Shown here piece by piece: positions 1 through 64,000 of a DNA stretch of 64,000 nt. The notes under the pieces were generated by a model. The model saw only the letters and a list, made by a program, of their open reading frames with translations. It made no database searches and was not told where the DNA came from. How positions within the stretch are numbered: position 1 is the stretch's first letter; each line of letters starts with the position of its first letter. This DNA is from Eledone cirrhosa. Its lineage: Eukaryota. The stretch is from positions 29,326,001-29,390,000 of the forward strand of contig OZ024757.1 of assembly GCA_964016885.1 (NCBI GenBank), read 5' to 3'. The translations under genes and the position numbers were made by a program.

Positions 1-322
1 ATGAAATAAAGTTGTGGCAGCATATGCCACAAGTATTTTTGTGTGTCTGTTTGTTTGTTTTGTAAAGATTCATAGCAGGTTATTTTCCATTCGTCAATCA
101 CGATGATAATTCTTTTTATTTCAACGTTTAAACATTTCTCATTTATATAACTCTTGCTTTAGTAAAAGAGATACAAAAGAAGAAATCAAACACGTTCGCC
201 ATGTTTGCACCCGACCACTACACTTTACCAATGGATTATGTAACAACAACAACCACCACCACCATCACCCCACCGCAGCGTCAAAACCAAAGGCATTCGC
301 ACAAACACACACACACACACAC

Positions 323-362
<40 letters not shown>

Positions 363-382
363 GAAAAGCTTCTACTGCTATG

Positions 383-508
383 TATTGAGTACTTTACTTC
401 ATGTGGTTACACCCGATTGAACCCGAAATAACTTATATATATATATATATATATATAAGTTATTTCGGGTTCAATCGGGTGTAACCACATGAAGTAAAGT
501 ACTCAATA
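383..508. repeat. Perfect inverted repeat with (TA)n centre
   Basis: TATTGAGTACTTTAC...AATAACTT / AAGTTATT...GTAAAGTACTCAATA. Confidence 0.95.
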
Positions 509-1152
509 TATATATATACATATCCATCTTTCATGATGAAAAGAATGGAAAGTGCATCTCATACCAACACCGCCTCCACCACCACCAACAAAAACAACAC
601 GACGATGAGTGACCAACACCAAAAGCACTAACGTCCACAACACACCACTACCACCACCATCACATCACCACGCCATCACCACAACCATCAACCACAGGAA
701 CACGACGTTGACAGTGACCACCATCACTATCACCACCACCAACACCACTACCGACAACTACATATCACTACCACCACCACATCACCACCACAACAACCAT
801 CATAACACCACCACCACCAACACCAACACCAACAACAACACGACGATGACCACAACCACCACCACCAACACAACCATCATCAACAAAAACACGACGTCGG
901 CGAGGACAACTACCATCAACAACAACAACACGACGACCACCACCACTATCACCACCACCAACAACAACAACACCACCACCAACAGCAACAAAGCCAAACG
1001 TAATCTCAACTTCAGTACGACTAAAAACCTCTACTGATTCGTAACGACAACAACAACATCAACAAAAAATATCAACAACAACATTAAAACAATATTAGCA
1101 CAAGGACAACAACCATCAACATACAGTCACAACAACAACATCAACATCCTAA

Positions 1153-1552
1153 CAACAACATCAAAACAATACCATCATCACAAGGACTACAACAACCACC
1201 AACACACAGTCACAACAACATCAAAACAATACCATCATCACAAGGACTACAACAACCACCAACACACAGTCACAACAACATCAAAACAATACCATCATCA
1301 CAAGGACTACAACAACCACCAACACACAGTCACAACAACATCAAAACAATACCATCATCACAAGGACTACAACAACCACCAACACACAGTCACAACAACA
1401 TCAAAACAATACCATCATCACAAGGACTACAACAACCACCAACACACAGTCACAACAAGATCAAAACAATACCATCATCACAAGGACTACAACAACCACC
1501 AACACACAGTCACAACAAGATCAAAACAATACCATCATCAGAAGGACTACAA
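1153..1552. repeat. 60-bp minisatellite, ~6.5 near-identical units
   Basis: Lines 1201-1501 repeat almost exactly. Confidence 0.95.
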
Positions 1553-1957
1553 CCAACATCAACAATACAATCATCACAAGGACTACAACCAACAACAACA
1601 ACAACACAGTCAGAGCAACAACAACAACAATAACAATAACGGCAATATCAACATCCTAACAACATCAAAACAATACAATCCTCACAAGGACTATCATCAC
1701 CACCACCACCAACACAACAAAACAGTCACAACAACAATAACAACAATATCAACATCCTAACTAACCAACCAATCAAGATGGCTACTTGTCATCTTCTCCA
1801 TATGGCGGTCGTGACAGAAATGAGAATGAGTTATATACCATCAGATATTATATAATACATGAAAGATTGTATATTAGATATGAAAATACAAATATATACG
1901 AACGAGAACAAATAATGAATGGAATACGTATGTATGTATATATATATATACACACAC

Positions 1958-1996
<39 letters not shown>

Positions 1997-2673
1997 TATA
2001 TATATACATATATATATATATATATACATACATATGTATGCACATATATATACATTCATATATACCATATATATATGTATATACATACATATATAAATAT
2101 ATATCCATACATATATAATTATATATCCATCTATATCTATCTATCTATCTCTCTCACTATAGAGAGAGAGAGATGAATAAACAAAATCAAATAACAGGAA
2201 CAGTAAACAACAAAAACAACAACAATACACACGACAAACAACAACAACAGCAACAACAACAATACACAGATCAAACAACAACAGCAACAACAACAATACA
2301 CAGAGCAAACAACAACAGCAACAACAACACAGCAAAAAACAACAACAATAAACGCAGCCGAAAACAACAACAATAAACACAGCCAACAAAACAACAACAT
2401 CAATAACAACAATAAACGCAGCAAAAATTAACAACAACAACAACAACAACAACAAGCACAGCAAAGAACCACAACAACAAACACAACAATGATGGAAAAA
2501 TAAATCGAAAACTTTTGGTTGAAAACTTCAAAAGATAACTAGTGTTTCATTGTTAGCTTTGGCAAGCGTTTGATATCTAACTTGAAACTACATTTTACTA
2601 AGCCTACTAACGCCGTGTGAGGAACTTTCAGGGTATGTTCTGTATTTCTAGCACAGTGAACCTCAATGAATGA

Positions 2674-2713
<40 letters not shown>

Positions 2714-2848
2714 ATAAATTTAATATAAAACACCTGATGTATTTACATTGAGCTATTTTTCTTATTGATAAGGTGGTAAAGAATTACTGACCTTTCCTGT
2801 TTATAATTATATATAGTGTATATATAACTATAAATAATATTATTATCA

Positions 2849-2930
<82 letters not shown>

Positions 2931-3169
2931 TAATGAATATAAACGGGTGTGTATGATTATGTATAGAAGATTATATTAATAAAAGGAATTCCAACTTTGT
3001 CTGATTAACTCGTTTTATTTTCAATCCTTTAAAATTATAATGATACTATAATGAAATAGTACCACTGAATATGAACCTGAATATTCTACCATACTATTTC
3101 ATTATAATATCATTATAATTTTAAAGGAGTGTAAATAAAACGAGTTAATCAAAGTTTGAATGTCTCTTA

Positions 3170-3314
<145 letters not shown>

Positions 3315-3526
3315 GTGTGTGTATATATATATGTATCTACATATGTGTGTGTGCGTTTGTGTATGTTGCTAGATGTGGTGATGTTGGTGATATTGTTGTT
3401 GTAGTTTAGTCTCAAGTCAACCATCATTTACTCGTCCTATGATCAATACTATTTCAACCGTGACAGTATGGTTTTTTTTCCTTGTGTTAAGGGAGCCCCA
3501 GAACAAGATTTATACATACACATATA

Positions 3527-3614
<88 letters not shown>

Positions 3615-3640
3615 TGTGTGTGTGTAAGTGTATATATATG

Positions 3641-3673
<33 letters not shown>

Positions 3674-3780
3674 CTATATCTATATATGTATTTATATATA
3701 TATATATATGTATTTATATATATGTATTTATATATATGTATATATGTATATATAAATATGTATTTAAATATATGTATGTA

Positions 3781-3834
<54 letters not shown>

Positions 3835-4445
3835 CGTGTGAGGGTGTGTGTGTATGTATGTGTATGTAAATGTTTGAGTATGTGTGCGTGCATGAGTGTG
3901 TGTAAACGTGTGCATGTGCGTGTGTGTGTGTAAAGTATATATGAGTTATGGCGACATTGGTGCAAGCCCTATCTTCTTTTAAGTTATCCTTGGTGGAGGG
4001 AGAGAGGAAAGTGGTAAGCAGAGGTGACTGCTAGTCTTCCACACAAACCCACTGTTCAGGCTTGTGCCTCGGTAAGGAACCTTCTGGGTGCAAACCGATG
4101 ATCACTATTACTGTGATATCAATTGGGTGGACTGTAGAAATTTAGATTTGAAATATATTGATTGTAAATGCTAGGCTAACATGAGAAGATGATATAACCT
4201 TCAGACGCATGGGCTGTGAATAATAAACATATCTATTGAGCCACAATTTCACGTCTACTTAATGATCTATCTTGATCTTTAACGTCATGATAATACGAGC
4301 AGATGATTTGAATTTTTTATCCATCAGCCAGTAACCTTGCAATCCTATCTGTTAGGTTAACTTGAGAAGATGATTTGACCTCTGGGTGCCTGTGCTGTGA
4401 ACAATAAACATATCTAGTGAGCCAGAATTTCACGTCTACTTAATA

Positions 4446-4633
4446 ATTGTTTCTACTTTAGGCAAAGGCCAGCAATTACCCAGTGCATTACTGGTACTTT
4501 ATTTTATCGACCCCGTAAGGATGAAAGGCAAAGTCAACCTCGGCGGGATTTGAACTCAGATCGTAAAGGGACATAGCTATGCTGGAAAGCATGGCGTTCG
4601 ACCCTCTACCGATACTGCCAATTCACTGCCCTT
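4446..4633 (-). mobile_element. tRNA-derived SINE (Meta-domain-like), full length
   Basis: A/B boxes, central GCCTTTCATCCTTACGGGGTCGATAAAAT, and target duplication TACTTAATAAT. Confidence 0.85.
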
Positions 4634-5075
4634 ACTTAATAATCTATGTTGATCTTAAACGTCACAATAACCCAGTAATTTTATCTACCGAACCACCGTT
4701 TTAATTATAGTTATTAATTGATGTCGAATTTAAACGCTAGAATATTACAAGTAGATGTTTTGAAACCCAGCAATCTTATCTACGGAGCCACAGTTTTGAT
4801 TCTAGTTATTAATCGATGCCGATCTTAAACGTTAGAATAGCACAAGTAGATGTTTTGAAACCCAGTAGTCTTATCTAATAGCCCAGCATATTGCTTTTTA
4901 TTAATAAAGTCAGATGACATTTTGTACGTGCTTTACTTTAGGTGAAGAGAACAGATCAAAGGAGTTTCAGTGTGTAGACAGATGAGGCAAGTGTAAAACA
5001 GCAAAGAGACAGTGGGTGATAGTGGTGTAGTCAGAGCAAGGCACAGAAACAGCAAAGACTTACAACACATTTCCA

Positions 5076-5131
<56 letters not shown>

Positions 5132-5433
5132 TATATAATATATATATATATATATTTCGGAACTATTCATTAAAACATTTTTACAATTTTTCAAAGACAT
5201 TCACACACGTGATAGTAGAAACTGGGGATAGTCATTAATTGGAATGACAAGAGGGGAAAAAAGAAAGTGGCGGAGAAAGAAGGTAGATTGGAGGAAGAAA
5301 AGGGAGAGAACAAAGAAAGACAAAGAGAGACAGAGAGAGTGAAAGATGTGGGAGAGAATAACAGAGGAATAGAGAGGAATACTGAAGTACACCAAAGTAA
5401 ACAATAGCGCCTGTAATAACCCCAATATGGTAC

Positions 5434-5466
<33 letters not shown>

Positions 5467-5474
5467 AACATATG

Positions 5475-5511
<37 letters not shown>

Positions 5512-5842
5512 ATATGCATATATATATATATTTTATATATATATGTATATATATATATATATATATATAAACATATGCATATATATATTTTATATATATA
5601 AACATATGCATATATATATTTTATATATATAAATATATATATTATATATATATTTTATATATATATGCACTTATATATGTATATATGCACATATATATAT
5701 ATATATATGTGTGTGTGTGTTGTATGTATAGGTATATGTAGATATATATATGTGCATATATACATATATAAGTGCATATATATATAAAATATATATATAA
5801 TATATATATTTATATATATAAAATATATATATATATGCATAT

Positions 5843-5882
<40 letters not shown>

Positions 5883-6721
5883 AGAGAGATAAAGAGAGAA
5901 ATGAGATATGGTAGATAAGAAGTACACAACTTCAGTGAAGTAAACAACAACATGGCGGATAAGTTATGTTATATTTTACTCAATATTCCTCACACAATTA
6001 CAGCGTCACGATCTGACACACATACACACAAACATACATAAACACACACAGATATACAGGCGCATACACACAAACACACGCCGACACACACACAGACATA
6101 CACACAGATACTGACAAACAAGGAGACACATACACATGCACACACAGAGAGCCATACATAAAAACACACACGCAGTTAGAGACACACACACAAAGAGACA
6201 CATACGCACCGACATATACATATAGACACAGATACACGCACACACATACACAGGCAGATATATATACACACAAGCACAAACACACATATACACTCACGCA
6301 AAACATACATAATACATATAAGCCACAGACACACGTTCTTAAGACACACACACACATACAGAGACTGACTAGGACACATTCTAACTACGTAAACACAAAA
6401 TACTTTGACGATAATACATTCTTTATCCACTAAATAGTTGAGTCTGCTCTGAAAATAATAGTAAAAAACAATATACACCCAAAGCTATGTCTGTATACCC
6501 GTACATACAGATGTATGTATGTATGTTCGTCTGGTTTTATAATTTCACTACTGTGCATGCCTTCTTTTCCCTGTCCCATATCATTATATCTGGTCTGTTA
6601 TGCCTGCATTTTATTGGGGTTTTTACTGGAACATTCTACCAGTACTCTTCATATTTTGTTTATATATGGCTTCCACATTGCTTTTATTGTGCTTATTGTC
6701 GGGGCTGTGTATGTATGTATG

Positions 6722-7118
6722 TTCTTCTGGTTTTATAATTTCAAAAATGTTTGTTATTAGAGAGAGTCGGTTTCTAACATTGTTGCAAGTCTCCCTCATT
6801 GGAATTTACACAACATCAACTAGGTAGATTATGTATGCATACATGCAGGTGTGTGTGTACAGGTAGGGATGTCATTGTATGTGTGGATGTGGATGTTTTG
6901 AGTTGTATGTGTGCATGTGTATATGCATTGTATCTGTACATGTGTATATGCAGTTATTAGATGCAGAATTTTTGGCATGTTTTACATATATTTACTGTTC
7001 CATTATTGGATTGTACTTGTAATTTCCTAACTAGTTGTGATCTTTCTGTTCCTGTGAAACCCAGCATCTCAAGATTTCTATTGAGGCAGTTACTAACATA
7101 CCCCAGTGCCCCAATAAA
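6722..7118 (-). mobile_element. 3' end of a restriction-like-endonuclease LINE (R4/Dong/NeSL-like)
   Basis: Encodes IGALGYVSNCLNRNLEMLGF...LQVQSNNGTVNICKTCQKF*. The 3' UTR ends ATTATAAAACCAGAAGAA, joined to (CATA)n. Confidence 0.7.
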
Positions 7119-7128
7119 TGTATGTATG

Positions 7129-7398
7129 TTTCTCTTTCTCTTAATTTCGAGTATATTTTTGACCGGCCACCTTCCTGGTGGCAAGGTTGTAAAAGAGAAG
7201 AAATTGTCATCCCTTGAATCGCAAGAAGGTTTTGCAAATGTTGAAGGTGCCAGCTATGTCAGCCATTTGTAGTCTATGAATTAGGGATATTTTGGTTCAA
7301 GTGCTTTGATATATAACCTGTAGCTCCAATAATGATGGAATGAAGTTGAAGGTGTATCTTGGATACTAAATCTGCAAACTCCTCATCAAAGGTCCGTG
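7129..7398 (-). mobile_element. 3' end of a second, related REL-LINE subfamily
   Basis: Frameshifted [30 protein letters not shown]...GTFNICKTFLRF; its 3' end is joined to CATACATA. Confidence 0.65.
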
Positions 7399-7445
7399 TG
7401 TATGTATGTATGTATGTATGTATGTATGTATGTATGTATGTATGT

Positions 7446-8051
7446 CAGGTCACCAGTTGGTGCTACTGGTAACATGTTTCACAGTACAACCTGACTCATG
7501 GTCGGGTCGTTGGCGACTAAACTGGCAACCCCACCAAGGTTTCTTGGTGAGGAGGGTGACTTTAGACATCCTGCAGGAATAGAAACAAAACCTGTCAAAA
7601 GGGCAAAGGAGCTCTTAAGAGTCAATGGACATCCAAAATCACCGGGAGAGATGACCCCTTAGCCTTTGTCAAGGCAGAATTATAGAAGAAGGAAAACTCT
7701 GATATAACACCTGCAACTCTGATGGTATCCAATGATGTTGACTTGTTCTTCTTTTTGGTAAATATCATCTTGGTTAAGAGAGTGGGACTGGCTTTGTGCA
7801 GTTCCTTTGCTCACTATAAAAGCTTCACGGCACAGGCATTGCTTTATATCTGGAGATCTCTCTGCACTTGTCATCACATGGTACCATGGGCCCAGCACTA
7901 TGTCTCAATAATTGTCACAAGTGTAGTGTTTGTACCAGAGTTTTCAAGTCGCTGGCTGGACTAAAAGGTCACACTCGTTCAGCGCATTGGTGGGGGTTCT
8001 CCTACATGGATATAAAGTAGTGGCCGTACTCGAAAATGAGTTGGCAGCCAC
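7446..8051 (+). mobile_element. ~605-bp non-autonomous retroposon in (TATG)n
   Basis: A near-identical copy with the same ends lies at 33179-33786 (opposite strand), and a truncated copy at 45163-45537. Contains a LINE-5'UTR-like AGAAGGAAAACTCTGA motif. No credible ORF. Confidence 0.8.
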
Positions 8052-8136
8052 TATGTATGTATGTATGTATGTATGTATGTATGTATGTATGTATGTATGT
8101 ATGTTTGTATGTATGTATGTATGTATGTATACATAC

Positions 8137-8203
8137 TAGTCGTGTTCTTTCTGTTTCTGTGAAGCCTAGCTTTTTAGGATTTGCACTGAGGCAGTTACTA
8201 ACA
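8137..8203 (-). mobile_element. REL-LINE coding fragment
   Basis: Homologous to 7030-7100 (YVSNCL..LGFTETERTRL). Confidence 0.6.
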
Positions 8204-8971
8204 TATGTATGTATGTGTGTGTGCATGCATGTATTTGAAGCAATGAATGTAAATATGAATGCAAGTATGTATATATGAATATATGTATGCATGTATTAAT
8301 ATATGTATGTATGTGTGTATTTAGCTATGTATGTATGTGTGTATTTATGTATGTATGTATGTATGTATGGAAGTATTTGAACTAATGAATGTATATATGT
8401 AGATCTACGTATGTATCTATGTGTATATGTCTACATATAAATATATAGATGTATGTATGCATGCATATAAGCTTCTACGTCCGTACGTATGTATATATAT
8501 TCATGTGTGTAAGTATGTATGTATGTATGTATGTACGCCTGGATGTATGTATTTACGTATGTGTGTATGTACATCCGTATATGTGAATGTGTGTCTATAT
8601 ATGTACGCTGGTGTGTATATGCAAGAGAATATGAAAATGACGTATACCAAGAAACCACCTAAAAGCAAGAAATCCCAAGAAAATTAATAAAAGAAACAAT
8701 AACAATGAAACAAAAAACAAAATAAGAAAATCGATAAGAACCAATAGGTGTAAACGGAAGTTGTAGCTTGCAGATTGTTCATTTCCGGAAATTTCCATAT
8801 ATATATATATATATATACACACAGACACACACATATATATGTATATATACATACAAACATACACATATATATATATGCATACATCCATGCATATATTATC
8901 TATATATCTATATATGTATATATACATAGATATATGCTTGATTGCATACATCACACACACACACTATATAT

Positions 8972-9036
<65 letters not shown>

Positions 9037-9304
9037 AGTGTGTCAGTGTATCTATACAATCATGCATGTATCTGTGTATATAGATATATAGATATATATG
9101 TATGGATGGATGTATATATATACATACATGCATCATTGCATACATATACACACACATACACTATATATATATATATACATATATATATATAAGGAAAAAA
9201 GATTTAATCAAAAATAGAGTCTTATTTTTGCAAATAGAGTCTTTTTTTTTTAAATATATTTATTTTGTTCCTTTACCAAATACATATATTAAAAAAAAAC
9301 AAAA

Positions 9305-9565
9305 ACTCCAGTTGCATTTTCGATTTCATCTTTTTTCCTTATACTTTCACTCGTGTAGGACATCTCGGTATATTTTCATTTTGTAAAAAAACCTCACTTT
9401 CTAATATATATATGGACGTTTATGAATTGGAATATTCTAGGAATTACTTCATTCACACACACACACACACACATATATATATACATATATATATAAATTT
9501 TGAGTATATGTTGGTTCTTTACCGACACGAAGCCAAATTTTACATATTTCACTTAATTATTTTAC

Positions 9566-9600
<35 letters not shown>

Positions 9601-10106
9601 AAACTTATATATATATACACATATATATAAATATATATATATAAAACTGTTATATATATATACATATATATATACATATATATACACATATATATACACA
9701 TATATATATACATATATATACACATATATACACATATATATACACATATATATACACATATATATACACATATATATATACATATATATACACATATATA
9801 TACACATATATATACACATATATATACACATATATATACACATATATATATACATATATATACACATATATATACACATATATATACACATATATATATA
9901 CATATATATACACATATATATACACATATATATATATACATATATATACACATATATATACACATATATATATATACATATATATATACATATATATACA
10001 CATATATATATATACATATATATATATATACATATATATATACATATATATATACATATACATACATACATACATACATACATACATACATACATACATA
10101 CATACA

Positions 10107-10138
<32 letters not shown>

Positions 10139-10493
10139 CATACATACATATATATATACATACATATATATATACATATATATATACATATATATACATA
10201 TATATATACATATATATATACATAATACTAATACTATATATACATATATATATATACATATATATATATACATATATACATATATATACATATATATACA
10301 TATACATACATATATATACATATACATATATACACATATACATATATACATATATACATATATACATATATATGCATATATAATATATATATTAGAAAGT
10401 GAGGTTTTTTTTACAAAATTAAAAATAACCGAGGTGTCCTACACGAGTGAAAGTATAAAGAAAAAGAGATGAAATCGAAAATGCAACTGGAGT
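9305..10493. repeat. ~105-bp inverted repeats bracketing ~1 kb mostly TA/TACA microsatellite
   Basis: 9305-9410 vs reverse complement of 10387-10493. Confidence 0.85.
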
Positions 10494-10504
10494 CATACAT
10501 ATAC

Positions 10505-10537
<33 letters not shown>

Positions 10538-11061
10538 ATAACATATATATAATGATATATATATGAAGCTCTTCTACTGTACACATGTACGTGATGCAAT
10601 ACAATCCTCTGCTCTTTACTATTGGGTATTCTCATCTCTTCTCTTACAGCTTGAAACGTTAATAACATAAATAGGCTTTATTAAGTTACACAAACCAGTT
10701 TGTCGTTTACACTATATACATTGTAGATATAATTACGCAACGACAGTAAGAACTCCTGTTGTTGTTCTTTCTATAGATTGTGTATTATACATGTACGTAT
10801 TCTATCTGCTACCATATTGGCGTGTTAATAGAAATATATAAAGCATATATACTACATAGAACTAAAATGGTTTCGTTTCGTTTGTGTGTACGCGCTGTTT
10901 TTTGTGCGCGTTTCCTTTCTTATTCTTTATATGATATTTTTCTTCTCGTTTTTCGTAGTTTTAAATTGCTTGGCAAGGAGTGACTTGATCTGAAAGTGTA
11001 TCTTATCTTTGAAATTGAAGCAATTGCATCGTAGGAGCGTCATTATAATCATTTCAGCACG

Positions 11062-11125
<64 letters not shown>

Positions 11126-11546
11126 TATATATATATATATTTATTTATATATATATGTGTTTGTTAGTATGTATGTATGAATATATACATACATACATAT
11201 ATACATACATACATATATATATATACATACATATATGTGTATATATAAATATATATATATATATATATACTATATATATATATATATACTATATATAGAG
11301 TTATAAATTCAAACAGTCTTTTACAATTAAATAGCTCACAGAAAGAGATATTTCTGAGCCGTGAAATACAAATTAATATATGATAAACACTAATACAAGT
11401 ATACAAGTATTTGTATTGCAAATGACCAAGTTAGCTAGATTGAAAAATACTAATTAAATTAATACAGTTTGCCCGTCTCGATTTAAAATAATAAATCAAT
11501 AAAAACAAACCCATATTGGCAATAGCCGTGATACCTGGACAAATTT

Positions 11547-12269
11547 AAATTTCAAAACTATCGAAAGCCTTAGACTGATCCAAGTTGATCAGGGCCCCAC
11601 CGAAGATAGATAGATAGATAGATAGATAGATATGTTTCTTTATTAGCCACAGGGGTACACAAGAAGGAGACAAATACAAAGGGGGAAATTTACATACAAT
11701 AAAAACGTGTAAAATATTATCACAAATGCAATTGAAAAATGAATCAATTTTCCCCAATAGGGGGAGACATTTCATATGGGTAACACATGCCCCCTCATTT
11801 CCATGAGTACGAAGAGTTTGTATCCCCTTCTTTTCCTCTTTTTCCTCAACCTACAGGCTGATATAGAGAGAAGGCCCATTTACTCGGGCCATTCTCGCCA
11901 CTTTCACCCACCTTTCATAAAACTTGCTGGGGTACAGCACCTCTCTCTCCATCCTGACTCTTCTTCCAAAGTGGTATTTAGATAGATAGATAGATATATT
12001 TCTTTATTAGCCACAGGGGCACAAAAGAAGGGGACAAATACAAAAGGGGAAGTTTACATACAATAAAAACGTGTAAAATGTTATCACAGATGGAATTTAA
12101 AAGTTAGTCGATTTTCCCCAATAGAGGGAGACAGTTTATATGGGTAACACATACCCCCGAAAAAATGTGCAACCCTCATCTCCAGGAGTACGAAGAGCTT
12201 GTACTCCTTTCCTCTCCTCCTCCTTTTCCTCAATCTACAGGCTGATATAGAGAGAAGGCCCATTCACTC

Positions 12270-12270
<1 letters not shown>
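11547..12270 (-). mobile_element. Tx1/L1-clade LINE remnants in (GATA)n
   Basis: RT motif GGALINLDQSKAFD (11547-11601). Two tandem 3' ends (11635-11980, 12000-12270) with AATAAA, the first encoding ...RVRMEREVL..KFYERW... Pieces are separated by GATA repeats. Confidence 0.75.
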
Positions 12271-12313
<43 letters not shown>

Positions 12314-12761
12314 CAGAGATACACAAATAGGGAGATAGCTAGATAGAGACAGGGAGATAGCTAATAGACAGATATATATATAGAGAGAAAGAAAGAGAAA
12401 CTCACAAAACACAAAAGCAAAAAATTCAAACCAAACCATAACAAAACAAAACAAGAAACCAAAAATAAAATTTAAAAACAAAAACCTTCTACAACGTTAA
12501 TTCAACTTAGCAAATGACAATACTTAAAGAAATTGAAAGGCAAACTTCAACATGTTTATTGTTTGGTCTTTATATTTCATTGTGATATCTTCATAATCGC
12601 TTCCAGCCATTTCAGACATAAATGGCCACCATTTTGATTTGCCGAATTACTAATTTGTTTACATCTTTTCAACATTATTGTTCTCTCATTCCGACATTAA
12701 GATTGTCATCTCTCGCTCATAAAATATCTCCCGTGGCGATGGCGTTTACGTCCGCCTGTTT

Positions 12762-12824
<63 letters not shown>

Positions 12825-12991
12825 CTTTCAAACACACGCATAAGTATACATGCTTGAGCCTATGTATATATATATATACATATAGATATATATATACATA
12901 TATATATATACATATATATATATACATATATATATATACATATATATATATACATATATATATACATATATATATATACATATATATATAC

Positions 12992-13030
<39 letters not shown>

Positions 13031-13033
13031 CAC

Positions 13034-13078
<45 letters not shown>

Positions 13079-13125
13079 TATACACATATATATACACATA
13101 TATACATACATATATACATACATAT

Positions 13126-13171
<46 letters not shown>

Positions 13172-14349
13172 GTGTGTATATAAGTATATATGCGAACACA
13201 ACCATATACCTATATATATATATATGCGTGTCGGTTTATATGTATACAAGTGAACACAACCATACACTTATATGTAACTAAAGGTATATTCATGTATTAT
13301 ACACACACACACACATATATATATATATAGAAGAGATGCATACATGCACAACTAAGACTAATGAAATTACACGTATCTTACATGAGAATTTAAAATAGAC
13401 ATGCGACAATATTCCTAACGTTGTTGTATCTAGTTTGCAGAAATCAAATTGTTTGCTTCCTTTCTTTTATTATACACTTGCATCTTAATCATCTTTTGAC
13501 TTTCTCTTGCTGTATTTTTCCTCCTTAAATTATAAATTTAATTATTAGCAATGAATTTTGCCTTTTATTCCTAGAATTCTTCCTTATTTTTTTGGTTTTC
13601 CTTTCCGTTTTGTATGTACAATGCAATATTTCCCCCCTTTATTCTTTGACTTCTGATACTGTTTTATAATTCACCAAATGAAATTTCGTTAAATTAATTA
13701 GTTGTTGTTACTGAGGAATATCCGCTGCACAAAAGATTTGACAAGGCGATAGCTAATGTGGCAGCTTTCAAAGCCCAAGGAAACAGTGAATCGTCTTCTT
13801 ATTATCTCTTTCTCTTAGTTGTTCTGCTGCATCTGTGATCAGCACAGGAGTTTATTACCTGCTCCCAGTGTAATGTGTAGGCTGTTAACCAGCAAATTCG
13901 TTAGAATGTCAGATATAATGCAATATGGTATTCGTTACGGTTCTCTGCTCTCTCAGAGTTTAAATCCCGCTGAGTTCAACTTTCATAGGTTTCGTCATGT
14001 TAGACATGGCCTTGGATATGTCTAACTTAATAGCCCCACCTGACGAAGTCTTTCAAATCAGGATTTGGACACCATGACCCACTCAAGTAGAGAGTTATTG
14101 TTTACGAAGTCAATAAAAATATACCAGATAAGTACTGGGGGTCTATTCTTCCTCTATATCTCTTTCCTCTCACTTCAAAAGAAATCTGTTGTACTCAGGC
14201 CGAGAGAGGCGATGAGCTTGGCCAGGTTTAAAAACTGCCCAAGAAACCCCGTATGTCCATACGGCACCCCTACGACTCTATACTTTGAAGGAAATTGGCT
14301 ATTGGCTATATTCCGACCTTGTTCCATGTACGAACATAAGTGAATAAGG

Positions 14350-14517
14350 ATTTCTAGTATAGGCACAAGTCCAGTACGTTACTGATGATTTATATTATCG
14401 AACCCGTAAGGATGACAGGTAAAGTTAACCTCGGCGGGATTTGAACTCAGTCCGTAAATGGACGTAACTCTATGCTGGAAAGCATGGCGTCCGATCCTCT
14501 ACCGATACTGCCAATCC
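14350..14517 (-). mobile_element. SINE, same family
   Basis: Homologous to 4446-4633. Confidence 0.8.
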
Positions 14518-15854
14518 ATATATATATATCACGGGGTTTTGCACTTTCCATCTACGAAATTCCCCTACGCAAAGTATTGGTCAACTGCAATAGAAGACAC
14601 TTACCCAAGGTACTATGCAGCAGAATTGAAACCAAAACCCATTGATTGGCCCTGTCGACGCCTATGGTCTTTTAATTTGTTTTTAATGTGGCAAGGTGTA
14701 GTTTGATGAAGATTTGGCTGCTATGTGTAGCAGATCGGTCTAGCAGATCGAGTGATCACGTAGAGGCTTCCATTTTGGTTCAAGAAATAGACTTCTACCC
14801 CAGGTTTCGAAAATTAGTCTCATTATTCTGGTTTCTGTCATAGAAACGTTAATAGCCTGTTTCGTTGATAGCCTGTTTCGTTGTTTCTTGTTCTTTGTCT
14901 ATATCAATTCATCTCATCTCTCTCTCTCTCTCTCTCTCGCTCTGTCTGTTCGTCTGTGTCTGTCTCTCTGACTGTCTCTCTCTGTCTGTCTCTGTTTCTC
15001 TTACTCTCAACTTCTCTTTCTCACTTCACGTATCATATAAATATACATCTCTCTACTCATTATCTCTCTTGCACTTTTCCACTAAACTTATCATATCACT
15101 ATGTTATTCTCTATCTGGCTGTCTGTTCTCTCTATATAAATATTTCACTACCTCTCTTCTCTGCTTCTTTCAATATCCATATATATCTTTCCCCAATTGC
15201 TTTCAATCTCCGTCTGTGTCTATGTCAATCACCATTTCTCTTTTTCCATCTCAGTATTTTATTACACGCTCTCTCTCTCCTCTCTATCTATGTATCTATC
15301 TAGCTTTCTCTCTCTCTCTCTATCCATCTCTCTCACACACTACAACTATGTCTATGTCACTATATCTCTTTCCTTCCTTCCACATTCTCTCTCTCTCACA
15401 TGCTTTCTTCTCTTTCCATTTCCAACAATCTGTCTTTCTATCAATACCTCTCTACATCTCTCTCTCACTCTCTCTTCCTCACCTCTCTCTCTCTCTCTCT
15501 CTTACACACACATGATCCCTCTGTTTCCATTTCCAACAACCTTTTTTTCTGTCAACCCCCCCCCCTCCCTACATCTCTCCCTCCTCTCTCATACTCTTTC
15601 TGTCATTCCTTCACAAAAACTCCCCCTCGTTGACTCACTCAGTCTCAGTCTTTCTCTCTCACAGTCTCAGTCTTTATCTCTATCTCTCCTCTCTCATTCT
15701 CTCTCTTTAACCCCCCCCCCCCTCACTCTCTCTGTTGCAAGACTTCTTTTCCATCAGTCATGATTTCGTGATAATGAAACAAACCCATTCATTGACTGTC
15801 TCTGCAGTGTTCCATTGAAGTAAAAATAATTAAGCCGATTATGTACCTACGATG

Positions 15855-15926
<72 letters not shown>

Positions 15927-16148
15927 GCATATGTATATATATATGTATATATTTGTATATATATATGCATATGTATATATATATATATGTATATATATAT
16001 GCATATGTATATGTATGTATATATGTATATAGATATGTATATATATGTATTAATATATATATATGCATATGTATATATATATATATATATATATATGTAT
16101 TAATATATATTAATATATATATATGCATATGTATATATATATATATGC

Positions 16149-16228
<80 letters not shown>

Positions 16229-16357
16229 TAATATATATATATATATATTAATATATATATATGCATATGTATATATATATATATGCATATGTATATATAT
16301 ATATGCATATGTATATATATATATATATATATGTATTAATATATATATATATATGTA

Positions 16358-16391
<34 letters not shown>

Positions 16392-16441
16392 TATGTATAT
16401 ATATATGCATATATATATATATATGCATATATATATATATA

Positions 16442-16481
<40 letters not shown>

Positions 16482-16894
16482 TATGTATATATATATGCAT
16501 ATATATATATATATGCATATATATATATGTATGCATGTATAGGTATGTATATATATATATAGATATGTATGTACATATATATATATATATATGTATGTAT
16601 TTCAATAAAAGCTACAAAAAAACCACCTTGAAAAACTTAGAAGATATATATGTATGTATATATATATACATAGATTGATATATAGATATATATACACATA
16701 CATGCATACATATGTATCTGTCTCTCTCTCTCTATATATATATATATATACATACATACATATATATATATACATATCTCTCTCTCTCTATACATATCTC
16801 TCTCTCTCTATACATATCTCTCTCTCTCTATACATATCTCTCTCTCTCTATACATATCTCTCTCTCTCTATACATATCTCTCTCTCTCTATACA

Positions 16895-16949
<55 letters not shown>

Positions 16950-17083
16950 GTGAGTGAGTGAGTGAGTGAGTGAGTGAGTGAGTGAGTGAGTGAGTGAGTG
17001 AGTGAGTGAGTGAGTGAGTGAGTGAGTGAGTGAGTGAGTGAGTGAGTGAGTGAGTGAGTGAGTGAGTGAGTGAGTGAGTGAGT
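16950..17083. repeat. (GAGT)n microsatellite
   Basis: Direct reading. Confidence 0.95.
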
Positions 17084-17281
17084 GTGTGTGTGTGTGTGTG
17101 TATATATGTGTGTGTGTGCATGTGTATGTTTGCACGTGTGTGAATTTCGATGATCATTCATTCCCAAATTCACTCACACCATTCCTATTAAACATGACAA
17201 CCACAACAGTGTTGACTATGTTGACTTCATCTACGACAACAACTCGGCCAATGATGATGATAACGATGATGATGATACTTG

Positions 17282-17505
17282 TTTATGATTTAGGCACATG
17301 GCCAGCAATTTCGAGAAGAGGTCAAATTATATTGATTATATTGAGCCCCAATATTCAACTGGTATTTTATCTGTTATCGATCTAGGGAGGATGAAAAGCG
17401 AACTTGTTCCTCGGTTGGTTTCGAACACAGAACATAAAGAGTCAGAAGAAACACCACAGTGTCCATTTTTTTTACGATGCTCTAACGATTCTACCAATTC
17501 ACCAA
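17282..17505 (-). mobile_element. Diverged SINE of related subfamily
   Basis: TTTAGGCACATGGCCAGCAAT...GGATGAAAAG...TCTAACGATTCTACCAATTCACC. Confidence 0.65.
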
Positions 17506-17517
17506 CCTTTATGAGTG

Positions 17518-18305
17518 TCATGATGATGGTTATGATGGTGGTGATGGTGATGATGACGATGGTGATGATGGTGATGGTGGTGATGGTGATGATGATGATG
17601 GTGATGATGATGATCCTGATGATGGTTATGATGATAGTGGTGGTGGTGGTGGTGGATAGTAGAGATGGTGGCGGTGGTAGTGGAGGTGATGACGACGATG
17701 TTGATGATGGTGGTGGTGGTGGTGGTGATGGTGGTGGTGGTGGTCGTCGTCGTCGTGATGGTGGTGGCGGTGGTGATGGCGGTGGTGATGATGGTGGTGA
17801 TGGTGGTGGTGGTGGTGGTGGTGATGGTGGCGATAGGAGTGGTAGTCGTGGTGGATAGTAGAGATGGTGGCGGTGATGGAGGTGATGACAGCGGTGGTGG
17901 TGACGACGACGATGACGATGAAGTGTATGATGCTTATGCTGCTGATGATGATAATGTTGTAATTAGGGTGATAATGTTCGATCTCAGACTGCAGACATGA
18001 TAATGAAACAACATCAACAACAACACTGCAACCACAGCCGCCACCACCACCACCAATACCACCACAACCACCGCCGCTACCACCACCACCACCACCACTA
18101 CCAACAACATCAACACCACAACCACTGCCGCCGCCGCCACCACCACCACCACAACCACCAACAACAAAATCAACAACACCACCACAACCACCACCACCAC
18201 CAACACCACCACAACCACTACCACCATCACCACAAAAAACACCACCACCACCAACAACAACAGCAACATCAACAACAGCAGCATGTTGCTGCTGCTGTTG
18301 TTGCT
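17518..18305. repeat. (GGT/GAT)n followed by (CAC/CAA)n trinucleotide tracts in opposite orientation
   Basis: Direct reading. Confidence 0.9.
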
Positions 18306-18493
18306 GTTGTTACAGACTTTACTACAGTAGTGTGTTATGTAATACACTCTCCAGCTATGTAGATATAACGAGGAAACCATTGTATTTTAATGACCCATTG
18401 TTAGACAACAATGAATTGTCGTACAGCTACCACCTATTGTACACGCATGCGTATATGACTATTTGTGTATGTATGTATACGTACGTGTATGCT

Positions 18494-18524
<31 letters not shown>

Positions 18525-19270
18525 GTATATTGACATGTATAAACACATACATGCACATGTATGTATGTATATAAACATATATACATATATAACACTATAA
18601 ATAAATAAATATATATATATATATACACCTATATATACTTATACACACATACATCTCTGTTCCTCTATATAACAACTATATATTACTACAATGTATTACA
18701 CAAAGGGGTGTTGTTACCTCAAGAAGACTACTTTTGTATATGAAATAGTAATGGACGCAATATGGCCCGTAGCAAGGTCAATTCAACTTTCAAGTAGAAT
18801 GACCACCTGTATTATCTTATTTCATGTCGCCTGCCCTCTCTCATTCGCTCATTGTATCCGTGTGATTGTCTATTTGTCTGTATATATCTGTATGAGACTT
18901 GGTTTGTATGTGTCTATCTGTCAGTATATATATGTACGAGAGATATTTGTAAGTGTGTATGTGTGTGTGTATATGTATGCATGGGATTGTATGTGATAGG
19001 AAGCATTTGCCTATCTGTCTATATGTGTACCTATTGAATACATGTGTATGCGTCTATATATGTATATACCAATTGAATCCGTGTGTATGTGTCTGTTTTT
19101 CAGTATACCATTCAGTATATGTTTGTATGAGAGCTGATCTGCGTGTGTGTATATATATGTGGATATACATATATGTATGGGTTTGTGTGTGATAGGAAGT
19201 ATCTGCCTGTTTGTCTATCTGAATCCTTGAATATGTATCTGACAGTATATGTTTGTATGAGAGCTGATCA

Positions 19271-19300
<30 letters not shown>

Positions 19301-19306
<6 letters not shown>

Positions 19307-19856
19307 TAAAATAACAGATTAAATTTAAGCAAAGAATCGCTGCTTTCACCCTTAACGGGATCTTCTGAAACTAACAAAGACAACCTGTGAACAAAGAAGT
19401 GAATATTTCAAAAAACGTTGCAACCGGAGGAAGACGATACTTTGGTTCGTGGAAACTTTCCCTGGCAAAGAACGGGAAAAAACGAAGATAATACGTCATT
19501 ATTTGGAGCGGTGAAAAATAATTACACGCAAAGACAAAACTACGTTTATGGTATAAAAGAAGTCGTTTACTAATATTCTATTAGGTGGTTCATAGAGACG
19601 TTCTCTGGCAATGAACGAAAAAAAAACGAAGATAATACGGCTCTATAAGGATAAATACATATAAGATATATAAGAACCGCAGAGCAAATATTTATTAAAA
19701 TAACAGATTAAAGTTTAAGCAAAGAATCGCTGCTTTCACCCTTAACGGGATCTTCTGAAACTAAAAAAGTCAATCTGTCAGATTGACAGAAGATCCTGTT
19801 AAGGGTGAAAGCAGCGATTCTTTGCTTAAACTTTAATCTGTTATTTTAATAAATAT
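19301..19856 (-). mobile_element. Penelope-type terminal-repeat remnant in partial-tandem plus inverted arrangement, carrying a U4A hammerhead-like fold
   Basis: Direct repeats 19301-19375 and 19690-19765, and an inverted copy at 19787-19856. Homologous to 24108-24233 and 62520-63020. Confidence 0.65.
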
Positions 19857-19862
19857 ATATAT

Positions 19863-22289
19863 ATGATGGTCTTTTACCTCTTCTTCTATAACATGGATTA
19901 TTACAACATAACCAATTCAACTAAAGACATTCCTATACCTGGTAAATCTGAATTCACCAAACTTCTAATTGAAAAAACTGACTCCTTCGTAAGAAGACTT
20001 AGATGGATAGCCTATTTCTATGACCAGCGCCTAAAAGGGAACTTCTATACCAAAGAACATAACTTCCTCGATCATCTATTTAATTCTAGAAGAAATCCTC
20101 CTTCCAACAAAAATCTAGTACAATTCGAGGAAGAGTTAACTAAAATAATAAAAAATCTTAAATTCAAGAGATACCCTTACAAAGGACAAGAGCACCTTGT
20201 AAATCTCAAGAACACAATTTCTAACCTAAATTCCTCAAAAAATGTTTTAGTCCACTCTGACAAAACCAATAACTTATATGGTATTTCCAAGGATAATTAT
20301 AACAACCTTATCCTAAAGGAACTTAGGAAAAAGTATCGTAAAACCAACCATGAAAATTTAGAATACATAAACCTTGAAGCCTCTGAGATTATGTCAAAAC
20401 TTGGCATTGAAAAAAAGACAGAACCATTCCTCCCAAGAACTCCGAGGATAAATCTCAAGGATCACAAAAACAATTTTCGCACTGAACTACCTGTTAGATT
20501 AATCGCCCCCTCTAAATCTGATCTGGGGGTTGTTAGTAAAGCCATCTTGGATAGAATTATCCCACAGGTTAGTTCTAATTGCTCTTCTTTGAACCTAAAT
20601 TTATGGTTTGGTACTTCTGAAGTGATTGGCTGGTTCAACAAATTGGATAATAAAAACAAACTAAAATTTATTCAATTTGATATTGCCAGCTACTATTCCT
20701 CCATTTCGCCTTCACTTCTCAACAATGCTCTATCTTTCGCACTTAAATATTCTGACATCACCACAGATGAACTTCACATCATCCTCACCGCACGTAAAAC
20801 CATCCTAGAGTTCAACAACGAATATTGGACCAGAGCCGATACCTCTAACAACTTCGACATCACAATGGGAGCATCCGATTCATCCCAATTGACTGATTTA
20901 ATTGGTATCTTTATTTTGAACTCTTTGAGTCGGAAAATTCCTCAACTTCGCGGTGGAATTTATCGTGACGATGGACTCTTTACTATCTTAAATTGCAATA
21001 TAGTTAACCTTAATATTATTAAGAACAATATACGTAATCTCTTTAACCAACATAACCTAAAAATTGAATTTGATAACAGTATCAAACTAGCTAATTTCTT
21101 GGATGTATCTCTTAATCTTGACACTGGCCTATATTACCCTTACCATAAAAACAATGAGAACCTAAATTATGTTAACTTTAAATCTAACCATCCTACCAAT
21201 ATCAAGAATGCTATAGTTAGTAATATTGGAAAAAGAATATCTAACATATCTTCTAATAAAAACATCTTTGATGCTAACGCCAATTACTATAATAACGCAC
21301 TTTCTAAAGCCGGCTATCCTGATAAAATCAAATATAGTAAAGAAACAAATTCTAGAAAAACTTACAGTAGAATAATTAATCATGATCATTCCAATAACTT
21401 TAATAAAAGACCTAGATACAAAAACATAATCTGGTATAATGCTCCTTTCTCCATCTCTATTAATAACAATATTCCTAAATTATTCTTTAGTGCCTTAAAT
21501 AAATGCTTCCCTCCCTCACATATCTATAGTAAAATATTTAACAAACACACCATAAAATTTTCTTATTCTACATCCTCCAATATTTCCAACATTATCTCTA
21601 AACACAACAATAAAATACTAAATACTAAATTTCTTCCTTCCAACACTGAATTTCATAATAACAGTAATAGTACTCCCGACGTCATTGTAAACCCTAGGCT
21701 AATTTCTGTAAACCCAAATACAACGTCAAAAAACACAACTTCGCTAAATGTTCATAAAACAAATCTAAATCAAGAAACTATTATTCCTATCGCAAACAAC
21801 TTCTCCAATCCAATTCCTTCTATAGATAACACTAGGTCACTCATTAATAATCTCTCTAATTGCAACTGCCGCATTAAAAATAAATGTCCTCTCAACAACC
21901 ATTGTCTTGATAAAAACTTAATTTATGAATGTAAAGTTATAACTAGCACCAATTCCTTCACCTACTTTGGCTCCACTTCCACCTCTTTTAAAGCTCGTCT
22001 CTATAATCATCATTCATCTTTTAAATACAAACTTAAAAGAACCAACACGGCTCTCTCAGAACTCATATGGTCCTTGAAAGACAAAAACATTAAATATACC
22101 ATCTTTTGGAAGAAGGTTTCTTCTGCGTCTACATACTTGAACAGCTCTCTATCTAAAATCTGTAATCTCTGCCTAAATGAAAAATTTACCATTATCTCTA
22201 ATCTAGATTCTATAATAAATAGACGTACAGATTTGTTTTCTATCTGCTTGCATAAATTCCATAAGACTTTTCACAAAGTATACAGCTAA
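19863..22289 (+). CDS. Penelope-like retroelement polyprotein (reverse transcriptase + GIY-YIG endonuclease), Naiad-type; likely start ATG 19893
   Basis: Uninterrupted 808-aa ORF. N-terminal STKDIPIP and SDKT motifs. RT motifs QFDIASYYSSI, ITMGAS, YRDDG and NFLDV. Thumb region YVNFKSNHP. Cys linker CNCRIKNKCPLNNHC. Endonuclease motifs LIYECK...TYFGST...FKARLYNH and CNLCLNEK...NRR...CLH. Confidence 0.95.
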   Translation: MMVFYLFFYNMDYYNITNSTKDIPIPGKSEFTKLLIEKTDSFVRRLRWIAYFYDQRLKGNFYTKEHNFLDHLFNSRRNPPSNKNLVQFEEELTKIIKNLKFKRYPYKGQEHLVNLKNTISNLNSSKNVLVHSDKTNNLYGISKDNYNNLILKELRKKYRKTNHENLEYINLEASEIMSKLGIEKKTEPFLPRTPRINLKDHKNNFRTELPVRLIAPSKSDLGVVSKAILDRIIPQVSSNCSSLNLNLWFGTSEVIGWFNKLDNKNKLKFIQFDIASYYSSISPSLLNNALSFALKYSDITTDELHIILTARKTILEFNNEYWTRADTSNNFDITMGASDSSQLTDLIGIFILNSLSRKIPQLRGGIYRDDGLFTILNCNIVNLNIIKNNIRNLFNQHNLKIEFDNSIKLANFLDVSLNLDTGLYYPYHKNNENLNYVNFKSNHPTNIKNAIVSNIGKRISNISSNKNIFDANANYYNNALSKAGYPDKIKYSKETNSRKTYSRIINHDHSNNFNKRPRYKNIIWYNAPFSISINNNIPKLFFSALNKCFPPSHIYSKIFNKHTIKFSYSTSSNISNIISKHNNKILNTKFLPSNTEFHNNSNSTPDVIVNPRLISVNPNTTSKNTTSLNVHKTNLNQETIIPIANNFSNPIPSIDNTRSLINNLSNCNCRIKNKCPLNNHCLDKNLIYECKVITSTNSFTYFGSTSTSFKARLYNHHSSFKYKLKRTNTALSELIWSLKDKNIKYTIFWKKVSSASTYLNSSLSKICNLCLNEKFTIISNLDSIINRRTDLFSICLHKFHKTFHKVYS

Positions 22290-23183
22290 TATTCAATTCT
22301 TTATCAATTTAGAATCTTTTCTCAAAGGCACATATACATACACCTCTTTTAAAATATACCCATCTTCCTACCTTACTCTATAATACTTGTTTACTCATTA
22401 CCCTCACTCTATCTTCACCTTGTAAAATCCTTCGTAACATATACATTTGTTTTTGACGCTAGATTATTCATCCTTAATTTATTATTTTTTTCTCCCCATC
22501 ATCTAACTCATTCTTAATACATATTAACTCTTTCTTCGCACATATTATCAATTCCTTCAATATAGAAACCTTAACTTCACATTATTTTTCTCAAATCCTT
22601 CAATACACAACCATTAATAATTTTTTCTCTTCGTTAATTTTCAAATTTCCATAATACTTGTAAACATACACACAATTTTTTTTGACGTTAGAATATTCAT
22701 CCGCAATACATTATTTTTTTCTCTCTATCATCAAACTTTTTAATCTCAATACATATTAACTCCCTCTCCTTCTTCGTACATATTTCTCCCTTCGTTAATT
22801 TTCAAATTCTTTTAATTTATACATTATCTTCCAACGGTTTTCAACCTCTCTATGTAAAACAATATATCTTTTCTCAGTTATAAAAACTATCTCTTTCTCT
22901 CTATCACCCATCTCTCCCTCTCCACCTTCACTCTCATCTCCTCCCCTTTTTTTCATCCTCCCCCCCCCTCTCTAAACAAAATATTTTCCCAATATCACAC
23001 ATCAATCTAAAATTACTTTTCATATGTTGATTTAAAACTGAACTATCCACAAGTGTTTTTTAGCCTTCATATCATGTCCTCCTGTTTTATCTGATGAAAT
23101 CACAAATATTATTGCATGATGATGTTTGTTTTTGAAATGCGCATAATAAAATACATGGAACTCCTTTAACCATCTTTTGATCT
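19865..23183 (+). mobile_element. Near full-length Penelope-like element (ORF, ~0.8 kb 3' UTR, hammerhead-containing terminal region) inserted in (TA)n
   Basis: Both ends abut TA microsatellite. The sense strand is G-poor throughout. The 3' UTR has an internal duplication (~22380-22560 vs ~22650-22790) and a hammerhead at 23083-23153. Confidence 0.85.
23083..23153 (+). ncRNA. Minimal type I hammerhead ribozyme of the Penelope-like element
   Basis: Stem I TGTTTTAT/ATAAAATA; core CTGATGA (23091-97); stem II ACAAATATT/GATGTTTGT; GAAA (23134-37); palindromic stem III TGCGCA; cleavage triplet AUA. Confidence 0.85.
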
Positions 23184-23208
23184 TATATATTATATATATA
23201 TATACATA

Positions 23209-23261
<53 letters not shown>

Positions 23262-24107
23262 GTATATATATATGCGTGTGTCAGTATATGTGTGTATATA
23301 TAAATGTGAGAGTGTCAGTCATTTATGCCATCTATCTGACTGTGTGTGTATGTATGAATCCGTGTGTATATGCTTGTTTGTTAGTATATGTCTGTATGAG
23401 AGCTGATCTGTGTGTGTGTGTAAAGGTATATATAATATGAATGAGCTTGTATGTGATTGGAAATGTGTGCGCTTGTATGTATGTATAATCTGAATGTTTG
23501 TCAATGTATGTACTTATGTATGTATGTTCGAATATCTTTGCGGATGTCTATGTAAGTATGGATGTAGGTATACATAAATACATGGCTGCATTCATACATA
23601 CGCACGTACATACGTATAGGAAGAGCGAATCAGAGGCAGAAGGGAGAGAGAGAGAGAGAAAAAGAGGCAATGATAGCTGAAAGCAATATAAATATAAAAG
23701 GCTATGCACATAGACAGATATACATAACTAAACGCACATACACACATATATATATGTATATATATGTTTCATATATATATATAATATATATATATAATAT
23801 ATATAATATATATAATATATATATATAATATATATAATATATATATATATAATATATTAAATGTATCCTACTTAAATTGAATCCTAATTAGCGCAGTAAA
23901 ATAATTGCTTAATAAAACGTTTCGTAATTCATAACGTCCTATATTAAAGTAGGTCGACATTTTAATGTCTTCATATACTTATCTAAATCTAGATAACGAA
24001 GCCACTTAGAATCATATCTATACAGAGGTGTTGAATATATATATATATATATGTACATGTACATATATATATATATGAATGTATATATATATATATATAT
24101 ATATATA

Positions 24108-24233
24108 GTAATAATAATAAATTTGAAGACTAAAATCCAAAGAGGGCTCGATAAGGATAAATATATATCAAGTATATAAGAACCGTAGAGCAAATATGTA
24201 TTAAAATAACAGATTAGAGTTTAAGCAAAGAAT
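24108..24233 (-). mobile_element. 3' fragment of the same family as 19301/62520
   Basis: Matches 19645-19727 directly and 62895-63020 in reverse complement; flanked by TA repeats. Confidence 0.75.
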
Positions 24234-24459
24234 ATATTATATATATATATATTATATTATATATATATTATATATATATATATTATATATATATTATATA
24301 TATAATATATATATATAATATGTATATATATATATAATATATAATATATATATATAATATATAAATATATATAATATATATATATATAATATATATATAT
24401 ATATAATATATATATATATAATATATATATATATATAATATATATATATATATAATATA

Positions 24460-25018
24460 ACCACGGAGCTTGAGGCAATCCAGCGTAGCTACACCAAGAG
24501 GATTGCCAAGATGAGGGAGACAAGCTACTGGGAGAGGCTAAAGGAACTGAACCTCTACTCCTTGAAGCGAAGACGGGAGAGATACGCAGTGATCTACATG
24601 TGGAAAATCCTGGAGGGACTAGCACCAAACTTTGGCATTGGGAGCTGGACCAACCGTCGAACAGGACGTCAGTGTGTGCTGCCAAAGGTCCCGTCTTCCA
24701 CATCTAGAATAAGGAGCAGGTATTGCAATAGCCTGGGATTCAAGGGCCCTCAACTCTTCAACAGGCTGCCGAGGCATCTGAGAGACTTGCATGACGTGGA
24801 GGTGGATGTCTTTAAGAAACATCTCGACACATTGTTATCCAGGATCCCGGATGAGCCCACAGCAAGACACGAGGGAAACCTAAGGGCAGCAGCAACAAAA
24901 TCCCTCCTACACCAGTGGCCAACCTATACAGGCTGGAGATAAAATGTGTAGCAACAAGGGCGGTGCCCCAGCATGGCCTCAGCCGGATGGCTGAAACAGG
25001 TAAAAGAGTAAAAGAGTA
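24460..25018 (+). mobile_element. 5'-truncated CR1/L2/Jockey-group LINE 3' end
   Basis: SYWERLKELNLYSLKRRRER...GPQLFNRLP...FKKHLD ORF2 C-terminus, short 3' UTR and (AAAAGAGT)2 tail; inside (TA)n. Confidence 0.85.
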
Positions 25019-25987
25019 TATATATTATATATATATATAATATATATATATATATTATATATATCACGATAAATTAACGGAGTCATAGGCCCTCGCTATT
25101 CCTTGTAAATAATGTGCTCAAAGGAGAAGAAATCCTGAGCTCTTTAAAATACAATATGTAGAAAAGGTAACACACCAGAGAGATATATAGAGTGCGCTAT
25201 TAATAAAACGGGCAAAAGAACCCACCAGTGCATGGAATCTATAACCTATGAAAGGCAGACTATAGACACGATAACTAAAAATATAAATTAAAGCGTAAAT
25301 AAATACCTTTATAACTATTTAACACACGTACAGATCCAAAGATACCAATCCTAAGATATGTTTCACTAGTAATTTGTTGAAAGAAATGGATTAACCTCGG
25401 TTCATCAGCGTGTGTAAGGCTATACATTTCAGACAACACTATGAGAATTTCAAAAGTGACTGTCCAGCTACACGTGGGGGAGAGATGTAACGGCGTCTTT
25501 AAGGGCAGTGAACCAGTGGCCTCCGAGGGACGAACTGCTAGAAAAGGCAGCCCGAAGCCACTCAGAGAAGTGTGCTCAACAAACAGAGAGATAGGAGAGA
25601 CTGTTATAAGGAGCAACATATCACGATAAATTAACGGAGCCATAGGGCCTCGCTATTCCCTGTAAATAATGTGCTCAAAGGAGAAGAAATCCGGAGCTCT
25701 TTAAAATACAATATGTACGAACAACTTAACTGAAATATTCGCCATTTGAAGTCCTTTCCGGCTGAATTCCGTCGCATTATGTCCGAATCACCTGATCTCA
25801 GTTTTAGTTGTAGACACGCATTAAACATCCGACTACTTATAGAGATCGATAAAACAGCCAATGATCAGGCCTATATCTGAGCCTGTGCGAATCAGGATTA
25901 GAAAATATTGGGCCATAAGTTATTTGGAACAGATTTAATATGATTCTTCAACAATTCTATACGAACTTCTACACCATAATCTCTTTG

Positions 25988-26023
<36 letters not shown>

Positions 26024-26201
26024 GTGTGTGTGTGTGTGTGTATGTGTGTGTGTATGTGTGCGTGTGAGTGCGTATGTGTGTGTGTATGTGTTTGTATCTA
26101 TACGTTTGCCATTGTTGAGTAGAAGCCTCACTATTATACATAGGAATAATGACTTTTACAGTAATAGTACTGTTTCGTTCGACTGCATTTGAAACACTTT
26201 C

Positions 26202-28332
<2,131 letters not shown>

Positions 28333-28532
28333 NNNNNNNNNNNNNNNNNNNNNNNNNNNNNNNNNNNNNNNNNNNNNNNNNNNNNNNNNNNNNNNNNNNN
28401 NNNNNNNNNNNNNNNNNNNNNNNNNNNNNNNNNNNNNNNNNNNNNNNNNNNNNNNNNNNNNNNNNNNNNNNNNNNNNNNNNNNNNNNNNNNNNNNNNNNN
28501 NNNNNNNNNNNNNNNNNNNNNNNNNNNNNNNN
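28333..28532. other. Assembly gap (200 N)
   Basis: Run of N. Confidence 1.
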
Positions 28533-28789
28533 TAAACATTATTAGAATTCTCTGTTGCTATGGTAACGGTCGCTCATACAAGAACAGCTGCCGCTCTCGC
28601 TTGTCTTTACTTGGCATTTTTTTTTTGTTCCAAGGAATCGGGTGTGTGTGTATGTATGTATGTATGTATGTATGTATGTATGTATGTATGTATGTATGTA
28701 TGTATGTATGTATGTATGTATGTATGTATGCATGCATGTATGTATGTATGTATGGGTGTGTGTGTGGGTGTGTGTGTGTATGTGTGTAC

Positions 28790-28832
<43 letters not shown>

Positions 28833-28902
28833 TAGCTAAATATGTGTGTGTGTATGTGTGTATGTATGTATGTATGTATGTATGTATGTATGTATGTATG
28901 TA

Positions 28903-29009
<107 letters not shown>

Positions 29010-29026
29010 GTGTGTGTATGTGTGTA

Positions 29027-29063
<37 letters not shown>

Positions 29064-29089
29064 ATGTATGTGTGTGTGTGTGTGTGTGT

Positions 29090-29380
29090 ATCTTCATCTG
29101 GTTTTATAATTTTATAAATTTTTACAAATAGAGAACGAGTCGGTGTCTAACATAGACACAAGATTCTTTCATTGGAATTTAAACAACATCAATTCGGTAG
29201 ATATGTATGTATGTCTGCATGCATGTGTGTATTCAAGTATGGAGGTTATTGTATGCGTGGATGTGCATATCTTTTGTATCTGTACATGTGTACATACAGT
29301 TATTACATAAAGAAAGTGTATGCATGTATGTATGTATGTATATTCTTCTGGTTTTATAATTTCACAAATTTTTGCCAATA
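29090..29380 (-). mobile_element. Two further 3' UTR ends of the (TACA)n-associated REL-LINE
   Basis: TCTGGTTTTATAATTT termini at ~29097 and ~29347. 29090-29300 is homologous to 6722-6950. Confidence 0.7.
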
Positions 29381-29443
29381 GGTGTGTGTGTGTGTGAGTG
29401 TGTGTGAGTGTGTGTGAGTGAGTGTGAGTGTGAGTGTGAGTGT

Positions 29444-29497
<54 letters not shown>

Positions 29498-30017
29498 ATG
29501 TGTGTGTGTGTATATATATATATATATAATTACATAATAACACATAATATAATTATTCCATTATCAAAGGTTTCAGGAAACTAGGCGTTCCTTACAGAAA
29601 CGTCCGGCTCGTTCATCCGATGAAATAGGTAACTATTTCATCGGATGATGGAGCCATTGGTAATGGAATAATTATATTGTGTTGTTTATTATGAAATTAA
29701 AAAGCTCTGTATTATACATAGAGCACTCTCCTTTCCTTTATCTTTTCTACGGAAATACTTAACACACACACATATATGTATATATTTAATTAAGAAGGGT
29801 TTTTTTTCCTATTGGGATCGAGAAGAATCCAGTTACGTTACATAATGTACTCAATACATTTGTAAAGAAGTTACATATTTATTTCTTAAGGAAATGACGC
29901 CTACATAACTAGAACTGTAAGAGATGTTAACATGAATGGACCTTTTATTTTTATCTAAAGACATTTTTTCCAATTCCACCACGCCCATCCCTTCAATCTA
30001 TTTTATTTCTGATTCTT

Positions 30018-30053
30018 TCTTCTGATGAAGGACTACCGTCCGAAACGTTAAGA
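30018..30053 (+). ncRNA. Minimal type I hammerhead ribozyme
   Basis: TCTT-CTGATGA-A-GGAC TACC GTCC-GAAA-CG-TT-AAGA; palindromic ACGT stem III; GUU site. Confidence 0.75.
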
Positions 30054-30176
30054 CACTCTTCCTGCTATATCAAGCGTCAACCTAATATATTCCTTCCATA
30101 TACAGTACCGATTGTGTTGTTATTTCTTTTTAACCTTTACATATATATATATATATATGTGTTTGTGTGTATGTAC

Positions 30177-30247
<71 letters not shown>

Positions 30248-30729
30248 TGCATACATGTGTGTGTCGGTATGAGTTGATTTCATTTGTTGCAGATATCCAT
30301 TTTCTATGCTAGAGTGTACGATAGTTTCAGGGTCCTCCATTTTTCTATACATTTTTATCTCTCTTTTTATACATTTACATACGTAACAGTGTTTGTACTA
30401 TACGAGTATTCGTTAAAAGGAATATATGAATGATAGTTATCAATGCAACATAGTTATCTGTTAAGTAATTTGGTTGGTTGGTTGCTGTGCAAATGTGTTA
30501 ATTGAATTATTATATCTTATGATTGGATCAGATATAATATACCGAAGAATATCGTATAGCTCTTCATGCTCTCTTGAACTGGTGTTATTCAAAGCACGAT
30601 TCATCGTTCACATGATTGTAAACTGTTGATTAAAAAAGCAGAGCTGCATCTGCGCATGACTATGAAGTATGAAGGTATGAGTGATTGTACGAATGTTAGT
30701 ATTCTTCTATAACAACTTTTCTCTCTCAT

Positions 30730-30768
<39 letters not shown>

Positions 30769-30770
30769 AA

Positions 30771-30803
<33 letters not shown>

Positions 30804-31365
30804 AGAAAAAAGGAGTGCTGCGTGGTTGCACATGGGTTACATATGAATAAAATTAGTCCTTCATCAGTGATCTTCCAACCTTCATTGGTATTTCATCGCT
30901 TTAAAAATCATATACCTCTGGTTGGTGCGAGCAATAACTAAATAAAGTTATTGGGACAAGTAAAATAGGGTGAAGCGAGCGAGACATGTAAACAAACAAA
31001 GATGGTATTGCAACGTAAAGATAGGAAGAGACAAGTACATGATATCTATAAGCTTAAGCTTGGTGAAATCATGGACGAGAGATACAGACCATCCGACCTG
31101 GGTGAGATGTGAGCGAGAAAAGGATTTCACACAGGTCAAACGGGAGGAAGTGAGAGAGGGGGAGAAGCAGAGAGCGAGTGAGCGGAAGTGTGAGGAAGAG
31201 GCCAGCCGAGAGACAGTGTGATTGGCATAGGGGGTAAAAAGAAGGTGAGAGATACAGAGAGAGGGGAAGCAGTAAGAAAGAAATAGACAGGTCGCAGCTG
31301 AGGAAAAAATATAAATAAAAGAAAAACGGAGTGCTGCGTGGTTGCACATGGGTTACATATGAATC

Positions 31366-31396
<31 letters not shown>

Positions 31397-31577
31397 GGGT
31401 GTGTGTGAGTGTGTGTGTATTATATATATATGATGATGGTCTCCCGTCGATATCCGACGTATGAGTGTCCAACAAAAGTTCAGATCTCTGGATGGCGTGT
31501 CTCATGTGAAATTTCAATCCCGCCAGTGATCCACAGACCAAGTCACATAGGTCGCAGGAGCAAGAGTTTATGGAGTT

Positions 31578-31608
<31 letters not shown>

Positions 31609-31654
31609 TTGTGTGTGTGTATGTGTGTTTGTGAGTTATATAAAAATATTCAGG

Positions 31655-31750
31655 ACCCGGACGGCTGAGCTCCGGCCGTTTCGACAGCTAGATCATAACT
31701 AAGCCCCCAGTATTAGTACGGCAAGAATCTAGCTGAACTTATCAAGGGGT
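31655..31750 (-). ncRNA. Type I hammerhead ribozyme with U3:A8 core variant
   Basis: Minus strand reads ACCCC-TTGATAA-stem II (CAGCTAGAT/ATCTAGCTG)-GAAA-CGGC/GCCG stem III-GUC-CGGGT. The sibling copy at 56559 gives GGGGT, a perfect stem I partner. Confidence 0.75.
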
Positions 31751-31874
31751 GCCGTCCATATATGGGTATGCTGTCAAAGCAAAAAAGCAAAAAAAAATCT
31801 AAGTAAAATGTCTTAAAAGTTTATTGCTTTTCTTACCTTCACCTAATACTATATATCGGTCGCAAATTCAGACA

Positions 31875-31988
31875 GAAGGAGCAGCATGAAATAAAGTGTC
31901 TTGCTCAAGGTCATAACGCATCGCCCGGTCCGGGAATCGAACTCACAACTTCACGATTGCGAATCCAATGCTCTAACCACTCAGCCAC
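31875..31988 (-). mobile_element. tRNA-derived SINE head of a second family
   Basis: Minus strand GTGGCTGAGTGGTTAGAGC (A box), GAGTTCGATTCCC (B box), then CCTTGAGCAAGACAC. Confidence 0.8.
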
Positions 31989-32690
31989 TGAAGGCAGACT
32001 CTTTCTAAACCTGCCACGTATTGGAACTGAAAACAAACCCAAAGCACTGGTTTGTTAAGCCAACTCCATCTCAATATAGTTAAGCTATTTGATACAATGA
32101 TATATGTTTATGTACAAACGTAAGAGAGATGTAAATATATACGCTGTGTAGATTTTCTATCAGTAAGTTAACCGTTGTATTTGTTTTACATAAGACAAAT
32201 GACTGAAACCAGTAAAAGAATTGAAGAGGAAAAGAATTAAAGACTGCAAGAATAAAAGAATAAACTGTTCGTGTGAACCACACTAATGAAACAGACGTTG
32301 TGGTATTTGGAAAGTGTCATTCTGCCAATAAAAACACAAAGATGGGTTGTAGTTCAGATATTTAGTAATTCAATGAGTTGGCTATGTCATTCGTTACACG
32401 TCTGTAGTCTATTTATTGAAATTATCGTAGACCGTGTAGAGACAAACACATTCACATAGCCGAGAATTAATAGAGAAAACTAAAATACGACAATTGTTTA
32501 TCCTTTTATGGTCAAATGTCGGGCCTAATACGCTCACACACCTGCAAACACACATACGTAACGAAAGTTATCTACATATATATATATATTAGCGCGTGTA
32601 AATATATATATATATGGGATAACAAGTTATCGTTATAGGTAATCCAGTTAGAGGTTGTGAGTACTCTGATGTGTTGACTAGAGGTAAATA

Positions 32691-32875
32691 ATTGTTTCTA
32701 CTTTTTGGCACAAGGCCAGCAAATACCCAGTACATTACTGGTACTTTATTTTATCGATCCCGTAAGGATGAAAAGCAAAGTCAACCTCGGCGGGATTTGA
32801 AATCAGACCATAAAGGGCCGTAACTCTTTGCTGCAAAGCATGGCGTCCGACCCTCTACCGATACGGCCTCTCCAC
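32691..32875 (-). mobile_element. SINE, same family
   Basis: Homologous to 4446; TSD AGAGGTAAATAAT. Confidence 0.85.
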
Positions 32876-33178
32876 CATCAGAGGTAAATAATGTATTGGA
32901 GTTCGAGTGACGCGACCTCAAGCGATTAGCGAACTCTAGACTCACCTGATCAACGAAACAATTGTCAGTACTTTAAATAAAGCCCTTGTACAGCCAACCA
33001 TGTTACTCTTCATTCTTTAACTACATATATATATATATACTAAATACATACAAGTAGAGTCTTCCTTACCAAATATGGCGAATTTGTAAAGACGTTTAAA
33101 GGTGTGCGTTAAATAAATATACATTTATTTCAGTTCGTTGATGTCTACATACATACATACATACATACATACATACAT

Positions 33179-33786
33179 GGTGGCTGCCAATTCGTTTTTG
33201 AGCACGGCCACTACTTTATATCCATGTAGGAGAACCCCTACCGATGCGCTGAACGAGTGTGACTTCTCAGTCCAGCCAGCGACTTAAAAACTCTGATACA
33301 AACACTACACTTGTAAAAATTATTGACACATAGTGCTGGGCCCATGGTACCATGTGATGACAAGTGCAGAGAGATCTCCAGATATAAAGCAATGCCTGTG
33401 CCGTGAAGCTTTTATAGTGAGCAAAGGCACTGCACAAAGCCAGTCCCACTCTCTTAACCAAGATGATATTTACCAAAAAGAAGAACAAGTCAACATCATT
33501 GGATACCATCAGGGTTGCAGGTGTTATATCATAGTTTTCCTTCTCCTAGAATTCTGCATTGACAAAGGCTAAGGGGTCATCTCTCCCGGTGATTTTGGAT
33601 GGCCATTGACTCTTAAGAGCTCCTTTGCCCTTTGACAGGTTTTGTTTTTAGTCCTGCAGGATGTCCAAAGTCACTCTCCTTACCAAGAAACCTTGGTGGG
33701 GTTGCCAGTTTAGTCGCCAACGACCCGACCATGAGACAGGTTGTATTGGGATACATGTTACCAGTAACACCATGTGGTGACCCGAC
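33179..33786 (-). mobile_element. Second full copy of the 605-bp element
   Basis: Reverse complement of 7446-8051; (TACA)n on both sides. Confidence 0.85.
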
Positions 33787-33880
33787 ATACATACATACAT
33801 ACATACATACATACATACATACATACGTATATACGATTTCTCTATAAGGGTATTGCAAATAATATCTGTAGACAATGTGA

Positions 33881-33940
<60 letters not shown>

Positions 33941-34567
33941 AACAAATCTGCACACGAAAAACGTGACATAGACGACATACTTTGTTGATGATAATGGCGA
34001 TGGAGATGATAATAAAATTATGAGATGATGATGTTGAACTTAACAGGAATTATAACGACGACGATGATGATCATGATGATGATCATGAAAATGATGATGA
34101 TGACAACGATGACGGGACAGATAATGACATATAGAGCAGTGTGGGTCTGAGATGGGCGAGGCGTAGTTTAGAAGGAGGTGTTTGAATTTAATGTATGGCT
34201 GCTCCGTTTATGGTTTCGTGTGTATATAGAGTTGATTGTAGGAGTGGGTTATTATTTACGTATGATTGAGGTCACAGGAAGCATGGGATTTAAAACAATA
34301 TATATGTATGTATATATAGGTTCCCAAGAGATTGTTTTGGTAAACACAGGAGCAAGCATCTTCTTTAATGTTATTATATATATATATATAAAGTATAAGT
34401 TATGTAATGCAAACCATTGTTGTGTGTACGTAATTCTATATATACACACACATATATATATATATATATTTACACATATAAATCTGCGTGTGTAAGACAC
34501 ACCCTAACACGAACGCACATATTCACACATATACATTGTGTGATTGTGTGTATATATTAGATGCATG

Positions 34568-34624
<57 letters not shown>

Positions 34625-34832
34625 CGTTTCTGAAAGCACTGGTGCGTGTGTTTCTTATTGAAAACATGACCCTCCCAAAGCATAACAATATATATATATA
34701 TATATATATATGATATGTGTAAACACGTGTGCTTATGAATATATACACACAAATATACATATTATGCGTATATATTTGATGAATACACACATATATATAT
34801 ATATACATCTATAGACACACACGCACAGACAT

Positions 34833-34866
<34 letters not shown>

Positions 34867-34969
34867 ACATGTATACAGACACAGAGACATGCATGCATAC
34901 AAACACACACACATACATGTATACAGACACATACACGTACACAAAAATATGCACCCCCTCCGCACACAT

Positions 34970-35010
<41 letters not shown>

Positions 35011-35734
35011 TTACATTCATACATGCATATTTTCATACATGCATTCTATGTTTTTCTTTGAATTTTTAACATTATACCGAAGATGACACTGACAGTGTGT
35101 GCACTCATGAATATGCATAATGCACTGAAATTATGTTAATGCAATAATAATAATAATAATAATAATAATAAGGATAATAATAATAGTAATAATAATAATA
35201 AATACTCACATGAAATACAAAATATAACATAAAAACCAGACCTAGGCAGACATGCACAATAATCATATATTTATACATATATGAACACTATAATACACTA
35301 CTTCCTTTCCAGCTAACACTAACCTACACTGAGAGAGAGAGACACAGAGAGCGAGATAGAGAGAGAGACAGAGAGAGAGAGAGAAAGAGAGAGAGGGGGA
35401 GAGAGAGAGAGAGAGATAGAGAGAGAGAGTCACACACACACACTGACACATACATTTATCCAAATATATCTGAGTAAATGGATCTCGTATCGATTTCAGT
35501 GACTGAGCAATTTCAGTCGTTCGATCAACTGAACTGTATAAACACTGTATTATAATGTACATGCCACGTGTTTTACAGAAATATATACCTTTAACGAAAA
35601 CCTTAGGCAAAATCAGCTCCATAGAAAGACTGCTCAAGCTGTGGCTGTCGTCCTGTTGTCTGGAGATTAGGAGCTACATGATTAAGACATGAAATGTTTT
35701 TATAAGCTTATATAATTGTTTCCACCTCAAAAGT

Positions 35735-35945
35735 CATCTCGAGGGTAGCACAGAGGAGACTGAGGTTCGTTGGACATGCTCACCGACATCCAGAGGTTGA
35801 CATTACAGTCAGTGATCCTGTGTGAGCCCCTGCATGGACACACTGGAAGAGGAAGACCGAGGTTGACATATGTTGATGCCCTTGGAGACGTAGGTCATGG
35901 CAGCGATGATGAGGGACAGAGACTACTGGAGAGAACATGTCCATG
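35735..35945 (+). mobile_element. RTE-group LINE 3' fragment
   Basis: RRLRFVGHAHRHPE / LQSVILCEPLHGHTGRGRPRLTYVDAL across a frameshift. Confidence 0.75.
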
Positions 35946-35977
35946 GATCTCGGGAATTTTACCAGCCCTAGATATAT

Positions 35978-36425
35978 AATTGTTTCTAGTTTAGGCACAA
36001 GGCCAGCAATTATAAGTGGAAGGGAAACCCGATTAAATCGACCTCAGTGCATTACTGGTATTTTATTTACCGACCCCGTAAGGATGAAAAGCAAAGCTAA
36101 CCTATAAGCCTATATGATTGTTTCTACGTTTGGCACAAGGCCAGCGATTACCCTTGCCTATTACTGGTATTTATTTTATCGAACCCGTAAGGATGAAAGG
36201 CAAAATTAACCTCGGCGGGATTTGAACTCAGACTATAAAGGGGCATAACTCTTTGCTGCAAAGCATGGCGTCCGACCCTCTACCGATACTGCAATCCACC
36301 GCCCTTATAAGCTGATGTAATTGTTTCTACTTTTGGCACAAGGCCAGCAATTACTCCAGTGTATTACTGGTACTTTATTTTATCGACCCCGTAAGGATGA
36401 AAGGCAAAGTTAACCTGGGCGGTAT
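35978..36425 (-). mobile_element. Three tandem SINE copies (two truncated, one full)
   Basis: Repeated ATTGTTTCTA..GGCACAAGGCCAGC units at ~35979, ~36117 and ~36320. Confidence 0.85.
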
Positions 36426-36636
36426 GTTACACATATCTTGCCAAATATACACGTTATTATATAAACCTATAGGTTAGCTTTGCCTAAATGTGGATATTAA
36501 GACATACGATGTGGTTATGTATTATAAACATATATTAAACTCGCCACTATTATTTTCAACTGTAATCATGTCACATATATCGTATCTATTTTCATGTAGA
36601 CCTCTAATATGAATCATTCTATATTAGTGGCACTGG

Positions 36637-36691
<55 letters not shown>

Positions 36692-36804
36692 TATATAGTC
36701 ACAAATTATTTCTGTTTATTATATCCTCTTTCTCCCCCCTCTCTCTTTGTATACATACACACACACATATACATACAAACATACACACACACAGTCACAC
36801 ACAC

Positions 36805-36835
<31 letters not shown>

Positions 36836-37841
36836 CATACACACGCAAACAAATATGCTTATACTTACAAACGAGCACGCTCACCCCCACACTCACAGAC
36901 ACACACACACACACGCACACACACGCACGCACACATACACACACACACATATATATATATATATATTATCTTTTGATTATGAAAAACAGCTTTTCTCATA
37001 AACATGCATTATTGAAAATACGGCTCATTTTTTTTCTTTTAACTTGGATTTATATGATCATTAAATATTATTTCATATTTTCTAATTAATTTTCTTATTA
37101 TATTTAGACTAGAACAATACATTTACGTTGTAGCATCGACGTTTCGAGACCTCTTTGACTTTATCTCGTTGGATAAAAATAATTAAAATCGCGATTGTTA
37201 TAGCTCTTTATTTTACTATATTATAGTCAAAACTAAAAAGAAAAATGGAAGCAAAGTGCAGTATCGGAATTATTTTCTGTCCGTTTCTCATTCAATTATC
37301 TCTTCATTTAAAATTTGTTTACTGTTGACGTCGGGTTTCTATGAGTAGCGAGGAAATTGTTTGGGCCTTATGTCTAAAGCTAGATGTTATGTATATTTTT
37401 TGGTTTTTATTTAGCTTAGCTTCCAATTGAATCCACTTTGATGTAGCGGACCTATCTATCTATCTATTCTATATCCATCTGTGTCTGATCTATGTCTATG
37501 AACATTGTATCGTATTTTCAGCCATATTTTTATCAAGAAGTTCATTACTCAATGTATGTTTTCTATTCCTTTCATTAACATTTCAGTAGAGCGAAATATG
37601 AAAGAGATTTTACTCTGTATACACACACACATATATATATTATATATAATATATATGTATTATATATATATGTATATAATATATATATATATTATATATA
37701 TATATATCATATATATATATATATTATATATATGCTCAGAAATATACATGCGTTTATATATATATACATGCACAAAAATATATATTAATATATATATATA
37801 TAAATATATATATGCACAAAAATATATGCGTATATGTATAT

Positions 37842-37922
<81 letters not shown>

Positions 37923-38277
37923 CATATACATATATATATATACATACGTATATAACAGCATACGTTTGTTCAGTTCAGTAATCTGAAGATTGGTGCCGTT
38001 GTATGATTTCCTATGGGAAGCAGTCGACTGTAAAGCAAAGCAAGAGAAGACGCAATACAGAAAGTAGAGAAAAAGAAGACAAATATGTTTGGCTAATTTG
38101 AATTCTCATTGTGCATAGTCGTGCTGATGAAGTCTCCGAAATACGTATTGTCCATGAAGCGAAGTACATGTATGATTGATTAAATATTGGAAGAATGCTC
38201 GCAATTTGCTAGCAATCAAAAGTAAATAAGGCTAAAACATCAGACACAGGTCCACACACACGTATATATATATATAT

Positions 38278-38314
<37 letters not shown>

Positions 38315-38685
38315 CATATATATAAATATACACACAAACATATATATATATATAAAAATATACACACAAACATATATATATATATATATATATAAATATA
38401 CACACAAACATATATATATATATATATATAAATATACACACAAACATATATATATATATATATAGGCACACATATATATAAACATATAAGCACACACAGA
38501 GGCGCACGTACTTACATTTACTGACATACAGAGAAAGACTCACACACGCATGTATACACACACGCGCATGCTCAACTATGTACAACAGCATGTTATGCAT
38601 AAGCAATCGCACATAATCGAATGTGCAAACACACCCACATACACACACACACATATATATATATGTGTATACATTTCTGTGTGTT

Positions 38686-38742
<57 letters not shown>

Positions 38743-38910
38743 ATGTGGGTGTGTTTGCACATTCGATTATGCGCGATTGCTTATGCATAACATGCTTTTT
38801 TACATAGTTGAGCATATATATATTTATACAAACACAAGCATACATACATATATATACACAAACAGAAGTATACATATATATATATATATATACATTCAAA
38901 CAACCATACA

Positions 38911-38947
<37 letters not shown>

Positions 38948-39426
38948 GTACATACATACATACATACATACATACATACATACATACATACATACATACA
39001 TACATGCCATATATACAAGGTTATGTCATTCTTACATTTCTATATTCAAATGAAATTGGATAGACGGGTATTGTACGAGACCAACTAATGGACTCTCCAT
39101 ATAATAGATGAGTGTAGCATTGTCATACATCTCAAGCTAATTCCACATGAGATTTGCATTAAGGATACGTGTCTGTGGAATACTCAGCTACTTTACACGC
39201 TTATTTTATGAGTAGGTCATTGATTTGATTGAACAAGTACACGATCATACTTCGGTATCGACGGGACAGTAACTCATCACGCCTGTATATTGCTTTAAAA
39301 CAAATGTTGGTAGCGTTTTTCTACTGGTTGCATTTAATCAATTTAATCACGTGATTTAGTTGATCATGTGACAGAAGCCTATGACACACACGCGCACACA
39401 CACATATCTCTCTCTCTCTATATATA

Positions 39427-39472
<46 letters not shown>

Positions 39473-39864
39473 GGGTGTATGTATGTATGTCACAACACCT
39501 TTCTAAGAGAGGGAAACTCTAAAAAAAAAAAAAACCCGCGGCTTCGGAAGCATCTGATGATGTTGACAAGTTCTCCTTTTCGGGTAGTGTTTTCGATGCT
39601 CAGAGAGCGGGATTGGTAGAGTGCAAGGCCTTTTTACACTTGAAAAACCTTCAAACCACAGGCATTGCTTGTTCAGGATATGTTACAGGTTCGTGTGGCT
39701 GGCCGTAGCCTAAAAGTACACTAAACTCTATAATCTGACAAGCGATTGCAATACTCTTAGAAGAGTTTGCAGCCATCATGTATGTATATATATATATATA
39801 TATGCATATCTGTGCAGCTCGTTTGTCTACCAGCATATCATGAAGAAATTAAACATCTCGTCTG

Positions 39865-39942
39865 TATTTTGTCTGAAGAGGACATGATTTGCTTTATGTT
39901 ATACATAAAACTTTACATCTTCGAGATATACTTAATAAAATA
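39865..39942 (+). ncRNA. Degenerate hammerhead (GAGA instead of GAAA)
   Basis: TATTTTGT-CTGAAGA-GGACATG...CATCTTC-GAGA-TATACT-TA-ATAAAATA; 8-bp stem I similar to the 23083 ribozyme. Confidence 0.5.
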
Positions 39943-39981
39943 AATAGAGATGATACAAAGTATATATCGTTCGTTTATTAC

Positions 39982-40019
<38 letters not shown>

Positions 40020-40241
40020 AACAGAAATAACACAATCGGTACAGTATAATATATATATATATATATGTTGAAAAGGTTACACACTAGAGAGAGATACAGT
40101 GCGCTATCAATAAAACACTGCATCTCTCTCTAGTGTGTTACCTTTTCAACATATTGTATTTTAAAGAGAACTCAGGATTTCCTCTCCTTTGGGCACATTA
40201 TTTACAGGGAACGGCGAGAGTCTATGGCTCCGTTAATGTAT

Positions 40242-40357
<116 letters not shown>

Positions 40358-40429
40358 TCTGAAAGAGATCTCAATATATGTCCGTATCTGAAGAGTGTGC
40401 TGATTATTTACTTTTACTGATTTTACGAT

Positions 40430-41060
40430 CTCATTGAAAACAGGCAAATGAAATTCCTTTTCGTCATTGAGGATCTTCTTATTTCCGGAAAGGGAAAGAT
40501 TCTGCACAAACAGTGAAAAATATATGCTCTGTTCATGGAGATGTCATAGCTGATAGCACTGTTCACAAGTGATTCGTTAATGTTTAGAGCTGAACATTTT
40601 GACCTCGAAGACTGTGCACTCTCGGACAGACCTATAGTCATTGATAATGTCCAAATCAAGACTTTAATCTAAAAAAAACCCAGGTAACACAAACAGGAAA
40701 TCGCAGAGATACTTCACATAATTCACATGAGAATTACGAGATATTTGAATACCTTGAACACGTGAATACATAAATCGCTATGATATATTGGTGTGGCACA
40801 ATTTAATGGAAACAAATTTAATACTGCGGACTTTCATCTGCGATTCTCTGCTCAAACGAAACGAAATAGATTCAGGGTTGGAAAGAATGATATTCGGTGA
40901 TGAAAATTGGATTATTTACAACACTATGGAGCGTAAAGGAACGTGGAGAAAAAGAAATTTATCACTTTCAATCATTCCAAAGCCGGTCAGTATCCGCAGA
41001 AGGCAATGGTCTGTATCTGCTGTGATTCGAAGGGTTTATAAATATATTATGAGCTTCTAC
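40430..41060 (+). pseudogene. Mariner (Tc1/mariner) transposase pseudogene, N-terminal two thirds
   Basis: YFRKGKDSAQTVKNICSVHG and FRAEHFDLED..LSDRP (HTH region), then ICDSLLKRNE...LERMIFGDENWIIYN (first catalytic D motif). Disrupted by stops and frameshifts. Confidence 0.85.
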
Positions 41061-41194
41061 AAAATCATGTTTTTAATTCATTTCTTAGTCTCGTATTAGT
41101 AAAACAAAAACGTGTGAGGTAATTATAATAATACACATGTAGAGTATATAATATTTAAGGAGCCCACTCAATCCCAAAACGTTAACGAAAGGTC

Positions 41195-41238
<44 letters not shown>

Positions 41239-41242
41239 TATG

Positions 41243-41506
41243 ATAAGCCCCTTCGGTCACCAATGACCATGGTTTTGCGCCTAGAAAGTTCCTCTCCAGC
41301 AGTCGCCAATGCATACAAACCTCCCCTCTCTACGCCATCGATGTTGTACTAGGGAAAGGCAATGGCTGATACAGCTTGGTACCAATAACTTATTTCTACA
41401 GCTGAGTGAACTGAAGCAACGTCTTAAACAAAGATCATGACGCACCGCCCGCTCCAGGGTTAGAACTCACAACCTTACGATTGTGTGGTCAACAATTTAA
41501 CCACTA
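41243..41506 (-). mobile_element. Diverged SINE of the second family
   Basis: Head homologous to 31915-31985, followed by body and tail. Confidence 0.65.
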
Positions 41507-41714
41507 TAACCCTATATATATATATATATATATATATACATAGAGAGAGAGAGAGAGAGAGAGAGAGAAAGTTGTTCAAAATCGGGACGGCAGAGCTTAA
41601 GCTGTTTCAACGGTTATTTGTGAGAAATAGCCGTCTATTTCCCACGCTACTACCCAAAGTATTGAGTACTCTGGTGCGTTATTGTCCACCTGGTTCTTTA
41701 CCACACTTTCTTCG

Positions 41715-41754
<40 letters not shown>

Positions 41755-41997
41755 CCTCACAAAATAAACAAATATATATATATACAACCAAAATTAGATT
41801 AAAGATACCATGTCTGAGAATATAAGAATCATGCGCCATACCACCCGTGGCATAAGCTCAAATTTCCAACTAGTAAATCCGAGCATTTATTAAGATAAAA
41901 TTCAAAATCGATTGACACATGCACATATATATATATATATATATATATAAAATAAACACATCAAACGATCACAGGGGATAATTTGTAAAGGGTGTAA

Positions 41998-42041
<44 letters not shown>

Positions 42042-42578
42042 CGTGACACAATTTTCATTTTGGCATTTTTTCCGACTCTTTATTTTCTGAGTTAAAATCA
42101 CACTGTATTCAACTTTGCTTTTCATTATTCATAGTTCGATAAAATTAAATATAATCAAGCACTGGGATCGATTTAACTGACTTCCCTCTGTGCACATATT
42201 TCTGATCTTCGGTCTAGAAGAGAAACCATTAATACGGGTGGATTGCGAGTTTAGAAAATTGAATAGAATTTTAAACTAACAATAGAGAAATATAGTCAAT
42301 AAAACGGAAACAACAACATTTCCACAATCTCCGGAATCATTTTCTTAGTCATGTGGGAACAGTTATACACTACTAAGCGATTTACGTTCAAATAACTTCA
42401 TTGTTATTTTTAATATATATATATATATATATATATGTGTGTATATATATATTTGTATATATATATATATATTTGTGTATATATATATATTTGTGTGTAT
42501 ATATATATTTGTGTATATATATATTTGTGTATATATATATTTGTATCTGCTGTATATATATATATATGTGTGTATATA

Positions 42579-42631
<53 letters not shown>

Positions 42632-42667
42632 ATATATATTTGTATATACTGTATATATATATATGTG

Positions 42668-42724
<57 letters not shown>

Positions 42725-42862
42725 ATATATATATATATGTGTATATATATATATATATTTCTGTATATATATATATATATATTTTTATGTATGTGTATAT
42801 ATATATATATTTCTGTATATATATATATATATATATATTTCTGTATATATATATATATATAT

Positions 42863-42902
<40 letters not shown>

Positions 42903-42924
42903 CTGTATATATATATATATATAT

Positions 42925-42981
<57 letters not shown>

Positions 42982-43596
42982 CATACTTGTGTGTGTGTGT
43001 TTGTTGTTAAAGAAAAAACAACAGTAGCAGACATTTTGTTTTGAATATTTTTCAATTATTTCTTTTGTCAGAGGAGTACTACAAAAGAATTCCATCGTAA
43101 AAGGAAGTTCAAATTATTATTCTTTTGTCGAAATGGTAAGGTGAGATGTCTCTATGATAATTCGGTTAACCTACAAATACAAAATCTAAAACAAATCATT
43201 AAAAATAACAATAGAAATCATTGCCACTTCCCTAGCCTCCAAGAATAATAAACCAAATATCCATAAATATAAGCGGGAAAAAATGCCATTGCTACAACTA
43301 CTGCAGTAGTAGTAGTAGTAGTAGTAGTGGTGGCGGTGGTTTTAGAGCTGGTGGTGGTAATGGTGGTGGTAGTGGTAGTAGTGGTAGTAGTGGTGGTGGT
43401 GGCGGTAGAGGTGGTGGTAGTAGTGGTGATGATGGTGGCGGTGGTGGTAGAAGTAATGGTGGTGGTGCTTTTCAAGATTAGCTCAACCAAATTTAAGATG
43501 GCTTTGCAAGTAAAGTAATTACATATTGCACCTGCGCATTTACAAAGATAGAACCACACAACAAAATCGATATTTTTCTCTCTCACTCTCTCGCTC

Positions 43597-43637
<41 letters not shown>

Positions 43638-43649
43638 ATATAAATATAA

Positions 43650-43814
<165 letters not shown>

Positions 43815-43815
43815 A

Positions 43816-43854
<39 letters not shown>

Positions 43855-43868
43855 TATATATATAAATA

Positions 43869-43902
<34 letters not shown>

Positions 43903-43933
43903 AATATATATATATAAATATATATATATAAAT

Positions 43934-43970
<37 letters not shown>

Positions 43971-44005
43971 AATATATATATATATAAATATATATATATA
44001 TAAAT

Positions 44006-44050
<45 letters not shown>

Positions 44051-44375
44051 TAAACATAAATATATGTATTAATAAATATATATATCTATATCTACATACA
44101 CATATATATATGTATATATATATACCTACATACATATATACAGCATATATACATACATATCTACATATATATATACATATATATATACATATATATATAC
44201 ATATATATACATATATATATACATATATATACATATATACACTTACAAACATATATACATATACACATAAATACACATATATATATATATATACACACAC
44301 ACATAAATACATCTACACACGCATACATATACACATACATATATATATGTATTCATAAATTCGCATACTCATATA

Positions 44376-44412
<37 letters not shown>

Positions 44413-44784
44413 TTATATTCAATATAAACATATAAACATATATATATATATTCAGTATAGGCATATGTCCATCCATATTTAATTTTAGCGTTTAATTCTA
44501 TCCGGTTCCTGACTTTTACACGAACCGACGCCGCAATATTCCAACGCTACACCATAACTTTCAAGGAAATCCGTGTATATTTATGACTGAATATATTTGT
44601 GGTGTGTGTGTGCGTGTGTATGTGTGCGTGTGTATGTGTGCGTGTGTAAATGGCAACATTGAGGACTGAGTAAGTTAGATTACCGATATAAAAGACACAG
44701 AAGCGAAAACCAACCAAACAGTGAGTGTGTTCTGTTATTAATTCTGGCAATATTACACAAATATGACCCTCCCCAAGTATAACA

Positions 44785-44816
<32 letters not shown>

Positions 44817-44828
44817 GGTTTACCATTT

Positions 44829-44871
<43 letters not shown>

Positions 44872-45010
44872 CCAGGGCGTGTAAGGTGAAACTCGTGTAG
44901 GTTCACCCAGGTGAGCACTCGATATTTAGGTTCACATGACTGGCGGGGTGTAGAGCTAGACAGAATTTAATATAATAATACAAGAACGATTTGTTATATA
45001 TATATATATA

Positions 45011-45142
45011 TAACGAAGGAAGTGTGGTAAGGAACCAGGTGGACCGTAACGCACCAGGGTACTCGATACTTAGGGTAGTAGAGTGGGCATTAGGAAAAGA
45101 GTCAGGACCCTGTCGGCTGAGCTCCGGCCGTTTCGATAGCTA
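45011..45142 (-). mobile_element. Fragment of the U3:A8-hammerhead family (3' half of ribozyme plus tail)
   Basis: CGGCTGAGCTCCGGCCGTTTCG is shared with 31662 and 56566. The tail is homologous (inverted) to 41636-41717. Confidence 0.7.
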
Positions 45143-45162
45143 TATATATATGAGTATGCATA

Positions 45163-45537
45163 CTGCCAACTCGTTTTCGAGTACGGCCACTACTTTATAT
45201 CCATGTAGGAGAACCCCTACCGATGCGCTGAACGAGTGTGACTTTCTAGTCCAGCCAGAGACTTGAACACTCTGGTACAAACACTACACTTGTGACAATT
45301 ATTGACACCTAGTGCTGGGCCCATGGTAACATGTGACGACAAGTGCAGAGAGATCTCCAGATATAAAGCAATGCCTGCGCCGTGAAGCTTTTATAGTGAG
45401 CAAAGGCACTGCACAAAGCCAGTCCGACTCTCTTAACCAAGATGATATTTACCAAAAAGAAGAACAAGTCAACACCATTGGATACCATCAGGGTTGCAGG
45501 TGTTATATCATAGTTTTCCTTCTCCTAGAATTCTGCC
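45163..45537 (-). mobile_element. 5'-truncated copy of the 605-bp element
   Basis: Matches 33185-33558; adjoins (TACA)n. Confidence 0.85.
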
Positions 45538-45541
45538 TACA

Positions 45542-45577
<36 letters not shown>

Positions 45578-45849
45578 TATGTATGTATATATATAAAAGA
45601 CTATACCATACACTCAAAAGATTCGGAGTTCCGTAGATTTCTGTAGAGAACTTTTCTATCACCTAATTAAACTGATTCTTCTCACAAGGGTCCCGATGTC
45701 ATTAGAAAAATTCATTAAGTCGTGTTGACGTAATTAGGAATAAGTTCTTCGGAAATTACTTTCGCCAATTACATTAAAGTTCTGTATAGAACCAATAACA
45801 TTTGGACGCGTGTTAAACACGATTGTGTTACATCAATAGGAATCGTATA

Positions 45850-46740
45850 GTAGTGGTGGTGTCATTGGTGTGGATTGTGGTGGTGATGATGGTGGTGGTG
45901 TTATTGGTGGTATATTGGTGTTGATAGTGATAGTGATGTTGGATGTGTTGTTGGTGTTGGTAGTGATAGTGTTGGTGGTGGTGGCGTTAGTGATGGTATA
46001 TTGGTGTTGAAAGTGATAGTGATGTTGGAGGTGTTATTGGTGTTGGTGGTGCTGATGGTGTGGTGGTGGTGTTGGTGATGATGATGGTGGTGGTGGTGGT
46101 GTTAGTGATGGTATATTGGTGTGGATAGTGATAGTGATGTTGGAGGTGTTATTGGTGCTGATACTGATGGTATATTGGTGTTGGTGGTGATGGTGATAAT
46201 GATTGTAGTGGCGGCGGTATGGGTGGTGTTGGCGGTTTTGTGGGTGGTTGTAGTGTTTGTGGTGGTGGTTGTTGATGGTGATGGTGGTGGTTGTGAGAGT
46301 GGTGGTGTTATTGATGGTGGTGGTGTTGGTGGTGGTTGTGCTGGTGATGTCAGTACTCTTAATGATGGTGGTTGTGATGATGGTGGTGGCGGTAGTGGTG
46401 GTAGTGGTACTGATAGATAGTGATGTTGGTGGTTGTGATGGTAGTGATAGTGTTGAATGTGCAGATGCTGATGATGGTGGTAGTCTTGGTTTGATTGTTG
46501 TGGTGGAGATGGTGGTAGTGAGGGTTATGATGATTGTGTTAGTATTGGTGAAGGTGACGCTGAATGATGGTGGTTGTGGTTGAGGTGTTGGTGTTGATGG
46601 TGGTGACGCTGGTGGGGAGTGATGATGGTGACGCTGGTGGGGAGTGATGATGGTGCTCTTGGTGGTGTTGGCTATGGCGGTTGTGGATGTATTGTTGTTG
46701 TTGTTAGTGATTGTGCTGGTAATGGTAGTGTTAATGGTGA
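45850..46740. repeat. Degenerate (GGT/GAT/GTT)n tract
   Basis: Direct reading. Confidence 0.9.
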
Positions 46741-46811
46741 CACTAGTTGTGCTAAAAGTAGAAACCATTATTATACAAATCGTATTTTACCAACCTCGTA
46801 AGGATGAGAGG

Positions 46812-46946
46812 TTAGTTTTGCCTTTCATCATAACGTGGTCGATGAAATAAAGTACCAGTCGCACACTGGGGTCGATTTAATCGACTTCCCCCCTTCTTTC
46901 AAACTTGCTGGCATTGTGCCTAAATTAGAAACAATTAGAAACAATT
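46812..46946 (+). mobile_element. SINE 3' portion
   Basis: GCCTTTCATC...AAGTACCAG...TGTGCCTAAATTAGAAACAATT. Confidence 0.75.
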
Positions 46947-47013
46947 AATTAATACATCCTAGGGTGTTCAGTTAGTTGAATAGCTGGAGTACCAGACAAA
47001 ACCTCCTGTATTA

Positions 47014-47372
47014 CAGTGGAACCTCGGCTCACGAACGCCTCTCTTACCGAACAGATCTGTTCACGAACAATTTTTCCGAACATAAAACGTCTCGGGTGAC
47101 AAACGGTGTCTCGAGTAACGAACACGCAAACAAGCAGCAACACTTGGTGACAAGCTTGGAGTATCGGTAGGGAAGCGTCACTTGGTGTGTAGTTAGTTAC
47201 AATGGTGATATATATCTATCTGTCTGCCTTTCACACACAGTCTCTCTCTCTCTCTCTCTCACTGTATTTCTCTCTCAACATTTCGTATGGGAAAATTAGT
47301 TTCAGTTAACAAAATCACGGGTGACCAACGGACTTCAACAATGAATTAAGACCCTGAGCCGAGGTTCAACTT
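47014..47372. mobile_element. Tigger/pogo-like MITE
   Basis: TIRs CAGTGGAACCTCGGCTCA / TGAGCCGAGGTTCAACTT, flanked by TA. Confidence 0.75.
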
Positions 47373-47724
47373 TATATAGTTTCGGCTCTTTATGTTCTGG
47401 AGTCAAATTCAGTCAAGTTCATCTTCGCCATTAAGTCTGTCATTGTTTCAGTGCCGATAAAACGAAACAGCAATCAAATATTAGAGTTGATTTATTCAAA
47501 CATCTTAATTTCTCATCACATTTCTAGCTTTATTCATGTGTTGAAAATAAATATGTCCAATAAATAAATGTGTCCAATTGCTGATTAATCGTATCGTCTG
47601 TTTTTCTTGATATAAGATTCAACTCTTATCGTGTGGCTATAAATCCGAATTTAAAGATAATTTGCACGATCACTTAAATCTGAGATTAACTAGCAGACAC
47701 ACACGTCTCTATACATACATACAT

Positions 47725-47785
<61 letters not shown>

Positions 47786-48021
47786 ATATACATATATATA
47801 TTTATTTATATATATATATATATTTATTTATATAAATATTTATTTATATATATATAGGCACACGTATATGTACACTCACAAAAGATGCACCTATCCACAT
47901 ACACAACTATATCCCATATATATATATATATCCTACATTTTATATATATACATTATACAATATATATTATACATTATATATATACATACATATATATATA
48001 TTATACACACACACACACATG

Positions 48022-48061
<40 letters not shown>

Positions 48062-49229
48062 TACCTACGTAGAGATATTACTGGTAAATATCTTACAACA
48101 ATGGCAGCATGACGTCTGATTTCTGCGCAACTTCTTCGCGAACAAACAATTTGAATGTGATGATAGCGACGACATTGTTTTAGTTTTAGTGGTTCTTTTT
48201 GCTGCTACAGTTGTCGTCGTTAAATTATGATAATGGTGGTGGTAGTGGCGATGGCAAAGATAGTGGTAATAGTGGGAGTTGTGTTAGCAGGAGAACGTGG
48301 AGGGAGGTGGTAGAAAAACTCAGACGATAATTAGTGATTAACAGCTATTATCTATGTCTATTGTAATATAAATTGCAAAGCAGTCACTGAAATAGAGAGA
48401 ATTGTGGTGAATCTGTACAAAAGCGTGAGAAACTAATTTTGTCAAGGCTTTCTAATCTCTCAGTCCGAATCAATCAGACTGAAAAACAGCCGAGTGATTA
48501 CAGACAAGAAGCTTCTTTTATATCGTAATAGATGTCACTACTCTTGTGTTATATAGCAATTCACTCCAGCACCGATGATATATCTATTAAGTAAATCCAC
48601 TACGTCATCGTCATGGTTTTCGGTTTTCTTCGTGTGTGTATATATGTGTGTATATATGGGTATGGTGTGTGTGTATGCATCTCTCTCTCATATATATATA
48701 TACACACACATATATATATATATACACATATATATATATATACACATATATATATATATATACACACACATATATATATATATACACACACACATATATA
48801 TATATATACACATATATATATATATATATACACATATATATATATATATACACATATATATATATATATACACATATATATATATATATACACATATATA
48901 TATACACACACATATATATACACACACATATATATACACACACATATATATATATACACATATATATATATACACACACATATATATATACATATATATA
49001 TATATACACACACATATATATATACATATATACATACACACATATATATATATATATTTATACGCACACACACATATATATATACACATATATATATATA
49101 TACACACACTCACATATATATATATATATACACACTCACATATATATATATATATACACACTCATATATATATATACACACATATATATATACACACACA
49201 TATATATACACACACATATATATACACAC

Positions 49230-49274
<45 letters not shown>

Positions 49275-49297
49275 CACACACACACATATATATATAT

Positions 49298-49384
<87 letters not shown>

Positions 49385-49390
49385 AAGGTT

Positions 49391-49434
<44 letters not shown>

Positions 49435-49594
49435 TACGTGTTTTGCAACGGATCACTTTGTGGCTCAATGAAAAGTTAATAAATTAAATAATCAGAGCTA
49501 TATATCATAAAACATGTCTATAGGAAATGGTATATATTTTATCTGGTGATTCTATAGACATGTTTTATGATTATATATATATATATATATATAT

Positions 49595-49654
<60 letters not shown>

Positions 49655-49751
49655 GAGCGAGAGAGCGAGAGAGAGAGAGAGCGAGAGAGAGAGAAGATGC
49701 ATTGTATGTAGATAAGTATGAATGTATTAATGATATATATATATATAAAAT

Positions 49752-49830
49752 AATTGTTTCTACTTTAGGCACAAGGCCAGCAAATAACCCAGTGCATTAC
49801 TAGTACTTTATTTTATCGACCCCGTAAGGA
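49752..49830 (-). mobile_element. SINE 3' fragment
   Basis: Homologous to 4446-4520. Confidence 0.8.
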
Positions 49831-51072
49831 TCGGTATATATAAAATAATATATGTATATAAATATATATAAAATAATATGTGTATATATATATAAAATAA
49901 TATATGTATATATATATAAAATAATATATGTATATATATATATTATATAATATATATATTTATTTATGGAAATAATATATATATATATATATATACAAAA
50001 TAATATATATATTTATATATATATATACAAAATAATATATATATTTATATATATATATACAAAATAATATATATATTTATATATATATATATATACAAAA
50101 TAATATATATATATTTATAAAAATAATATATATATATATAATATATATAGATATTACTTATATTATATATATGATATATATAATATATATGCGTCACGAC
50201 TCAATAAACGTAATGAAGGCATAACAAATCGTCCTTATTATATATATATATACATACATACATATATATATACACATACATGTATATATATGTATGTATA
50301 ATATATATATATAAGCTTGTATATATTGTTAAACTTAAAGAAATATAGGAAGAATGAGAAAGAGTTAAGAGGAAATAAATAGGGGTGGATTTAATAGTAA
50401 TATACCCAGTGAATGAGAAACAGAGCGAAAATCGGAATGTTTAGTCTCTTCAACGCAAACGCACACGTCATTCAGATGAGATTGAATAGCAGAGGGAAGT
50501 AAACGAACGGTAAATCGATTTGACAAGGGACATTAAATAACAACAATCAAAAAAAGTTCACGAGACACTACTCGACAATGACAAATACACTAATAACAAA
50601 AACAAGAAACAACACCAAGAGCAAGACTAATAAGAGAAGTAGTAATAAAAACAAACAGAATAAACATAAAAATAGAAATAGAAAATAAACTGTTTACAAC
50701 AGATGTAAGAGTTCAACGAATAATATTATTCCTTCGAAGAAACCTACAAAGCAAATAGCAAACCGCTAGAGAGGGAAAAATACTAAACAAGACGAAATAA
50801 CAACAGTGACTTACGAAAGAATGAAATAATAAAAAATAAGTGAAATGTGCAAGACCATAAAATTCGACACGGCCATTGGAAAGTTGCAATTCCCAAGTGA
50901 ATACGTCAAAATAGCCATTGTTTAACGAAATACCCAGATTCAGTAAACGCAAAGCGTGACAGCTAGAGTCGGCCCTCCCTCTCTAATGTGAGATATTTTG
51001 CTATAATCCACTCCTATTTACTCGCTTTAAAGTTATAGTCTACAATTGTTTTATCAACCGTAATATGTTTGT

Positions 51073-51112
51073 ATATATATATGTATATATATATGTATAA
51101 ATATATATATAT

Positions 51113-51164
<52 letters not shown>

Positions 51165-51177
51165 AATATATAAATAT

Positions 51178-51209
<32 letters not shown>

Positions 51210-52261
51210 TATATATAAATATATATATATATATAAATATATAAATATATATATATTATATATATATATAAATAAATATATATATATAAATATATAAATA
51301 TATATATATTATATATATATATAAATAAATATATATATATATATATATATAAATATATATATATTATATATATATAAATATATATATATTATATATATAT
51401 AAATAAATATATAAATATATATATATTATATATATATAAATAAATATATAAATATATATATATTATATATATATAAATAAATATATAAATATATATATAT
51501 TATATATATATAAATAAATATATATATATTATATATATATAAATAAATATATATATATTATATATATATAAATAAATATATATATATATTATATATATAT
51601 ATAAATATATATATATATTATATATATATATAAATATATATATTATATATATATATAAATATATAAATATATATATATTATATATATATAAATAAATATA
51701 TAAATATATATATATTATATATATATATAAATATATAAATATATATATATTATATATATATATAAATATATAAATATATATATTATATATATATATAAAT
51801 ATATAAATATATATATTATATATATATATAAATATATATATATATTATATATATATATAAATATATAAATATTATATATATATATAAATATATATATATT
51901 ATATATATATATAAATATATATATATTATATATATATATAAATATATATATATTATATATATATATAAATATATATATATTATATATATATAAATAAATA
52001 TATATATATATTATATATATATAAATATATATATATTATATATATATAAATAAATATATAAATATATATATATTATATATATATAAATATATATATATTA
52101 TATATATATAAATATATATATATTATATATATATATATTATATATATATAAATATATATATATTATATATATATATAAATATATATATTATATATATATA
52201 TAAATATATATATTATATATATATATAAATATATATATTATATATATATATAAATATATAT

Positions 52262-52337
<76 letters not shown>

Positions 52338-52511
52338 AATATATATATAAATATATATATAAATATATATATATCTATATCTATATATATAAATATATAT
52401 ATAAATATATATATATCTATATCTATATATATTATATATATATATATATAAATATATATCTATATATATTATATATATATATATAAATATATATCTATAT
52501 ATATTATATAT

Positions 52512-52543
<32 letters not shown>

Positions 52544-52679
52544 TATATATATATATATATATAAATATATATCTATATATATTATATATATATATATATA
52601 AATATATATCTATATATATTATATATATATATATATAAATATATAAATATATATCTATATATATAAATATATATCTATA

Positions 52680-52711
<32 letters not shown>

Positions 52712-53193
52712 CTATATATATATTATATATATATATATCTATATATATATTATATATATATATATCTATATATATATTATATATATATATATATCTATAT
52801 ATATAAATATATATCTATATATAAATATATATAAATATATATCTATATATATATTATATATATATATATATATATATCTATATATATATTATATATATAT
52901 ATATATATAAATATATCTATATATATATTATATATATAAATATATATCTATATATATATTATATATATAAATATATATCTATATATATATTATATATATA
53001 TATAAATATATATATCTATATATATATTATATATATATATAAATATATATATCTATATATATATTATATATATATATAAATATATATATCTATATATATA
53101 TTATATATATATATAAATATATATATCTATATATATATTATATATATAAATATATATATATCTATATATATATTATATATATATATAGATATA

Positions 53194-53238
<45 letters not shown>

Positions 53239-53243
53239 TATAA

Positions 53244-53254
<11 letters not shown>
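51073..53254. repeat. 2.2-kb (TA)n-derived array
   Basis: Direct reading. Confidence 0.95.
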
Positions 53255-53275
<21 letters not shown>

Positions 53276-53360
53276 AAAAGGTAAACAGAAATAACAACAC
53301 AATCGGTACAGTATATGGAAGGGATATATTAGGTTAACGCTTGATATAGCAGGAAGAGGG

Positions 53361-53396
53361 TCTTCACGTTTCGGACGCTTGACCTTCATCAGAAGA
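53361..53396 (-). ncRNA. Minimal hammerhead, same family as 30018, probably inactive (GUG site)
   Basis: Minus strand reads TCTT-CTGATGA-AGGTCAAGCGTCC-GAAA-CG-TG-AAGA. Flanks are homologous to 29960-30137. Confidence 0.65.
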
Positions 53397-53531
53397 AACA
53401 ATGAGAAATAAGATAGATTGAGGGGACGGGTGGGTTGGAATTGGAGGGGACGGGTGGGTTGGAATTGGAGGGGACGGGTGGTTTGGAATTGGAAAAAAAT
53501 GTCGTTAGACAAAAATAACAGGTCCACCTTG

Positions 53532-53686
53532 TGTGATACATATGTCAATGACGACAGTAGCCATTTGATTCCGTGTACCTAGTGCCATGAACTCATCAGA
53601 CAGCTTGTTACATAATGTCTGATGAGTTCATGGCACTGGGTACACGGAATCAAGTGGCTACTGTCGTCATTGAAATATGTATCACA
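53532..53686. repeat. ~70-bp-arm fold-back
   Basis: TGTGATACATAT...CTCATCAGAC / GTCTGATGAG...ATATGTATCACA. Confidence 0.9.
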
Positions 53687-53687
53687 G
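53616..53687 (+). ncRNA. Hammerhead with long stem II in the right arm of a fold-back
   Basis: TGT-CTGATGA-...ATGGCA/TGTCGT...-GAAA-TATGTA-TC-ACA, followed by AATAAA. Confidence 0.55.
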
Positions 53688-53981
53688 TCTTATCAATAAA
53701 GAACTTTAACATCTGAAGCTACTTCGCATTTTATTATTCTAAATATAATCCGTCACTCCTATGTGGAAAAAGTACGTTGTGTGTTTGAATTGAATTGCAT
53801 CAATGTTTACGTTAAGTATATATATATAGTCTTCTATGTATAGTCTTCTCAATAAGAAAGATGAATAGATCTTTTTAACACTTAATTTTAAATGTTTAAT
53901 ACTTTTTAATTATAATGTTCAACATTTGATAAGATGGATTACACCGATACATCGAAACGGATTATATTATTTAACTTTGCC

Positions 53982-54174
53982 AAGGGCGGTGGATTGGCAG
54001 TATCGGTAGAGGGTCGGACACCATGCTTTGACGCATAGAGTTACTGTCCTTGCTATTCTGAGTTTAAATCCCGCCGAGGTTAACTTTGCCTTTCATCCTT
54101 ACGGGGTCGATAAAATAAAGTACCAGTAATGCACTGGGTAATTGCTGGCCTTGTGCCATAAGTAGAAACAATTA
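53982..54174 (+). mobile_element. tRNA-derived SINE, full length
   Basis: A box TGGCAGTATCGG, B box GAGTTTAAATCC, central domain, 3' end GTAGAAACAATT. Confidence 0.9.
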
Positions 54175-54510
54175 TTTTATATATTTTATATACACAATAA
54201 AACTCCTTTTTTAAAAAAAAAGTGTTCCTCTCATGTTTTCAATAATGTTACTTTAACGGATCCCTATAACCTCTGTTTTGTATAAAACCTTGTTCCCTTT
54301 ACAAATATATATATTTATATACTCAGTATGTGCGAAGAAGACGGTATGATCGAACCCATATATTATGTCTGATAGTATACAGTTCTGTAACTGCTATAGA
54401 CCAGTCAATATATAGATGTGAACAACCCTCGGAAACGATCGTAAAACGATGAATAAGATATGTAAAATAACTTTCCTTTGTTATCATTGTTAAAAAAAAA
54501 CTAATATGTA

Positions 54511-54551
<41 letters not shown>

Positions 54552-54559
54552 ATAATAAT

Positions 54560-55025
54560 AATGATTTCTACTATAGGCACAAAGCCAGAAATTCTTTTTT
54601 GGGGGAAATCAATTAAATCGACCGTAAGGATGGAAGGCAAAGCTAACCTCTAATAATAATTGTTTCTACGTTTGGAACAAGACCAGCAATTATCACAGTG
54701 TATTACTGGTACTTTATTTTGTCGACACCGCAAGGATGAAAGGCAAAGCAAACCTCGGCGGGATATGAACTCACAAGTTAAAGGGCTATGCCGCGAAGTT
54801 AAACTATGCTGCGAAGCATGTCGATAATATTCGATTCGTTTGCAAGTAAACAAAGAGAGAAAGCGAGTGAAGAGAGAAAACTGATCCCGGTACTAGAGTT
54901 ATACTTTATTTGGCGGCACCGAAAGGATGAACAGCAAAGTTGAGCACGGTGGACTCCGATCTCAGAAAACGCAAGGACGGAATGAATATCACTGCTCTAT
55001 CCGATCTTCTAACGATACGGCCATT
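54560..55025 (-). mobile_element. Cluster of three SINE pieces
   Basis: Repeated AAGGATG(A/G)AAGGCAAAG-type motifs at ~54627, ~54732 and ~54923. Confidence 0.7.
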
Positions 55026-55984
55026 CCAAAGCTTGCTCAGGTCTATAAATACTTGAAATATATACAATTCATATTTTAGATAGAATGCTTTTGACCCTGA
55101 AAGAAAAGGCCAGTGCCAATGAATGTTATCTCATGAAGTCTTACAATGATAGAGATCTATAATGGAAATACATAACAGATAGACAAACAAAAACCACAAC
55201 AAAATACACGTTTCTTGTATATTACTAACATCTATGGGCGCAAAACCTTGAACACTTTATCAATGTTGTATCCTTGAGTTACTGGGGGTTTCTGATCTTA
55301 CAACATACACCCTCAGCCAAGTGATACAAATAAGGTTGCTCAAGGTTCAACCTATAACGAAATGGTATGATATACATACTACTAATATCACCGGTCTCTT
55401 CTCCTCAGACCACAGCTATCTAAATATACACTTGACTGATTTTACCTTGTTTTCCATATCTCCCTTATAGCTTATTCTACTAATGCCCAGAGTTATATGT
55501 TTTAAATGTTAGAAATCCATATTAGAATACCAAAAACAATAATAAGATCCAACAACAAAACCAAAATCTCGTATTTTTCTATCGTAACATATGTTATATC
55601 ACAACGAAGATGGTTTCCAACCGAACGCATGACTTGGTATTTATATATAAATGGGAAGAGAAATTCCTTCCAGCCATAGAAATGGGGACAGCCAGGAACA
55701 CTCTTAAAATTCATGGCTGATACACAAAGTTAAAAGTCACATGAATCAGACACAACAAATAGTAAAGAACAAAAAACCCTCCAATTGGTATATATGTGTG
55801 TGTGTGTGTCTGTGTGTCTGTGTCTGTGTCTGTGTCTGTGTGTCTGTGTCTGTGTGTGTGTCTGTGTGTGTGTCTGTGTGTGTGTGTGTGTGTATGTGTG
55901 TGTGTGTATATATTCATATATGTGTGTGTGTGTGTGTGTATATATATGGCTGTGTCAATGTGTGTATATATATATATATTCATA

Positions 55985-56081
55985 CAGTGTCCCCCCAAAA
56001 GTATACACACTTTTAATATCTGTACAGGCAATATTTAATAGAATGCTGATGAAGCTTGTATACATTTTTTTGGAGACCCTG
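55985..56081. mobile_element. Tc1/mariner-derived mini-MITE
   Basis: Imperfect TIRs CAGTGTCCCCCCAAAAGTATACA / TGTATACATTTTTTTGGAGACCCTG, with TA on both sides. Confidence 0.65.
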
Positions 56082-56225
56082 TATGTATATATATATTATA
56101 TTATATGTGTGTGTGAGTGTATATGTATGTGTATGTGTATATTATATTATATGTATGTGTATATTATATTATATGTATGTGTATGTGTATATTATATGTA
56201 TGTGTATATTATATTATATGTATGT

Positions 56226-56265
<40 letters not shown>

Positions 56266-56704
56266 GTGTTGTGTGTGTGTGTGTGTATGTATCGTATAAT
56301 GATTACCGCTCTAAAGGTTTGCACATTTCGTTTCTACTTGACTTCTTCAAAATCTAATATAGGATAGATGTGTAAGTAAATTGCCTCACAAAGTAAACAA
56401 CTCTTACATTTAATGCGATTACATATATTTGTCTCTGTTTATGTACATATATGAGCATATATACATGAATATTCATTATCTATCCATCTATCTATCTATC
56501 TATTTATCTATTTATCTATCTATCTATTTATGTATCTATCTATAGGAGAAAGGTCAGGACCCCGACGGCTGAGCTCCGGCCGTTTCGTCAGCTAGTATGG
56601 TTCAGCTATTATCTTACCACACCTTTGTACACATATATATCTTTATATATCTATCTATATATCTTTATCTATCTATCTATCTATATATATATCTATATAG
56701 ATAT

Positions 56705-56838
56705 CAGACCTGTCAACTCTGTTCGCCGGGGAGATCTCCCACCCACTTTGGGTGAAAATGGGTATAGCTGTCATTATGTCAAATCTCTCTATGTTCCCTT
56801 ATTTACCCCCGTTTGGGGTTTTTAGAGGTTGGCAGATA
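56705..56838. mobile_element. Possible short MITE
   Basis: Imperfect terminal inverted repeats CAGACCTGTCAAC / GTTGGCAGATAT. Confidence 0.35.
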
Positions 56839-56934
56839 TATATATATAGTGCAAATTTAGACTGGAACAAAACAGAGAGGCAGACAAATAAAGGTTTATT
56901 AGGTTCACGCTCTAGAGGGTGGGGGTGGGGTGGG

Positions 56935-56970
56935 GACGACGTTTCGGGCATAAGCCCTTCTTCAGGATAA
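56935..56970 (-). ncRNA. Minimal hammerhead core (stem I eroded)
   Basis: Minus strand reads CTGAAGA-A-GGGC TTAT GCCC-GAAA-CG-TC. AATAAA and a pyrimidine-rich tail follow, ending in (TA)n. Confidence 0.6.
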
Positions 56971-57154
56971 ATAGGTTAGGAAGAGAGTTCCGAGGGTGTG
57001 TGGAAATACATTTAGAAAAAAGGGAGAAGGAAAATAAATAAAAATAAAAATAAACGTAAAAACAAACACAAGAATTAACAATAAGATGAGCAAGTGGTGG
57101 AAGGGTGTGAGGCGTGTAAGGGTGATGGCGGGTGGAGTTGGGCCAGGGAGGCGG

Positions 57155-57450
57155 GTTGGCTTTGTGCCTAAACCAGAAACAATTATTATTAGAGGTTAGC
57201 TTTGCATTTCATCCATACTGGGTCGATGAAATAAAATACCAATAATGCACTGGGGGTCGATTTAATCGACATTCTCTTCCCCCTAAAAGTGTTGGCCTTG
57301 TGCTTGAAGTAGAAACAATTATTATTAAAGGTTAACTATGCCTTCGATCATTACGGGGTTGATACAATAAAGTACCAGTAATGTACTGTTGTCGATTTGA
57401 TCGACTTTCCTCTCCCCTTGACATTGTTGGCCTTGTGCCTAAAGTAGATA
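57155..57450 (+). mobile_element. Tandem SINE 3' portions
   Basis: Three TTGTGC...AGAAACAATT-type ends. Confidence 0.75.
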
Positions 57451-57735
57451 TAATTAATATTATCATCAATTAGAGGTTCCTGGGTTTTCAAATCCAACTT
57501 GTTCTCAATCACCTGCTTCCTCACAACGGATAATTCTCTTAAAGCTTTCATTAATATATGCATACATTATGCCAGCCAGGTTGACTATCTCACACTTACG
57601 GGGACACATTTATATTCATACACTATATATATGTGTGTGTATATATATTTATATATATACAAAATGTATATATATATACAAAATGGCGTAGGACAGAACA
57701 AAGGAGAGGCACAAAAACAAAGAAAAGAATCCCCA

Positions 57736-57778
57736 GTCACTGAAGAGGTCACAGAATGTGTGACGAAAGAACTTTGAC
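57736..57778 (+). ncRNA. Minimal type I hammerhead ribozyme
   Basis: GTCA-CTGAAGA-G-GTCAC AGAATGT GTGAC-GAAA-GAAC-TT-TGAC. Confidence 0.75.
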
Positions 57779-57998
57779 AATATATAAACAACTATCTGGT
57801 TGTGGAACCAACCAACCAACCAACCAGAAATTTATAAATTTATAAATTCCTAAATTTATAAATTTATTATAATAAATTGAAGTGAAACAACTGGTGCGTG
57901 TGTTTCTTATTGGCAACATGACCCTCCCAAAGTATAACAATATCGGTTTCAACACACGATTTCAGATAAAGCATCTTGCTAAACAAATTCAGAAACGA

Positions 57999-58033
<35 letters not shown>

Positions 58034-58247
58034 GCATGTGTATATGTATAAATAGTAATAGGAGTAAATATTTCTTAAAATATATTTAAATGAATTATTA
58101 AGAACCAAATGAAATAGAATAATTTTAGACTAATAACATAACCTATAGATAGATATGAAGTGAATTATATTGCCTGTGAAGTAACTATATTAAATATATA
58201 TATATATATTTACATGTATATATGTAGGTATTTAGGCATACACACAC

Positions 58248-58285
<38 letters not shown>

Positions 58286-58703
58286 CATATACACGTATCT
58301 ACGTTTCTGTCAGTAATATGTAGATAACTTATACAAATACATGGCGCTGTCATCAGCAGCTACAGAGAAAACAATCTATCAAAACCAGGTGAAATATACA
58401 ATATTTTAGAAGCAAAGTATACACACACACATATATACATATATATATATACATATTGAGCAATAAACCAAAAACTGCTAACTATATTGTACATAAGAAG
58501 TCTCGTACTTTTGAGCTGTATAGCTTCACGTATAATTGTTTCGTATTCGAAATCATATCATTTTTATACTATATATATATAATAGTTTACATATATATAT
58601 ACATACACATACATATACGTGTTTTGCAACTGGATATATATATATATATATACGTAGGTCCCGGGTTAAGTCGGGGATAACCGCAGTAAGTAAGGTACTC
58701 AAT

Positions 58704-58754
58704 GGCTTCCTGAAGATTTCATCTGAATGAAACAGTACTAGTCCTGTAGAAGCT
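58704..58754 (+). ncRNA. Type I hammerhead ribozyme
   Basis: GGCTTC-CTGAAGA-T(TTC ATCT GAA)T-GAAA-CAG TACTAGTC CTG-TA-GAAGCT; 6-bp stem I; GUA site. Confidence 0.75.
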
Positions 58755-58764
58755 CCTTCTATAA

Positions 58765-58813
<49 letters not shown>

Positions 58814-58856
58814 TGCATGTATACAATCATACAGATACATGAAGACACACACACAC

Positions 58857-58893
<37 letters not shown>

Positions 58894-59007
58894 CACAAAT
58901 ACACAAACATATACAAATATATATATATATATATATATATACACAAATACACACACATATGCAAATATATACACATATATACACAAATACATCCACAAAC
59001 ACACACC

Positions 59008-59080
<73 letters not shown>

Positions 59081-59393
59081 GTGTTAGACAATATTCAATG
59101 AGTATGTCAAAGAATGAGTTTTACAGTAGATTGGAAGCACTCTACATAAAAAAAAAAAAAAGATTTTCCGGAGTTATTAATATTAAAATATAAATATTAA
59201 TAAAATAGATGTTCTTTTGATCAATTACATTTTATTATACATATTTCGGGTCTACAACAGTACGTCCTCACCAGTACTGTTGTACACCCGAAATATGTAT
59301 AAATATATGTATAAATATATGTATATATATATATGTATATATATGTATATATATATATGTATATATATGTATACATATATGTATATGTATATG

Positions 59394-59424
<31 letters not shown>

Positions 59425-59778
59425 GTATACATATATGTATACATATATGTATAAATATATGTATACATATATGTATAAATATATGTATACATATATGTAT
59501 AAATATATGTATATATATACATATGTATACATATATGTATACGTGTATATATGTATATATATATATGTATATATATGTATATATATATATAGTATAAAAG
59601 AGAAAATACAGGTAAGCATGCTTACCTGTGTTTTCTCTTTTATACTTTATACTCCAAGATTGAACGGAATTCTTACAAACTTGTGGAGTTACCCCTAAAG
59701 GTACGTTGAAACCATCCATGAAACTGTCTTTCTTAACCAAGAACTGGATCACAATAAGCCATTTTTTGCTTCTCTAAC

Positions 59779-59813
<35 letters not shown>

Positions 59814-60024
59814 ATATGTATATATATATATATATATATATACATATATATGTATATATATACATATATATATACATATATATGTATATATATACATATA
59901 TATATACATATATATGTATATATATACATATATATACATATATATGTATATACATTATGAAGAGAGAAGAAACATTTAGATATAATTAGTAATAAAATGT
60001 ATCATACCTAAACTGCTTCTAAAT

Positions 60025-60112
60025 TCCTCGACTACGTAGTTTCGTGGCATAAACAAAAACAATATATCATAAAGACAGAGTCCTTGTCAGGTCTGCCGAC
60101 TTATCAAGAGGA
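60025..60112 (-). ncRNA. Type I hammerhead ribozyme with U3:A8 core variant
   Basis: Minus strand reads TCCTC-TTGATAA-GT(C)GGCA...TGCCAC-GAAA-CTACGTAG-TC-GAGGA. Stem I is a perfect 5 bp, stem III is palindromic, and the site is GUC. Confidence 0.8.
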
Positions 60113-61282
60113 TACCTCATTTTACTAGTCTCAAGAACGCGTCTACACGACGTGAGAAAGAATCCCAAAAGGCGGAGGGGGAGATAGTCACGCGATATAA
60201 CGGTCGAGAAACAGAGCTAAGCCTCTTATAACCCCGAAGAAAATACCACGGAGGCGGAGGGGGTATTTATATCGATGCCGTAGAAGAGGTGGTGAAGGAG
60301 GCGAGAAGTATGAGTAATGGTAGCTTTCCAGCTGTCCCCACACTTCAAAGATTGCTCGACCAGAGGGAGTTATTAACAATATATTTAGAAACACACAGAT
60401 ACATGCGGACACACACATATATACATGAATGCATCCGCACATATATATGTATATATATATATATGTATATATACATATGTATATATATACATATATATAC
60501 ATATATATGTATATATATATATATATGTTATTCAACCGAGAACAAATAGCCTGTGAAAAAGCGAAATCCACCTCGTACTTTCGTACAAACCGTCCAGAGG
60601 TAACACAATTTATATATGATAATTCGTAGAAATCATACACACCTTAATACTGAATGTCCCCCATCGCTAAAAATTATATATTAATCTGCTTAATAAAATC
60701 ACATTCTCTCCGTTCTATGTTATTACATGTGTGTGTTTGGATTGCTCAACCAATCATAAATAGCATTATCAAGAAATCATCCAATGGCAATAACCGTATT
60801 ATGTATAGTTGATGATCGATATTTTGGCGTATATGAATTATTATAAATAAACTGTGTTACTCCCAGATGCGTTGCATGGAAATAAAATAAAAACTTAAGA
60901 TTATAAATGGCCTATCTCCTATGGCCAAACAATAAAATATATTCAAATATAACTTTATTATATCTATACGCCTCAACGGGATCGCAAAATACGACTCATA
61001 AATATTTAGTTGGAAATGCAGAATTTATATCGTTCCTGATGTAGTGGAGATTATCTGCTGTGCTGTGCATCAACAAGTATAAACTCAATCATAGTTTTAG
61101 GTTTAGCTACAAATACTAATATTTCTAACAAGATGCCATGAATGTATGTTTAAGAACTATCCACCGAGGACGGATCCTAGTTGAAAACGTTTTTATTTGC
61201 TTTTTAAAAATTAATCCATCTTCAAGTAACACAAAGACAAAGTGTATATAGATCGTGTTTTTTGTATTATATATATAGTCTA

Positions 61283-61323
61283 TCAAAGTTCTTTCGTCAT
61301 ACATCTGCGACATCATCAGTTGT
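61283..61323 (-). ncRNA. Degenerate hammerhead, same family as 57736
   Basis: Minus strand reads CAA-CTGATGA-T-GTCG...TGAC-GAAA-GAAC-TT-TGA; stem I is weakened. Confidence 0.55.
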
Positions 61324-61837
61324 ACTATTGTTTCCTCCCATTGTATTATAAAGTCTACACCATTTTTATTTTATTTATTTATTTACTTCTTTTCTCTGTC
61401 TCTGCGCATACTATTGCATATAATATTGTGTTGTATTAGATTGCATGGGAGAACCGTTCAAATAATAATTATCAATAAACGGATTATGTAACGTCAGCAT
61501 CTTTCTTAATGTTATTCTTATATATATATATTGGAAAATGTGTGATATCCTTGGTACAATTAAGTATATTTAAAAAAGGGAAATGAATGTCTTCACTTGT
61601 AAATCTAAACAATTTAATTTAATTTTTTAATATTATGATTTTACAATTTGGTTTTGTAAAATCATAATATAATAAAATTAAATTAAATTGTTTAGAACTA
61701 CAAGTAAAGACATTCTTTTCCTTTTTTTTAAATATATATATACATAAATACAGTGAAATTGATGAAGATTTGAAACAGATGTTTTACGTATATACATACA
61801 AATTTACATCACACACACATACACACATATATATATA

Positions 61838-62162
61838 CATCTTCTTCGCCCATGTATTCCTGAGAAGGTCGGGGGGGGGGGAAGAGTCTCCAAACAGTCG
61901 TTCCATCGGGTCCTGTCAGAAGCAACCATCTCCAACTAATACTGCTGGATCCCCAGGCGAGACCAGTCAAGCTCATGAATGTTATCCAACCATCTTGGTC
62001 GTGGTCTAGCCCCGGGTCTCCAGCTGGTTGGTTTTGCCCGTAAAATCTAACCAGCGATTCTTCCTTTGACATTCTAACCACATGCCCAATGTATCGGAGC
62101 TGTGATCTTTCAATTCGCTGGAGTAATCCCTTTACCTGGAGTGACTGTCTGATCTCGGAGCA
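61838..62162 (-). mobile_element. RTE LINE 3' end (Expander/Rex3-like)
   Basis: SEIRQSLQVKGLLQRIERSQLRYIGHVVRM ... RPRPRWLDNI ... ASDRTRW ... LPP.RP, with frameshift and stops. Confidence 0.8.
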
Positions 62163-62519
62163 ACTATATATATGTGGTATGTGTGTGAGCGCGTTTATAC
62201 GTATTTATGTGTGTATATTTCTATACGTTTATATAATTATATGTAAACACGCATACTCACGCACACATAAAAATATATATAAAACAATATATATATATGT
62301 GTATTTGGTGTATACGTTCGTACGCGTGCGGGTACAGGCGTCGCGCGGGGGTCTGTATGTGCGTGCGTGTTTTTTTTTCTGTGTACGTGCTTGTTTTGGC
62401 ATACTCATTGCGGGTGTTTTCGCATATGCTTGTGTATGTACGTATATGGTTGCGTGCATGTATATATTTAATTTCAATTACCTCTGTAATTTATTTACTT
62501 TATTCTTAACTCTGAAGCC

Positions 62520-63020
62520 GGGAATCATTCGGTTTCCTAATAGAATTTTAGTCTACGACTTCATTTATACCATGAACGTGGTTTTGTCTTTGCGTGTAAT
62601 TGTTTTCAACGCTCCATATTATGACGTATTATCTTTGTCTTTATCGGGGTCGATAAAATACGGGGTCGATAAAATAAAGTACCAGTAATGCACTGGGTAA
62701 TTGCTGGCCTTGTGCCTAAAGTAGAAACAATTATCTTTGTCTTTATCCGTTCTTTGCCAGGGAACGTTTCCACGAACCAAAGTATCGTCTTCCTGTCTTC
62801 CTTCGGCTGCAACGTTTTTTGAAATATTTACTTCTGAGTTCACAGATTGATTTTTTTAGTTTCAGGAGATCCCGTTAAGGGTGAAAGCAGCGATTCTTTG
62901 CTTAAACTTTAATCTGTTATTTTAATAAATATTTGCTCTACGGTTCTTATATATTTGATATATATTTATCCTTATCGAGCCATCTTTGGATTTTAGTCTT
63001 CAAATTTATTATTATTATTA
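62520..63020 (+). mobile_element. Longer copy of the 19301 family, interrupted by a SINE
   Basis: Reverse complement of 19301-19585 plus the 3' tail. Hammerhead-like fold at 62858-62908. Confidence 0.75.
62646..62729 (+). mobile_element. 5'-truncated SINE with 18-bp TSD
   Basis: TSD ATTATCTTTGTCTTTATC at 62628-62645 and 62730-62747. Confidence 0.85.
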
Positions 63021-63021
63021 C

Positions 63022-63059
<38 letters not shown>

Positions 63060-63781
63060 TATATACACACACACACACACATATATATACACACACATAT
63101 ATATATATATATATACATACATACATATAGCTCTTCTTTTCTCCTTTTTTCTGTCTTTTTCTCTTTTCCTACCAGGAGAAATCTAACTATAACTTATATG
63201 TATTGTTCTGTTGCGCCTCTTCATGTTTTGATTTAAAATTCCGTCAAGGTCAATTTTGGTTTTTATCCTTTCGTGAGATTAGAAAATTAAATTTGAGTTA
63301 AGTAATGCAGTCGAGTTAGACGGCCTATGCTTAAATTATGTTTATTGTGGTTTCTTTAGCTGTTACTGTCAATTACTTCCATTTTCTATGTCAGTAAATA
63401 TATCATCGAAGAATTGATCACTTATTGATTTTTATTCTATCTTGACGAGTATATAACCTAAGTTATGGTTGTTATTTAACCCAAAGTTCTCGTATATCAA
63501 TCAGACCCTGTGATCAAAGGCATACCAGTAATATATTGGATTATACCAGGGTGTATCAATATTGATTTGTAACTTAGATATAAGGACATCACATTTTTGA
63601 GACGATATGATAACTCCTAATTGTCTTAATGTAGATAAAGCAATAATCTATTTTATATCATATTAAAAATAGTACAAACACTAGATATAAACGTAGTATA
63701 ATAGAAATAAATATAATAAATTAACAAAAGCCATTAATATATATCAAATGATTAGAAGGTGAACAACACAAAATATAACTA

Positions 63782-63849
63782 CTCCATTACCAAAGGTTTC
63801 TGGATATCAGGCAATATTAATTTACGTCTGCATTGGTCATCAGACAGAG
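63782..63849 (-). ncRNA. Hammerhead-like fold in a fold-back
   Basis: Minus strand reads CTCTGT-CTGATGA-(poorly closed stem II)-GAAA-CC TTT GG-TA-ATGGAG. Confidence 0.5.
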
Positions 63850-64000
63850 ATGTTATGTGACATCTCTGACGTATATTAATATTGTCTGGGATCCAGTAAC
63901 CATTGATAATGGAGTATTTATGTTTTGTGTTGTTCACTTTCTAATTAAATAGCTGTGATCTATACATAAAGCACTCTTTTTTCCTTTGCTTTTACTTTGG

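Follow-up and report, generated by a model that had tools for sequence, protein, structure and literature searches.

The window analysed here, a stretch of 64,000 nucleotides from Eledone cirrhosa (contig OZ024757.1), contains a Penelope-like element set between TA repeats. The element, its parts and its borders are as follows, in window positions.

19787..19856, + strand: 3'-end fragment of a family B repeat, unrelated to the element and outside it
19854..19863, no strand: (TA)5 at the 5' junction
19863..22289, + strand: single stop-free ORF of 808 aa (N-terminal region, RT, thumb, insert, linker, GIY-YIG)
19865..23183, + strand: Penelope-like element, 3,319 nt, between TA repeats
19865..19892, + strand: leader, 28 nt, with neither pseudo-LTR nor GCTC-N-GAGCNCT
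19992..20009, + strand: RRLRWI, aligned with the RWK motif of Hydra
20259..20267, + strand: DKT, Hydra type, aa133
20673..21104, + strand: RT core (QFD, DITMG, YRDD, FLD)
21627..21857, + strand: Asn/Ser/Thr-rich stretch, aa 589-665, predicted to be disordered
21861..21905, + strand: CxCX5CP-x4-C linker (CNCRIKNKCP-x4-C, from aa667)
21918..22253, + strand: GIY-YIG nuclease (LIY aa686, YFG aa701, R712, H716, E773, N786)
22290..23183, + strand: 3' region, 894 nt
23083..23153, + strand: type I hammerhead motif, by pattern score; weak by covariance model
23184..23273, no strand: (TA)n at the 3' junction, a long run

The TA repeats that the initial annotation had placed at both junctions are indeed there, and both junctions are sharp. 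The 5' (TA)5 is the TA end of the unrelated family B repeat, whose fragment listed above is the inverted partner of 19688-19757 (70-nt inverted repeat, 99%). Further family B copies lie at 19299-19492, 24145-24233 and 62536-62981, and family B has no sequence similarity to the element. The inverted repeat at 19688-19856 was considered as an inverted pseudo-LTR of the element itself and rejected, since it belongs to another family. Two shorter resemblances are likely due to chance: a 14/16 match between the element's 3' end and one family B tail (13/16 in the other copy), and a 6-nt complement between the start of the leader and the element's 3' end.

The encoded protein and the 3' region

Motif positions, alignment and predicted folds bear out the earlier description of a stop-free 808-aa ORF with RT motifs, a Cys linker and, at the C-terminus, GIY-YIG. 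Since the first two ATGs of the ORF sit on the TA junction and the alignment of relatives begins at Met11 (19893), the true start is likely Met11, which would give a protein of 798 aa. Within the RT, QFD occupies aa271-273 (D273), DITMG aa332, YRDD aa367 and FLD aa412; motifs A and B are 59 aa apart, which is also the median of the relatives (57-62), and no IFD-sized gain in RT spacing over the Hydra-type relatives was seen. The sole CxC of the protein is that at aa667, and none precedes the RT. The nuclease carries CxxC (aa767-770) and CxH (aa795-797), there is no CCHH motif in its region, and R712, H716, E773 and N786 are all kept in the alignment of relatives. The Asn/Ser/Thr-rich stretch exceeds that of most relatives by about 65 aa, and other copies of the element show in-frame 3- and 9-nt indels there. 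The Penelope elements of Adineta vaga likewise have an in-frame Asn-rich stretch between RT and EN, but with inserts of about 460-550 aa and 25-30% Asn (PMC3846280), as against 17 Asn in 77 aa here.

Pfam gave no RT or GIY-YIG match for the element protein or for 12 relatives, a profile search with the nuclease against the sequences of solved structures gave no match, and the element protein is absent from the protein cluster collection searched. When the whole predicted model was compared by Foldseek, telomerase RTs were the top two matches and six of the top seven (best E 6e-8). The predicted nuclease model (pLDDT 86.9) retrieved nothing at E<=0.001 with Foldseek alone; it matches I-TevI (Z 8.8, rmsd 2.3, 89 aligned) and also EndoII (Z 7.5) and UvrC (Z 5.8). 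Fold searches with these predicted models support the identity of both domains, RT and GIY-YIG.

The 3' region has internal duplications (22443-22546 and 22672-22784, 78% alike) and, near its end, the hammerhead motif. This motif has all core bases, with the CTGATGA core at 23091-23097 and GAAA at 23134-23137; stem I is of 8 bp, stem II is long with an imperfect base, and stem III (23137-23144) is palindromic. The predicted cut falls after 23145, which leaves 38 nt to the end of the element. A terminal hammerhead had been proposed before, and none of 2000 shuffled versions of the 3' region reached its pattern score; yet Rfam leaves it undetected at the gathering and E-value thresholds, and a covariance model built from 28 relatives' hammerheads gives it only 11.3 bits (E 1.9). 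It lies 802 nt past the stop; in relatives that have the nuclease at the end of the ORF, this distance is 45-516 nt. Exact scans for the element's 3' end in genome-contig and viral-contig collections returned 0 stretches.

A new family of the Hydra clade

The Hydra clade of Penelope-like elements (PLEs) is recognized by DKT, CxCX5C, a C-terminal GIY-YIG, a hammerhead and (TA)n (Craig et al. 2021, PMC8557442), and also by an RWK motif, by CxxC and CxH flanking E and N, and by the lack of CCHH, of CxC before the RT and of an IFD (PMC8557442). The RT-then-GIY-YIG order, the Hydra motifs, the terminal hammerhead motif and the TA flanks place the element in this clade almost beyond doubt. With Hydra-1_Obim of Octopus bimaculoides, Hydra-1_Ajap and Penelope-17_HM (PMC8557442), it shares the single ORF with RT then GIY-YIG, DKT, the CxCX5C linker, the absence of CCHH, CxxC and CxH around E and N, a canonical-core 3' hammerhead and the (TA)n target. 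It differs from them in RWI for RWK, the longer Asn-rich stretch, the 894-nt 3' region, the long stem II, the 28-nt leader and a total length of 3.3 kb. At the aligned RWK position, RW is kept and K is replaced by I. Among the 59 relatives of at least 650 aa, RWK is found in 38, DK[TS] in 56, CxCX5C in 49, CxxC..E in 57 and DKG in none. Hydra elements are 'generally <3 kb', with consensi published at 1.1-3.0 kb (PMC8557442), a range that the 3,319-nt element exceeds because of its Asn-rich insert and 3' duplications.

The best relatives are about 40% identical to the element protein. Compared by eye, the N-terminus of Hydra-1_Obim matches it from Met11 at 19 of 45 residues (about 40%), and the other hammerhead and other leader also mark Hydra-1_Obim as a separate family. 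In a FastTree phylogeny of 65 proteins, comprising the element's own relatives only and no curated PLE clades, the element groups with P0024 and P0018 (support 0.97); these share its subclade but are distant families, P0024 (GAB1599935.1, Argonauta hians) having 37% identity to the element protein over 616 aa. The source name of GAB1599935.1 is 'GATA zinc finger domain-containing protein 14-like'. The family is new; the clade is already known, and an octopus member of it has already been described.

The 5' end, the copies and their age

In relatives GCTC-N-GAGCNCT is doubled, and insertions end a little upstream of one copy or the other. A pseudo-LTR, that is, the 3' end repeated upstream, occurs in 20 of the 24 relatives that have both ends and enough flank; GAGCNCT lies at most 75 nt before the start in 21 of 24 (background 0.04), the strict leader motif being missing in three. 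The window copy is without this motif, and no upstream repeat of its 3' end, pseudo-LTR or partial tandem, is present. A pseudo-LTR is typical of competent copies and is not required of every insertion; more-than-unit copies are required for further transposition (PMC4209133). Since this copy lacks an upstream repeat and has a leader of 28-30 nt only, it is probably cis-defective. The initial annotation had called the element apparently intact and possibly active. For the ORF this is right; for the element as a whole it is made doubtful by the missing pseudo-LTR and leader motif. We regard the element, with a probability of roughly three in four, as a copy that has kept its ORF, belongs to a new Hydra-clade family of Penelope-like retrotransposons with many copies, lies in (TA)n and is likely clipped at its 5' end, and so likely transposition-incompetent alone.

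It is unlikely, but deserves consideration, that a copy of this same Hydra family is complete and competent, a 28-nt leader and no pseudo-LTR being natural to its subclade, with read-through transcription, perhaps from the adjacent family B. A short leader, or a different motif, may be native to the family, since the 79 loci of relatives used for the leader study include none from the element's own subclade (P0018, P0024). Hydra-1_Obim, too, is listed as complete without a pLTR, the ORF is intact with all catalytic residues present, and the match of one X4 contig begins at this base too (19864), preceded by 77 letters of other sequence, which fits a natural end or a clip. Against this stand the prevalence of the pseudo-LTR and of the leader motif among relatives, the leader of about 170 nt that Hydra-1_Obim still has, and the finding that nothing of the element follows its 3' end, which would imply a PAc-type internal RT start (see below) without downstream RNA.

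Copy depth and variants of the element lineage were measured in four of 14 runs. All four contain many 5'-truncated copies of the family: depth rises 2.6- to 24-fold from ORF start to ORF end and climbs another 3.6- to 19-fold over the last 109 nt. Family pieces are up to 99% alike, and long ORF pieces have identities of 98.2% over 1,622 nt (X4) and 95.1% over 1,381 nt (X7). The variants listed cover 40 of the 577 variant sites and 12 of the 52 indels; of the 24 listed that lie in the ORF, 15 are synonymous, where 6.1 would be expected (p 1.5e-4). The lineage is multi-copy and under purifying selection, and the 95-98% identity of the ORF pieces, with the synonymous excess, makes it very probably young, as had been proposed for this Penelope-like element.

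There are several sites at which the window copy stands apart from nearly all others, and it is not identical to the runs' dominant sequences. Such differences could also be expected of an old or host-domesticated single copy, or of an assembly consensus of collapsed repeats, in place of a recent insertion. This is very improbable, given the abundance of the family, its 5'-truncation gradient, the close likeness of its pieces and the sharp TA junctions; copy-specific letters also speak against a majority consensus. The initial annotation also took the element for the sole uncorrupted one, surrounded by dozens in decay. This is true in a loose sense only: many dispersed repeat fragments do occur in the window, but no other related-protein remnant.

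The initial label 'Naiad' is almost certainly wrong: the features cited for it (DKT, CxCX5C, C-terminal GIY-YIG, hammerhead) are those of Hydra in PMC8557442. Naiads are likewise PLEs by their RT, favour (TA)n and occur in cephalopods, but their EN is N-terminal; they have DKA, a CxC ahead of the RT, CCHH and in most cases an IFD, and they lack a canonical hammerhead (PMC8557442). Here the nuclease is C-terminal, GIY-YIG-like and CxC motifs appear only after aa 660, no + strand frame stays open beyond 56 codons within the upstream 560 nt, DKT replaces DKA, CCHH and an IFD-sized gain in RT spacing are absent, and a hammerhead motif is present.

A possible mechanism and a proposed doubled cis-motif

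Poseidon PAc of Anolis carolinensis is a PLE that has been reconstituted in vitro (PMC11167929). It resembles the element in its RT and C-terminal GIY-YIG, its hammerhead and its AT-rich target, and by analogy the element likely works as PAc does. PAc belongs to another clade, and its optional tail is defined by two internal RT start sites, in an AC-rich stem-loop within the ORF (PMC11167929), while Hydra-type relatives have both ends within the non-coding leader, and a copy of the conserved motif follows each.

From this analogy and the circular-RNA proposal (PMC4209133), we infer the following course of events. The RT-EN protein would bind a longer-than-unit or circularised RNA, and its GIY-YIG domain would nick (TA)n. 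RT would begin inside the RNA, about 38 nt beyond the hammerhead cut site, a point that in relatives lies slightly upstream of the first GCTC-N-GAGCNCT, and would then copy the hammerhead, the 3' region and the ORF. In most events, an early stop would leave one of the many short 3' ends. In the window copy, the stop likely came 28-30 nt ahead of the start codon, a place occupied in relatives by the 3' arm of the second motif; the leader motifs and pseudo-LTR would thereby have been lost.

We found no published description of the doubled GCTC-N-GAGCNCT motif. The window holds two short non-coding families, B and C, with Hydra-type ends; within the window, neither shares sequence with the element, which leaves the mobilisation in trans suggested by the initial annotation conjectural. 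A tentative proposal, for which we would not quite give even odds, is that Hydra elements rely on GCTC-N(7-19)-GAGCNCT as a doubled cis-motif, conserved between families whose proteins are only about 35% identical. Each copy would be an RT-EN binding site that sets the RT start a few bases upstream, which would account for the existence of two 3' ends, one tailed and one tailless, and for the clipped 5' end of this copy as well. Families B and C, which have no ORF and carry the motif with the same end geometry, might then be non-autonomous passengers of Hydra proteins such as that of the element, whose young lineage has near-identical copies under several organism labels. Pairing of the motif arms is 100% at the right register by construction, the rows having been picked by exact pattern, and no covariation is shown.

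As an element, this is an ordinary one, a further family in a clade already described. Of the PLE clusters in Craig et al. 2021 (PMC8557442), Hydra diverges most; literature searches found no biochemical study of it, and the in vitro assay of PMC11167929 could readily be applied to an unbroken ORF such as this, which comes from a young lineage. The doubled motif of the relatives also makes it testable which signal, in RNA or DNA, sets the point at which PLE reverse transcription begins and thereby gives rise to the optional tail, and whether such a signal suffices for mobilisation in trans.

An intact reading frame of the Hydra clade

The Penelope-like retroelement (PLE) at 19865-23183 (+) carries a stop-free ORF of 808 aa (19863-22289, + strand), the sole long non-repetitive ORF of the window. 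Since its first two ATGs lie in the TA junction and the alignment of relatives begins at Met11 (19893), the likely protein is 798 aa long. The initial annotation was right about its coding features: the protein contains the RT motifs, a CxCX5CP-x4-C linker and a GIY-YIG variant, LIY...YFG, with R712, H716, E773 and N786. Pfam recognised neither an RT nor a GIY-YIG domain in it. The predicted whole-protein structure has telomerase RTs as its best matches, and the nuclease model alone resembles I-TevI (Z 8.8, rmsd 2.3, 89 residues), T4 EndoII and UvrC. The stretch from thumb to linker, 102 aa against 30-42 aa in most relatives, is rich in Asn, Ser and Thr and predicted to be disordered; it may be compared with the Asn-rich in-frame inserts on record for rotifer PLEs (PMC3846280).

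The element had been labelled a Naiad. According to Craig et al. 2021 (PMC8557442), the GIY-YIG of Naiads is N-terminal; these elements also have DKA, a CxC motif and usually an IFD, and lack a canonical hammerhead. In Hydra elements the GIY-YIG is C-terminal and devoid of CCHH. This clade is further marked by DKT, RWK, CxCX5C, CxxC and CxH, by a canonical hammerhead and by insertion in (TA)n, and its elements are generally <3 kb long. The element disagrees with the Naiad description and agrees with that of Hydra, departing from it in RWI for RWK and in its 3.3 kb length. It is thus a real, new member of the Hydra clade, and the earlier clade label was wrong. Among 425 database representatives at E<=1e-30, the closest share ~40-43% identity with it over long stretches. 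A tree of 65 proteins, built without labelled outgroups and excluding three locus ORFs (unrelated or partial), places it with two related proteins, P0018 and P0024 (support 0.97). P0024 (GAB1599935.1) comes from Argonauta hians, and its source names it 'GATA zinc finger domain-containing protein 14-like'; at 37% identity over 616 aa, it is a PLE RT of the Hydra type. Hydra-1_Obim of Octopus bimaculoides was already catalogued in PMC8557442. Its N-terminus matches the element from Met11 (19/45 residues by eye), but its hammerhead and leader are unlike those of the element, which therefore represents a separate family. Rich in microsatellites, the window is probably similar to octopus DNA in character.

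Terminal hammerhead, doubled motif and leader

The 3' region is 894 nt long and internally duplicated. The terminal hammerhead motif and the TA sequences reported at both junctions were found again: downstream the element is flanked by a long TA run, and upstream by (TA)5, which closes an unrelated repeat.

23083-23153: type I hammerhead motif with full core, 8-bp stem I and palindromic stem III

The pattern score of this motif was reached by 0 of 2000 shuffles, and its predicted cut lies 38 nt short of the element end. Other results speak against it: Rfam did not detect it, and a covariance model of 28 relatives gives it only 11.3 bits (E 1.9), with several other window sites scoring higher. 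Further hammerhead-like motifs lie at 58701-58757, 30013-30058 and 57731-57783, all (+); the first receives the top score of the covariance model of relatives, 21.8 bits, and has (TA)n close downstream. The leader start, 19865-19870, is complementary over 6 nt to 23169-23174 near the 3' end, likely by chance.

A scan of 79 related loci gives 84 matches to the motif GCTC[CT]-N-GAGCNCT on the ORF strand versus 5 on the opposite strand, spread over 44 of the loci. In its spacer form, GCTC-N(7-19)-GAGCNCT, it is retained among Hydra-type families ~35% identical in protein. It lies between hammerhead and start codon (e.g. L015:199-307, L047:103-214, L079:380-510), starting 31-62 nt after the hammerhead cut and again at 103-119 nt, the cuts being assigned by pattern with a possible error of several bases. 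Of the hammerhead-like matches, 57 are followed by 90 nt of sequence, and 36 of these have the motif in the first position; many of the others reach TA before the motif site. A TA run lies <=130 nt away in 14 of 71 hammerhead-like matches: at +32 to +49 in eight, at +103 to +112 in four and elsewhere in two. The two main positions are just upstream of motif 1 and motif 2, and the window element ends at +38 from its predicted cut. Among published consensi, the Hydra-1_Ajap leader has the motif twice, the tails of Hydra-2_Ajap and Hydra-2_Amil have it once, and Hydra-1_Crog and Hydra-1_Obim have variants. A word search of the main text of PMC8557442 returned no 'hairpin', 'stem-loop' or 'palindrom', and no description of the motif was found in the open-access literature searched. 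Elsewhere in the window, a single GCTC...GAGCACT match (29704-29727) and a long hairpin (29607-29654) lie near a TA/GT run.

Leaders were compared in those 24 of the 79 loci in which both ends of the ORF and sufficient flanking sequence were present; all 79 belong to subclades other than the element's own. The 3' end is repeated upstream in 20 of these 24, an upstream hammerhead core is found in 16, and GAGCNCT stands <=75 nt before the start in 21 (background 0.04). The window copy has neither the upstream repeat nor the upstream core, and no GAGCNCT in its leader of only 28-30 nt; it starts about where relatives carry the 3' arm of the motif. Since further transposition requires more-than-unit copies (PMC4209133), these features suggest that the window copy is likely 5'-clipped and cis-defective, with its ORF intact. 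A contig of sequencing run X4 begins matching at 19864, which is compatible with a clipped or a competent copy. Of the earlier view of an intact, young and possibly active element, the intact ORF and the youth of the lineage stand; activity of this copy is put in doubt by the probable clipping.

Copies, age and short families

Parts of the element were detected in 14 runs from 10 studies; four runs (of 18 listed) were compared in detail. From ORF start to ORF end, depth rises 24-, 9-, 2.6- and 4-fold in these four, and over the last 109 nt it rises again 19-, 8-, 17- and 3.6-fold; summed contig depth is not copy number, and the shape of the profile was used instead. This shape reflects many 5'-truncated copies, mostly hammerhead-bearing 3' ends. 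In 4/4 runs the last 110-370 nt (within 22817-23185) exceed the ORF end several-fold in abundance, an excess due either to very short truncations or to a derived short family.

Over the longest pieces from the ORF region, identity to the window copy is 98.2% in X4 and 95.1% in X7. Among the 40 variant sites listed (of 577), 24 fall in the ORF. With each site taken by itself, 15 of these 24 are synonymous where 6.1 would be expected (p 1.5e-4). Among the 12 indels listed (of 52), the two in the ORF, of 3 and 9 nt, both fall in the insert. The synonymous excess, the in-frame indels and the near-identical pieces argue that the lineage is young and has diversified under selection for protein function. 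At several sites the window copy differs from almost all other copies in the compared runs, and may thus originate from another subfamily or species than they do. Runs X1, X4 and X7 bear three organism labels, each with pieces 95-99% identical to the element, which would indicate either close kinship or recent transfer.

Apart from the element itself, the window contains neither a second copy of it nor a remnant of its protein. Two of its repeat families are ORF-less with Hydra-type ends (B and C).

Short repeats in the window
19299-19856, 24100-24233, 62536-63020: family B, high-depth short repeat
25061-25697 (-), 40122-40247 (+): family C, ORF-less unit of ~560 nt
4441-4634, 14370-14518, 32685-32876, 36045-36425: SINE-like family
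49734-49831, 53982-54786, 57155-57462, 62659-62737: SINE-like family (continued)

Family B has a ~390-nt tandem period, an inverted 70-nt partner and a hammerhead-like motif with core CAGAAGA or CAGGAGA; its short 3' end lies ~3-5 nt before a long-loop Hydra-type motif and its long 3' end ~38 nt past it. Family C, a candidate non-autonomous Hydra-type element, has a weak hammerhead-like core near 25407, a repeated end and two motif-like copies ending GAGCACA, both TA junctions falling ~6 nt upstream of the second. Neither family has sequence similarity to the element; they could either depend, as non-autonomous passengers, on some Hydra protein or represent other families in truncated form. 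Animal retrozymes have been argued to derive from PLEs (preprint 10.64898/2026.07.22.740005). PMC3846280 reports action in trans via a family's own pseudo-LTRs, but no cross-mobilisation between PLE types. The SINE-like family (~190 nt) has >10 window copies, one within family B, and a 691-nt repeat pair (7395-8085 and 33146-33835) is 94% identical.

A possible route of insertion

The nuclease of PAc, a Poseidon element, cleaves AT-rich DNA, and reverse transcription begins at two sites within the RNA that bound an optional tail; hammerhead cleavage is dispensable in vitro (PMC11167929). By analogy, a tandem or circular Hydra RNA would be primed at nicked (TA)n, and copying would begin shortly before motif 1 or 2, then proceed via the hammerhead, the 3' region and the ORF. 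Prolonged copying would generate a pseudo-LTR; early stops would yield the abundant 3' ends, and the window copy would be a stop without leader. Most of the element's interest lies in the doubled motif seen in its relatives.

Follow-up and report, generated by a model that had tools for sequence, protein, structure and literature searches.

The 64,000-nucleotide stretch of DNA analyzed here (the window), which is microsatellite-rich and of animal type, carries on its minus strand at 31655..31750 a type I hammerhead with a U3:A8 core, the form that most members of an abundant dispersed repeat carry; the repeat is probably the terminal repeat (pLTR) of a Penelope-like retrotransposon (PLE) or a short non-autonomous derivative of one. 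The existence of this abundant family and of its U3:A8 core is confirmed; the swap itself is already published, and what is new here is the host, the abundance, and the larger helices II and III.

All the boxes of a type I hammerhead (Y3-UGA-N-R8-A9 with the 3:8 pair, GAAA, and U16.1-H17) are complete on the minus strand from 31750 to 31655, where a preliminary description had claimed a full hammerhead with the core UUGAUAA; the assignment draws on the sequence boxes, a descriptor, the family letters, and folds. Along that strand, the helix I 5′ arm (31750-31746) leads into the core UUGAUAA (31745-31739; U3 at 31745 and A8 at 31740), which is followed by G10.1 (31738), C11.1 (31683), GAAA (31682-31679), helix III (31678-31662; four G-C pairs closing a 9-nt loop that contains GAGCUC), U16.1 (31661), C17 (31660), and the helix I 3′ arm (31659-31655), with the predicted cut between 31660 and 31659. 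Together with A15.1:U16.1, the four G-C pairs make helix III 5 bp long. The 9-bp stem II of the preliminary description exists, but not directly after the core: in order from the core, helix II consists of G10.1:C11.1, a 2×1 pyrimidine internal loop, a helix of 9-10 bp, and a loop of ~30 nt. Pair 1.1:2.1 of this copy is a C·C mismatch. As judged from the depth profile and loose ends of sequencing data, the stretch common to the repeat family is 31643..31790 (minus strand), comprising a U-rich 5′ flank, the hammerhead, and a short 3′ flank; the window copy is without the 3′ tail described below and continues into a (TA)/(CA) microsatellite.

CUGANGA motif searches had been expected to miss this motif, and Rfam cmscan (E ≤ 10) returned no hammerhead family on 31655..31750 or on a second U3:A8 motif at 60107; over the whole window, the 150 of 387 Rfam matches listed were microsatellite-driven only. 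Using a relaxed type I descriptor, written post hoc once the motif was known, we obtained two U3:A8 matches in the window versus one in 60 block-wise dinucleotide shuffles. Metagenome, viral, and prokaryote genome contigs were searched with an exact 22-nt pattern of the family, without a match, and a gapped core pattern matched at least 119 metagenome loci (58 of 64 parts scanned), none of which had the three helices or matched the PLE protein of the window.

The letters of the family core were read from four of 23 listed sequencing runs, aligned to 31632-31830 at a likeness of at least 80%, with differences tabulated from 4%. From organism A, 5,481 contigs of 16.3 million records aligned in run X1 and 6,441 reads of 12.5 million in run X21; the runs of organisms B and D gave two and zero aligned contigs, none over the hammerhead, which is not proof of absence. 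Most of the aligned organism A sequences are less than 95% identical to the window copy and thus represent many loci, although we do not take summed contig depths as copy numbers. UUGAUAA is the majority core in both organism A runs at this likeness, which bears out the multi-copy, non-coding family proposed earlier. The 40 of 87 variant rows listed include none within 31729-31747. All five A>G and all three T>C places of X1 are among the listed rows, none of them at 31745 or 31740; because these totals are accounted for elsewhere, C3 and G8 are each below 4% in the X1 contigs at least 80% alike, whereas a divergent C3:G8 subfamily under that floor would escape the count. In X21, the rows outside those listed include four A>G and two T>C changes, so the core may vary there at low frequency.

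The X1 figures bear directly on the possibility, raised in the preliminary description, that the family consensus is CUGAUGA and the window copy carries two chance mutations, or that the motif is a chance match. Fourteen listed differences over ~130 nt do separate the window copy from the read majority, but an ancestral CUGAUGA is refuted among sequences at least 80% alike, and neither the shuffled windows nor the helix-less metagenome matches suggest that letters and helices of this kind often coincide; we give this reading almost no probability. CpG decay was also considered as the origin of U3:A8 and was rejected, as neither position lies in a CpG and the state is that of the majority.

Both halves of the hammerhead are linked in single molecules, since 2,692 X21 molecules begin at 31770 and the X21 depth is at least 3,000 from 31764 to 31646; the majority letters at 31770 are GCATGC, which we take to be an SphI site. 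The family letters also improve the helices of the window copy. Pair 1.1:2.1 is restored by the letter that 96% of X1 and 89-91% of X21 have at 31659, and the family letter at 31695 does the same for one further pair of helix II. The minority variants listed in 31660-31694 are CpG transitions in six of six cases, including one at C11.1 in 6-17%, the pattern that post-insertion decay would leave. Those at 31726, 31728, and 31748 each keep their pair by a one-sided change; the read table, being unphased, showed no two-sided covariation in the helices. To judge from loose ends at 31694, loop II is a different one in at least one divergent subfamily.

When the majority letters were folded, the hammerhead was the predicted minimum-energy structure, with three helices around the core and helix I open. 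Predicted pair probabilities were 0.77-0.85 for helix I, 0.89-0.90 for helix III, and 0.89-1.00 for the long helix II, with a value of ~0.1 (0.11) for G10.1:C11.1. This fold, which is a mosaic of unphased letters, had a z-score of −2.1 (18 of 500 shuffles as stable) versus −0.04 for the window copy. The family is predicted to self-cleave. In the window copy, folded in its own context, the hammerhead helices are possible but predicted to be out-competed. A 7-nt arm at 31751..31757 (minus strand) pairs over its whole length with 31665-31659. Three letters that are rare in the family (31751, 31753, and 31659) complete this 7-bp helix over the cleavage site; its predicted probability is 0.95-1.0 and it beats the hammerhead by 4-5.5 kcal/mol. 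Changing these three letters alone brought back the predicted hammerhead fold. The copy at 31745 is predicted to misfold and is probably a decayed, dead one. The 7-bp inverted repeat itself (31751-31757/31659-31665) may reflect either quasi-palindrome correction by template switching, with changes on both arms, or chance. For helix III formed as a dimer, the calculated gain was −15.5 kcal/mol, matched by 191 of 5,040 loop permutations, and the dimer stability through the palindromic loop III was equalled by 744 of 5,040; these modeled energetics are weak evidence for a dimer mode.

Another reading is that the hammerhead was catalytically dead already at amplification and that UUGAUAA was retained by common descent only. 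Likeness among the copies of one burst is no proof of selection, X1 covers the 3′ half of the hammerhead far more deeply than the 5′ half, three of the four window copies are without the 5′ half of the core, and metazoan PLE hammerheads cleave poorly in vitro (PMC4209133). The majority form nevertheless keeps all core letters and three helices, U3/A8 hammerheads are active in vitro (PMC3088659), and the unrelated 60107 motif has the same swapped pair within wholly different helices, and we regard death before amplification as very unlikely.

The other three window copies are partial. Recurrences of the 3′ half had been noted at 45102-45142, at 56554-56595, and degenerately at ~41585-41615, and all three were found, with 88% identity over 51 nt (45095-45145), 95% over 42 nt (56554-56595), and a degenerate match at the third; the UUGAUAA half was absent from each of these copies (45 kb, 56.6 kb, and 41.6 kb) in a search of the window. 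The 45-kb copy (45095..45145, minus strand) is 5′-truncated with the hammerhead 3′ half only, has altered letters at U16.1 and 1.1, starts in (TA)n, and is accompanied by a family 3′ tail of ~100 bp (44995..45093, minus strand) that ends in (TA)n. The letters of this tail are those of the loose ends of family reads at 31638/31643, and on their 3′ side the family reads exit either into (TA)n or into letters matching 45093-44995. The 56.6-kb copy (56543..56595, minus strand) is 5′-truncated and has no tail; upstream of it lies a possible inverted tail-end piece (56614..56654, plus strand), a weak match of 76% over 41 nt (E 0.009) that is partly TA repeat. Just upstream of the degenerate half (41585..41615, minus strand) lies an inverted family 3′ tail (41635..41733, plus strand; 90% over 99 nt). 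An inverted tail therefore appears, by sequence likeness, to precede two of the truncated copies, clearly at 41.6 kb and weakly at 56.6 kb.

Truncation of the 5′ end, an inverted tail near the repeat, and a tail at one end form the observed pattern of a PLE pLTR. EN+ PLEs have 5′-truncated copies, an inverted copy beside the repeat, a tail at one end, and microsatellite targets (PMC8557442); their tails measure 30-40 bp versus ~100 bp in the window family. With its (TA)n flanks, partial presence of the tail, and inverted tails, the family has ends that resemble those of the PLE terminal repeats to which it had been tentatively assigned. From PLE biology (PMC4209133, PMC6765202), we infer that a transcript of the element, arising from tandem elements, would self-cleave after C17, either as a monomer, for which the 5-bp helix III is predicted to be stable, or as a dimer via the palindromic loop III. 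The cut would thereby delimit the RNA to be copied into (TA)n microsatellites by a PLE reverse transcriptase/GIY-YIG endonuclease. Many half-hammerheads would be the outcome of frequent 5′ truncation and inversion, and the inserted copies would then decay, mainly at CpG.

The family might instead be an independent unit of ~250 bp or more, either a non-LTR retrozyme or SINE-like, that is transcribed from tandem arrays elsewhere in the genome, is processed by its hammerhead into circles, and is dispersed as monomers. Like animal non-LTR retrozymes (PMC7229834; bioRxiv 10.64898/2026.07.22.740005), it is non-coding, has a type I hammerhead and a high copy number, and is probably related to PLE pLTRs. 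Its hammerhead is full-sized and predicted to be monomer-competent, unlike the minimal PLE motifs; the type I hammerheads of mussel retrozymes are without the usual loop 1-2 letters (PMC7229834); and Xenopus monomers are evenly dispersed (bioRxiv 10.64898/2026.07.22.740005). No ORF or reverse transcriptase/endonuclease remnant adjoins any of the four window copies, tblastn with the window PLE protein finding itself only. By definition, however, animal non-LTR retrozymes have circular RNAs and 150-450-bp units in head-to-tail tandem, and we saw no such tandem repeat at the 31655..31750 locus or among the four window copies and no joints among the aligned reads, so that the label retrozyme-like given earlier lacks its defining feature here. 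The listed loose ends enter (TA)n or the tail, the 45-kb tail ends in (TA)n and not in a next unit, and inverted tails are the insertion pattern of PLEs. We consider a retrozyme unlikely; because retrozymes derive from PLE pLTRs (bioRxiv 10.64898/2026.07.22.740005), this reading overlaps the preferred one of a PLE pLTR or its short derivative.

A PLE resides in the same window. Its intact ORF of 819 aa (19830-22289, plus strand) has RWI and DKT motifs like those of the Hydra clade, and its nearest proteins are 31-39% identical, one of them named from Argonauta; Pfam gave nothing on this ORF or on the frames near 60107. The element includes an inverted repeat (19688-19856), and its C3:G8 hammerhead motif, in which helix III is palindromic, lies at 23085-23155 (plus strand; C3 at 23091). 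We rejected it as the direct owner of the U3:A8 family, as its own hammerhead is a different one and it has no DNA similarity to the family. At least five C3:G8 minimal hammerheads share the window with the U3:A8 family and the intact ORF. Further C3:G8 hammerhead-like motifs lie at 30022 (plus strand) and 53392 (minus strand), which belong to one 173-bp family and are 89% alike, at 58710 (plus strand), at ~56965 (minus strand; poor helix I), and at 57740 (plus strand), the last of which may be a chance match.

The second type I hammerhead with a UUGAUAA core (60025..60112, minus strand; U3 at 60107 and C17 at 60030) occurs as a single copy in the window, is unrelated in sequence to the 31745 motif, and has in common with it just the core plus a helix II that begins with G-U-pyrimidine. 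Five base pairs of helix I are possible, helix III is fully palindromic, and the predicted monomer pair probabilities do not exceed 0.37; the ~300 bp upstream of it have no match elsewhere in the window. This motif suggests that U3:A8 marks more than one family in the window. That an unrecognised PLE lineage in this animal group has fixed a full-sized, monomer-competent U3:A8 module (UUGAUAA with G-U-pyrimidine) across unrelated repeat families is a bolder proposal that we hold to be distinctly unlikely; since the published searches of PLEs relied on CUGANGA descriptors, clades on record as hammerhead-less could be among such elements, and, if the proposal were true, the family could give abundant self-cleaved or circular RNAs.

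The preliminary description had implied that U3:A8 is rare or novel, which the literature does not bear out. The variant was found through the Cercyon PLEs of Schistosoma mansoni, with ~1,300 hits (Cervera and De la Pena 2014, PMC4209133), and the alignment in that paper has UUGAUAA and UUGAAAA cores in S. mansoni, UUGAAGA in Saccoglossus, and C3:G8 in three mollusc rows. The S. mansoni motif assayed there belongs to family Sm1 and had low activity; the portion of the paper available to us states no assay of the U3-A8 variant. Perreault et al. 2011 (PMC3088659) report C3/G8 to U3/A8 covariation in several natural examples and state that such ribozymes have in vitro activity; this is the same compensatory swap as in our family, and the available portion of that paper gives no animal repeat family with U3/A8 as its majority core. 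Like the S. mansoni U3-A8 PLE hammerheads (PMC4209133), those of the window family are of type I with a U3-A8 core (one S. mansoni core being UUGAUAA), the usual first helix II pair G10.1-C11.1, a short helix I, a U-rich 5′ flank, and palindromic letters in helix III/loop 3, and are mostly single dispersed motifs from truncated elements. The S. mansoni motifs are minimal, however: helix III is almost absent, and an additional nucleotide separates A9 from 10.1. The window family lacks this nucleotide and has a helix II of ~11 bp above the 2×1 loop with a ~30-nt apical part, and a 5-bp helix III with a 9-nt loop; the minimal hammerheads published for metazoan PLEs have smaller helices. In fungal and protist PLEs, type I hammerheads likewise have a large, stable helix III that permits a monomer fold, but they occur in EN-deficient telomeric PLEs, and the available portion of that paper (PMC4209133) describes none with a U3-A8 core.

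We found no report of the family in literature on hammerheads and octopus, U3-A8, or Penelope variants, although Luense et al. (PMC5785218) may list further ones, and the available main text of an Octopus vulgaris repeat annotation (PMC13282606) contains neither "ribozyme" nor "hammerhead". Short family strings were absent from the curated Naiad/Chlamys/Hydra set, including the Octopus consensus sequences of Naiad PLEs, in the supplement of Craig et al. (PMC8557442), searched as exact strings, for which line ends can hide a match. As the U3:A8 family confirms, counts made with CUGANGA descriptors and Rfam models fall short of the ribozymes present in animal repeats. Being a high-copy natural family, it also offers a chance to assay the U3:A8 core in the context of an animal retroelement; it reveals no new ribozyme chemistry and no new kind of element.

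Several other repeats lie near the hammerhead copies or elsewhere in the window. A LINE-like 3′ fragment is present in three ~95% identical copies (7395-8085, 33146-33835, and 45163-45538), which appear young, have a C2H2-like end, and are presumably RTE-like; between the copy at 45163-45538 and the 45-kb hammerhead half there is just a short TA run. Next to the hammerhead copy, on its upstream side, 31860-32000 (minus strand) is what we take to be a tRNA-like SINE head with A/B-box-like letters; ARAGORN called no tRNA at this stretch, which matches 41431-41483 with 81% identity over 53 nt. Another short interspersed repeat family has at least 10 copies in the window, some of them tandem (4441-4634, 14371-14518, 32685-32876, 35972-36425, 46804-46937, 49734-49831, 53982-54192, 54617-54786, 57155-57462, and 62659-62737). 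An assembly gap of 200 N at 28333-28532 adjoins a long (TA)-rich low-complexity stretch.
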